Source: an uncultured delta proteobacterium (GTDB lineage Bacteria; Desulfobacterota; Binatia; UBA9968). Taken from it: a stretch of 43,047 nucleotides of DNA. The position numbers and the translations under genes were made by a program. The notes below the pieces were generated by a model that was given only the letters and a program-made list of their open reading frames with translations, was not told the origin of the DNA and did not search any database. The stretch spans positions 1 to 43,047 of the forward strand of contig CAVTUQ010000033.1 in the NCBI GenBank assembly GCA_963737905.1, given 5' to 3'. Numbering within the stretch: the stretch's first letter is position 1; each line of letters begins with the position of its first letter. Of the stretch, positions 1-43,047 are shown piece by piece.

Positions 1-12
1 CCGCAGGATCTA

Positions 13-1194
13 ATGTCTGACACGATGACAGCTAAAGGCGCGGAGCTGCTCTCTCGCGCGCGGGAGCTTGTGCCGACGTTTCGCAAGCGAGCAGCCGAAG
101 CGGAAAAATTGAGACGCATTCCGCCGGAAAGCATCGACGAGTTACGCAAGGCCGGCATGTTCCGTACGCTGCAGCCGGCCGTTTTGGGCGGATATGAACT
201 GCCGCTCGACGAAGCCGTCCTGATCACCGCTACAGTGGCAGAAGGATGCGCTTCTACCGGGTGGGTCCAAGGTGTCTATTCGGACCACTGTGCTACGCTC
301 GGGATGTTTGACGGCCAGGCCCAAAAGGACGTCTGGGGCCGATCGCCTGACAGTTTGATCTCCTCCGGTTTTATGCCCACCGGGAAAGTGGTCCGGGTAG
401 ACGGCGGGTACCGGCTAAGTGGACGGTGGTCGTTTTCCAGCGGCTGCGATTATGCCGACTGGGCGTTGGTCCGTAGCTTTGTTCCAGCGGCTGTGGACAC
501 GGACTCGGCCGAGCTTTACATGTTCCTCGTGCCAAGGACAGACTACACGATCATCGATACCTGGTTCGTGATGGGAATGAGCGCCACGGGCAGCAAGGAC
601 TTCCAGCTCAAAGACGAAGTCTTCGTGCCCGAACACCGCGCTTTAAGCCATAAAGATCTCGTGGATGGAACGGGACCGGGCAGTGAGTTCAATGGCGGCG
701 CGTTGTACCGTTTGCCTCGCATGGCAACCGTGCCGTTCTCACTAGCGGCTCCCCTGATTGGTATCGCAGAACGGGCGCTGCAGATCTTCGTGCAGGGCAT
801 GCGGGAGAGGTCGTCCGGCGACCGCAGGGCGGCCCAGGAAGGTGCCATCCACATGCGCGTTGCGAACTCGGCCGCTGAGATTGACGCCGCGCGCGCGTTG
901 ATGCTACGGGACTGCCGCGAGGCGATGGAGATTGTCCAGCGAGGCCAGCGGTTGAGCATCGAACAGCGGGCGCGGAATCGGCGTGATATCGCCTACGTGG
1001 GTTATCTATGCACGCGAGCGCTCGATCGTCTTTTCGCCTCGACCGGTGGGAGGAATATTTATCTAGATAGCGAAGCGCAGCGTTTGCTCCGCGACATTCA
1101 CGCGGCAGGCCAGCATATAGCGCTGAGCTGGGACGTGGCCGGATCGACCTACGGCCGGGTTATGTTCGGACTCCCCCCGGGTCAGGACTTATAA
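13..1194 (+). CDS. Acyl-CoA dehydrogenase-family flavin-dependent monooxygenase, oxygenase subunit (HsaA/C2-like)
   Basis: 393 aa ORF; AEKLRRIP...AGMFRTLQP...GG N-terminus, GYRLSGRWSFSSGCDYADW, WFVMGMSATGSKD and QRLLRDIHAAGQH motifs typical of two-component aromatic hydroxylases. Confidence 0.85.
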   Translation: MSDTMTAKGAELLSRARELVPTFRKRAAEAEKLRRIPPESIDELRKAGMFRTLQPAVLGGYELPLDEAVLITATVAEGCASTGWVQGVYSDHCATLGMFDGQAQKDVWGRSPDSLISSGFMPTGKVVRVDGGYRLSGRWSFSSGCDYADWALVRSFVPAAVDTDSAELYMFLVPRTDYTIIDTWFVMGMSATGSKDFQLKDEVFVPEHRALSHKDLVDGTGPGSEFNGGALYRLPRMATVPFSLAAPLIGIAERALQIFVQGMRERSSGDRRAAQEGAIHMRVANSAAEIDAARALMLRDCREAMEIVQRGQRLSIEQRARNRRDIAYVGYLCTRALDRLFASTGGRNIYLDSEAQRLLRDIHAAGQHIALSWDVAGSTYGRVMFGLPPGQDL

Positions 1195-1287
1195 CCAGAC
1201 AAGTAGTCCGGGTCTTTTCATCTTTGCTCTCAGCTTGCTCGTGGTATAGTGGTCGCTGCAGGGTCTATTGAGAGGAATGAAAATAAA

Positions 1288-1911
1288 GTGAATCAGACGC
1301 GTCTAAGAAGACTGTTAATTCCTGTTTCTGCGGTGGCGCTTCTCTTTGTAATGGGCTGCGCCACCTTGCAAACAGACCAAGATGTTCAAGACGGTCGCAC
1401 TGCTCTCTTGACGGGCCGGCCTGATGACGCTGTGAAATACTTTAGTCGTGCGGCCGAATCGAATCCAAACTACAAGACACCTTACGTTCTTCGTGAAAGC
1501 GTTTGGACCTATCTCGGTCGCGCATATTACGAGACGGGTCAATACCGAGAGGCGCGGACGGCCCTTGATAATGCACTGGCAAGTGACAAGAACGACTATG
1601 TGGCTCGTCTATACCTCGGGATGACGTTGGTGCGTTCCAACGACCAAGATCGCGGTCTCGTTGAAATGGAAACCGCTCTCAAGGGAATTCACGAATGGCT
1701 CGACAATATGGCCTCCGACAGCTCGGTAGGCAACTACTGGGATCCCAATAAGCAAATCCGTAAAAGCATAGAGAGCGGTTTGACCGGAAAACCGGCTGCT
1801 ATCGAGTTGGTCGTGACCGCCCAGCGGGTCGGCAAACAACTCGAAGAGGAGATCAATAGGGCTCAGCGAGATAACGTTCAGTCGTTGTATAATCAAGGAG
1901 GCAGAAATTAA
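1288..1911 (+). CDS. TPR-containing lipoprotein
   Basis: GTG start after a purine-rich RBS; lipobox-like LFVMGC; TPR-like helices (VWTYLGRAYYETGQYREA, ARLYLGMTL). Confidence 0.7.
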   Translation: MNQTRLRRLLIPVSAVALLFVMGCATLQTDQDVQDGRTALLTGRPDDAVKYFSRAAESNPNYKTPYVLRESVWTYLGRAYYETGQYREARTALDNALASDKNDYVARLYLGMTLVRSNDQDRGLVEMETALKGIHEWLDNMASDSSVGNYWDPNKQIRKSIESGLTGKPAAIELVVTAQRVGKQLEEEINRAQRDNVQSLYNQGGRN

Positions 1912-2026
1912 TCGCCGAATTACTGCATACGCCTCACTTCATAGTCTTAACTTGTACGGAGCGAACAGACCGTTGCGTTTCAACTCCATCAACTGCATCC
2001 GTTCGGATCCAGCCCGAATCTTATTC

Positions 2027-2061
2027 GGCACCCGGATACTCAATTTCAAAGGACGTGACAT
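2027..2061 (-). pseudogene. Possible N-terminal stub of a REP-associated tyrosine (RAYT/IS200-like) transposase
   Basis: Minus strand ATG TCA CGT CCT TTG AA ATT GAG TAT CCG GGT GCC reads MSRPL-x-IEYPGA with one base missing, resembling the MSRPLRIEYPGA start of RAYT-like proteins; no continuation. Confidence 0.35.
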
Positions 2062-2142
2062 GACCGCCAATTTATGAACAGCGGCTGTCTTATCCGCTCA
2101 TTCGAGTCCGACAGTTCGCCTACACTGGCAAGCCGCGGCACA

Positions 2143-3120
2143 CTAACGCGATCGAGCAGGAGCGCCCGGCGGCGGGGGCTTGAAACGATAGTTGGCGTCG
2201 AGGTTCAGCTTTGGCGCGATAGTGTTGCTGAGGACGCCGATCCCTTCGACCTCGATCTCCACGACGTCCCCCGGTTCGAGATAGCGCGCTGGGAATCCGT
2301 TGCGTATCGCCTCGCCGATCGACCCGCCGGTGACCGTGCCCCCACCAAGCACGTCGCCAGGAACTATTCGGCTGTCCCGCGAGGCGCGCTCGATCATTGC
2401 ACTCCAGCCGTGATACATGATGCCGGCGTTGTTCTCCATCCACTGGACGCCATTTACTTTCAACGTGCAGCGCACGTGCAGCCGGCCGTCGCGGATAAAG
2501 GATGCCAGCTCATCTGTCGTCACGATCCAGGGGCCCAGCGAGCTCGCCGAGTCCTTCCCTTTGGCGGGTCCGAGGCGCGCTTCCATTTCGTCGCGCTGGA
2601 GGTCGCGACAGCTCCAGTCGTTAAAGATAGTAAAGCCGGCAATGTACGAGAAAGCGTCCGCCTCGGGGACGTTGCTGGCTTCCCGGCCGATGACCGCAGC
2701 CAGCTCCAGCTCGTAATCGAGCTGCCGCGAAGCGGATGGGTAGGGAATGGCGTCCTGTGGACCGAAAATGCAAAGCGGGTTGGAGAAGTAGAAAATCGGC
2801 AGCCGATACCAGGCGTCGGAGAGTTGTCGCGTGCCTGCTGCGCTGGCATGTCCCTCGTAAACCATGAAGTCCCGCACCGTTGGCGGCTGCAAGATCGGCG
2901 CCCGCAGGCGAACCCTGTCCAGCGGTACACCCTGCAGAGCGCGCCCTGAACCCAGGGCTGACTTCAGCCGAATTAACGGGTCGCTTGGCAGTTCCAGCAG
3001 GGCGCGGATATCGCGTAGCCCGCCCTGCTCTCCAAGCAAAGTTGCAACCTCCAGTACTTGATCGTCAACGACAACGCCCGCGCGCGGTACGTTGTCCGAC
3101 TCGTAAGTAACCAGCTTCAT
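2143..3120 (-). CDS. Fumarylacetoacetate hydrolase family protein
   Basis: 325 aa; RDFMVYEGH, LDYELELAAVIG, FTIFNDWSCRDLQ, GPAKGKD, PGDVLGGGT motifs. Confidence 0.9.
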   Translation of the reverse strand: MKLVTYESDNVPRAGVVVDDQVLEVATLLGEQGGLRDIRALLELPSDPLIRLKSALGSGRALQGVPLDRVRLRAPILQPPTVRDFMVYEGHASAAGTRQLSDAWYRLPIFYFSNPLCIFGPQDAIPYPSASRQLDYELELAAVIGREASNVPEADAFSYIAGFTIFNDWSCRDLQRDEMEARLGPAKGKDSASSLGPWIVTTDELASFIRDGRLHVRCTLKVNGVQWMENNAGIMYHGWSAMIERASRDSRIVPGDVLGGGTVTGGSIGEAIRNGFPARYLEPGDVVEIEVEGIGVLSNTIAPKLNLDANYRFKPPPPGAPARSR

Positions 3121-3336
3121 ATTTCGCGTAAATTAGGGCAGCTTTACCGGAAAGGCAACAGAACGGAGAAAGGCGGGAACAGGGGGCGAGCAAAAACCTG
3201 GAGTTGAATAGTTGCTCCAGCTTTACCCTATGTCATGTGACCCTGCAGCAGGTGAAAACCTAAACAACTCCAGCCCGCAAGACCTGCCACGTTTTACCGT
3301 GAAACTCTCAGGTGTTGCCCAATGCATTCAATCTGA

Positions 3337-4170
3337 TCACATTATTGTGAGTGACGAGGGCGCCTGCGGCACGGGTCGGCTAAATGTCGCGGTGACCGAT
3401 TTCGCTGCGTTCATGGTCACTGTACATGTTCCAGTCCCTGTGCACGCTCCGCTCCAACCGGTAAAGGTGGAGCCGGCGGCGGCTGTGGCCGTAAGCGTCA
3501 CCGACGCGCCGCTTGCATAAGATTCCGAGCAGTCAGCGCCACAGTTGATCCCTGCCGGTGAGCTAGTTACGGTGCCGCTCCCGGTACCAGATGTATTTGT
3601 CGTAAGCGCAAAGGTCTGCAAACCAAATGTCGCGGTGACCGATTTCGCTGCGTTCATGGTCACTGTACATGCCCCAGTCCCTGTGCACGCTCCGCTCCAA
3701 CCGGTAAAGGCGGAGCCGGCGGCGGCTGTGGCCGTAAGTGTCACCGATGCGCCGCCTGCATAAGATTCCGAGCAGTCAGCGCCACAATTGATCCCTGCCG
3801 GTGAACTAGTTACGGTGCCGTTGCCACTCGCGGCCACAGTGAGAGTGGCCGTTGTGGTGGCACAAACCACATTGGTGTATCCCGAGTTTCCGGATGCGTT
3901 AAAAGCGCGTACGCGATAGCAAAAGGTGGTCGCGTCCGCTAACCCTGAATCCGTATAGGAATTGGTGTTAGGGGGCACTGTTCCAATCTGAGTAAACGGC
4001 CCAGCGGTTGCCGGGCCGCGCTCGATTTTGAAACCATCTTCGTTGTTGGAATTATCCGCCCAGCTCAGACCGAACTGCCCGGCGCTGCTTTCTCCATACC
4101 AGATCATCACAGCAAGAAGCACTGCGCAAACTCCAAAGCCGCGTTCCAATAGCTTATGAAGTAAACTCAT
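3337..4170 (-). CDS. Secreted protein with a fibronectin type III domain and two InlB B-repeat-like (bacterial repeat) domains
   Basis: Signal peptide; LSWADNSNNEDGFKIER...YRVRAFN FN3 signature; two GTVTSSPAGINCGADCSESY...FTGWSGACTGTG.CTVTMNAAKSVTATF repeats; RBS GGAGG upstream. Confidence 0.85.
   Translation of the reverse strand: MSLLHKLLERGFGVCAVLLAVMIWYGESSAGQFGLSWADNSNNEDGFKIERGPATAGPFTQIGTVPPNTNSYTDSGLADATTFCYRVRAFNASGNSGYTNVVCATTTATLTVAASGNGTVTSSPAGINCGADCSESYAGGASVTLTATAAAGSAFTGWSGACTGTGACTVTMNAAKSVTATFGLQTFALTTNTSGTGSGTVTSSPAGINCGADCSESYASGASVTLTATAAAGSTFTGWSGACTGTGTCTVTMNAAKSVTATFSRPVPQAPSSLTIM
3382..3820. repeat. Intragenic direct repeat, 196 bp units at 3382-3577 and 3625-3820 (period 243 bp)
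   Basis: About 8 mismatches over 196 bp by eye; encodes the two repeat domains. Confidence 0.9.
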
Positions 4171-4339
4171 CTCTTACCTCCTCCGGCTGCTCAGCGTTGG
4201 CCGAGCGCCGAGAAAAACTCATAAAAAAGGGAAACGGAGCGGTGGTGCACCAGTGCCTGTTCCTGCAAGACCCTCGTGCCGACCAAGCTCTCAGGGATCT
4301 TGGTTTTTTAGAGACCTTCCGCCGGGATTTTTTGAGGCC

Positions 4340-4355
4340 GCAACTCCCATGCCAA
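4340..4355 (-). promoter_or_regulatory. Sigma54 (-24/-12) promoter for the FN3/repeat protein gene
   Basis: Minus strand TTGGCATGGGAGTTGC: GG-N10-GC matching TGGCAC-N5-TTGC, 170 bp upstream of the ATG at 4170, with AT-rich DNA further upstream. Confidence 0.7.
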
Positions 4356-4783
4356 TTCGTAAAGTTGAAAAAGGAAACCCTAATTTACTCAGAACACACC
4401 ACAAGGCATTTTCTTTTCCATCGTGCAGAAATCGCTCGTGACCAAAACTGCATATAAAAAGCAGAAAGTCGCGCAGGCAACTAATCGGTCTTCCGTGAAT
4501 TTAGGCTGCAATTCTTTGAGGGAGACGACCGAGAGGAAAAAATAGGATTGGAGAGGAAAAATAGCTGCGGCTAAGTAAAGTGAAGACACGTTTGCGGCAT
4601 CAATGGATTCTCAGCTTCGCCGCACCATCACGCATCTGGAATCGATACCCGATAGCCTCTGTATCCTAGCTTAATCCGCATGCCTCCAAGCGGTTGTGGT
4701 CAAAGTAACTCAGAATACTCGGAGTCTCCTACGGTGTCAGATATTTCAGCCGGTAACGCCGGCCAAAAAAAGGATCGAGACGA

Positions 4784-4825
4784 TTTCAAAACCGAGCTGG
4801 ACATTTTCTCCCGCTTAGGGTAATC
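4784..4825 (+). repeat. 42-bp promoter-like repeat, copy 1 (copy 2 at 13327-13368)
   Basis: TTTCAAAACCGAGCTGGACATTTTCTCCCGCTTAGGGTAATC, 39/42 identical to copy 2; both lie upstream of + strand genes and are followed by AAATGAGCGA. Confidence 0.75.
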
Positions 4826-4887
4826 CGAGCATAACGTGATTCTGAAATGAGCGACCCGCCCCGATTCGGCAAGTAAGCGAGGTTAAG

Positions 4888-5799
4888 ATGAGCGAAGTAA
4901 GTGTGCAGGGCACGGAACATTGGACGCGCAAAGGCGACGTGCGGCTATTCCTGTGGCGGAAGAGCGCCGTCGCGCCGCGTGATGCAAAGGGGACGATTCT
5001 GTTCGTCCACGGTTCGTCGATGGCGTCGCAGCCGACGTTCGACCTGCAGGTGCCCGGCCGGCCCGATTCATCGGCGATGGATTGGTTTGCGGCGAGCGGC
5101 TTCGACACCTGGTGTATGGACAATGAGGGCTACGGACGCTCGGACAAGCGCCGCCCGATCAACTGCGACATCCCGAACGGCGCCGACGACCTCGCAGCGG
5201 GTACCGAATACATCTTGCAGACGACCGGCGCGTCAAATCTCCTGGTCTACGGTATCTCTTCGGGCGCGCTGAAAGCTGCGCTCTTCGCCGCGCGACATCC
5301 GCAGCGGGTCGCGCGTCTCGCCCTCGACGCCTTCGTGTGGACCGGCGAGGGTAGCCCGACCTTGGCCGAGCGGCGGAAAAGGCTGCCCGAGTTTCAATCA
5401 AAGCACCGCCGCCCGATCGACCGCGCCTTTGTACACAGCATTTTCGATCGCGACCATCCGGGCACAGCGGACGAGGCAACGATCCATGCCTTCGCGGACG
5501 CGATCCTCGCGCTCGATGACTCGGTGCCGACCGGGACTTACGTCGACATGTGCTCAAAACTGCCGCTAGTCGACCCGGCGAAAATCACCGCGCCCACGAT
5601 CATTATGCGCGGACAGTTCGACGGCATCGCCGGATTCGATGATCTCATCGAATTCTTCAAGCGGCTGCCGAATCCGGACAAGCAGTTCACGGTGATGGCT
5701 GGCATCGCGCACGCGAGCTTCCAGCAGAAAAACTACCTCAGTGTCTACCACATATTGCACGCGTTCTTCACCCAGCCTGAGCCGGTGTACCGCGGGTAG
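4888..5799 (+). CDS. Alpha/beta fold hydrolase
   Basis: ILFVHGSS, DNEGYGRS, nucleophile elbow YGISSG, MRGQFDGIA and GIAHAS (Ser-Asp-His triad pattern). Confidence 0.85.
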   Translation: MSEVSVQGTEHWTRKGDVRLFLWRKSAVAPRDAKGTILFVHGSSMASQPTFDLQVPGRPDSSAMDWFAASGFDTWCMDNEGYGRSDKRRPINCDIPNGADDLAAGTEYILQTTGASNLLVYGISSGALKAALFAARHPQRVARLALDAFVWTGEGSPTLAERRKRLPEFQSKHRRPIDRAFVHSIFDRDHPGTADEATIHAFADAILALDDSVPTGTYVDMCSKLPLVDPAKITAPTIIMRGQFDGIAGFDDLIEFFKRLPNPDKQFTVMAGIAHASFQQKNYLSVYHILHAFFTQPEPVYRG

Positions 5800-5831
5800 C
5801 AGGCTCTTCAGAACAGATCGGACAAACTGTA

Positions 5832-5906
5832 TCTCGCGCAAAGCATGTCCTGAGCCCTTCGACTATGCTCAGGGTAAACGCCGAAGGGGCGCAAAACACG
5901 CCAAGT
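5832..5906. repeat. Nested REP-like palindromic repeat (CCTGAGC-CCTTCGACTATGCTCAGG inside a CGCAAAG-type repeat)
   Basis: CCTGAGC...GCTCAGG hairpin and CCCTTCG...CGAAGGG pairing, flanked by CGCGCAAAG / GCGCAAAACACGCCAAG units, between convergent genes. Confidence 0.65.
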
Positions 5907-5999
5907 TCGGAGAAATGAGAAAATATTTTTAGTTAGACTTCGACTTTGAAAACGATTAGGTCCGATGCAACGGATTGCCCGGCGTCAAACAGCTTCGTT

Positions 6000-6935
6000 T
6001 CAGATCAGCCCCGAGATTCCTTTACCGCGATAGATCACCAGATGATCCTGCAGCTGTACCAATGGCAGGCCGCGGCTCCACAGCTCCCCATACACCCACT
6101 CGATCACTTCACGCTGCTGCGCCTCGCTGAACTGGTGAACGTTCGGATGCAGTAAGATCATCCACACCACCGCCATAAAGATCTCGAAGTCTTCGACAAA
6201 GAAGTCGACCCGGCTCGACCTGCTCAATATCTGCGCGTCGGCAAAGCGCGGGTCGGCGCTCAGTTCCTCGGCGCACGCCTTGAGATCCTGATCGTTGTGG
6301 CAGCCGAAGAACCGGTCAGCGAAATGATTATACAGCCACGTCGTGCTCGCCGGGTCGTCGCTGCGACTTGCCATCAGCACGGCGTGGATCGCCCCGGACG
6401 GCCCTGGGGCTGGCTCGGTCGCCAGCAGGTGCTCGTAGAGATTTGCCAAAAGATCGCCCCAGAAGCTCCTGGGACTGTAGTAGAGCGAGTGATGGAGCGT
6501 GATCAGCGTCACGCGCCGGCCATCGAGATGCTCGCTACGGAAGCACAGCACCGACTCCGCGTCGCGCAGTGCCTCGTGGTAGTTGCCGTGGATGACGCGG
6601 ACCTGGTGGGTGTTCTGTCGCTGGATGCGCTCCTCGACCACGGCCAGTGCAGCGTCTTCGATGTCCAGCAGGTAGAGCCCGCCGCGGAAGGCCGATTCCA
6701 AGATACGGAACTGCGGCTCGTTACTGGAGCCGATCGACAGCGCTCTCAGCGGCTCATCTAGCGGCAGCGCTTTGTTAAGCGTGCGGAGCACGCGAGCCAG
6801 AGCGCCAGCGATATCCACTTTATCGTTGCTGTAGCGCGACCAGACCTTATCCTGGTGATACATGTGGCTGCCCGCGGCGCGCAGCCCGAGCCGCGTTCGT
6901 TCCTCGACCGACAGCAGGGGCATCGCTCGAAGCAT
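6000..6935 (-). CDS. Putative class I SAM-dependent methyltransferase
   Basis: 311 aa, strong RBS AGGAGG; LRALSIGSS (motif I-like), LYLLDIE (acidic motif II), ITLHHSLYY (motif IV-like). Confidence 0.6.
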   Translation of the reverse strand: MLRAMPLLSVEERTRLGLRAAGSHMYHQDKVWSRYSNDKVDIAGALARVLRTLNKALPLDEPLRALSIGSSNEPQFRILESAFRGGLYLLDIEDAALAVVEERIQRQNTHQVRVIHGNYHEALRDAESVLCFRSEHLDGRRVTLITLHHSLYYSPRSFWGDLLANLYEHLLATEPAPGPSGAIHAVLMASRSDDPASTTWLYNHFADRFFGCHNDQDLKACAEELSADPRFADAQILSRSSRVDFFVEDFEIFMAVVWMILLHPNVHQFSEAQQREVIEWVYGELWSRGLPLVQLQDHLVIYRGKGISGLI

Positions 6936-6971
6936 GAGATTCCTCCTCTCAGAAGCTGTTTGGGATCCGGC

Positions 6972-7009
6972 GTAAGATTAGTTCGCTGGAGAATTCAGTT
7001 CAATCCTAG
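6972..7009. repeat. ~72-bp TIR element, copy A (right part only)
   Basis: AAGATTAGTTCGCTGGAGAATTCAGTTCAATCCTAG matches the right halves of the copies at 8151, 8865 and 11515. Confidence 0.65.
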
Positions 7010-7038
7010 CGTGCTTATCGGCTTGGCTTTGAAAATCG

Positions 7039-8041
7039 TCACTTGATCAGCTTTACTCTGCCCGCGGCGCAGCACGTCCGGCGGAATTGTCAGGCCGATC
7101 TGCTTAGCTGTCTTCAGATTAATCACAAACTCAAACTTCGTCGGCTGCTCCACTGGCAGATCGGCGGGCTTGGCGCCTTTCAGAATTTTATCCACATAAT
7201 TGGCGGCGCGCCGGTTGCTGTCTGCGAGGTCTGCGCCGTAGTACATGAGAGCACCGGCTTCAATACCGCTGGGTCGCGGATACACCGACGGTAGACGGTT
7301 CTTTACCGCAAAGTTCTGCGATCTGTTTTTGATTGGCATTATGGCGGGCTCCCCGCTACATAGAGTCCGTCCGGGCGCCCCTTGCTTGCGGCAGCGAAAT
7401 GCAGTGTCAAAATCCGGCCGCATCTCGCACATCCAAGTATTGAAGCAGCCAACTTTAGGTGCGGGCCGCGCTTGGAAGGTCTTCTTTCACCTCGACTACA
7501 TTGGCTGGAGTGGCCGGCTCGAAGATAACGGCGACGCGGGAAGTTTGGGAATGATTTCTTTCAGAAGCTCCAGTCGCTTGCCGCTTAGTTTCCGGGGCAA
7601 GGGTTGAGAGGCCGGTGATATTTCCGCCAGGTCGCGCAAGGCTGGCGACGAGGCCTGCTCGACAGGATCGTTTCCAGCGCACCATAACAATGGGAATCGT
7701 ACTTGGTGGCATTCTTGGCGGCACTGATCAGTAACGGATCCCACCGCTACGACGATGATATCTATTTTGAGACGCACTAACTCGGTCGCAAGCTCGGGGT
7801 ACCGATCGATCTTCCCCTCGCCATATCGGTACTCGATCACAATGTTCTTTCCCTCTATGTAGCCAAGCTCGCGCAGCCCCTGCCGGAATCCCTCGGTGCG
7901 AGCGGAGACATTGAGCTGGATAAGACCGACCGATAGGTATCCTATCCGAGGGACTTTCTTTGCCTGCTGCGCCTCGGCTATGACCGCAACGGCAAGCAAT
8001 ACCACTACAACAAGTATTGATGACACCGCAGCCTTCTTCAT
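7039..8041 (-). pseudogene. ABC transporter substrate-binding protein (ABC_sub_bind-type), multiply frameshifted, copy 1
   Basis: Fragments in several frames: MKKAAVSS...[84 protein letters not shown]. Confidence 0.85.
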
Positions 8042-8119
8042 TGCGCACCTCGTTTCGAGCGTTATCTATCACGCGGATAGAGATAAAGGAAAGTGTGATT
8101 TACGGCGGAAGGCGACAGG
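7931..8119. repeat. ~190-bp direct repeat (SBP 5' end plus leader), copy 1; copy 2 at 13110-13301
   Basis: Includes a 43-bp identical non-coding core (8060-8102 = 13240-13282) CGTTATCTATCACGCGGATAGAGATAAAGGAAAGTGTGATTTA. Confidence 0.85.
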
Positions 8120-8150
8120 GATTCGTCAAGCCGGAAGGCCAGATTCACCC

Positions 8151-8224
8151 TGAGATTGAACTGATCGACGCAACAGTCGCGTCTTGTAGGATTTAAGTCG
8201 ATGGAGAATTCAAATTCAATCAGG
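8151..8224. repeat. ~72-bp TIR element, copy B
   Basis: GATTGAACTGATCGACGC...AGGATTTAAGTCGATGGAGAATTCAAATTCAATC, with degenerate terminal inverted repeats. Confidence 0.65.
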
Positions 8225-8296
8225 TCTTAACGTTCGAGGTAACCGGGAAGTTAGCCCTCGCACCCGTGACAACGTCGAAGTCTCCGTCTGACTGTA

Positions 8297-8692
8297 TCAG
8301 AGAAGCTCCTTTGGTATGTTGCCTCCGTTCTCTGCGAGCTTCTGAAGGACGGTCTTATGCAACCACATGTTCATTTGCGCAGAATCGCCCATCTTATCCT
8401 TGGGACATCCGAGTTCGGTCGCAAGCTCCTTTCTCGACTCGAGGCTGCTATCCAGGTTGAGGAGCTTGAGCAGATCCACAATTGACGTTTTCCAGTTGAG
8501 CTTCTGCGGGTTCGATGCGGCCAGACTCTCAAGCTTCCCGACGACATCGACCGCCGAGATGGCCACCACAACAGGTTTCTCAACCGGGGCTGCCTGCGGG
8601 GTGGAAGTAGGGGCAGGAGCGGGCGTCGGCTTACTCGGTGCTGCTTGTTGACCAAACCCTAGCTTCTCAAGGATTGAGCTGAATAGACCCAT
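8297..8692 (-). CDS. DUF3597 domain protein
   Basis: MGLFSSILEKLG, Pro/Ala linker, KLNWKTSIVDLLKLLNLDSSLESRKELATELG...MNMWLHK...LAENGGNIP; RBS AAGGAG. Confidence 0.85.
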   Translation of the reverse strand: MGLFSSILEKLGFGQQAAPSKPTPAPAPTSTPQAAPVEKPVVVAISAVDVVGKLESLAASNPQKLNWKTSIVDLLKLLNLDSSLESRKELATELGCPKDKMGDSAQMNMWLHKTVLQKLAENGGNIPKELL

Positions 8693-8864
8693 TGTCGGAC
8701 TCCTTTCAGTAGTGCGAGGGGGATGGGCAAACGCTGAAAGCGTGAGTACCGTACACCCCATGACAACATTGCTTAACGGACGGCTAATAACAAAAATATC
8801 CCCGGTAGCAAGACTTGTCAAGATACTCGCAGTATATTCATGATAAAAAAACCTCCGCATGCCA

Positions 8865-8934
8865 CAGGATTGGATCGACGCTTCAGATGAAATTCAAAAG
8901 GATTATCTCGACGGAGAATACCGGTTCAATCCTG
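8865..8934. repeat. ~72-bp TIR element, copy C
   Basis: CAGGATTGGATCGACGCTTCAG...AGGATTATCTCGACGGAGAATACCGGTTCAATCCTG; ends CAGGATTG / CAATCCTG are inverted. Confidence 0.65.
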
Positions 8935-8954
8935 AGGCCGGTTGGGCTTGAACG

Positions 8955-9351
8955 GTGACGGGCAAGGCTTTCAACTAGGCCCGTCTCCACAGGATCGGAG
9001 CCAGCGCCCGCCATAACGATGGGAATCGTCTTGGTCGCATTCTTGGCCGCCAGGATCAGCCTGTCCCCTCCTGATACCAAGATGATATCAACCTTCAGAC
9101 GCACCAGTTCGGCCGCAAGCTCAGGGAACCGATCTGACCTTACCCTCCGAATATCGGTACTCGATGGCGATGTTCTGTCCTTCTATATAGCCACGCTCGC
9201 GCAGAGCCTGCCGATCGCCTCGGAACGGGTGGACTCAGTAGCTGGATCGAACCCCTATCCGTGGGATTTGTTTCGGCTGCTGCGCCTCGGCGGAAATGCT
9301 AAGTGCTAAGAGCATAGCGCAAAGAGCAAGGCGAATGTCTTTTTGAGTCAT
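8955..9351 (-). pseudogene. ABC_sub_bind substrate-binding protein, 5' half only, frameshifted, copy 2
   Basis: Signal peptide ...AEAQQPKQIPRIG, then LVRLKVDIILVSGGDRLILAAKNATKTIPIVMAGAGSDPVETGLVESLAR; truncated just before TIR element C. Confidence 0.8.
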
Positions 9352-9506
9352 GAGATTTGTCTCCCTCAATTCCCTTCTTGCCGCGTTGGGCCTTCACCCT
9401 AACCCAACAGGGGAAGGAAACGACGAAGGGTGAACGGTTATTGACGGTCCACTCAAATCGGGCTCAGGATAGTACCGAGCCTTTTGCTGTGTCAATTCTT
9501 CGATCG

Positions 9507-9550
9507 TTTCGGGTTTCGCGTCAACTCTTAGACTCGAAACCGGAGACCCA
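9507..9550. repeat. Short REP-like imperfect palindrome of GTTTCG(G) units
   Basis: GTTTCGGGTTTCG...ACTCGAAACCGGAGAC. Confidence 0.4.
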
Positions 9551-9627
9551 AGGCTGCTGTCGTGCTGCGGAGGTAACTTTATAATGTCCTTACCCTATGT
9601 TACTTTGAGTGTCACACAGGACTGAAA

Positions 9628-9939
9628 ATGAAAACAAACGGCAATCTAACACGGCAACAGATTCTAAGGTCCCTAAAGGACGGTCAGGAAATCCTACTGA
9701 AATACAAGGTTAGGAGAATAGGCTTATTCGGCTCCTATGCCACGGGCAAGCAGACGCCGAGAAGTGACATTGATTTTCTGGTCGACTTTGAAGAGCCAAC
9801 ATTTGATAATTTTATGGGATTGAATTCCCATCTTGAACGGTTATTCAGAAAGAAAATCGACCTCATTACCGACGTCAGTCTCAGCCCCTACATCAAACCA
9901 TACGTCGAGAAGCAGGTCCGGTGGCATGAAGTCGAATGA
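9628..9939 (+). CDS. mntA: Minimal nucleotidyltransferase antitoxin (MNT)
   Basis: IGLFGSYATGKQTPRSDIDFLV (GS-X10-DXD); overlaps the downstream HEPN gene. Confidence 0.9.
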   Translation: MKTNGNLTRQQILRSLKDGQEILLKYKVRRIGLFGSYATGKQTPRSDIDFLVDFEEPTFDNFMGLNSHLERLFRKKIDLITDVSLSPYIKPYVEKQVRWHEVE

Positions 9940-10261
9940 AGTATTTCTCCGCCATGTGTTAGATGAAATCACTTTTTTATTGGAGCATACCCGGGGGCTG
10001 AGTTTCGATGACTTCACGGAAGGTGCCGTACTAAAACGCGCCTGTGCGCGAAGTTTTGAGATTATGGGTGAAGCTGTGAAAAACATTTCCAGTGATTTCA
10101 AACGAAAACGCAAGGAAATTGACTGGAAAAACATCGCAGGCATGAGAGATAAACTAATCCACCAGTACTTTGGCGTAAACTGGAATATCTTGTGGGACGT
10201 AATAAAGGAGAAACTGCCAGGCCTCAAGGTTCAGCTTGAGAAGATTTTAGAAAGAAAATAG
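9926..10261 (+). CDS. hepT: HepT-like ribonuclease toxin (DUF86, HEPN)
   Basis: FEIMGEAVKNIS and IAGMRDKLIHQYFGVN (R-X4-H-X-Y). Confidence 0.9.
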   Translation: MKSNEVFLRHVLDEITFLLEHTRGLSFDDFTEGAVLKRACARSFEIMGEAVKNISSDFKRKRKEIDWKNIAGMRDKLIHQYFGVNWNILWDVIKEKLPGLKVQLEKILERK

Positions 10262-10305
10262 GTTCCCAACCCATTTTTTCCCTTTCTTGCCTGATGCCTG
10301 TTTCA

Positions 10306-10368
10306 GCCGAATCCGCCAAAGGACGGATCAGCCCCAAATTGAATGGCTGAGGTTGATCCGCCTCAGGC
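10306..10368. repeat. REP-like palindromic repeat (TCCGCC/GGATCAGCC family)
   Basis: ATCCGCCAAAGGACGGAT and GGATCAGCC...GGTTGATCC hairpins between convergent genes. Confidence 0.45.
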
Positions 10369-10378
10369 CGAGTCTTCT

Positions 10379-10482
10379 TCACTTGATCAATTTGGTCGCC
10401 CGCGCGAGCACGTCGGGCGGAATTGTCAGACCGATCTGTTTTGCCGCCTTCAAGTTGATCACGAATTCGAACTTCGTCGCCT
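10379..10482 (-). pseudogene. ABC_sub_bind substrate-binding protein, 3' tail fragment, copy 3
   Basis: Minus strand [34 protein letters not shown]. Confidence 0.8.
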
Positions 10483-10635
10483 GATTGATCAGCAACCAGA
10501 CGGGCTGCATTAGTCACTGATTATTGCAAAACTTTTCTCGAGCTATCCGTGAAGTGTCCGTCTCTCTATTTGTCTGAAGAAAACTATTCGTACGCCCACC
10601 CCTCGAAAAAGGTTAAAAGAACAAAGAGCAAAGGG

Positions 10636-11415
10636 TTATTCGATATCCTGGACAAGACGAAAGCCAATGAGCTGGCTGCGGTAGTCGGCGCCGATCCAGC
10701 CCCGGAACGAAGCGCGCAAGAACTCCGGTCTGGCGCCCCAGGAACCACCGCGCACCACCCGCAGGTCGCAATAACCACCGCCTGTCTCTTTCCACGCTGA
10801 CCCGTCCTCTGGCGCACCGTTGTAGTTGCCATGGTAGCAATCCTCTACCCACTCCCACACATTACCCGCCGTGTCGTACAAACCGAACGGATTTGGCTTC
10901 AATGATCCCACGGGCGCGGTCTGTTTACCATCCCATTGACTACCGCAACCATCACAGTTCGCCATCCCCTTTAAGAAATCCTTGCCCCACCAATAGGTAG
11001 TTTCCTTCCCCCCTCGCGCTGCATATTCCCATTCGGCTTCGGTGGGTAAGCGGTAACGCTTGCCGGTCTGTTCAGACAACCACTTGGTATACTCCACAGC
11101 ATCTTGCCACGACACGTTGATCACCGGTCGGCGACCTCTACCCCAACCTCGATCATCGGGTAATTTACGCTTCGTGACTGTTGCAAATTGATCGTACTCA
11201 TCAAAAGTCACTTCGTATCGGCCAATGGCGAAGGGTTTCTGGATTCTTACTATGCGAACCGGAACCTCGTCTTCGTCGCCTTCGCCCTGAAGATCACCCA
11301 TCCGAAAGGAACCTGCCGGGATCACTACAATTCCAAGTCCCTCTGTTGGTGCACGCTGGATCTTGCTCGCACACCCAAGAAGTGACACAAGCATCACAAG
11401 CAAACTGATGCGCAT
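10636..11415 (-). CDS. Formylglycine-generating enzyme (SUMF1/EgtB/PvdO) domain lipoprotein
   Basis: Lipobox LLGC; FAIGRYEVTFDEY, PVINVSWQDA, RLPTEAEWEYAARGG, NPFGLYDTAGNVWEW, RGGSW, GFRL. Confidence 0.9.
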   Translation of the reverse strand: MRISLLVMLVSLLGCASKIQRAPTEGLGIVVIPAGSFRMGDLQGEGDEDEVPVRIVRIQKPFAIGRYEVTFDEYDQFATVTKRKLPDDRGWGRGRRPVINVSWQDAVEYTKWLSEQTGKRYRLPTEAEWEYAARGGKETTYWWGKDFLKGMANCDGCGSQWDGKQTAPVGSLKPNPFGLYDTAGNVWEWVEDCYHGNYNGAPEDGSAWKETGGGYCDLRVVRGGSWGARPEFLRASFRGWIGADYRSQLIGFRLVQDIE

Positions 11416-11514
11416 AGCTAGGTCATTGCTCCACCCTCGTTGACGCTGCCAATTTGGTAGCCTACCGCAGCCTATTTCGTCCGCTAGAGCACCGCCCAAA
11501 TTCCTTAATGTGAT

Positions 11515-11587
11515 TAGGATTAAACTGAACGGACACCTCAGCCAAATTTCGTCGGATCGAGTCGTCGCAGAATTCAGTTCAATCCTG
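11515..11587. repeat. ~72-bp TIR element, copy D (best preserved ends)
   Basis: AGGATTAAACTGAA ... TTCAGTTCAATCCT, a 13/14 terminal inverted repeat. Confidence 0.75.
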
Positions 11588-11611
11588 GCTTCCCCGCGTG
11601 GTTTTCTTCCA

Positions 11612-12160
11612 TCATCGGATCACCCTATCCGCTCTCGCCAACACGTTGGGTGGAATCGTGAGGCCGATCTGTTTAGCGGTCTTGAGGTTTATCACCAGCT
11701 CGAACTTCGTCGGCTGCTCTACTGGGAGATCGGCCGGCTTCGTGCCTTTCAATATCTTGTTCACATAGTTAGCGGCGCGTCTGTTCTGATCTATACGGTC
11801 CGGCCCGTAGTACATCAAACCACCAGCATCCACAAACGGCCTCACTGCGTATACCGCCGGCAGCTTATACCTGAGCGCGAGATCTATAATCCGTGTTCCG
11901 TGAGCTATAGTGAAGGGATCATCGAGGGTAAGCAGCCCCTCCGCGCGAACCTTGATGGCGGCTTTGAAGGCATCGTCGAACCCATTTGGATCTCGAACTC
12001 GGAAGGTATGCACGCGGAATCCCTCGATATCGACTTCTGGAGCTTTCTCGGCGCGTAAGTAACCTATCCTGGGGATGTTCTTCATGTGCTGCGCCTGAGC
12101 GAGAGAAACGGTAAGCAGAAAAACAGTAAGCAGTGAGCAGATAACAATCTTGCTGGTCAT
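11612..12160 (-). pseudogene. ABC_sub_bind substrate-binding protein with a large in-frame internal deletion, copy 4
   Basis: 182 aa ORF joins ...PRIGYL...IEGFR directly to VHTFRVRDPNGFDDAF; the central RELGY-to-GKRLELL region is absent; C-terminal [19 protein letters not shown] intact. Confidence 0.8.
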
Positions 12161-12207
12161 TGGTTGAGCTCCGTTTTTAGCTGCTCACTGCTCACCGTTT
12201 ACTGCTT
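12113..12207. repeat. Heptamer (CTGCTCA/CTGCTTA) inverted repeat spanning the start codon of SBP copy 4
   Basis: Arms 12113-12140 AAGCAGAAAAACAGTAAGCAGTGAGCAG and 12181-12207 CTGCTCACTGCTCACCGTTTACTGCTT. Confidence 0.7.
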
Positions 12208-12211
12208 GCTG

Positions 12212-13221
12212 TCACTTAATGATTTTCGTCGCCCGCGCGAACAAGTCCGGCGGAATTGTCAGGCCAATTTGCTTGGCGGTTTTAACATTGATCACCAGCT
12301 GGAACTTGGTGGGCTGCTCCACCGGCAGATCGGCAGGCTTGGCTCCCTTGAGGATCTCTGTCCACGTAATATGCAACGCGCCGGTAGCTGTCCGCTTGGT
12401 CTGCCCCATAGGACATGAGCCCGCCGGCATCTACAGCTTCGTTATGCTGCTGTACATCGACGGTAACCGGCTCTTTAACGCAAAGTCCACGATCCGTTTT
12501 CGGTTGGGACGCATTAACGGACCGCCGCCGGGACATAGAGTCCATCCGGGCGCTGCTTGTTCAGCGCAGCGAATACCTTTTCGAAATCGTCCGCTGCCTC
12601 GTACCTCCCATGGTTGAATAGTCAACTTCAGCGCGCGCGCCGCGACCGGGAGAACCTCTTTCACATCGAGTACACTGTCCCGGGACGGTCGGATCGTAGA
12701 GAACCGCGACACGGGAAAGTTTGGGGACCGCTTCTTTGAGCAGCTCCAGCCGCTTTCCGCCTAGCTCTCTGGTAAGGGTTGTAATGCCGGTGACGTTGCC
12801 GCCGGGACGGGCAAGACTTTCAACTGAGGCCTGCCGCGACAGGATCGGACCCGGCGCCCGTCTATGACGATGGGAATCGTCTTGGTTGCATTCTTGGCCG
12901 CCCGGATCGCTATATCTCCTCCAGCTACCACGATGATATCGACCTTGAGACGCACCAGCTCAGCCGCAAGATCGGGGAGCCGATCGAGCTTCTTCCTTCC
13001 GCATATCGGTACTCGATAGCGATGTTCTGTCCTTCTATGTAGCCAAGCTCGCGCAGAGCGAGCCGAATTGCCTCGAAACGCGGGCGGAGTCAGTAGCTGG
13101 ATCGGACGACGATAGATACCCTATCCGGATGGACTTTCTTGGGCTGCTGCGCATCGGCTATAACCGCGACAGCAAGCAACACCACTACGACAAGCATTGA
13201 TGACACCGCAGCCTTCTTCAT
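12212..13221 (-). pseudogene. ABC_sub_bind substrate-binding protein, full length but multiply frameshifted, copy 5
   Basis: MKKAAVSS start; LKVDIIVVAGGDIAIRAAKNATKTIPIV; KRIVDFALKSRLPSMY; [22 protein letters not shown]...ARATKIIK*. Confidence 0.85.
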
Positions 13222-13326
13222 TGCACACCTCATTTCGAACGTTATCTATCACGCGGATAGAGATAAAGGAAAGTGTGATTTAAACGGTGGAAGGCGATAG
13301 GCATTAATTGAGTGGGAAGGCCATGG

Positions 13327-13368
13327 TTTCAAAACCAAGCTGGACATTTTCTCCTGCTTGGGGTAATC
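13327..13368 (+). repeat. 42-bp promoter-like repeat, copy 2
   Basis: TTTCAAAACCAAGCTGGACATTTTCTCCTGCTTGGGGTAATC, 39/42 identical to 4784-4825. Confidence 0.75.
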
Positions 13369-13400
13369 GGTCGTAAACCAATTGGGAAAATGAGCGAACC

Positions 13401-14396
13401 ATGACACGGTGGACGATCCTAATCTCTCTGATAGCTTTGGTGCTATTTCCTTCGGCTTCATCGTCGGGAGCGGAGACGCCGCTGAAGACGATCAACGTGG
13501 CCGTGCCCGCGGTATCGCTGCTGCAAGCGCCGCTCTTCGTTGCCATCGACGCCGGGGCATTCAAGAAATATGGCATGGATGTTCGGTACGTCCTTACAGG
13601 CGCCCGAACTATCCAGGCGCTGGTCGGTGGCTCGGTCCAATTCGCCCAGGGTGTTTCCAGCCGGACAGTTCCCTCCGCGGTTCTCGGAGGAGCGGACGCG
13701 ATATTGATCGCAAACTTCGTCGACAAGTTCCTGTTCACGATGCACAGCGCGCCCGAAATCAATTCCATGCAAGATCTCAAGGGGAAAGTCGTCGGCGTCT
13801 CCGGTATCGGCGGCAGCACCGACTTCGCTACCCGCGTGGCCCTGCGCGAAGTGGGACTCATTCCCGACAAGGACGTAGCGATTCGCGGCGTGGGCGGAGT
13901 CGCTGAGACTGTAGCCGCTATGAAGGCGAAGGTCGTCCATGCGGGCACGCTCTCGCCGCCTTCCTCGTTCGTGGCACAGAAAGCAGGGTTCAAGATGTTG
14001 TTCGACATGGCGAGCTTGGGCGTCGACTATGTCTCCTCGGGCCTCGGGGTCAAAAAGGCGTCGATCGTCTCCAACCGGCTAGAGGCGAAACAGTTTCTCA
14101 TGGCGATGATCGAGGGGGCAAAGATTCTCAAAACGGACGAAGAGTTTTCGCTGCGCGTGCTGACCAAACATACTCGAATCTCTGACCGCGAGCTGCTGAG
14201 ACAAAGCTACAACTACGTGAAACCTCATTTTCTTAAGGTTCCCTATCCGTCCCCCAGGTCGATTCAGGACACTCTGGATATCCTTGCTAAAGATATCCCC
14301 AAAGCCAAAGACGCCGACCTCAGGGATTTCATCGACAACTCGATCCTCAAAGAGATCGAGGCAAGCGGATATATCGAGAGTGTTTATGGCAAATAG
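13401..14396 (+). CDS. NMT1/SsuA/TauA-type ABC substrate-binding protein
   Basis: Signal peptide; APLFVAIDAGAFKKYGMDV, DLKGKVVGVSGIGGSTD, FIDNSILKEIEASGYIESVY. Confidence 0.85.
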   Translation: MTRWTILISLIALVLFPSASSSGAETPLKTINVAVPAVSLLQAPLFVAIDAGAFKKYGMDVRYVLTGARTIQALVGGSVQFAQGVSSRTVPSAVLGGADAILIANFVDKFLFTMHSAPEINSMQDLKGKVVGVSGIGGSTDFATRVALREVGLIPDKDVAIRGVGGVAETVAAMKAKVVHAGTLSPPSSFVAQKAGFKMLFDMASLGVDYVSSGLGVKKASIVSNRLEAKQFLMAMIEGAKILKTDEEFSLRVLTKHTRISDRELLRQSYNYVKPHFLKVPYPSPRSIQDTLDILAKDIPKAKDADLRDFIDNSILKEIEASGYIESVYGK

Positions 14397-15546
14397 AATG
14401 GAATACCGATTCATCTCCGCTGACGACCACATCGACTTGCGCTGGCTGCCCAAAGACCTGTGGACAGAGCGGCTGCCGGCCCGGTTGCGGGAACACGGCC
14501 CGCGCGTGGTGGAAAATGAAAAGGGCGCCTACTGGACTTGGGAAGGTCAGACCTTTAGCCCGCATGGTTACTACACTGCCGCGCAGGGTAGCGGCGCCAT
14601 GTGGGCGATCGAGCGCGGCGGGGTGATGCGCGAGGGCGAGCTGCGTCCGACCACGGCCGAGCTTCGCCTGACCGATATGGATCGCGACGGCGCTGAGGCT
14701 TCCGTCATGTATGGTCCGACGGACCCGATGTCGATCGCCGACCGGGAGCTCAGGCGTTGTTGCTACGAAGCCTATAACGACTGGTTGATCGACTTCTGCA
14801 TGGCAAAGCCTGATCGCTTGATCGGCGTCCCTCAGCTTTCGATGGAGGACCCTGAGTTCGCCCGCGATGAGCTCGATCGTCTCGCCAAGCGAGGCGGGCT
14901 ACGTCATGTCAACATTCTCGCCTCCCGCGCCAACCCGCCCGTCTACGACGACGCGTGGGAACCCTTCTGGGCGCTGGCTGAGGAAGTAGATATCCCGATC
15001 GGTTTCCACCTCGCGGTCCTGGTAAAAAAGACACGCCTCGTTGAAGGCAATCGAGATGCGGCGAATCTTGCGGTTTCCGTGGCGTCCCGCTTTGCGCAAG
15101 AGCCGCCGGGGATTCAACTGCTCGAGCCGATGACGGGCCTCATTTTCACGGGCGTCTTAGACCGCCATCCGCGCCTCAAGATCGTGATGGCCGAGGCCGG
15201 ACTCGCTTGGATACCGAGCATGATCCAGGGTCTCGACATTTGGTATCAACGCACTAGAGACGGCCGCAGACTCACCGGTGATGGTCCTATAACTCTACCT
15301 AAGCTGCTCCCGAGCGAATATTTCCACCGCCAGATTTGGATCAGCTTCGTTGACGACCCCATCGGCGTCAAGATGGTGGGCGGCATCCTTGACGTAGACA
15401 AGGTGATGTTTGGATCCGACTACCCCCATCCCGCGAGCACCTGGCCTCATTCCCAGCAGATCATCGAACAGCAGTGGCAAGGCATCTCCGCTGATGTCAG
15501 GCAAAAGATCTCTCGCGACAACGCTCGCGCGCTGTTTGGAATTTAG
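14386..15546 (+). CDS. Amidohydrolase_2 family protein
   Basis: ISADDH, RLTDMDRDG, AYNDWL, PIGFH, MAEAGLAW, MFGSDYPHPASTWP; start may be 14398. Confidence 0.9.
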   Translation: MANRMEYRFISADDHIDLRWLPKDLWTERLPARLREHGPRVVENEKGAYWTWEGQTFSPHGYYTAAQGSGAMWAIERGGVMREGELRPTTAELRLTDMDRDGAEASVMYGPTDPMSIADRELRRCCYEAYNDWLIDFCMAKPDRLIGVPQLSMEDPEFARDELDRLAKRGGLRHVNILASRANPPVYDDAWEPFWALAEEVDIPIGFHLAVLVKKTRLVEGNRDAANLAVSVASRFAQEPPGIQLLEPMTGLIFTGVLDRHPRLKIVMAEAGLAWIPSMIQGLDIWYQRTRDGRRLTGDGPITLPKLLPSEYFHRQIWISFVDDPIGVKMVGGILDVDKVMFGSDYPHPASTWPHSQQIIEQQWQGISADVRQKISRDNARALFGI

Positions 15547-15591
15547 CTGAATGTTCTACCTGGCACGCCGCTCCTAACTCAGCAAAGGGAA

Positions 15592-16806
15592 TCAGCGCGT
15601 TAAGTTCTTACCTTTAGCAGGCCTAAATAAGAGAATCATGACCACGGCCGCCAAAAGTGGGAAGACTGAGATCCCGAGCAGCGCTACGGGTAGGCCGTAG
15701 GCATCGGCGATCAGACCGGCCATAAGCGGGGCGAGAAAAGAGACGCCCATGTTGGCGCCGTAGATCACCGCCACGATACTGCCGGTGAGATTTTGCGGCG
15801 CCGCTTCCATTGCTGCTGTAACAACCACCGGACGAAGCGCCCAGAGAAGCGCGCCGAGAGCGGCGAGCGCTACGGGCAAGAGCGGGCCGGAGCCGAGATA
15901 AGGAATGCCAACGATGACAACGGCGCTCGAGACCGAGAACGCAGCGATCAGGCTTCTGTGGCCGAAACGATCGGAAATCCAGCCGACAAAGACCGGCGCC
16001 ACCCCGGCGAAGAAATAGAGTAACGACATGTAGGCTCCCGCAATGCCGGCGGAGAGTTTTAGATGCAACGATAAATAAAGCGGCAGGAACGCGCTCAGCG
16101 CCGTTTGCCCCATAGCGCGGAACGTTGAAACCGCCACCAGACTGAAGACGGTTTTATTCTTGAGCACATCTTCCCAAAGAGCGCGGCGATAATCCCGCCG
16201 CTGGGGGGCCGCAACACCATCTTCGGCACCGAGCAGCGCGTAAAGGAGCCCGATGGCTAGGCCCGGAATGGCCCAGATCTGGAGCGCGGTACGCCAGTCG
16301 ACAAACGTGATCAAAAGACCCAGCGCGAGGGGTCCAATGACTTCTCCTAGATTTGCGCTGCTATCATGCACGCCTAACGCAAAGGCGCGCTTTTCCCGAT
16401 ATGCGGCGGACAGAATCGCCAGCGACTGCGGGTGAAAACCTCCCGACCCGGCCCCGCCTAGTGCCATGAAGATCAGCAAAGCAAAAAAACTCCACGCCGC
16501 GCTCAGGCCCAGACAGCTTAGGCCGATCATCCCCAGGCACATCCCTAAAAAAAGATTTCGCCGGCTTGCGAAATCGGCAAAAAATCCCGAGGGAAAGCTG
16601 GCCGCACCCGCCATTAACGTGCGCGCGGAAGCGAGCGCGCCGGCTTGCGCCAGGCTCAAGCCCAACGACGTGGTAATGAGCGGCAAAATCACTGCGATAA
16701 CACCGTTAAAGAGATGTTCGACCATATGGGCCGTGGAATTGGCCGCCAGTCGGCCCCAAGCGGAAAAAGGCGTTACAAGTGTTTGTGTGCTGTCGACTTT
16801 TGCCAA
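15592..16806 (-). CDS. MFS transporter
   Basis: 404 aa with about 12 hydrophobic segments; GWISDRFGHR motif A; GGFHP. Confidence 0.85.
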   Translation of the reverse strand: MAKVDSTQTLVTPFSAWGRLAANSTAHMVEHLFNGVIAVILPLITTSLGLSLAQAGALASARTLMAGAASFPSGFFADFASRRNLFLGMCLGMIGLSCLGLSAAWSFFALLIFMALGGAGSGGFHPQSLAILSAAYREKRAFALGVHDSSANLGEVIGPLALGLLITFVDWRTALQIWAIPGLAIGLLYALLGAEDGVAAPQRRDYRRALWEDVLKNKTVFSLVAVSTFRAMGQTALSAFLPLYLSLHLKLSAGIAGAYMSLLYFFAGVAPVFVGWISDRFGHRSLIAAFSVSSAVVIVGIPYLGSGPLLPVALAALGALLWALRPVVVTAAMEAAPQNLTGSIVAVIYGANMGVSFLAPLMAGLIADAYGLPVALLGISVFPLLAAVVMILLFRPAKGKNLTR

Positions 16807-17002
16807 TGGTTTCTCCTGCTAATCACTAAGCCTGTTGCAAATTAGCTGAAGCAGCGCACCGGCGTCAAGGCGATCGAGCTTTATCGAGCGGGACCTCGAT
16901 CTATTTTCCGGTGCGTGCTAATTTCAGATCTCTTTGCGGTTTTCGCTTCGTCTCTAATCCGACAGGCTTGGCAAAGAAACCTTTCATTGAATCATCGATC
17001 CG

Positions 17003-18184
17003 ATGCCAGCGGGAAAATCCCAGTCGTTGTGGACATCTACGTTTGCGTTACTCTGTTGCGCGCAGTTTTTCGGCTCGGCGCAACATGCGCTGCTGCAACC
17101 GACTTTTCCCCTTTACATCACCGCGTTGGGGGGCACACCGTTCAAAGTGGGACTCGTGCTCGCTTGCTTCGCGCTGACGAGCGTGGTGTTCCGGCCGCTC
17201 ATCGGCGGCTGGGCGGACCGGTGGTCGGAAGCGGGTGTCCTGATCTGTGGGCTGCTTTTGTTGTCCGCCGCGGTGATTTTCTGCTTCATCCCTTTCGCCG
17301 AAGCAACCATGTTCGCTAACGCCTTGCGCGGGCTCGGTTGGGCTGGAATGAGTGCTGCCGGCTATTCGCTGTTGGCCCTTAGCGCCCCGGCGGAACGGCG
17401 CGGAGAAGCCTCGGGTTTTTATAGTGGCGTCCAAGCCAGCGGTACGATTTTATTGCCCGCCGTCGCGCTCTGGCTCATCTATGCTCCGCTCGGCGGTTTT
17501 CGTGTAGTTTTTTTCGTTGGCATTGTATTGGCTGCAACGGGCGCGGGAGCGGGCGCTCTGCTTTGGCGCCGCGCGCCGGAACCGGCCCACAGCCGGCATG
17601 CGGGCTCCTCGAGTCCATGGTGGCGGGAAATTTTGAATGTTCTCGACCGAGAAATTATCCTAGCGTCCGTGCTTTCATTTAGTTCTCATGTCACTTTCCC
17701 GGCAGTGGCGAGTTTTCTGGTGCTTTACGCGCGGGAAATCCGTATCGAAAACATCGGCTGGTTTTATGTCGCCTCGGGCACGACGAGTCTTCTCGCTCGT
17801 CCTGTGTTAGGGAAAGTGTCCGACCGGATCGGCCGGAGGCGAGCCTTGCTCGCCTGCTTTATGTTTCAAGCCGTCGCTCTGATGGCGTTGGCTTTCGCTT
17901 CCAACCTCATCGGTTTGATTGTTCCCGGCATGCTCTACATGGTGGGGTTGGCGATGGCTAGCGCAACGACCCTCGCGATCGCGATGGAACAGGCGAAACC
18001 CGAACGAAGAGGTAGAGCCATGGCCACGTTTTCTGTTGCCCTTCCCCTCAGCAACGGTGTCGGCGCGCTAATCTGTGGCAGCTTGGTTGAGTGGGTTGGT
18101 TATTTTTGGATGTATCTCGTACTTGCCTGCATCGCGGGCGGTGGTCTCACCGTAACCATCGTGAACCGTGTGCACTTGAAATAA
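17003..18184 (+). CDS. MFS transporter
   Basis: 393 aa hydrophobic; GGWADRW, GKVSDRIGRR and PAERRGEA motifs. Confidence 0.9.
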   Translation: MPAGKSQSLWTSTFALLCCAQFFGSAQHALLQPTFPLYITALGGTPFKVGLVLACFALTSVVFRPLIGGWADRWSEAGVLICGLLLLSAAVIFCFIPFAEATMFANALRGLGWAGMSAAGYSLLALSAPAERRGEASGFYSGVQASGTILLPAVALWLIYAPLGGFRVVFFVGIVLAATGAGAGALLWRRAPEPAHSRHAGSSSPWWREILNVLDREIILASVLSFSSHVTFPAVASFLVLYAREIRIENIGWFYVASGTTSLLARPVLGKVSDRIGRRRALLACFMFQAVALMALAFASNLIGLIVPGMLYMVGLAMASATTLAIAMEQAKPERRGRAMATFSVALPLSNGVGALICGSLVEWVGYFWMYLVLACIAGGGLTVTIVNRVHLK

Positions 18185-18200
18185 AAACCGTTAGCAGGCA

Positions 18201-19182
18201 CTACCCGTTCCACTGATAACTTAAACCGGCGAAGTCGATCGCGTAATGGCCGCCCTGTTTTACCCCACGGACGAAGGAATCCGCTTCTTTGAGCTTCGGA
18301 CAATACATCTCGAAGAGATTTCCCGTCGGGTCGCGAAAATACAGGAGACCCTTGATGCCGTCGCGCGTCCACGGCTCGGAGGTCGTGACGCCGTTCTGTC
18401 GGAGCCACGCGACCATCGGTAAAAAATCTTTCGGTTCGACAAAAAAAGCGTAGTGGGGATACTCGGCGTCTCGTCTGGTGGGCCGGCCGGGGCGTTCCGT
18501 GAACCCGATGATGATCCCGGCAACCCGCACCTCGGCGAAACCATCGACGTCGTGGATCAGCTCGCCGCCGATGACTTTGGTGAAGAAACGTTTCGCCTGT
18601 TCGAGATCGCCGCAGACAATACTCGTATGAGCGAAAGCCGTGAACTTCGGCCTCTGCAGTGCCGTGTCACCATCGAGTGCGCCCTTGTTATTCCAGTGGT
18701 AACTGAGGCCGCGAAAATCGATCGGTGGACCTCCGCGTCTGGGAGCGGAGGGCAACGACTCAATCGCTTCGTAACCGGTATCGCAGTAGAGCTCGAAGAG
18801 ATTACCCGACGGGTCGCGGAAGTAGATAAGCGCGGTATCACCCCGCCGATAGGGATAGTTCGGAACCCCGTATCTATCGAGCCAATTCTTCATCAGCTCG
18901 AAGTTCGGGCCGCTAATATAGAACGCATAGTGGGGATACTCGGCGTCGGGGCCAGTCCAACCGTCCGGCTGTTCGGAAAGCCCGATGATGATGTCCTCGA
19001 TCCGGAACTCCACAAAGCCTTGGATTCCGTGGACCAGTTCCCCGCCCATGACGTTGGCATAAAAGATCTTCGATTCTTCGATGTCGCGGCAGGGAAGGCT
19101 CACGTGACTCATGCCGGAGAAGAGCGGTCGCGTTGCGGGCGAAACTTGATTGCCCGTCGTAGGGGTCACACGTCGTTTCCAT
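18201..19182 (-). CDS. Two-domain VOC (glyoxalase/bleomycin resistance/dioxygenase) protein
   Basis: Duplicated HxS...EYPHYAF...YFRDPxGNLFE modules. The RBS-preceded ATG at 19182 is out of frame with the body, so the start is uncertain (probable 1-bp error). Confidence 0.8.
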
Positions 19183-19221
19183 CTTTGTGTCTCCTTTCTT
19201 AGGTGAGAGCAGGGGTTCACC

Positions 19222-20530
19222 TCAGGCAACTGCCTCTTGGAATGTCAGCGGAGCCTCTTCCGAAGCACGATCGTCCAAATTTACTTTCTTGCCGTCCTTG
19301 ATGACCATCGCGAGGTTGGAAGAATCTTGCAACACTCGTATATCCGCCACCGGGTTTTGCTTTAAAATGATAACGTCTGCCAGCTTTCCGGCCTCGAGCA
19401 TTCCTACTTCGTTTTCCAACCCCACCGCAAACGCATTGTCTCGGGTGCAAGCCGTGATCGCCTCCAGCGGCGTATAGCCGCCGTAACGAACAAAAATCTC
19501 CGCCTCTTTGGCGTGCATTTTCCCGTAAGGCATCCAGGAGTAATTGCCGGTATCCGTACCGCACATGACTTTTATCCCCATAGCGCGCGCCCGTTGCAAC
19601 ACGTTCACGAGCCCATCCATATTGCGCTTCATCCGGTCGATGCTAATTTGAATCTGGTCCTGTCCGACCTCACGACCGAAGTCCAACACCCGCTCCACGA
19701 AGGTCGCGGTGGGCACGATCCGGACGCCTGCTTTTGCCACAGCTTCGAGGTCACCTTCGGTTGCCAGGTCGGTATGCATGATCCAGTCGACGCCCGCTTC
19801 CGCGGCGGCTCGGGTCGAGGCCGAGCCTCTGGAGTGAATCGCGACCCGAACGTTGTGACGGTGCGCTTCGTTGACCACCGCCGCGATCTCTTCTTTGGAA
19901 ATCGTCTGGGCTTCGCCGGACCGGCTATCCGCCATCTTGATGAAGTCGACGCCGTGCTTGCACTGTCGCCGCACCTCGGTGACCATCTCCTCCGCAGTGT
20001 TGGCGAGGATGCCGATGGAGTGCTCCGGGGTGCCTACCCAGGAGGGTTCTTCGTCCTCTATTGATCCGTAGGTCACGATCATGCGGCTGGCACAATAAAC
20101 ACGAGGGCCCTCGATCAACCCAACTTTTATGGCGTCCCGCACCGCCACGTCAGTGAACCACGTCCCGCCTGGCACGGAGATGCTGGTCACCCCGGAGCGC
20201 AGGACCTTCTGAGCGTTCCATGCCGCGCGAAGGGTATTCAATTCGGGTCTGGTTGTACCCTTACCTCTGGCCTCGCCAGGCAATTTGGGGTTGCCGTAGG
20301 AAAGGTGGGTATGAGCGTCGATGAGTCCCGGCATAATCCATTGTCCGGCAGCGTTGATAACCTCAACATTGTCTCTGTCTTCGAGCTTTATATCGCCGGG
20401 GAGACGACCCGGTGCTTTTGATGCGATTACCCTGGATTACAATGGCCTCATTCCGAGTCGGAGAAGACCCAGTGCCATCGATCAAGGTTCCGTTGGAAAT
20501 CACGAGGGTTCGCTTGCTATGGGTGCTCAT
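19222..20530 (-). CDS. Metal-dependent amidohydrolase (Xaa-Pro dipeptidase-like), one frameshift near 20410
   Basis: N-terminus LVISNGTLIDGTG from ATG 20530 (RBS AGGAGG), then MPGLIDAHTH, GVDFIK, GTDTG, GKLADVIIL; span is 3n+1. Confidence 0.85.
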
Positions 20531-20771
20531 CTAAACCTCCTGCTATAAGTCAAACCTCTGTCAATCACATGATGCTTATAAGCGGCCTCTATCACGCCTC
20601 CGCTTGGGACTGCAATGAGAAGAGTGGGCTCGCTTTCTCCCCTCGAAGCATTGCAATACAAACTTATCATTCGGAATTTTTCTTCTCTAGCGTTGCGTTT
20701 AGCAAATTCGTCGCATAATTTTTACGTCAACATCGCTGGATTCCCGCATCCTCGGTAAGAATGCGGGATCC

Positions 20772-20813
20772 GAACGTTTTGAACGGCTTGAACGATTTGA
20801 ACGTTTTGAACTG
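20772..20813. repeat. Tandem 9-bp repeat (GAACGNNTT) x5
   Basis: GAAC at 20772, 20781, 20790, 20799 and 20808, immediately upstream of the SDR RBS. Confidence 0.75.
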
Positions 20814-20837
20814 TTACAAAACATGGGAGGGATCGTG

Positions 20838-21623
20838 ATGAAATTAGACGGCCAGGTTGCGATTGTGGTGGGCAGCGCTCGGGGAATAGGCGAGACGATC
20901 GCCCATAGGTTTGCGCAAGAAGGTTCGAGCATTGTGCTGGTGGATCTCGAAAAGATGAAACCCCAGCTTGATCAAGTGGCGCAAGAAATTATCCGGAAAG
21001 GCGGCAGAGCCATTGCCATCGTGGCCGACTGCACGGATGATCAGCAGGTAAACGTCATGGTGGATGAGACTCTACGGCACTGGGGCAAAATCGATATTCT
21101 GGTCAACAGCGCGGGTCTCAGAGGACCTCTGGTGCCGGTGGCAGAGATCACGGAGCAGGAATGGGATCTGGTGCTCGCTGTAAATCTAAAGGCGGTGTTT
21201 CTTTGCTGCAGGGCCGTATTGAAAGTCATGATCAAGCAGAAAAGCGGCAGCATCGTCAGCATCTCAGGCACGGCAGGGAAAGAAGGAATGGCGCTTCGCG
21301 GCTCTCTGTGCGCGGCGAAGTGGGGGCTCTTGGGTCTGACGCAGACTATTGCCAAAGAAGCCGGCCCTCACGGTGTGCGAGCCAATGTAATTTGTCCCGG
21401 CGGAATGGACGAACCGGATCTCCGAACCATGTACGCGGAAAGGGCCAAAGGCTTGGGTATGGAATTCTCCGAGTTAGAAAAGAGCGTCTTAGAGCTTACG
21501 CCTTTGCGAAAATATGCCAAGCACGACGAAGTCGCCAACGCCGCGCTGTTTCTGGCATCGAGCGACTCGTCCCACACCACCGGTGAATCACTCAACGTCT
21601 CCGGCGGCCGCTTGATGAGCTAA
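20838..21623 (+). CDS. Short-chain dehydrogenase/reductase
   Basis: VGSARGIG, DILVNSAG, GVRANVICPG, TGESLNVSGG; the catalytic YxxxK reads LCAAK. Confidence 0.9.
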   Translation: MKLDGQVAIVVGSARGIGETIAHRFAQEGSSIVLVDLEKMKPQLDQVAQEIIRKGGRAIAIVADCTDDQQVNVMVDETLRHWGKIDILVNSAGLRGPLVPVAEITEQEWDLVLAVNLKAVFLCCRAVLKVMIKQKSGSIVSISGTAGKEGMALRGSLCAAKWGLLGLTQTIAKEAGPHGVRANVICPGGMDEPDLRTMYAERAKGLGMEFSELEKSVLELTPLRKYAKHDEVANAALFLASSDSSHTTGESLNVSGGRLMS

Positions 21624-21659
21624 CAAACTTCGTGTGTGACCCGCGATTTGAACAGACTC

Positions 21660-22025
21660 GGAAATGAACGCAGATCTGCTTCAAAGATTCCTCAATTCAC
21701 CCATCTTCCTGATATCGAAACATTCGCCAGATCTGAAAAAGAGCGAAGCCTCATCGCCATGTTCCGGCTGCTGCGCGGCGCGGGCTCACCCTATTTCGTA
21801 GCTCCGGGAACACCAAAAGAGCGTGTGCAAATTCTTCAGGCGGCGTTTCGCAAAGCCTATGATGACCCTGAGTTTGAAAAAGAATACCGGAAGGTCACTG
21901 GCGATGATCCCTCACCGATCAATCCGGAAAACTATCAAACCGCGATCCGAGAAATCCCGCGCGACCCGGAAACCATAGAACTGCACAAGAAGTTCTCCAG
22001 CGGAGATCCTCTTCCCAATCGATAG
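21660..22025 (+). pseudogene. C-terminal fragment of a tripartite tricarboxylate transporter (TctC/Bug) binding protein
   Basis: LPDIETF...GSPYFVAPGTPKERVQILQAAFRKAYDDPEF resembles TctC C-termini; no N-terminus or signal peptide. Confidence 0.6.
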
Positions 22026-22056
22026 GGTTCACGGCGCTGGACGCCATGAGGTGCCG

Positions 22057-22403
22057 CTAACTATGGTCGGTCAGGAGCGTCTCCAGCTTGTCTAAGACTT
22101 CGTTCGTCGTTTCCGGCGGCAACTTACAAACGAATTCTGCTTTCCGAAAGCGCCAGTCGAGGCTTTTCACTTGGTCGGCAAGAACGACACCGCCGACCTT
22201 TGAACCGGCGGGAATCGTTACTTCAAAAGGATAACCCTTAATCTGGCTCGTAACCGGACAGAGTATAGCCAAACCTACTTTGCCGTTGTACGATGACGGT
22301 GAAAGAACGACGGCCGGCCGGCGGCCGGCTTGCTCGTGGCCTGCTTGAGGATTGAGGGTAATCCAGATCACATGCCGCGGGCTGGAACGTATCGGCGGGC
22401 CAT
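22057..22403 (-). CDS. mazF: MazF/PemK endoribonuclease toxin, frameshifted near codon 10
   Basis: ATG overlaps the mazE stop (TAATG); MARRYVPARG then, after a missing base, VIWITLNPQAGHEQAGRRPAVVLSP...LADQVKSLDWR. Confidence 0.85.
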
Positions 22404-22645
22404 TACCAGATCTCGCGGCCAACCGGCGAGCCGAAGTCAACCTCGTCGTGCAGATTTTTCTTATTCACCCTCGCCAGAAGCTGCTTGAGCGACAGTCTCT
22501 TTTTCTGAACCGGCGTAGCGACGACTTTTCCGTCAGAAACTGCTAGATTCAGGACGGTGCCTTCCTTGACTTCAGCGTCTTCAGCCAGGGGTTTGGGAAT
22601 CCTAACAGCCAGGCTGTTTCCCCATTTTTGAACCCGAACCTGCAT
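22403..22645 (-). CDS. mazE: AbrB/MazE antitoxin
   Basis: MQVRVQKWGNSLAVRIPK...LHDEVDFGSPVGREIW; RBS GGAGG. Confidence 0.9.
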   Translation of the reverse strand: MQVRVQKWGNSLAVRIPKPLAEDAEVKEGTVLNLAVSDGKVVATPVQKKRLSLKQLLARVNKKNLHDEVDFGSPVGREIW

Positions 22646-22660
22646 CGGCACACCTCCCTT

Positions 22661-22702
22661 TGTATCTACATTGAAGATACAGAGCTCGCTGCTTGCCGTC
22701 AA
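22661..22702 (-). promoter_or_regulatory. mazEF promoter and autoregulatory operator
   Basis: TTGACG-N17-TATCTT on the minus strand; palindrome TGTATCT-N7-AGATACA (22661-22681) overlaps the -10. Confidence 0.7.
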
Positions 22703-22757
22703 GCCCAGGACCGCCGCGTTTTTTGTCTCCAGCCGCCAGAAAGGCAATAATAGAGCG

Positions 22758-23984
22758 ATGATCATCGTGCTCCTGAGTTTTTGCATTCCACTCTGTGCGG
22801 CCTGGGTCGTGGGTTTTGCTTACCTAATCGTATCGATCAAGTGCTTGCCGGTCTTTCGCAAGCAACATGCGCCCATGCCCGATCTCTGGCCATGCTTAAG
22901 CGTGGTGATTCCCGCTTGTAACGAAGCTGCTGCCCTGGACTCAGCCGTAGCTACTCTCTTGCAGCAGGATTACTCTAACTTGGAGATTATTTTGGTCGAT
23001 GATCGTTCCACCGACGGCACGGGCGAACTCATCGACCGCCTCGCGCGTCAAGATCGAAGGGTTCGTGCGGTCCACGTCGAGACTCTGCCCCAGGGATGGC
23101 TCGGTAAAGTACACGCCTTGCACCGAGGAGTCGAGCAGGCTAGCGGCGACTGGCTACTGTTTACCGATGCCGACGTCCACTTTGCCGCCGGAACCTTACG
23201 GCGCGCCGTCGCCCTTGTGCTGCACCAACGCGTCGATCATCTCACCCTGATACCGCGAACCATCCAAAAGAGTTTCTGGCTTGAAGTGGCGGTGAGCACT
23301 TTTGGGTTGTTGTTTTTTATCACCACCCGCGCCGCCAGCGTTAACCGGCCGGGTAGCAAGGCCTTCATCGGGATCGGCGCGTTTAATCTCGTCAACGCCG
23401 AGCAGTTTCACCGGACCGTTGGGTTTGAATGGTTACGGCTGGAGCCCGGCGACGACGTGGGCTTGGGCATGATCATAAAACAGGCTGGGGGAACGACGCG
23501 CCTCGCGTTTGCTTACGAGGATCTGTCCGTACAGTGGTACGCTTCGGTCGCGGCGATGTTCAAAGGGCTGGAGAAAAACCTTTTTGGCCCCGGCTCCGAT
23601 TACCGCTGGTGGCTAATGCTTCTCCGGGTGGGAATGATCTGGGCGCTGGTTGTGGCTCCCTATTTCTCTTTGGGCTTCGGCCTCGCGCAGGGATTAGTGC
23701 CCCTCTGGATCGCCGGTGCCGCCGCCATCAGCATGCATGTGATATTTTCCGTTTTTTTCGTCGCCGAGCAAAAACCGAAAAGCGTCAGCCTGTTGCTGTT
23801 TCCTGTGGGCGTGCTCTTGATTACCGCTATGATGTTGCGCGCGGGATATCGGTGCGTCAAGAACGGCGGCATCGACTGGCGCGGCACCCATTACCCACTC
23901 GACGAACTACGGACCGGTCAACGCGTAAAATTCTTGAACCCGAGCATCGCAAAAATCGCCAACCGTATCAGGTTTGATCGATAA
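22758..23984 (+). CDS. Family 2 glycosyltransferase, membrane-associated (HpnB/CrtQ-like)
   Basis: LSVVIPACNE, VDDRSTDGT, LPQGWLGKVHAL, FTDAD, GDDVGL, C-terminal TM helices and IDWRG. Confidence 0.85.
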   Translation: MIIVLLSFCIPLCAAWVVGFAYLIVSIKCLPVFRKQHAPMPDLWPCLSVVIPACNEAAALDSAVATLLQQDYSNLEIILVDDRSTDGTGELIDRLARQDRRVRAVHVETLPQGWLGKVHALHRGVEQASGDWLLFTDADVHFAAGTLRRAVALVLHQRVDHLTLIPRTIQKSFWLEVAVSTFGLLFFITTRAASVNRPGSKAFIGIGAFNLVNAEQFHRTVGFEWLRLEPGDDVGLGMIIKQAGGTTRLAFAYEDLSVQWYASVAAMFKGLEKNLFGPGSDYRWWLMLLRVGMIWALVVAPYFSLGFGLAQGLVPLWIAGAAAISMHVIFSVFFVAEQKPKSVSLLLFPVGVLLITAMMLRAGYRCVKNGGIDWRGTHYPLDELRTGQRVKFLNPSIAKIANRIRFDR

Positions 23985-24147
23985 GAAAGAGGTCAAGGCA
24001 TCACGACGATCACTGCGAAGGAGGGTGAATATCATCCGATATGAATGGCGCATCATGGTTACCTCCCGCAAGAAATTTGAACAAGTGGAAAAAATTCCAA
24101 TGAGACTTTCTTCCTTAAACCAAAGCGCGCCGCCGCGTGTGATCCGT

Positions 24148-26290
24148 TCACTTCGCCAACGGGTCTGGGCGAAGCTGGAAGTGCACGACGAGCGGCTTGG
24201 AGCCTTTGCCGCTCTCCATCAACCACGGCGCACGGTCCCCACTCGAGCTCCACAATCCACGGCCTTTCCAGCCGGCTTTCGGATCGTCGATCCGCCCGTC
24301 GAAACCTTTGGCGTAAAAGCCGAGCGGATAGGGCACGGTCAGCAGGATCATCTTGCCGTCTTTCAGCGCGACAAGGCCATGGTGCAAGTTGGCGGTGGAC
24401 ATCGGCACGTCCTCGCCGAGGCCGAACGTGTCGTGCTGGTCGACCCAAGAGTAGTAGCTCGACTCCGCACTGTTCTCGCCGATTCCCTTAAATCCAGGAC
24501 CGGGGTATTGATAGAAGGACCAGCCCTCGGGGCAGTGATCGCCGGTCGCCTTCGGTCCGTTGAGCGGACCTTTGCATTTTTTTCGGTCGAAGCTGGCGAG
24601 ATGGCCGCTCGAGAGTGATGCCCAGACAACTCCTTGCTTGTCGATGTCGGCGCCGCGGATGCCAAAGCCCGGGAGCGGAATGTTATAGATTTCGGCGAGC
24701 GCCGTCTCCGAGGGATTCGCCCCGGGCGCGATGCGCACGATTGCGCCTGGAAAAGTTCGCACCGAGCCCCATACCGAACCATCGGCCGGGCTCGGCATCA
24801 CGGCGTAGAAACCTGCCGAGATCCGCTTGTCCTTGGTCGGATCCACCGGTTCCTTGGGCTCGACGTACGCGTCGCGCTTGCCGTTGCCGTTGGTGTCGAG
24901 GATCATCGGCGTCCAGCCCTGTGCTTTAGCCGCGTCGCCGGTCTCGTCGAATATCTTCATGTCGAGCCAGCCGACAACCTGACCGCCGCCGCTGGTCCAC
25001 AGTACATCGTTGGCGTCGAACTGCAGATGATGCGTCCCGAAGCAGGTGTCGACGAACGTGTACTGCTGCGTCTTGGGATCGAGCATCGCAAGCTGGCGGT
25101 TCGTCCGCTCCACCGGAAAGGCTTTGGCCGAAGGATGGTCCGAGCCTTTCTTGCAGAAAGCCGGATTGTTCGGACCGCGGACTGCCGCCGCGAACCACAC
25201 CCGTCCCTTGCGATCGAACATGCCGTTGTGGTTGTTCGCTTTGCTCGTCCAGACCTGTTCGTTGCCCCAGTAAGGGGACGGCTGCATCGGTTTTTCGTCC
25301 ATCGCGACAGGCGTATCCGGATCACGCACGGGGGTCCGGAAGTTAGTGACGCTATGCGTTTTCGGATCGAGGACGGGAATGATATCGACGCTGAGCTCGG
25401 TTGAGCCGTAGACCGGGCCATAGGCATTCACGGTCGGGTAGCGACGATCCGAGGCGATCAGGTCGTGAAGGTAATGCTTCTCGTCGAGCCAATCCCAGGT
25501 CGTGACGACGATGTTACGCTCGACACCTTGGGGCCGCGGCGGCTTCGCGTGGGGCAACTCCCCCTTGGCGATGCGATCCGTGTAGTCAGCGAAATAAGGG
25601 AAAGCTGCGGCGCCGAGCTCTTTGACGGCCGTCGCGAACATGGGTACGCCACCTTGTCCCGACTGGATGCGGCGAAACCAAGCCTCTATGGAATTGGCGA
25701 ACTTACCCAAGGGATACGGCACGTCCTTGGGAAAAGTGCGCATCGCGAGCACGCCCTGCGAATGGCAATTGGCGCAGCCGTTCGATTTCATCAGGTTCAG
25801 ATATTCATTCTGAGTCAGTCTCGTCCGGAATTTTACCCTTGCCGCCGAACTCGGTCTTGTCCGGTATCTTCATCATGGAATACCAGTAAATCGCCGGATA
25901 ATATTTCGCCGCGGCTGCCTCGTCGGACGCTATCACGGCTTTGAGATTCACGATCTTTCCAGGGGCGCTTTTCACCTTCGGTGAATCAACCAGCCCGTAG
26001 CCGCGCACCCAGATGTTGTAATTGGCCTTCGGTAAGTCCGGCAGCAGGTAGCGCCCTTGATCGTCGGTGACCACCATTCTCGCGAACCGAGTCGGCAAAT
26101 CGGTGGTTTCCGCAATCACCCAGACGCCGGCTTCCGGCCCCTTCGAACTGGTCACAACGCCGCCGATATCATCATTGTCGATGGACACTGCTGCATTTTG
26201 TTGACTACTCAGCTGGCCTGGCCATGAAGCCAAGAAAGCGGCGATAACGACCGCCACCATGCCTACGTACAACGCTTTTGCTCGTTTCAT
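24148..26290 (-). CDS. Secreted carboxypeptidase-regulatory-like domain / CXXCH heme / beta-propeller protein, copy 1 (one frameshift near 25815)
   Basis: Signal peptide; DIGGVVTSSKGPEAGVWVIAETTDLPT; YPAIYWY; NGCANCHSQG; HYLHD; DTCFGTHHLQF; HFQLRPDPLAK*. Confidence 0.8.
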
Positions 26291-26379
26291 ATCGCGCTCC
26301 TTCGGACTCACGTGGAGTCCATTCGCACGGGAACCCGATCGCTCGGATTTTATTGTTAGAAGATCAACCGTTGCGGGGG

Positions 26380-26409
26380 AGCGTACCGAAAATTGAAGTG
26401 TTGTGTCAA
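26380..26409 (-). promoter_or_regulatory. Sigma70-like promoter for copy 1
   Basis: Minus strand TTGACA-N18-TACGCT. Confidence 0.5.
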
Positions 26410-26504
26410 CTTGAATTAGACCAAATCGGGGTCTCCGCCGAATCGTGAGTGTTGGCAGGACCAAATGGTCCCGCCAACACTCACACGAATCCAAGTCGAT
26501 TTCT

Positions 26505-28693
26505 TCACTTCGCCAGCGGATCGGGGCGAAGCTGGAAGTGCACGACGATCGGCGTCCGGCCTTTGCCACCCTCTTTGAGCCACGGCGCGCGGTCGCCGCT
26601 CGTGGTCCACAGGCCGCGCCCCTTCCAGCCGGCTTTCGGATCGTCAATGCGCCCGTCGAAGCCTTTGGCGTAGAAGCCCATCGGATAAGGCACGCGCAAC
26701 ACGATCATCTTGCCGTCTTTCATCGCGATCAAACCGTCGTTCAAGTTACCTGTGGACATCGGCACGTCCTCGCCGAGCCCAAACGTGTTGTGCTGGTCGA
26801 CCCAGGTGTAGTAACTCGATTCCGCGCTATTCTCGCCGATGCCTTGAAAGCCGGGACCCGGGTATTCATAGAAGGACCAGCCTTCTGGGCAGTGATCACC
26901 GGTCGCCTTCGGCCCGTTGAGCGGACCTTTGCATTTGCGCCGGTCGAAGCTGCCGAGATGACCACTGGCGAGCGATACCCAGACAACGCCTTGCTTGTCG
27001 ATGTCTGCGCCACCGCGGATTCCAAAGCCAGGCTTCGGCACGTTGTATATCTCGGCGAGCGCGGTCGCCGGCGGATTAGCTCCCGGAGCGAGCCGCACGA
27101 TGGCCGCCGGGATTGGCAAAGACGCCGATGGAACCCCAGATCGAACCGTCGACAGGACTCGGCATCACGGCGTAAAACCCCCGACGATCCGTTTGTCCTT
27201 GGTCGGGTCAACCGGTTGATTGGGCTCAACATATTCGTCGCGCTTGCCGTTGCCGTTGGTGTCCAAAATAAGCGCCGTCCAGCCCTGCGATTTCGCGACA
27301 TCACCCGTCTCGTCGAGCATCTTGGTATTGATCCAGCCGACCACCGGGCCGCCGCCGCTGGTCCAGAGCATATCGTTGGCATCGTAGCCGAACTGCAAGA
27401 TGATGGGTTTGAAAGCAGGTATCAACGAACGTGTACTGCTTCGTCTTGGGATCAAACATCGTAATCTGGCGGTTGGTCCGCTCCAGAGGAAAGAGCTTGG
27501 CCGAAGGCTGGTCGGAGCCTTTCTTGCAAAAGGCCGGGTTGCCGGCTTCACGAAACCTCGCCGCGAACCAGACCCGCCCTTTCTTATCAAACATGCCGTT
27601 GTGGTTATTAGATTTGCTGTCCCAGATCTTCTCATCTCCCCAATAAGGCGAAGGTTGCATCAATTTTATCGCTCGCCGCATGGCCCGGCCCGAGAGCCTC
27701 CGGCATGTCTAGCATCCCGCACCGGCGTCGGCGAGGTTCGTCGCGGTATGCTTTCACTGGATCGAGGATCGGCATCAATATTGGCGCTATATTCGGTGGA
27801 TCCGTAAAGCGGCCCATAGGCATTGACCGTCGGGTAGCGCCGATCCGAAGCAATCAGGTCGTGAAGATAATGCTTTTCATCAAGCCAATCCCAGGTAGTG
27901 ACAACGATGTTGCGCTCTACTCCTTGCGGCCGCGGCGGGCTTCGCATCTGGCAGCTCGCCCTTCGCGATGCGGTCCGTCCAGTCCGCGAAATAACGGAGG
28001 GGCGCGGCGCCGAGTTCCTTGACAAGCGTGCTAAACATGAATTCGCCGGCTTGCCCGGACTGGATGCGGCGGAACCATGCTTCCTCAGAATTGGCGAACT
28101 TGCCGAGCGGGTGCGGCACCTCGCGTCGGGAACGTCCGCGTGGAAAGCTGGCCGATCTGATGGCAGCCGACGCACGACCGTTGTTTTTCATCGACGGTGA
28201 GCCATTCGCTCTGGGTTATCTTGGCCGGAATTTTTCCCTTGCCGCCGAACTCGCTCGCCTCCGGAATCTTCATCATGGAATACCAGTAGATCGCCGGATA
28301 ATATTGCGCTGCGGCAGGTCTCGTTCGGCGCCACCACCGCTTTCAAATTGAGATATCTTGCCGGGCGTCGCTTTGACTTTCGGCGAATCGACGAGCCCAT
28401 AGCCGCGCACCCAGATGTTGTAATTGGCTTTGGGAAGGTCCGGCAGCAGATAGCGCCCTTGATCGTCGGTGACCACCATTCTGGCGAACCGGGTGGGAAG
28501 ATCGGTGGTTTCCGCGATCACCCAGACGCCGGCTTCCGGTCCCCTTCGAACTGGTCACAACGCCGCCGATATCATCATTGTCGATGCTGACTGAGGCACT
28601 TTGTTGGCTGCTCAGTTGGCCTGGCCATGAAGCGAGGAAAGCAGCAATGCCGACCGCCACAACACCTAGGTAAACGAGTCTTTTAGTCCTCAT
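26505..28693 (-). pseudogene. Paralog of the 24148-26290 gene, copy 2, many frameshifts
   Basis: Same blocks spread over several frames: MRTKRLVYLG..., AETTDLPTRFARMVVTDDQGRY, CVGCHQIG, TTWDWLDEKHYLHD, PSPYWGDEKIW, HFQLRPDPLAK*. Confidence 0.8.
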
Positions 28694-28787
28694 GTCCCGC
28701 TCCTTTCTCTTTGCCCATAGTTCAATCGGAGGCAAGTCTGCCATCCGTAAGACCGCTTTGATGCGTAAGTGACTTTCGATGCCGCAG

Positions 28788-28815
28788 AGTATCGAAAAAT
28801 GACGGGCTATGTCAA
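28788..28815 (-). promoter_or_regulatory. Sigma70-like promoter for copy 2
   Basis: Minus strand TTGACA-N16-GATACT. Confidence 0.5.
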
Positions 28816-28919
28816 TGTAGATTAAGCAGCCTTAGCGGGGAAAAAAGCGCGGTCGACTTGGCGGCAAGAATGGCAGCCACAGTATTCGCACTTTGAAAGC
28901 GTGCTTTTCAGTTTCGATC

Positions 28920-29790
28920 TTAGATTAGCTTCTCTACGATAGAGACCGCCGTGACCTCTTTGGCTCTTGGATCCTGCAGCGCCACTTCGTTGAGTATAGA
29001 GGAGATCGAATTCAAGGAAGGCGTCAACGTCGGCTCGAAGCCTGCGGCAAATAACTCATAGCATTTCTCTAGCACCTCCGGCTTTCTTTTCTAGAGCCGG
29101 AAGCCAGCGACCGATTTCCTTTAGCGTCGCCTGCGGCTGGCTCTTGAAGAGGCGGATACTCTCTACATAGATCGAGGCGATTTTCTTGACCAGCTCTCGA
29201 TTGGCGGCGAGAAATCGTCGAGTAGTGGCGAGCGGCACCCAATGACAGTCGAGAGCGAGGCTGTCCGCCACCACGTGAAATCCTTCCGTCTCCGCCAGAA
29301 ATGCTTTCTCAGGCGGTAAAAGCGCCGCGTCGATCTCCCCTCCTCTCAACGCCTCCGCGCTCCGGTCATTGACGCCGAGATCCACGAGGATCAGGTCACG
29401 CTCCCTATTCAGCTCCCACCTTCTTAACAACGCCAGCATCACCATGCCCGCCATGCGTCGCGGGTGATTGATCCCAATTCGTTTGCCCTTGAGATCGGCT
29501 ATTCCTCCGATGGTCGCGTTGGCCGCCAGATAAAAAGCCGGACGGTTGAGAATCCCGCCAACGATCACCAGATCGTTCCCTTCGAGAAGCGAGAAGATCA
29601 TGGAGGGAGCATTGGGCGTGCCGACGGGAGTCGCCTGCGTGGCGATATCGGTGACAACCTTCTCTTCATCTTGCTGATTCACCACTTCGACAGAAATATT
29701 TTCTTTAGCGAAAAGACCTGCGGCCTTTCCAACCAGCGGAAGAAAACGGCCGATGCTGGAAACCCCGATGCCTATTTTTATTTCATCCAT
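28920..29790 (-). CDS. NMT1/SsuA-type substrate-binding protein, frameshift in the A-run near 29085
   Basis: LPLVGKAAGLFAKENISVEVV, ADLKGKRIG, GEIDAALL; the other frame continues PEVLEKCYELFAAGFEP...DPRAK; no obvious signal peptide. Confidence 0.7.
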
Positions 29791-29849
29791 TCGCCACTCT
29801 GAAATCCAGTTCATATACGACAAAAACTCACAGTGATAACAGCTCTTGG

Positions 29850-30682
29850 CTAGCGCAGATTGGCTTTGGCTACAAATTCGCCAAGCTCACGGTTAAATCG
29901 TGGCGCATCTTCCCAAAACGGCATGTGCCCGCCCGCTCGTAAAGAGACACCTGAGCATTAGCTACAACACTTTCGGTATAGCGGGCCATGGGTACGAGTG
30001 CCACCCGATCTTCCACACCATGGGTAACGAGCACCGGCACCTTGATCTTCCTGAGGGTCGCTTCATAGGCCGCCGGCCGATGCAAAAGATGGCGGCGCAC
30101 CGTAGCGGGAACCACCATGTTAGAGGCAAGCATCATTTCCATCTCGTCCGGCGGCAGGGCTTTGACCGTCGAGAACCGTAGAAAGGACCGCGTGCTCTCA
30201 ATATTTTCCGCCAGGTTTTCTGACACCATCTTGATTACCGCCGGCGTTGCGGGACCGAGTAACTCCGGAACAACTTTTGTAAACGCACCGACAAAGTTGA
30301 TCCCGGCGATATTTTTGTCGCCGTATTCCATTAGATATTCGACGACGATCCGGCCGCCATAGGACCAACCGACCAGCACCGGGCGCTTGAGCTTGGCTCC
30401 TTCAATCACAGCGTTCAGTTCTTCGGCCCAACGCTTGTGATCTCGGTAGTGTGCCGCATCAAGGGGTTTCTCCGAAGCGCCATGGCCGCGGATGTCGTAA
30501 GTGATGATCCTAAATGATTTCATCAACTCGCTGCCGAATTGGCGCGACCAAGACAGATGGCTCTGCGAAAAGCCGTGAATCAACAAGATCTCAAGTCCGT
30601 TGGGATTACCCCATTCTTGCGCGGAGATCATCACGCCGTCAGGTGTTCGAACTTTGAATGTTGTGGATTCCGCTTGAGCCAT
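29850..30682 (-). CDS. Alpha/beta hydrolase (non-heme chloroperoxidase-like), frameshift near 29930
   Basis: LLIHGFSQ, YDIRGHGAS, VGWSYGG, VTHGVED; the catalytic GHMPFWEDAPRFNREL lies in the shifted frame. Confidence 0.85.
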
Positions 30683-30712
30683 CCCAAGGGCCAGAAGACA
30701 ACAACGAGTTAC

Positions 30713-30797
30713 TCACCACGAAGGTCGCGAAGGACACGAAGAACCGGATAACGAGAGGGCACCTGAATCTGAAACAAAACTTTTTCCTTCGTGCTCT
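30713..30797. repeat. REP-like palindrome of CACGAAG (9-bp period) units, right arm interrupted by IS110
   Basis: Left arm CACCACGAAGGTCGCGAAGGACACGAAG; the right arm starts CTTCGTGCTCT at 30787-30797 and resumes CTTCGTGGT at 32346-32354. Confidence 0.8.
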
Positions 30798-30825
30798 CCT
30801 TAGAAAATTTGGCTGGGGGTGGGGC

Positions 30826-32100
30826 TTACGCTGCATCAGCCATAGGTGAAAGTTCCACTTCTTGTCCGAGTTCTTGGAGTCTTCGGACATGGTAACGAAT
30901 ACGTTGTTGAGGATTGAGTTTATCAAAGTAATCAACACCAAGATCCTGGTAGGGCTTGTCATCGCGGAGCATGAAATAGACAGTCACGAGCAGGCTGTGC
31001 TTGACGGCGCCGATGGCGCGTTTTTTTCCACGCCGGCCCGCCAGACGATGGTACTGCGCTTTGAAATAGCTGTTTTTGGTACGTACCGCCGCGTGCGCCA
31101 TCTCGGTCAGCACCGCGTCGAGGTGACGGTTGGCAGCGGGGGTTTTGCCGCTGCGCCGTTTGCCGGCACTTTCATGGTTACCCGGACAGCGGCCCGCCCA
31201 AGAGGCAAAGTGCTTGTGGCTCGGGAATCGACTCATGTCAGTCCCGGTTTCCGCCAACAGTGCTCTAGCCCCACGCTCGCCCACCCCCGCCATCGCATCG
31301 AGCTGCTCTACGGCGGCACGAAACGAGGGGGGCGCTACCGCCCCCAGCCGCTCGCTCACGCTGGCGATCTCCTTTTCGAGAAAGTCGTACTGTCCGAGCA
31401 ACTGCCGCAACAAAAAGCGGTGATGCTCGGTCAGCTCTCCTTCCAAAGCGCGCTGCAACTCGGGAATCTTGCCGCGAAGCTGGCGCTGGGCCAGATCCGC
31501 CAGCACGGTAACGTCCTTTTCCCCCGCAATCAGCGCTTCAATCATCTTGCGCCCCGACACCCCCAACACATCACTGGCCACCGAGCCCAACTTGATGTTG
31601 GCGGTCTCCAACACCTTCTGGATCCGGTTGTCGACAGCATTTCGCTGCTGCACCAGCTTGGTTTGTTGGCGGGTCAGATCGCGCAGCTCCCGCTGCTCGC
31701 GGTCGGGGACAAAACTCGGCCTGAGCAGCCCACACTGCAACAGCTGCGCTATCCACTCCGCGTCCTTCATGTCGGTCTTTCTCCCAGGCACCTTCTTGAT
31801 GTGCTGGGCGTTGACCACCCACACCTGAAAATGGCCTTCGAGCAGGTTGAACACCGGCTGCCAGTACACCCCCGTCGACTCCATCGCCACATGCGTCACT
31901 TTCAGCTCCGCCAACCACTGGCGCAACTCCAAAAGATCCGCCGCCATCGTGCCGAACTTGCGCAGCGTGCTCTGCACCGTGCCATCCTTCGAATCCAGGA
32001 TGCGCACGCACGCCACCACCAGTTTCTTGTGCACGTCCAATCCACACACACGCGCAAACAGCGCCTGCAGCCCCGCAAGGCTACTCTTCTTCTTGCTCAT
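30826..32100 (-). CDS. IS110 family transposase/recombinase
   Basis: DEDD RuvC-like domain (CGLDVHKK, AMESTG, RKTDMKDA) and C-terminal Tnp domain (GVG...A, FPSHKHFASWAG, ESAGK); RBS GGGGAG. Confidence 0.95.
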   Translation of the reverse strand: MSKKKSSLAGLQALFARVCGLDVHKKLVVACVRILDSKDGTVQSTLRKFGTMAADLLELRQWLAELKVTHVAMESTGVYWQPVFNLLEGHFQVWVVNAQHIKKVPGRKTDMKDAEWIAQLLQCGLLRPSFVPDREQRELRDLTRQQTKLVQQRNAVDNRIQKVLETANIKLGSVASDVLGVSGRKMIEALIAGEKDVTVLADLAQRQLRGKIPELQRALEGELTEHHRFLLRQLLGQYDFLEKEIASVSERLGAVAPPSFRAAVEQLDAMAGVGERGARALLAETGTDMSRFPSHKHFASWAGRCPGNHESAGKRRSGKTPAANRHLDAVLTEMAHAAVRTKNSYFKAQYHRLAGRRGKKRAIGAVKHSLLVTVYFMLRDDKPYQDLGVDYFDKLNPQQRIRYHVRRLQELGQEVELSPMADAA

Positions 32101-32119
32101 AGACGCTCCCCCTTTCTTT

Positions 32120-32280
32120 CGGTGCTCCCAGGGGACATCCGGCTTATTCGATTCTCCTTCGCGTGCTCTCGTCGGCAGACAACAAGGCGACAATCTGAGG
32201 CGCCGAAGGATGTCCCGGATCACACTTCGTGTCGGGCTCTCGCGCTCCAATCACTTACCGATCTCTTCGCTGGGGCACCG
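32120..32280 (-). ncRNA. Candidate IS110 bridge RNA
   Basis: Outer stem 32120-32131/32270-32280 encloses two hairpin domains (GGGACATCC 32132-32140 with GGATGTCCC 32208-32216; GATC 32218/32260) that contain matches to the element junctions. Confidence 0.6.
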
Positions 32281-32360
32281 CCCCCTTATTACCTCAACCC
32301 TCCCCCATTTTCATCTTCTGTGGGCGAGCGTAAGATCATGAATCACTTCGTGGTCATCCG

Positions 32361-32735
32361 TTAGTGCACGGACTTGCTACCGACGGTCGTAACCGTGATA
32401 TGCGACATCGGCGAATCCGCTTTCGCGCCGTGCCAGTGCCGCTCGCCGGATTTGATGTGCACGACGTCGCCGACGGTTATCTCGCGCTCTTCCTTCTCCG
32501 TTGCAACCATGCCCCGCCCGGATGTAACCACCAAGATCTGATCGCAGTCGTGGGTATGCCATCCGGTGGTGGCGCCTTCGCGGAAGTTCACCACGTTGCA
32601 GCGAAAGTTATCGGATTGGCCGTCGCCGATGATCGCTTGCCGCGTCCGGCTGACGGGTCCCCCTTTCCATCCGGCAATGGGCGTAGCGCTGTCCATGGGG
32701 TTTTCCGGCAGATCATGAATTTTGAGTACGCGCAT
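32361..32735 (-). CDS. Cupin domain protein
   Basis: TGWHTHDCDQILVVTSGRG...GDVVHIKSGERHWHGA. Confidence 0.85.
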   Translation of the reverse strand: MRVLKIHDLPENPMDSATPIAGWKGGPVSRTRQAIIGDGQSDNFRCNVVNFREGATTGWHTHDCDQILVVTSGRGMVATEKEEREITVGDVVHIKSGERHWHGAKADSPMSHITVTTVGSKSVH

Positions 32736-32891
32736 GTTTCGCCTCCTTCTTTTTTTCCTATGAGCCTTGTAGCACATTGCTGGACTCTTGTGTTAGCGCA
32801 TGATTGCACATGGGTATCGACTTGAGCTAAACAAGTTCCAAACTATCGGTGAGACCGAAGGATCGACCCTATTTTTTCAAAAAAGGACAAC

Positions 32892-33341
32892 ATGACACAG
32901 TGGCGCCATGCGGCTAACGCTGCCTTGATTCCTTTGTTCGTCATACTTTTCGGTCATTCTGCCTGGGCTGAAATCGGACAAATCAAGAATGTCACCGGAC
33001 AAGTCTTTCTCTCGCGGAATAACGTACAACAGCCCGCCAAGACTGGGGACCTAATCGAACAAGCGGACGTGCTGACAACCGGACCCAATGGTAGCGTCGG
33101 AATCACCTTCATTGATAATACCCGCTTCTCTGCCGGACCCAATAGTCGGATCGAGCTCAAGCAATTTCGTTTTAATCCCACCACCCAAGAAGGCGAATTC
33201 CTGACCGACATGCAACAGGGAACCTTGGCAATCGTCTCTGGCCAGATCGCGAAGCGCTCTCCGGACGCCATGAAAGTGAAAACTCCGACCACTATTCTCG
33301 GCGTCCGTGGCACGACGTTCGCGGTCAAAATTGACCAGTAA
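32892..33341 (+). CDS. Secreted FecR-domain protein
   Basis: Signal peptide ending HSAWA; DVLTTGPNGSVGITFIDNT, GPNS, VKTPTTILGVRGT. Confidence 0.85.
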   Translation: MTQWRHAANAALIPLFVILFGHSAWAEIGQIKNVTGQVFLSRNNVQQPAKTGDLIEQADVLTTGPNGSVGITFIDNTRFSAGPNSRIELKQFRFNPTTQEGEFLTDMQQGTLAIVSGQIAKRSPDAMKVKTPTTILGVRGTTFAVKIDQ

Positions 33342-33360
33342 GCGAAGGCGTCAAAGCACG

Positions 33361-33972
33361 GTGATTCCACGGACGAACAGATTCTTTCGCTATGGCGTAG
33401 CTTGCATGGGAACGCTGCTGCTGGCGGCCTGCAGCGCCACTAAAACGCTCGTCGTGCTGCTGCCCGAAGAAAGCGGCGGTAGCGGCGCCGTGACTGTGGG
33501 GGAAGGGACACGCGCGGCAGTTCTGGATGCCCCGCTTACTGCCGCCACTGTCGATACGCGCGGAATTATCGACAAGGTGGTTGTCACACAGGAAGAGGTG
33601 CAGCGAACCTTTGGCGAAGCCCTGGCTGCGCAGCCTCCCAAGCCCGTGAGTTTCACGCTCTATTTCGATATTGCCAGCACGGAAGTCACCCCGGATTCCC
33701 AACCGATCTTGGAAGCGCTGTTTGCGGAAGTTACTAAGCGGGAAGCCGTCGAGGTGCAGGTGACCGGTCATACCGATCGGGTCGGCACCGACGCAAACAA
33801 CGACCGTTTGTCTTTAGAGCGAGCCCAAGCCGTGCGGGATATGTTGATACAACGCGGTCTGAAAACCAGCTTCATTCGCGCCGTCGGACGAGGGGAACGA
33901 GAGCCGCTGATACCGACGCCGGACGAGCAGCCGGAGGTGCGAAATCGGCGCGTTGAAGTGATTGTCCGCTAG
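33361..33972 (+). CDS. OmpA-family lipoprotein
   Basis: LLLAAC lipobox; LYFD, VTGHTDRVG, NDRLSLERA, GRGEREP, NRRVEV. Confidence 0.9.
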   Translation: MIPRTNRFFRYGVACMGTLLLAACSATKTLVVLLPEESGGSGAVTVGEGTRAAVLDAPLTAATVDTRGIIDKVVVTQEEVQRTFGEALAAQPPKPVSFTLYFDIASTEVTPDSQPILEALFAEVTKREAVEVQVTGHTDRVGTDANNDRLSLERAQAVRDMLIQRGLKTSFIRAVGRGEREPLIPTPDEQPEVRNRRVEVIVR

Positions 33973-36143
33973 ACTGATGGAGCTATTGGAAGCGCAGCCA
34001 AACGAATCGCCATGATGGTGATATCGTCAGATGACGCGGCGCCGGCGGTGAAACTCTTCACGTCTGCATAGAGTCCCGCGCAAGCAGCCACAACACTAAG
34101 CGGCCGTCCTTCCGCGGTTGAAAAGTACGCCAGAGCTCGCGCCAAGCCGTAAAAATTTTGTTCCGCGTCCTCGGCTTCGGTAACCCCGTCCGTGATAATA
34201 ATGAGCATATCATTTGGTTGAAGCTGGAGCCGTTCAGTGGTGTAAGGGAAATCTTCGTCAACGCATAGCGGCGGCCCGCCGGTGTCATTGAGAGAGCGTG
34301 GGGGCTCGTCGGCCCGTAGCAGAATCGGCGCGTCGTGGCCCGCGCTACAGAATTGCATCTCCCCTGTGCGAACATTGAGGATACCGACGCTGGCGGTCAC
34401 GAACTGCGACGCCGGGTTTTCCCGGGAGATCTCTCCGTTCACCAAACGCAGGAGCGCGTCCAATGGCACATGCTCACGCCGTGCAAGGCTCTTGCAGAGA
34501 GTTTTACTCAAGGCCATGAACAATGACGCCGGAACGCCTTTGCCGGAGACGTCGCCCACGATAAAGAAAAAGTGATCTTCGTCGAGCATAAAAGCATCGT
34601 ACAGATCGCCTCCTACTTCGAGCGCCGGCTCCAGCATCGCATGGAATTCCAGGTGAGCGGGCAGCCCCTTAATGGATCCGGGAGCGGGCAACATGCCCAT
34701 CTGAATCTCACGCGCCGCCTGGAGTTCGCCGGCCATACGGGAGCGTTCGATTCTTTCCGCCGCCAATAGAGCGTCTAGTTCCCGCCGGCGGCGGTTCGCG
34801 GCAGAAAGTCCCGACGTGAGCAGCACCACGAGAATCAGTAAATTTCCAGCCGTAGCAAATGACGGATCATAGAGCGTCTTAGCGTGGAAAAAAGCGACAA
34901 GACTAGCCATCCATACGATGATCGCCCCAGCCAAGAAAATCATTACGCCATAGCCGGGCCCGGCGCGGGGCAGCAGGATGATCAGTGCAGTCGCCATCGC
35001 AAGAAAGGCCAAAAGCTCGAGCCATGTGGTACCAGGCGGGCGTTTTAGTCGTGTCCCACCAAGAATATTTTCAATGAGCTGGGCATGGATCTCCACGCCG
35101 TCCATGCGTGTCGCGATCGGTGTTGCCGCCACATCGGCGACACCGATGGCTGTTGCACCGATAATCGCCACTTGATTGGCGAACGCGTTGGGCGCGACCT
35201 CTCCAGCTAGGATGGCCCGCGCCGACACGCGCCGGGCGGCATAGGCCGGCGTGAAATGAAGCCGTATCCGTCCGTCCGAGTCGGTTGGAATGAACGAGGT
35301 GCCGATTTGGACGCCGTCGATACCGTTGCGGCTGCTCCGGACACCGTATCGGGGTTGTCCGGTGGCCACACGTAACAGTTCGAGCGCAAAGGAAGGAGCC
35401 GTTTCACCATTCACTGCGATCACCAACGGCATGCTTCGCACCACCCCGTCTGTATCCCGGGTCTCGTTGAGGTATCCCCGCCCGGATGCCGCGGCCTCGA
35501 TCTCCGGAAGGTTTGTGAGGTGTCGCGTGTAGGACTCAAGATGAGAGACCGGATTTTCACCCACGATCACCACCGGAGTTTGGCTATTCTGGGGAGCGTC
35601 TCGAGCTTCGTCGTCGGCGATCCCCGCACGCGCGATCACCGTAGGAATCCGGCGCAAGGTCTGCGCCAAAATAACATCGTTGGAAGGCAATTCGGCGAGG
35701 GTATTCTGTAATGCCGGACTCACATCTTGACGGTCGACGAGGAGTCCACTTGGGGACAGGCTATCCGCTTCCGGCATGATAATGTCGAGCCCCACCGCCA
35801 TAGCGCCGGCACGGCGGGTTGCCTCGATCAGCCGGGCCAAGCGCGTGCGTGGCCAGGGCCAGCGCCCCAAGGCAGCCAGGCTCGCATCGTCGATATCCAC
35901 AATGACAACAGGGTAGTGTGAGATCTCTCTGGGCATAAGCCGCTGATACGCATCGAAGAGTAGATTGCGTATCGGGCTCCACGCGCGCTCACCCAATGCT
36001 ATATGAAATACCGCCAGCAACGCCGCGAGCGCGATGGCTGCGGGGCGTCCCTCTCCCCTGGTGAACCAGAGAACCACCGAGGTGGACGACCAGCCACGGG
36101 CTGAAATGTCCTTTGAGTCTGCGGCAGCCCTCGCCACGGGCAA
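33969..36143 (-). CDS. CHASE2 sensor fused to a SpoIIE/PP2C serine phosphatase
   Basis: VVIVDIDDASLAALGRWPWPR, DTDGVVR, GVEIHAQ, three TM helices; AREIQMGMLP, VGGDLYD, GDVSGKGVPA, SAGH, TDGVTEA, DDITI. Confidence 0.9.
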   Translation of the reverse strand: MPVARAAADSKDISARGWSSTSVVLWFTRGEGRPAAIALAALLAVFHIALGERAWSPIRNLLFDAYQRLMPREISHYPVVIVDIDDASLAALGRWPWPRTRLARLIEATRRAGAMAVGLDIIMPEADSLSPSGLLVDRQDVSPALQNTLAELPSNDVILAQTLRRIPTVIARAGIADDEARDAPQNSQTPVVIVGENPVSHLESYTRHLTNLPEIEAAASGRGYLNETRDTDGVVRSMPLVIAVNGETAPSFALELLRVATGQPRYGVRSSRNGIDGVQIGTSFIPTDSDGRIRLHFTPAYAARRVSARAILAGEVAPNAFANQVAIIGATAIGVADVAATPIATRMDGVEIHAQLIENILGGTRLKRPPGTTWLELLAFLAMATALIILLPRAGPGYGVMIFLAGAIIVWMASLVAFFHAKTLYDPSFATAGNLLILVVLLTSGLSAANRRRRELDALLAAERIERSRMAGELQAAREIQMGMLPAPGSIKGLPAHLEFHAMLEPALEVGGDLYDAFMLDEDHFFFIVGDVSGKGVPASLFMALSKTLCKSLARREHVPLDALLRLVNGEISRENPASQFVTASVGILNVRTGEMQFCSAGHDAPILLRADEPPRSLNDTGGPPLCVDEDFPYTTERLQLQPNDMLIIITDGVTEAEDAEQNFYGLARALAYFSTAEGRPLSVVAACAGLYADVKSFTAGAASSDDITIMAIRLAALPIAPSV

Positions 36144-36146
36144 TTC

Positions 36147-37112
36147 CTACAGCTGGAGGACCAAGCCGTCATACGCACTGGAGACCTGCAGCGCGTCATT
36201 CTTCTCACGCACGATTTCCTCATAGCGCTTGGTTTCTTGGAGTACGGTATCGATTGTTTCGTCGCTGTAGGCCGGCTCGTGGTGGAACATACAATAGTGC
36301 TTCACGCGGGCGCGCACGCACAGATCAACCCCAACCACGTTGCTAGAGTGCCCCCAATCCTGCCTGATAGTGATCATGTCGCTAAGCGAATACATCGCAT
36401 CGAAAATCACCAGGTCTGCGCCGCGATAAAAGTCGATCATGGCTTCGGTTTCGGTTTCTGATCGCAACTTATGTTCGCCATCGGTGGAATAGACAACCGC
36501 TTTGCCGTCCTTCTCGAACCGGTAGCCGTAGGAATCACCATGATGGGGCTGTAGTTTTGCCTTGACGCGAAACCCATCGATCTCGTGCCAATGGTCGGGC
36601 TCCAGATGGACAAAGTTAATCGTCGCCGCCAATTGCTCCCACTGCACCGGAAAGCAAGGGTCTGAATGTTGGCGATGGAAAGCCTCTTCGAGAACCACAA
36701 GCGCATGAGCGCCATGAATACGAATGGTGTTCCCTGGTATGTACGCAGGCGGAAAAAACGGAAACCCCATGATGTGATCCCAATGGACGTGAGACATGAA
36801 AAAATTATAGATCTGGGGCTTGCCTGGGCCGTGATCCTGCATGACCTGTTGTCCTAAACAGCGCAGGCCGGAACCCATATCGCATACCGTGTAGTTTTTA
36901 CCGTCAATGATTTCCACGCACGCAGAATTGCCGCCATAACTATGCCGGATGGAAAAATCCAGCTCGGCATCGATAAACCGCTCGATAGCCGCATCGCTAT
37001 CGAATTGCCGGCCGTTCGCTTGGTGCAGGGCGTGTTTGATTTTTTGCCGGACTTCTTCGCCGCTCGGCGCTACAGGAAGGGATCCTCGCGTCCCCCAAAA
37101 CCGTACCTGCAT
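36147..37112 (-). CDS. MBL-fold metallo-hydrolase (possible phosphodiesterase)
   Basis: MQVRFWGTRGS, YGGNSACV, SHVHWDHIMGFPFF, STDGEH, WGHS, FHHEP. Confidence 0.85.
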   Translation of the reverse strand: MQVRFWGTRGSLPVAPSGEEVRQKIKHALHQANGRQFDSDAAIERFIDAELDFSIRHSYGGNSACVEIIDGKNYTVCDMGSGLRCLGQQVMQDHGPGKPQIYNFFMSHVHWDHIMGFPFFPPAYIPGNTIRIHGAHALVVLEEAFHRQHSDPCFPVQWEQLAATINFVHLEPDHWHEIDGFRVKAKLQPHHGDSYGYRFEKDGKAVVYSTDGEHKLRSETETEAMIDFYRGADLVIFDAMYSLSDMITIRQDWGHSSNVVGVDLCVRARVKHYCMFHHEPAYSDETIDTVLQETKRYEEIVREKNDALQVSSAYDGLVLQL

Positions 37113-37164
37113 AGATCCTCCAAGAACAATGCACGCCGCCGCAAACGCAAATGCGCTACGTCTC

Positions 37165-37590
37165 TCAACGCGGCAAACGGGCCGTAACGCGTAAAATGTT
37201 TCGGTCGCCTTCGCGACAATAACTGACTTTATCCACCATGGCGCGGATGAGTGGGATTCCCAAGCCACCCACCTGACGCTCGTTCACCTCGACTGTGAGG
37301 TCGGGAGTCGGCAAAGCCAGGATGTTAAACGGCTTTCCACTATCAATGAATTCCACGCATAGGTTTTCCGCATCCGCGCGTACGCAACGGATCTCGACCT
37401 CGCCGCGCGCGTCGCTATAGGCATGCCGGCAAATATTCACCAACACCTCTTCAACAACCAGCTCCATTTCCCGCACGCGAGCGGGCGGAAACCCAGCCGC
37501 AGTCGCACAACCCAGCACAAATTCGGCACACCGCGCTATCGAATCTGTCTGTGCCTTTACGGTAAGGCTCACCCTGTCCGGCGCTGACAT
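37165..37590 (-). CDS. RsbW-like anti-sigma factor / serine kinase (HATPase)
   Basis: ELVVEEVLVNICRHAY, FIDSGKPFN, RQVGGLGIPLIRAMVD. Confidence 0.9.
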   Translation of the reverse strand: MSAPDRVSLTVKAQTDSIARCAEFVLGCATAAGFPPARVREMELVVEEVLVNICRHAYSDARGEVEIRCVRADAENLCVEFIDSGKPFNILALPTPDLTVEVNERQVGGLGIPLIRAMVDKVSYCREGDRNILRVTARLPR

Positions 37591-37597
37591 AGTGGCA

Positions 37598-37972
37598 TTA
37601 CCGATCCCCATACACAGAGGCCGCAGCCGGAGAGATGTTCTCCAAAGCCGCCCGAACGGTTGGGAACACCTCGAACACTTTATCGAAGCGGCTAATTTGA
37701 AATATTTCCTGGATCATGGGCTGCAAAGCGGCAACAACCATCTTGCCGTTTTGCTTTCGGCATTGCTTACCCGCGATCATGAGTACACTCAGGCCGGCGC
37801 TGCTGATGTAGACCAATCCACCGCAATCCAACAGCAACTTTTTCTCTTCCCCGGTGCAGCCGGTCAAGTGCGGTAACAACGCGCTTTCGAAGGCTTTGGC
37901 CGTCGTATGATCGATCCGCCCCTCGACCTGGAGCAGGACCACATTGGCAATGACCCGGGTTTTACACTCCAT
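37598..37972 (-). CDS. STAS-domain anti-sigma factor antagonist
   Basis: GRIDHTTA, YISSAGLSVL (phospho-acceptor Ser), IFQISRFDKVF. Confidence 0.9.
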   Translation of the reverse strand: MECKTRVIANVVLLQVEGRIDHTTAKAFESALLPHLTGCTGEEKKLLLDCGGLVYISSAGLSVLMIAGKQCRKQNGKMVVAALQPMIQEIFQISRFDKVFEVFPTVRAALENISPAAASVYGDR

Positions 37973-38207
37973 AGCTCCACCTCATTTCGAACGCATCAGA
38001 TCCAATGCCGTAAACAAGATCACGTCTTTCTGCCAGTTCAGTCTTGGTTTGCGCCGAGAATGCGGCGAGATGAATCGTCAGGATGATGTGTTGGTCGCAA
38101 ACGAGTACAAAGCCCAAGTGGAAGACATCGGACACCTCCGGAGAAGTTGTAGAGGGGGATGATGATCAGCGTCTCGTTCGAGACAGTCCGAGCTGCACCG
38201 CAAACTG

Positions 38208-39191
38208 TTACGGTTTCCAGCCGCTAGCTTTGAGCTCTTCGCTGGCTTTTTTCACGAAAGTTAAATCGAAGATGTCACTGACTTTGATGTCGCGTTGCAC
38301 TTTGGTAGTCTTTTTCATTGCGTCAATCATCGATTGCAAGACCTTGTCGTCGGTATAGCCATCGCGCAGGAGCAGCTTGGATTGAACGTCATAGATCAAG
38401 TTGGCCAGCTCGAGATCCTTCAACCTCAAAGCCTCGACCATGTATTTGATTGATGGCTCGCGCTTGCTGACGAAGTAATCAAGCCCTTTCAGGCTGGCGC
38501 GGATAAAACGGAATATCTTTTCCGGATTTTGTTTGATTTTTACGTCTGAAGCGGCGATTCCGCCCTCAATGAGATTCGCATAGTCGCTCGCCGCCGCGAG
38601 TTTCGTAAAGCCATCCTTTTGAGCCTTAATGCTCATCGCCGAATTAAACAGCGTTGCCTGAATGGCCTTTGTTTGCAGTGCTGGGAAGCGCACCTCGTCT
38701 CCTCCCATGACCACAAGATTGACATCTTTGGCGGGGTCCATGCCATTTTTTCTCAAGATCTCTCTAGCAACGACGGCAAGCGAGCCTTCAGGAGACATAA
38801 CCCCGATGGTTTTGCCGCGCAGTTGGGCGATCGACTTGATGCCGGGTTCAGCAATGAGATCCCATCCGGGTTTGTCTTGAAAAACTGTGAGAATCTTGAC
38901 GGGAACACTCCTGACGGCCGCTGCCAGAGCGCTGCCGGCGTTGGTGAAGAAATCGATTTCTCCGGCAAGGGCGGTCCTTATGGCGATCTCACCGCGGATG
39001 CTGAGAAGCTGCACGTCGAGTCCTTCTTCTTTCAGATACCCTTCTTTTTCAGCGATGATGATCGCAAACACGGACGGGTTCATCGAAGGATACGCGACCC
39101 GGACGTTTTCTGCGGCAAGAGAAGACTGAACGGCAAAGAGCAAAACGATCAAGCTGGCGAAAAATAATCGCCCTATTTTCCTGTGGTTCAT
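38208..39191 (-). CDS. NMT1/SsuA-type ABC substrate-binding protein
   Basis: Signal peptide; IAEKEGYLKEEGLDV, ALAGEIDF, LRGKTIGV, IFDLTFVKKA. Confidence 0.85.
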   Translation of the reverse strand: MNHRKIGRLFFASLIVLLFAVQSSLAAENVRVAYPSMNPSVFAIIIAEKEGYLKEEGLDVQLLSIRGEIAIRTALAGEIDFFTNAGSALAAAVRSVPVKILTVFQDKPGWDLIAEPGIKSIAQLRGKTIGVMSPEGSLAVVAREILRKNGMDPAKDVNLVVMGGDEVRFPALQTKAIQATLFNSAMSIKAQKDGFTKLAAASDYANLIEGGIAASDVKIKQNPEKIFRFIRASLKGLDYFVSKREPSIKYMVEALRLKDLELANLIYDVQSKLLLRDGYTDDKVLQSMIDAMKKTTKVQRDIKVSDIFDLTFVKKASEELKASGWKP

Positions 39192-39238
39192 ATCAATCTC
39201 CTTTCCATTAGCGCGCGTACAACATTCGCAAGTCTGGA

Positions 39239-40345
39239 TCAGTCCGCCGAAAAGTTCGAATTCACTTTCTGATGCCCGCCGTTATCGCTCAGGGACTCCT
39301 CGTAGTAGAGGCCCAGCGCCTGGAGCACCGGCGTGTCCTGGATCGAGAAGAGTACAGCGTCTTCCTTCCCCGAGATGTTCGCGTGCTCGTGCAGCGCCCA
39401 GGGCGGCAAAGCGATGATGTCTCCTTTATTCCAGACAAAGCGCTTCCCATCGATAACCGTCGCGCCTTCGCCTTTGACAACGTGGTACACCGCGCTGCCG
39501 GTATGGCGGTGCGCCTTCGTACTTTCGCCCGGGCGGAGCATTTGCGCCCAGCATGCCATCGTCGGCATCACCGGGCCGCCTGTCTGCGGGTGGCGGTACT
39601 CAAGGGCAATGCCGTCGAAGGCGCTTCCCTCATCTTCGCGCAGCGCGCTGAGAGCCTCCCAGGTACGATCCCACGAGTAGAGAAGCAGCGGCGACGACAG
39701 AGGTTTCTCCTTCACCCAGGTCGGACTCAGATGCGCGTGGCCGTGCAATCGCTTGGACGCGTTGGCCGGTCGGGTCGCGGGAACCTGCTGGGCAGTATAG
39801 AACTGGAAGAACATCGCTTCCAAGGACTGGATCAAGGGGATGTCCAGCCCATCCATCCAGACGACACGCTCTTTCGTTTCATTGCCGTGATCATGCCAGG
39901 CCCAACTCGGCGTCAATATAAGGTCGCCCGGCTCCATATAGACACGCTCCCCATCGACGGCGGTATAGGCGCCGGTCCCCTCAATAATGAAGCGGATCGC
40001 CGTCGGCGAATGGCGGTGAGCGCGGGCCACTTCGCCAGGCAAAAGCACCTGTACAGCAGCAATGAGATTGTTTGTCGTCGCCCAGCGGCCATCGAGGCCC
40101 GGGTTGAAAAGTTGCAGCGCCCGGCGCTCTTCGCCCACCGGCACCGCCGAGCCCGACTCATCGACGATCGACTTGAGCCTGGACCAGGGCCACATATAGG
40201 GGATCATTTTGGGCTCGGGATGCGGCGTCATCTGGCTCGCCAATTCCCAAAGGCCGTACATGTGGTTCGCGTGCATGCGCTCGTGAAACGCTGCCCGCAT
40301 CTGTTCGACTGAGGCCATCGGAACTTCTTTTTGCGGTTTAGCCAT
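39239..40345 (-). CDS. Bicupin gentisate 1,2-dioxygenase-like ring-cleavage enzyme
   Basis: ERRALQLFNPGL, ARAHRHSPTAIRFIIEG, TPSWAWHDHGN, WMDGLDIPL, KAHRHTGSAVYHVVKG. Confidence 0.85.
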   Translation of the reverse strand: MAKPQKEVPMASVEQMRAAFHERMHANHMYGLWELASQMTPHPEPKMIPYMWPWSRLKSIVDESGSAVPVGEERRALQLFNPGLDGRWATTNNLIAAVQVLLPGEVARAHRHSPTAIRFIIEGTGAYTAVDGERVYMEPGDLILTPSWAWHDHGNETKERVVWMDGLDIPLIQSLEAMFFQFYTAQQVPATRPANASKRLHGHAHLSPTWVKEKPLSSPLLLYSWDRTWEALSALREDEGSAFDGIALEYRHPQTGGPVMPTMACWAQMLRPGESTKAHRHTGSAVYHVVKGEGATVIDGKRFVWNKGDIIALPPWALHEHANISGKEDAVLFSIQDTPVLQALGLYYEESLSDNGGHQKVNSNFSAD

Positions 40346-40397
40346 AGGACACCTCCCTCGATTGCTGAGCCAGATTTTGAGCAAGACTCGAAGATTG

Positions 40398-40483
40398 CAC
40401 CGCCGAGGCGCGGAGGACGCGGAGTAAAGAGTTCTCGATTAAAACAATTCTCCGATCTCTGCGAACTCCGCGTCTCTGTGGTG
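40398..40483. repeat. REP-like palindrome of CGCGGAG (9-bp period) units
   Basis: CACCGCCGAGGCGCGGAGGACGCGGAG ... CTCTGCGAACTCCGCGTCTCTGTGGTG. Confidence 0.75.
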
Positions 40484-40570
40484 AATACTTCTTCACAGAA
40501 CCATTTTTATACTATCACTAATGACGAACACAACACGGTCCTCAAAATTGTACTCGAGAATATTGGAGCG

Positions 40571-41458
40571 TCAAACAGCATTCACGCCGCGAGAGACGAC
40601 ATTTTTAGCCGCGGTTATCTCCCACCAATTTTTGGCTGGGTCGCTTAGAAAAAAATACGATCTATCGCTCTCTTGTCTTAGATCGCCGAGATAAGTGAGG
40701 CGAACGTCGTTGGCAACTTTTGCGAACTCTTGATGGGCTTCTCGCAGCGCCTCCAAAGAATCGATCTCCAGTGTAAACCGGCTGTTCTCGTTCAGATAGC
40801 GACGAATTTTCTGCGGCACGACCACGACATACCAGGGGTTGAACGCGTCTTTCAGGTAGAGCACGGGAAGCTCCGGCGGCAGCGGAACCAGTTCCAAACC
40901 CAACAGTTCTCCGATGAAGCGCCGGTATGATTCCTTCTCTCCTTCGTCGCATTCCAAGGTTCCGTGAGAAAGACCCTGGCAAACGTAACCTCTGCCCGCG
41001 AATTTTTCTGCAGCATAGGGTCTCTGCCAATGCGGCCCATAAACAGCCGAAGCTTTGGCGTGCTCGGGCTCGTAGTACTCGATCTCCAAAGAGTTGCCTC
41101 CCGGTTCGCCGAAGTAAAAAGAATAGGCGATGTGCAAGAGCGACGGCTTGCCGACCCGGGGTAAGCGGTACTTGTCTTTGACTTTTTTTAAGTATTCTTG
41201 AGCGTTGTTCACTTCGTCGCGGCTACTTACTCTCCAACCATAGTGATTCATCAGCGGTTTGTCTTTTGCACCGGCTCCGGCAGCGTGAAGGACCATTGAC
41301 CAGCCGGTATTCGGGTGTTTCATCACCCATTCGGTGTCGCTACGGCGTTGGATCACTTCCATCCCGAGGATGTCGCTAAAGACAGGAACCGTCTCGTCAA
41401 AACGGCGGCATTCGTAGTGGCCTTCGATCAGCTTGGGTTTTTTCAGCATCGAACTCAC
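40571..41458 (-). CDS. Two-domain VOC family protein
   Basis: EGHYEC, NHYGWRV, SFYFGEPGGNSLEIE, LSHGTLEC, FFLSDPAKNWWEI; GTGA overlap with the LLM gene. Confidence 0.8.
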   Translation of the reverse strand: MSSMLKKPKLIEGHYECRRFDETVPVFSDILGMEVIQRRSDTEWVMKHPNTGWSMVLHAAGAGAKDKPLMNHYGWRVSSRDEVNNAQEYLKKVKDKYRLPRVGKPSLLHIAYSFYFGEPGGNSLEIEYYEPEHAKASAVYGPHWQRPYAAEKFAGRGYVCQGLSHGTLECDEGEKESYRRFIGELLGLELVPLPPELPVLYLKDAFNPWYVVVVPQKIRRYLNENSRFTLEIDSLEALREAHQEFAKVANDVRLTYLGDLRQESDRSYFFLSDPAKNWWEITAAKNVVSRGVNAV

Positions 41459-42518
41459 CCCCGCACTTCCGGCGCTACCTGTTCCATGAAGCGCCGCATC
41501 GAACTACGCGCTTGGTCATCGGTCAAGCCGCCCAGGGCGAAGCTACCGGCCAGATCCGTCAGGTAGAGACGCTCGCGCACGTATTCTACTTTTTCGCGCA
41601 CTTCCCCCGGGCTACCAACGAGCACGCGGCTTTGGTCGACCAATTCGTCGAAGGTGAGCCGCTTCATCTGCGCGCGGTGTCGTTCGTGACTGCGGTAGGA
41701 ATCAGGATCAGCCATTCCCGGCGTCAAGCTATGCGCGTGGCTCGCTGCCGAGTGGTACTCGGCAAGTCCCTGGGCCGCGGCCGCGCGCGCCGCCGCGGAA
41801 TTTTCCCCGACACATATATGATACACGCCGAGCACTCGCGCGGTTGACGGGTCAAATCCCGCCGCCCGTCTTGCGCTGAAATAAGCCTGCATCTTGTGCC
41901 GAAGCTCTTCGACCTCATTCAGGAACGGTATGAGCATCATGTTAAACCCATGCCGTCCCGATAGTTCAAAGGATTCGACAGACGTGGTCGCTGCCATCCA
42001 CACGGTGGGATAGGGCTCCTGCACCGGGCGCGGCCAGACCTCGACGCCGTTGAATTCGTGGAAGCGGCCCTTGTGGTTCAATACCGGCTCGCTCCAGGCC
42101 TTTAAGATGACCTCCAAATTTTCCCGGAAACGGTCGCGCAGCTCATCGAGCGGAATTCCAAACGTAAGGCCTCCCACTTCACGAAGCCATGGCCGATCCC
42201 AAACTGGAGCCTCCCTCCGCTCAAACAGTCGAGTGTCGCATAGTCCTCGGCAACCCGAAGCGGGTTGTGGTACGGCAGCAAGATCACCGCAGTGCCGATT
42301 CGAATTTTAGCGGTCCTTTGCGCAATCGCGGCGCCGATAACCGGCGTGGCCGAAAAGAGCCCGCCGAAAGAATGAAAGTGGTGTTCCGCAAGCCAGACCG
42401 AATCGAAGCCAAGCTGCTCGGCGTACGCCGCTTGCTCCACGACGGTGCGCAGACGCTCGCTGCCTTCTGCACGAGTGGTAGGAAGCGATGACGGCAAATA
42501 AAATAACCCGTAGTGCAT
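41455..42518 (-). CDS. LLM-class flavin-dependent oxidoreductase, frameshift near 42170
   Basis: AEQLGFDSVWLAEHHF, IRIGTAVILLPYHNPLRVAEDYATLD, GRLQFGIG, then VWPRPVQ..P.VWMA and LVGSP. Confidence 0.85.
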
Positions 42519-42626
42519 GGCCGGAGCTATAGTCCCTCACGAAACGGATGTCAATTTAACTAACTTACATCTCCCTAGCGCGAACCACGGGTCTCACAAG
42601 GCAGATGCGCTCTGTCGGCCGCACTA

Positions 42627-42655
42627 TTGACTACTGAAATTATCTTCAGTATAGA
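42627..42655 (+). promoter_or_regulatory. Promoter with an SOS-box-like palindrome upstream of the integrase stub
   Basis: TTGACT-N17-TATAGA with TACTGAA-ATTATC-TTCAGTA (CTG-N10-CAG) in the spacer. Confidence 0.5.
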
Positions 42656-42743
42656 GCGGTATATGTTTCCCGCACTCGAACAGTCATGCATTGAACTTTG
42701 AACGGGACTTTGAACCGACGCAGTCGCTATCGGAGGAGACAAC

Positions 42744-42869
42744 ATGGAAAGCGCCAAGGTATACCCCCTGAACAGAAATCAATTTGAGCGTAGCGCTGCA
42801 GTAAATGCGCCGGCAACGCCTCCGAAACCAAAGTTACTCGATCAAGTTCGCCAGGCGATCCGAAGATAG
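42744..42869 (+). pseudogene. intI: Integron integrase N-terminal remnant
   Basis: RBS GGAGG; MESAKVYP...PPKPKLLDQVRQAIRR*; KPKLLDQVR..IR is typical of IntI N-termini, but the ORF stops where RHYS would follow. Confidence 0.6.
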
Positions 42870-43047
42870 GCTGCGAGTTGTTAGGGAGATGGGCCGCCGC
42901 CCCTGGCAGTGTTTAGCGGCGAGAAGATTGTTGACAACGTGGGGTAGCTGGTGGATATTGCGACCGATTCAAATCTGATTGGTGGAACCGCCTAGAAGAT
43001 GGGCCGACCGGCATTTGTCACCTCCTTAACGCGGCTCACTTAATAGT

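Follow-up and report, generated by a model that had tools for sequence, protein, structure and literature searches.

What decides where an IS110-family insertion sequence (IS) lands, and how much of that decision can be read from the DNA on either side of it? The question is raised by a palindromic repeat one arm of which is cut in two by such an element, in a window of 43,047 nucleotides (the whole stretch of DNA analysed) from an uncultured delta proteobacterium of the Binatia (lineage UBA9968; assembly GCA_963737905.1, contig CAVTUQ010000033.1). The answer developed below is that the insert is very probably an ISPpu9-like IS110 element with a bridge RNA in its left end, directed to one dinucleotide of a REP-like palindrome, and that a set of miniature elements shares its ends.

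The palindrome consists of the following parts:

30713–30741, plus strand: left palindrome arm, with units ACCACGAAG GTCGCGAAG GACACGAAG of the CACGAAG type at 9-bp spacing
30742–30784, no strand: loop or spacer of the palindrome, 43 bp, from the hairpin fold of the rebuilt site
30785–30795, plus strand: inner right arm (CCTTCGTGCT C...), the target flank on the side of the element's right end
32348–32357, plus strand: outer right arm (TCGTGGTCAT), the target flank matched by the guide

The right arm is split, with CTTCGTGCTCT at 30787–30797 and CTTCGTGGT at 32346–32354, exactly in the letters and coordinates of the original prediction. The same prediction held that excising 30798–32347 restores an arm complementary to the left one, and it does so: excision brings two 9-bp units into phase and yields a right arm that agrees with the left one at 18 of 23 positions. 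The restored sequence folds into a single long hairpin of −32.3 kcal/mol, while a stretch of the same length across the occupied junction gives −19.4 (RNA parameters). Copies of the palindrome elsewhere in relatives align as far as 30797 (query positions 904–998). The palindrome is intergenic, lying between an alpha/beta-hydrolase gene (29870–30682, minus strand) and a cupin gene (32361–32777, minus strand), and the occupied unit is the outermost of the right arm, a CACGAAG-type unit that the element splits.

The genome as a whole (6.7 Mb, 46 contigs) shows what kind of sequence this target is. The bare heptamer CACGAAG is unenriched, with 1031 occurrences against 947 in a shuffled genome, so the target is an array and not a word. 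Two-unit arrays number 135 against 31 in the shuffle, arrays of three units at 9-bp spacing 36 against 0, and the complete unoccupied target form, CTTCGNGNNCTTCGTGG, 26 against 0. One of these 26 free sites is the left arm of the window's own palindrome, which read on the minus strand (30713–30741; contig C33) is an intact and perfect target; a second insertion, in inverse orientation, is therefore possible. Within the window CACGAAG occurs 14 times where 6.6 are expected, a count reached by 1 of 100 shuffles, and 15 of the 82 array clusters in the genome are two-armed. A short imperfect palindrome, intergenic and present in many copies per genome, is what REP/BIME-type repeats are defined by; the target is REP-like, with a modest copy number and an unusual build from 9-bp units. 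A literature search combining Binatia with ‘repetitive extragenic palindromic’ returned no report. The genome has five matches to PF01797 (Y1 transposase); in REP/RAYT systems a Y1 (RAYT) transposase is flanked by the repeats. Other palindromes have the same 9-bp-unit build with different words (CGCAAAG/CTTTGCG, CGCCAAG/CTTGGCG, CGCAGAG), located at C2:112361, C29:82652, C34:43931 and C37:59864 of genome G000, on contig C97 of G001 and at L055/G018. The range of such repeat architectures is wider than CACGAAG, and orthologous loci in related species hold different members of the 9-bp-unit family.

The insert between the two CT dinucleotides measures 1,548 bp, and its transposase lies on the minus strand:

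30796–30797, plus strand: CT (AG in element orientation) where the right end meets the flank, the crossover dinucleotide; CT flanks every copy at both ends
30798–30825, minus strand: IS right end, 28 nt without coding sequence, ending ...AAATTTTCTAAGG in element orientation
30826–32100, minus strand: IS110-family transposase gene of 424 codons plus stop, ATG at 32100–32098, identified by Pfam and by 81–98% amino acid identity to 12 loci
32101–32345, minus strand: IS left end, 245 nt without coding sequence, predicted bridge RNA gene from a consensus fold of ten sequences
32302–32345, minus strand: terminal module, the outermost ~44 bp of the left end, which miniature elements also carry and which resembles the A box of ISPpu9
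32346–32347, plus strand: CT at the left-end junction

Both IS110 domains are found in the 424-aa protein, PF01548 over positions 1–153 of a 155-position model (1.6e-31) and PF02371 over 3–87 of 87 (7.6e-19), which settles the family assignment made in the original prediction. The motifs GLDVH, AMESTG, KTDMKDAEW and ESAGK are legible in the translation and are presumably the catalytic ones, as in IS621. The frame is uninterrupted and covers both domain models, and the ATG start is kept in an alignment of 12 homologous loci. Terminal inverted repeats are absent, CCTTAG... and ...GAATCA not being inverted copies of each other, and so is a target duplication, since flank and element end share only 2 nt. 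The gene has 245 nt of non-coding sequence upstream and 28 nt downstream, a layout that places the element in the IS110 group; in the published description a long left and short right end mark that group and the reverse marks the IS1111 group (PMC11208160). By these features the insert is an intact, well-preserved and otherwise ordinary IS110-group element, predicted to be of the bridge-RNA-guided ISPpu9 type. Besides this group of copies, the genome (G000) has four IS110-family transposase genes that belong to other types (C10:17219, C25:71071, C37:85153, C19:97986); two of these are identical to each other and share 67% nucleotide identity with the window copy.

Other copies bear on both the boundaries and the target. 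A second copy in the genome (contig C26) is 94% identical, decayed by several frameshifts and without a right end; it shares the left-end junction ...GAATCA-CT-TCGTGGT and diverges beyond it. The left-end 20-mer has 12 copies in the genome, all 12 followed by CT and nine by the identical CT-TCGTGG (CTTCGTGG), while three sit in other sequence. G004 and G018, genomes from two further genera of the family, have full-length homologues that align with the window from 30795 to 32354, so that the boundaries are identical. For the right end, ten loci of 81–98% protein identity from a public genome collection, which yielded 152 relatives in all, were compared with the window copy; seven of these 11 right ends (the window's and six from other genomes) are followed by NN-CACGAAG-NN-CACGAAG, a CGCAGAG/CACAGAG repeat surrounds two, a further one adjoins another element and the last is in unrelated sequence, counts that overstate independence because L035, L036, L042 and L097 come from one assembly and two loci probably duplicate G004 and G018. 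The sites of L035 and L043 match poorly. A copy in another assembly (L034) encodes a protein 98% identical to that of the window copy.

These comparisons uphold the boundaries first proposed, which G004 and G018 reproduce, C26 shares at the left junction and the miniature elements share at both ends, and they agree with the proposed targeting of the CACGAAG family. The flanks of other copies, named in advance as the place to look, mostly show the same target and the same ends, apart from the three left-end copies in other sequence. The target had been written as CGTGCT-CT-TCGTGG; its TCGTGG side holds, whereas the two bases left of CT vary between copies, and specificity lies mainly on the TCGTGG side.

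CTTCGTG stands near each end of the element (30787–30793 and 32346–32352), and one might therefore take the palindrome or this heptamer for a terminal repeat of the element itself or a target-site duplication, with no target existing beforehand. This is highly improbable. The left heptamer is set off from the element by two variable bases and CT, and it varies between copies (CTTCGAG, CTTCGCG, CTTCGTA); moreover, the genome holds its 26 complete arrays unoccupied, and the same element ends recur in copies sited in other sequence. The reading preferred here remains that of an element directed into a palindrome already present.

Within that palindrome the point of exchange is narrowly defined. 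Flank and right end have no letters in common but AG in element orientation, or CT on the plus strand of the window; the transposase and its predicted RNA are read from the other strand. TG and a variable NN were considered as cores and set aside, AG alone being common to flank and right end in every copy. The 2-bp CT core originally proposed thus survives as the dinucleotide shared by both junctions, refined to AG in the orientation of the element. Among distant relatives the sense-strand core is AG, AA or AT (CT, TT or AT on the opposite strand), and the right-end pattern ATTTTC-N5-6-core is kept. The sense strand of IS621 is reported to read CT, with a near-invariant T (PMC11208158), unlike the AG found here; ISPpu9, read in the direction of its transposase, is described with AG at either end (PMC12288879), so the present arrangement has a published precedent.

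How the element might find this dinucleotide is suggested by its left end. IS110 bridge RNAs are described as having two internal loops, one for the target and one for the joined element ends, and the guides of both include the 2-nt core (PMC11208160, PMC11208158). Two candidate segments of this kind can be recognized in the window copy:

32223–32232, minus strand: target guide, RNA ACACGAAGUG, identical to flank plus AG plus nt 1–2 of the left end
32154–32161, minus strand: donor guide, RNA CGAAGGAG, identical to the terminal 6 nt of the right end followed by AG

The first, in RNA sense ACACGAAG-UG, corresponds to the left flank and element start, CCACGAAG-TG. The 7 nt that precede UG are identical to the copy's own flank in all but one of 13 copies; the exception is L043, with 3 mismatches in 8. 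The target guide is CACGAAG in nine copies, and that of L041 matches its flank at 8 of 8 positions. L055 has CACAGAG as both guide and flank, the same pair being found in G018 (probably the same element), and L040 has CAAAGGAG as both. Guide and flank vary together: there are three guide variants (CACGAAG, CACAGAG and CAAAGGAG), each matching its own flank. The donor guide agrees with the right end with 0–1 mismatch in all nine copies scored. Corresponding segments in 12 distant relatives of 36–56% amino acid identity (from Chloroflexota, Bacillota and a planctomycete) equal each element's own left flank and own right end, so the plan is general for the clade. Two of the four guides expected were found, namely the long target and donor guides; the short partner guides, sought as GUG-A-(C/U/G)U, are off by one in spacing. 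The segment AGAGCACG was rejected as a target guide: it stays the same whatever the flank, and distant relatives have it as GAGCACG.

The predicted structure is consistent with such a role. A consensus fold of ten close sequences has 50 pairs, 4 of them compensatory, and places two internal-loop domains within an outer stem; the outer stem contributes two compensatory pairs, and the first domain, closed by GAUCG/UGAUC, and the second, closed by GGGACAUCC/GGAUGUCCC, one each, a support that is modest given how closely the sequences are related. Both long guides fall on the 3' sides of loops in this fold. Taken as a single sequence, the left end folds no more stably than its shuffles (z = −1.1), it matches no Rfam family, and no sigma-70-like promoter is predicted in it in its integrated state. 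One 532-nt contig of an RNA run covers 32148–32354 and, as an assembled contig, is not proof of transcription. A word of 9–10 nt stands at two places in the same orientation, on the 5' side of the second RNA loop and in the left end just before the conserved ATGAAAAT motif (32196–32206, minus strand, against 32312–32322 in the window; also in L044, L051, L057, L070, L096 and L104); this word varies by lineage and is identical at both places within each element. One distant relative (L056, Maioricimonas sp., a planctomycete; 49% protein identity) lies between tandem 9-bp-spaced units, in the order CCACGGAG, element, ACACGGAGG.

On these grounds the 245-nt left end would encode a bridge RNA in which the internal-loop segment ACACGAAG plus UG pairs with the DNA strand reading CT-TCGTG at the target, and the second segment, CGAAGGAG, pairs likewise with the element's right end. 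The paired guides would bring a circular copy of the element together with the target, the DEDD/serine recombinase would exchange strands at the shared dinucleotide, and the CACGAAG repeat family would supply many intergenic landing sites.

RNA pairing might, however, be only part of the choice, with the site largely set by a structural gate: the protein would recognize the palindrome by its hairpin shape. Insertions into arrays all lie at the outermost unit, though inner units are often CACGAAG as well. The guide match is only 7–9 nt, and CTTCGTGG alone occurs 319 times in the genome against 263 in a shuffle, so that a short match is insufficient by itself to explain site choice. There is also the case of ISPpu10, for which a stem-loop in the target is reported as a second determinant (bioRxiv 10.64898/2026.03.19.712850). 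Against a leading role for shape, three guide variants each follow their own flank, one of these flanks, that of L040, not being a palindrome arm, and a short second guide with GUG, a candidate pairing, could also account for the following CAC(G) unit that seems to be needed. A site set largely by structure is accordingly rather unlikely, though it deserves some weight; direction by the guide remains the preferred account.

The same ends are also carried by elements without a gene. At least ten gene-less elements of about 200 bp with the ends of the IS, mostly at the same target, are new here. Ten of them, 192–207 bp long, start with CT-CCTT(T/C)GAAAA and finish with the last 41–48 bp (about 44 bp) of the IS left end plus CT; two more copies are more divergent. 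They thus share some 44 bp of one end of the IS and 12 bp of the other, the latter being the first 12 nt of the right end on the plus strand. CTTCGTG-type arrays flank six of the ten on both sides and a seventh on its right side alone; the site of an eighth is an array of CTTTGCG type, and two are in unrelated sequence. Their interiors contain strong hairpins, have no similarity to the IS and match nothing in Rfam. A 246-bp query spanning one miniature is matched in 32 of the 61 family genomes sampled, a tally that includes the unpublished genomes G012 and G053; its last ~55 bp alone match in many genomes, which points to other cargoes behind the same end. Among contigs from soil metagenomes, depth over 32264–32391 is several times that over the IS body, and contigs entering at 32305–32307 carry miniature-element interiors. 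The miniatures are most likely moved in trans by the enzyme and RNA of the IS.

Elements also occur head to tail. The donor junction anticipated for a circle, GAATCA-CT-CCTTAG, has a natural counterpart with the same order of ends at an IS/miniature junction of L037, with one extra base. At the right junction of L037, and in L045 and L046 (Dehalococcoidia relatives), a right end is followed by the shared dinucleotide and then by another element's left end, the form expected of a circle junction. In L040, from a public metagenome-assembled genome (82% protein identity), the IS copy lies directly after the right end of a miniature element, some 250 nt upstream of the gene, and the pair together occupies one CACGAAG site. 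Its target guide CAAAGGAG equals that miniature's end plus AG, where others have CACGAAG. Here the guide seems to have been naturally re-targeted to an end that belongs to its own family.

Whether the system still moves is a separate matter. Four sequencing runs yielded no contig joining 30797 to 32348 and no circle junction, in a material (assembled Logan contigs) that cannot show rare forms; loose contig ends at 30796, 32305–32307 and 32354 in these runs fit other copies and miniatures. No orthologous empty site was found, the downstream neighbour of the cupin gene differing in all nine relatives with a match. Two miniature loci compared with same-genus genomes likewise gave no clean empty site: at the first, G001 has a different palindrome family and the region is masked in G002, and at the second a different element of ~230 bp occupies the same position. 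This insert (G001:C707, ~4650–5030; locus L113), found where G000 has a miniature, follows CCACGAAG, ends ...AATAG and holds CGCAAAG-type units; the palindromic repeats themselves may have inserted at the shared dinucleotide.

One could conclude that element and miniatures are relics placed long ago and now immobile, so that the pattern is purely historical: the second full copy, in C26, is frameshifted and lacks its right end, evidence of circles or empty sites was found neither in the assembled contigs nor at the relatives' loci, and the miniature copies are 83–95% alike and not identical. Such a view is unlikely to be right, given that the window copy keeps its 424-codon frame open with both domain models covered end to end, and that the copy in another assembly (L034) encodes a protein 98% identical to its own. 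The preferred reading is an element that is probably still capable of movement.

The closest precedent is ISPpu9 of Pseudomonas putida KT2440 (PMC12288879), a likeness in plan, drawn from the published description. According to that account, ISPpu9 also inserts in palindromic extragenic repeats and has a long left box of 43 bp and a short right box of 16 bp. Its boxes (A/B, A'/B') also flank ssr9, a gene-less module that uses the transposase and to which the miniatures here are parallel, and IS and module are likewise described head to tail (PMC12288879). The present system differs in host phylum, in target repeat (here units of 9-bp period) and in the cargo of the small elements. Circles are experimental for ISPpu9 (PMC12288879), while the element here is known from its sequence alone. 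ISPpu10, another IS110 element of P. putida, is similar in that all its insertions are reported in copies of one stem-loop-forming intergenic sequence; the role of the hairpin is experimental there and is suggested here by the exclusive use of the outermost unit (bioRxiv 10.64898/2026.03.19.712850).

With IS621 of Escherichia coli, as published, the element has in common a DEDD and serine recombinase, a long left end with an RNA of two internal loops (predicted here), guides that include the core, a REP target, and the absence of inverted repeats and of target duplication (PMC11208160, PMC11208158). The long guides of IS621 are described on the 5' side of the loops, whereas the 8–10-nt guides here are predicted on the 3' side. 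The guide here would pair with the strand reading 5'-CT-flank, followed by 2 nt complementary to the last two bases of the element; a target guide plus 2 nt is the format of the IS621 right target guide with its handshake bases. A tentative extension, which is possible though we would not yet expect it to hold in full, is that the bridge RNA is a mirror image of the IS621 plan, with a target guide followed by handshake-like bases; that the guide is being re-targeted naturally among near-identical elements, to two repeat families and in one instance to the right end of a miniature of the family itself; and that the 44-bp module acts as a portable donor tag. If so, re-aiming onto the miniature's right end would build head-to-tail arrays, and the 44-bp left-end module would let unrelated cargo ride on the system.

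These results leave the known working of IS110 elements unchanged, and the kind of mobile DNA is one already known. What the locus appears to offer, as read from its letters, is a clean natural case of RNA-guided site choice by an IS110 element, in which the target, the donor ends and two guides are all legible. The natural guide/target pairs CACGAAG, CACAGAG and CAAAGGAG provide material for re-targeting tests in a lineage distant from IS621. The ISPpu9-type arrangement of an IS with its hitch-hiker is extended to an uncultured soil lineage, and palindromes of 9-bp period join the known safe landing sites.

Follow-up and report, generated by a model that had tools for sequence, protein, structure and literature searches.

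An IS110-family element whose left end probably encodes a bridge RNA with exchanged guide sides

The element, its ends and its target

The window (the whole 43,047-nt stretch of DNA that we analysed, contig CAVTUQ010000033.1 of an uncultured delta proteobacterium) carries on its minus strand an IS110-family element, the features of which are collected in Table 1. The inferred product of its recombinase gene has both a DEDD RuvC-like domain and a Tnp domain, the combination that marks the family, as judged by its matches to the Pfam profiles DEDD_Tnp_IS110 (PF01548; 1.6e-31) and Transposase_20 (PF02371; 7.6e-19), and it scores 297.6 bits against the NCBIfam profile NF033542, 'IS110 family RNA-guided transposase', for which the cut-off is 140. 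The non-coding ends have the layout of the family as well: one is long (the left end, 245 nt upstream of the gene, 32101-32345), the other is short (the right end, only 28 nt after the stop codon), a core dinucleotide is present on both sides (CT at 30796-30797 and at 32346-32347), and there is no further duplication.

The boundaries of the element are fixed by 10 copies of the left end in the same genome, every one of which adjoins ACCACGA followed directly by AG, and are also backed by MITE-like relatives, by uninterrupted copies of the target repeat and by 12 close relatives of the element. In the orientation of the element the four half-sites are ACCACGA (LT), TGATTCATGA (RD), CTAAGG (LD) and AGCACGAAGG (RT), and the uninterrupted copies of the host repeat read ..CACCACGA-AG-NNC(A/G)CGAAG... 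The element targets the end of a palindromic repeat, about 100 bp long and built of CACGAAG-like units (30703-30797 together with 32348-32354 in the window; L006, L010 and L013 elsewhere). The target pattern gave 40 hits in the genome, in which CACCACGAAG occurs 44 times as against some 15 occurrences expected.

Both ends carry conserved motifs. ATTTTC precedes CTAAGG in the right end (GAAAAT on the plus strand, 30803-30808), and the pattern of ATTTTC, 5-6 nt and the core was found at the right ends of the other families listed; an ATGAAAA motif is present upstream of the gene in the listed homologous loci. By eye, ATTTTC near the right end (30803-30808) and GAAAAT in the left end (32307-32314) form a short subterminal inverted repeat, which is asymmetric (6 nt versus 33 nt from the core) and has G-rich runs further inward.

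Table 1. Coordinates, in the window, of the element, its target and the segments of its left end
Feature	Position	Strand	Remarks
Whole IS110-family element, both core dinucleotide copies included	30796..32347	-	CT on the plus strand, AG in element orientation
Recombinase gene, 424 aa	30826..32100	-	Pfam and NCBIfam profile matches
Short right end, 28 nt	30798..30825	-	last 6 nt CTAAGG = left donor half-site
Left end, first 41 nt	32305..32345	-	contains TGATTCATGA, seg1 (32315-32326) and conserved ATGAAAAT (32307-32314); retained in MITE-like relatives
Left target half-site ACCACGA (TCGTGGT on the plus strand)	32348..32354	-	end of palindromic genomic repeat
Palindromic target repeat, body	30703..30795	.	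last bases = right target half-site AGCACGAAGG (element orientation); 80-83% match to uninterrupted L006, L010, L013
P1, 5' strand (outer stem round both domains)	32270..32280	-	pairs with 32120-32131; 11 pairs, 98.5% paired, 2 compensatory
P2, 3' strand UGAUC (domain 1 stem)	32218..32222	-	pairs with GAUCG, 32259-32263; 5 pairs, 100% paired
P3, 5' strand (domain 2 stem)	32208..32216	-	pairs with 32132-32140; 9 pairs, 95.4% paired, 1 compensatory
Domain 1, conserved distal hairpin GGAGC-GCGAGA-GCCC	32234..32248	-	GG.GC...GCCCG across families; 4 pairs invariant in alignment A1
Domain 2, distal stem-loop GUCG ... CGAC	32171..32191	-	compensatory GUUG/CAAC in L025
Loop 1, 5' side, GUAAGUGAUU	32249..32258	-	putative antisense guide for right-end flank; contains AATCACTT
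Loop 1, 3' side, G-ACACGA-AG-UG	32223..32233	-	sense copy of left-end flank + core + first 2 nt of element; contains CACTTCGTG
Loop 2, 5' side (seg2), GGCGCCUCAGAUU	32192..32204	-	sense near-copy of element positions +20..+31
GAGAGCACG (= CGTGCTCTC of the earlier note)	32162..32170	-	contains conserved GCACG; no target guide
Loop 2, 3' side, CGAAGG-AG-AA	32152..32161	-	copies right end + core (+2 nt) in sense; includes TCTCCTT
Repeat CACTTCGTG	32223-32231 = 32344-32352		same sense
Repeat AATCACTT	32249-32256 = 32341-32348		same sense
Repeat CGTGCTCTC	32162-32170 = 30790-30798		same sense
Repeat TCTCCTT	32153-32159 = 30795-30801		same sense

A second copy of the element in the same genome (L002, contig C26:211292-212790) is 94% identical to that in the window; its recombinase gene is frameshifted, leaving pieces of 272 and 164 aa, and it has no recognisable right end. 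In addition, about eight MITE-like elements of some 250 bp each share with it the initial 41 nt of the left end, have a similar right end, contain neither the gene nor the bridge RNA, and lie at the same site, ACCACGA followed by AG, the stretch in common being 32305-32354 of the window. Such elements would need to be mobilised in trans. The loci in question are L005, L007, L008, L009, L011, L012 and L014, with more diverged ones at L015, L018 and L020, all in the element's own genome, and the interiors of those in the range L005-L014 consist of hairpin modules such as GTCATTCCAGCATGGAGTGCTGGAATCC, which resemble REP-type repeats. For the host genome the practical consequences are small: it has a single intact element and a single decayed copy, together with about eight MITE-like elements, all directed at one palindromic repeat.

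Metagenome-assembled genomes that bear the labels Actinomycetes, 'delta proteobacterium', Binatia, Verrucomicrobiia, Acidiferrales and Chromatiales contain recombinases 81-98% identical to that of the window (L021-L030, L042), a spread that suggests either wide transfer or binning errors.

A two-domain fold in the left end

The earlier note, written from the sequence of the window, had described the left end as an outer stem enclosing two hairpin domains, and covariation bore this out. In an alignment of 12 close relatives (A1) we identified 36 pairs in six helices, with 98.1% of the cells paired; five of the pairs were changed on both sides, a number reached in 0 of 500 shuffles, and when the partners were slid against one another only 33-43% of the cells paired. 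RNAalifold returned 50 pairs, four of them compensatory. Folding energy alone was not significant (z of -1.24, with 26 of 200 shuffles folding equally well), and a search of Rfam at E up to 10 returned no family, just two sub-threshold chance hits.

The outer stem, P1, encloses two domains with the stems P2 and P3. In P2 the compensatory combination GACCG/UGGUC occurs in L026, and one G-U pair, which fits a minus-strand RNA alone, is present in 12 of the 12 sequences. Because the G-U pairs, including this one, fit only the minus strand, we assign the RNA to that strand. P2-type stems of unrelated sequence are predicted in the minimum-energy folds of other families, each folded separately. The left end has, in short, the conserved fold with two internal-loop domains by which a bridge RNA may be recognised.

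Is the left end transcribed? Contigs assembled from RNA libraries (four runs from four studies, the contigs stemming from relatives of the element) cover it, and two short ones, from two studies and 197 and 187 nt long, reach over 32132-32296 and 32118-32288, approximately the core of the RNA. Since the strand and the ends of such contigs are unreadable and DNA may be present in such libraries, we take them as a weak hint of RNA. In none of the four RNA runs did a contig link the right end with the left, so that there was no sign of the circle; stretches of the element left uncovered by these runs carry no weight. The earlier note had also proposed a promoter (TTCTAA-N17-TACGCT, minus strand) that would form only at the junction of the circle. 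The two hexamers do arise there, but by hand count each agrees with the consensus at only three of six positions, and a promoter scan detected no sigma-70-like site either in 32000-32500 or across the natural end-to-end junction in L024.

A terminator-like hairpin with a U-rich tail lies inside the donor domain on the minus strand (32188-32205; one found as against 0.4 expected). It might give rise to an RNA with the target loop only, as reported in the available description of CazIS110-1, or be due to chance.

Guide segments in the two loops

The interpretation of the left end as a guide RNA had its origin in four short repeats shared by the two domains and the two junctions of the element (Table 1). 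When the sequence was re-read and the matches were recomputed, all four were present and all overlapped the CT core, which is itself real, as judged by the 10 left-end copies and the uninterrupted target repeats. In the RNA, CACTTCGTG becomes CACGAAGUG and TCTCCTT becomes AAGGAGA. The earlier note had cautioned that some matches of 7-9 nt may be due to chance. As a set they exceed chance: comparing the 240-nt end with two 24-nt junction windows, we counted six same-sense matches of at least 7 nt as against a mean of 0.70 expected from 2000 dinucleotide-preserving shuffles (P of four or more, 0.006; two 9-mers in 0 of 2000 shuffles), a count inflated by the target itself, which repeats CTTCGTG. 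The sole antisense match of 7 nt between the end and the junctions was TCCTTCG.

To follow these segments across homologs we collected 79 loci from genomes and 80 from metagenomes. By hand count, the segment right after the conserved hairpin of domain 1 is, in 31 of 36 loci, an exact sense copy of at least 7 nt of the left junction of the same locus. Across 19 families the 3' side of loop 1 matched its own left junction in the sense orientation over a mean of 8.89 nt, as compared with 4.93 nt for the RNAs of other families, and the own match was the longest of its row in 15 of the 19; the antisense match to the left junction displayed no excess in these families (4.84 nt own, 4.90 nt others). 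Within the family of the window, nine natural variants of the 3'-side guide were found, each beside a fitting flank (ACACGAAG, CCACAGAG, ACGCAAAG and CGAAGGAG are examples), and 12 distinct pairs of guide and flank agreed at 64 of 72 positions, which 0 of 20000 permutations attained. This natural reprogramming was first noticed in L027 and L042. Because the segment covaries with its own flank both over the 19 families and within the family, CACTTCGTG is, from these comparisons, the putative left target guide followed by the core and 2 nt. In 17 independent families the 2 nt after the core match the first 2 nt of the element at 30 of 34 positions and the other flank at 13 of 34, and beyond these 2 nt the 3'-side guides do not run on into the partner DNA. 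The guides look like junction matches because of this handshake-like extension, by which each continues for 1-2 nt beyond the core into the opposite partner.

In some members of the family the target guide is identical to the donor guide (CGAAGGAG; L138, L148, L165-L169, L185, L189 and L027). These members adjoin ATTTTC(G/A)AAGG followed by AG, which is the right end of a relative, giving head-to-tail arrays; tandem joints are present in L024, L160, L032 and L033.

The 5' side of loop 1 appears to read the other flank and the other strand. In a permutation test over the 19 families, for which the 5' sides were set by hand, this side was complementary to the top strand of the core and right flank (own score 5.26 versus 4.54, out of 8; p ~0.002). 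In the family of the window, guides with GCG lie beside CGC flanks in 8 of 10 cases and guides with GUG in 4 of 29 (Fisher p = 2.8e-4), and by inspection L140 (UUUGCG and CGCAAA) and L164 (UUAGCG and CGCTAA) are complementary over 6 bp each. In the copy in the window, only four of the eight positions of this guide pair with the flank. Loop 1 as a whole can pair with both strands of the target across the core, with strong agreement on its 3' side and moderate agreement on its 5' side.

In loop 2 it is again the 3' side that copies DNA at a junction, in this case the right end and the core. The mean sense match to the own right end was 8.26 nt in the 19 families, as against 5.04 nt for the RNAs of other families, which supports pairing with the LD half of the donor; the antisense match to the right-end junction was 5.00 nt own and 4.85 nt others. 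The core dinucleotide is the same at both junctions in 17 of the 19 families (hand count). For the RD half, that is, the first bases of the left end, no guide was found in the 19 families (antisense 4.89 versus 4.77; sense 5.00 versus 4.65), and inspection of loop 2 by eye revealed nothing on its 5' side that covaried with this half. One candidate for such a guide, GCACG in a pairing with the conserved left-end CATG, was rejected, as it showed no covariation.

What occupies the 5' side of loop 2 is a segment, seg2, that copies seg1 of the left end (32315-32326, about +20..+31), just ahead of the conserved motif ATGAAAA(T/C), and the spacing of seg2 from the core in the RNA equals that of seg1 in the DNA. 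Exact identities of 8-10 nt between the two were found in L031, L037, L043, L044, L046, L055, L057 and L073/L083, and looser ones in the family of the window; the own match averaged 7.05 nt as against 5.11 nt for others in the 19 families, so that seg2 covaries with seg1 across families. The seg1 stretch is retained by the MITE-like elements. No third RNA segment complementary to seg1 or seg2 was apparent by eye in L031, L038, L057 or L073. We suppose that seg2 may be a second contact with the donor, or else a part of the scaffold.

The repeat CGTGCTCTC, considered as a target guide, was rejected. It overlaps GCACG, a motif that in 10 of 17 independent families, all of them with different flanks, stands directly 5' of the loop 2 guide, and the segment is invariant in the 12 close relatives despite their varying right flanks. 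Because the motif stays constant while the flanks differ, the match is evidently coincidental.

These results bear on the model of the earlier note, in which the four repeats would be same-sense guides, two to a domain, with each domain reading one junction; such an architecture would serve, for example, excision. That all four matches exist and overlap the core is in keeping with the model, as is the description, in the text of PMC13626964, of IS621 junctions that also serve as substrates for excision. But GAGAGCACG contains a motif that is constant while the flanks differ, AAGUGAUU does not track the left junction (in L027 it is CCGUGAG, beside GGAG followed by TGATT) and covaries in antisense with the other flank instead, and the 3'-side guides stop matching the partner beyond 2 nt. 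We consider four guides of one sense very unlikely. Both 3'-side segments, those of CACTTCGTG and TCTCCTT, covary with the DNA across the 19 families and within the family and are retained as real guides in our reading, and the AATCACTT segment belongs to an antisense guide that covaries with the other flank. What endures of the earlier interpretation is a guide RNA of an IS110-family element that has two domains and departs from IS621, and what falls away is the grouping of four sense guides by junction.

As a control, the IS621 copies of E. coli W were run through the same script. The target loop had its sense match, to the left junction, on the 5' side and its antisense match, to the right junction, on the 3' side, and in the donor loop the sense match to the right end appeared on the 5' side, in agreement with the IS621 layout as described in the published text (Durrant 2024, PMC11208160; Hiraizumi 2024, PMC11208158; PMC13626964).

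Could the repeats act instead as DNA, as binding sites or pseudo-targets of the recombinase, or could the left end be a structured 5' leader that controls only the translation of the recombinase? The transcript and the promoter are unproven, and the end of the leader lies 20 nt from the start codon and close to GGGGGAG, a run resembling a ribosome site. The helices, however, pair through two-sided changes and use G-U pairs, and the matching segments of 19 families sit in unpaired sides of loops beside a copy of the 2-nt core, a pattern that is the same as that of proven bridge RNAs, as the IS621 control illustrates. We judge a role as DNA or as a mere leader to be extremely improbable; the non-coding end very probably encodes a real bridge RNA.

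Guide order and comparison with known systems

Taking the fold and the guides together, we conclude that the 245-nt left end probably encodes a minus-strand bridge RNA in which the sides of the guides are swapped relative to IS621. In this RNA, P1 encloses two domains, of which that of P2 would bind the target and that of P3 the donor. Loop 1 has on its 3' side ACACGA-AG-UG, a sense copy of the left-end flank and the core that would pair with the bottom strand, and the last two letters of which copy the first two of the element in the manner of a handshake guide; on its 5' side, ..GUGAUU is complementary to the right-end flank's top strand; and the 3' side of loop 2 (CGAAGG-AG-AA) is a sense copy of the right end and core. 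In the mechanism that we propose, the complex of RNA and recombinase would bring the repeat target, ..CACCACGA-AG-NNC(A/G)CGAAG.., together with the ends that are joined in the excised circle, and strands would be exchanged at the core, as in IS621.

The swap depends on how the loops are closed, and the RNA might be an ordinary IS621-type bridge RNA in which the flank-matching segment is the 5' side of a differently closed loop, the exchange of sides being an artefact of the assignment of helices. Consistent with this, P2 is backed in the close family by one compensatory pair only, and the minimum-energy folds vary in detail among families; outside the close family, the P2 assignment behind the mirrored order is a prediction from folding energies, to which no statistical test is attached. 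Yet P2 is fully paired in the close family, with its G-U pair in every one of the 12 sequences, a P2 of 8 bp directly follows the guide in L038, and the flank-matching segment always comes after the 3' strand of the conserved hairpin. Moreover, whatever the fold, the RNA carries its antisense guide 5' of the sense guide, whereas in IS621 the sense guide comes first. We regard an unswapped bridge RNA as improbable, and the sequence comparisons indicate that the order of the guides is mirrored relative to IS621, in a variant common to a broad clade.

The mirrored order becomes familiar when the plus strand is read, on which the core is CT, since the layout is then that of IS621: a right guide, the complement AG of the core, and the handshake on the 3' side. 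In the proposed mechanism the sense and antisense guides would have changed sides of the loop, and reading the opposite strand would restore the IS621 geometry. Because it does so, the genes would be inverted relative to the polarity of the recombination sites, and the simplest reading would be that the complex is the same and that only the genes are inverted.

A further proposal, which we put forward tentatively and as possible rather than probable, is that a widespread clade uses a bridge RNA with inverted site polarity, with an IS1111-like order upstream of the gene, and with seg2 as a guide that reads the left arm 20-31 nt inside the element. If this reading were true, seg2 and the right-end guide would both pair with one DNA strand, a donor geometry not described for IS621. 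Members of the clade occur in records labelled Bacillota, Chloroflexota and Planctomycetota and in soil metagenome-assembled genomes. Engineering of bridge recombinases follows the rules of IS621, and a large natural clade appears to differ: it appears to place its long, specific guide on the 3' side and to insert in the opposite orientation relative to the genes, and perhaps it reads a second site inside the donor. If so, design rules on the side of the guide, the strand and the minimum donor would not be universal, and there would be an evolutionary link between the layouts of IS110 and IS1111.

The element shares much with IS621. In both, a long non-coding left end lies upstream of the gene for a DEDD/Tnp recombinase, the RNA has two internal-loop domains, the target one first and the donor one second, the guides read the core dinucleotide (CT on one strand), and the target is a palindromic genomic repeat. 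On its 3' side the target loop of either element continues beyond the core with two letters that agree with the other DNA partner, and in IS621 the principle of the handshake is just such an extension of the guide past the core into the other partner, according to the text of PMC11208158. The differences are as follows. In IS621 the 5' sides are sense (bottom-strand) left guides and the 3' sides antisense right guides, and here the arrangement is reversed, with sense guides on the 3' sides in the clade of the window element. An outer stem surrounds both domains here, unlike in IS621. No near-core guide for the left end was found in the families compared; instead the 5' side of loop 2 copies +20..+31, and the IS621 model does not predict that this side of the donor loop copies an internal segment of the element. 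The protein has 424 aa as against 326 aa in IS621 and forms a separate long branch. In a recombinase tree of 27 rows, from which L099 was left out (its frame has only 261 aa), IS621 with ISBth13, a Klebsiella plasmid element and this clade all lay on long branches, and from the tree the clade could be attached to neither IS110 nor IS1111. A protein search of the plasmid collection returned generic names only and no named close relative.

The order of the guides recalls the seekRNAs of IS1111-type elements. In ISEc11, ISKpn4 and ISPa11 a complement of the top strand lies 5' of a match to the bottom strand, as described in the text of Siddiquee 2024 (PMC11187229) and PMC13604230, and the same order is found here; another likeness is the presence of short subterminal inverted repeats, which in this element are GAAAAT/ATTTTC, by eye. 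Unlike the IS1111-type seekRNAs, which by the account in PMC11187229 are encoded downstream of the transposase gene, the RNA of the window lies upstream of the gene, as in IS110-type elements, and only 28 nt follow the stop codon. In the running text of the literature searched, we found no mention of a bridge RNA that lies upstream and has the IS1111 order. CazIS110-1 of Caloranaerobacter azorensis (bioRxiv 10.1101/2025.10.25.684509), compared by its description only, has a host in the Bacillota, as do many members of the clade. Finally, ISEc21, which is of the IS110 type, resembles the element of the window in that its non-coding region is upstream of the gene and its RNA matches both strands of the target (PMC11187229, in the text available). 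The order of its matches is the reverse of that of IS1111, that is, IS621-like (PMC11187229, PMC13604230, likewise), and is opposite to the order here.
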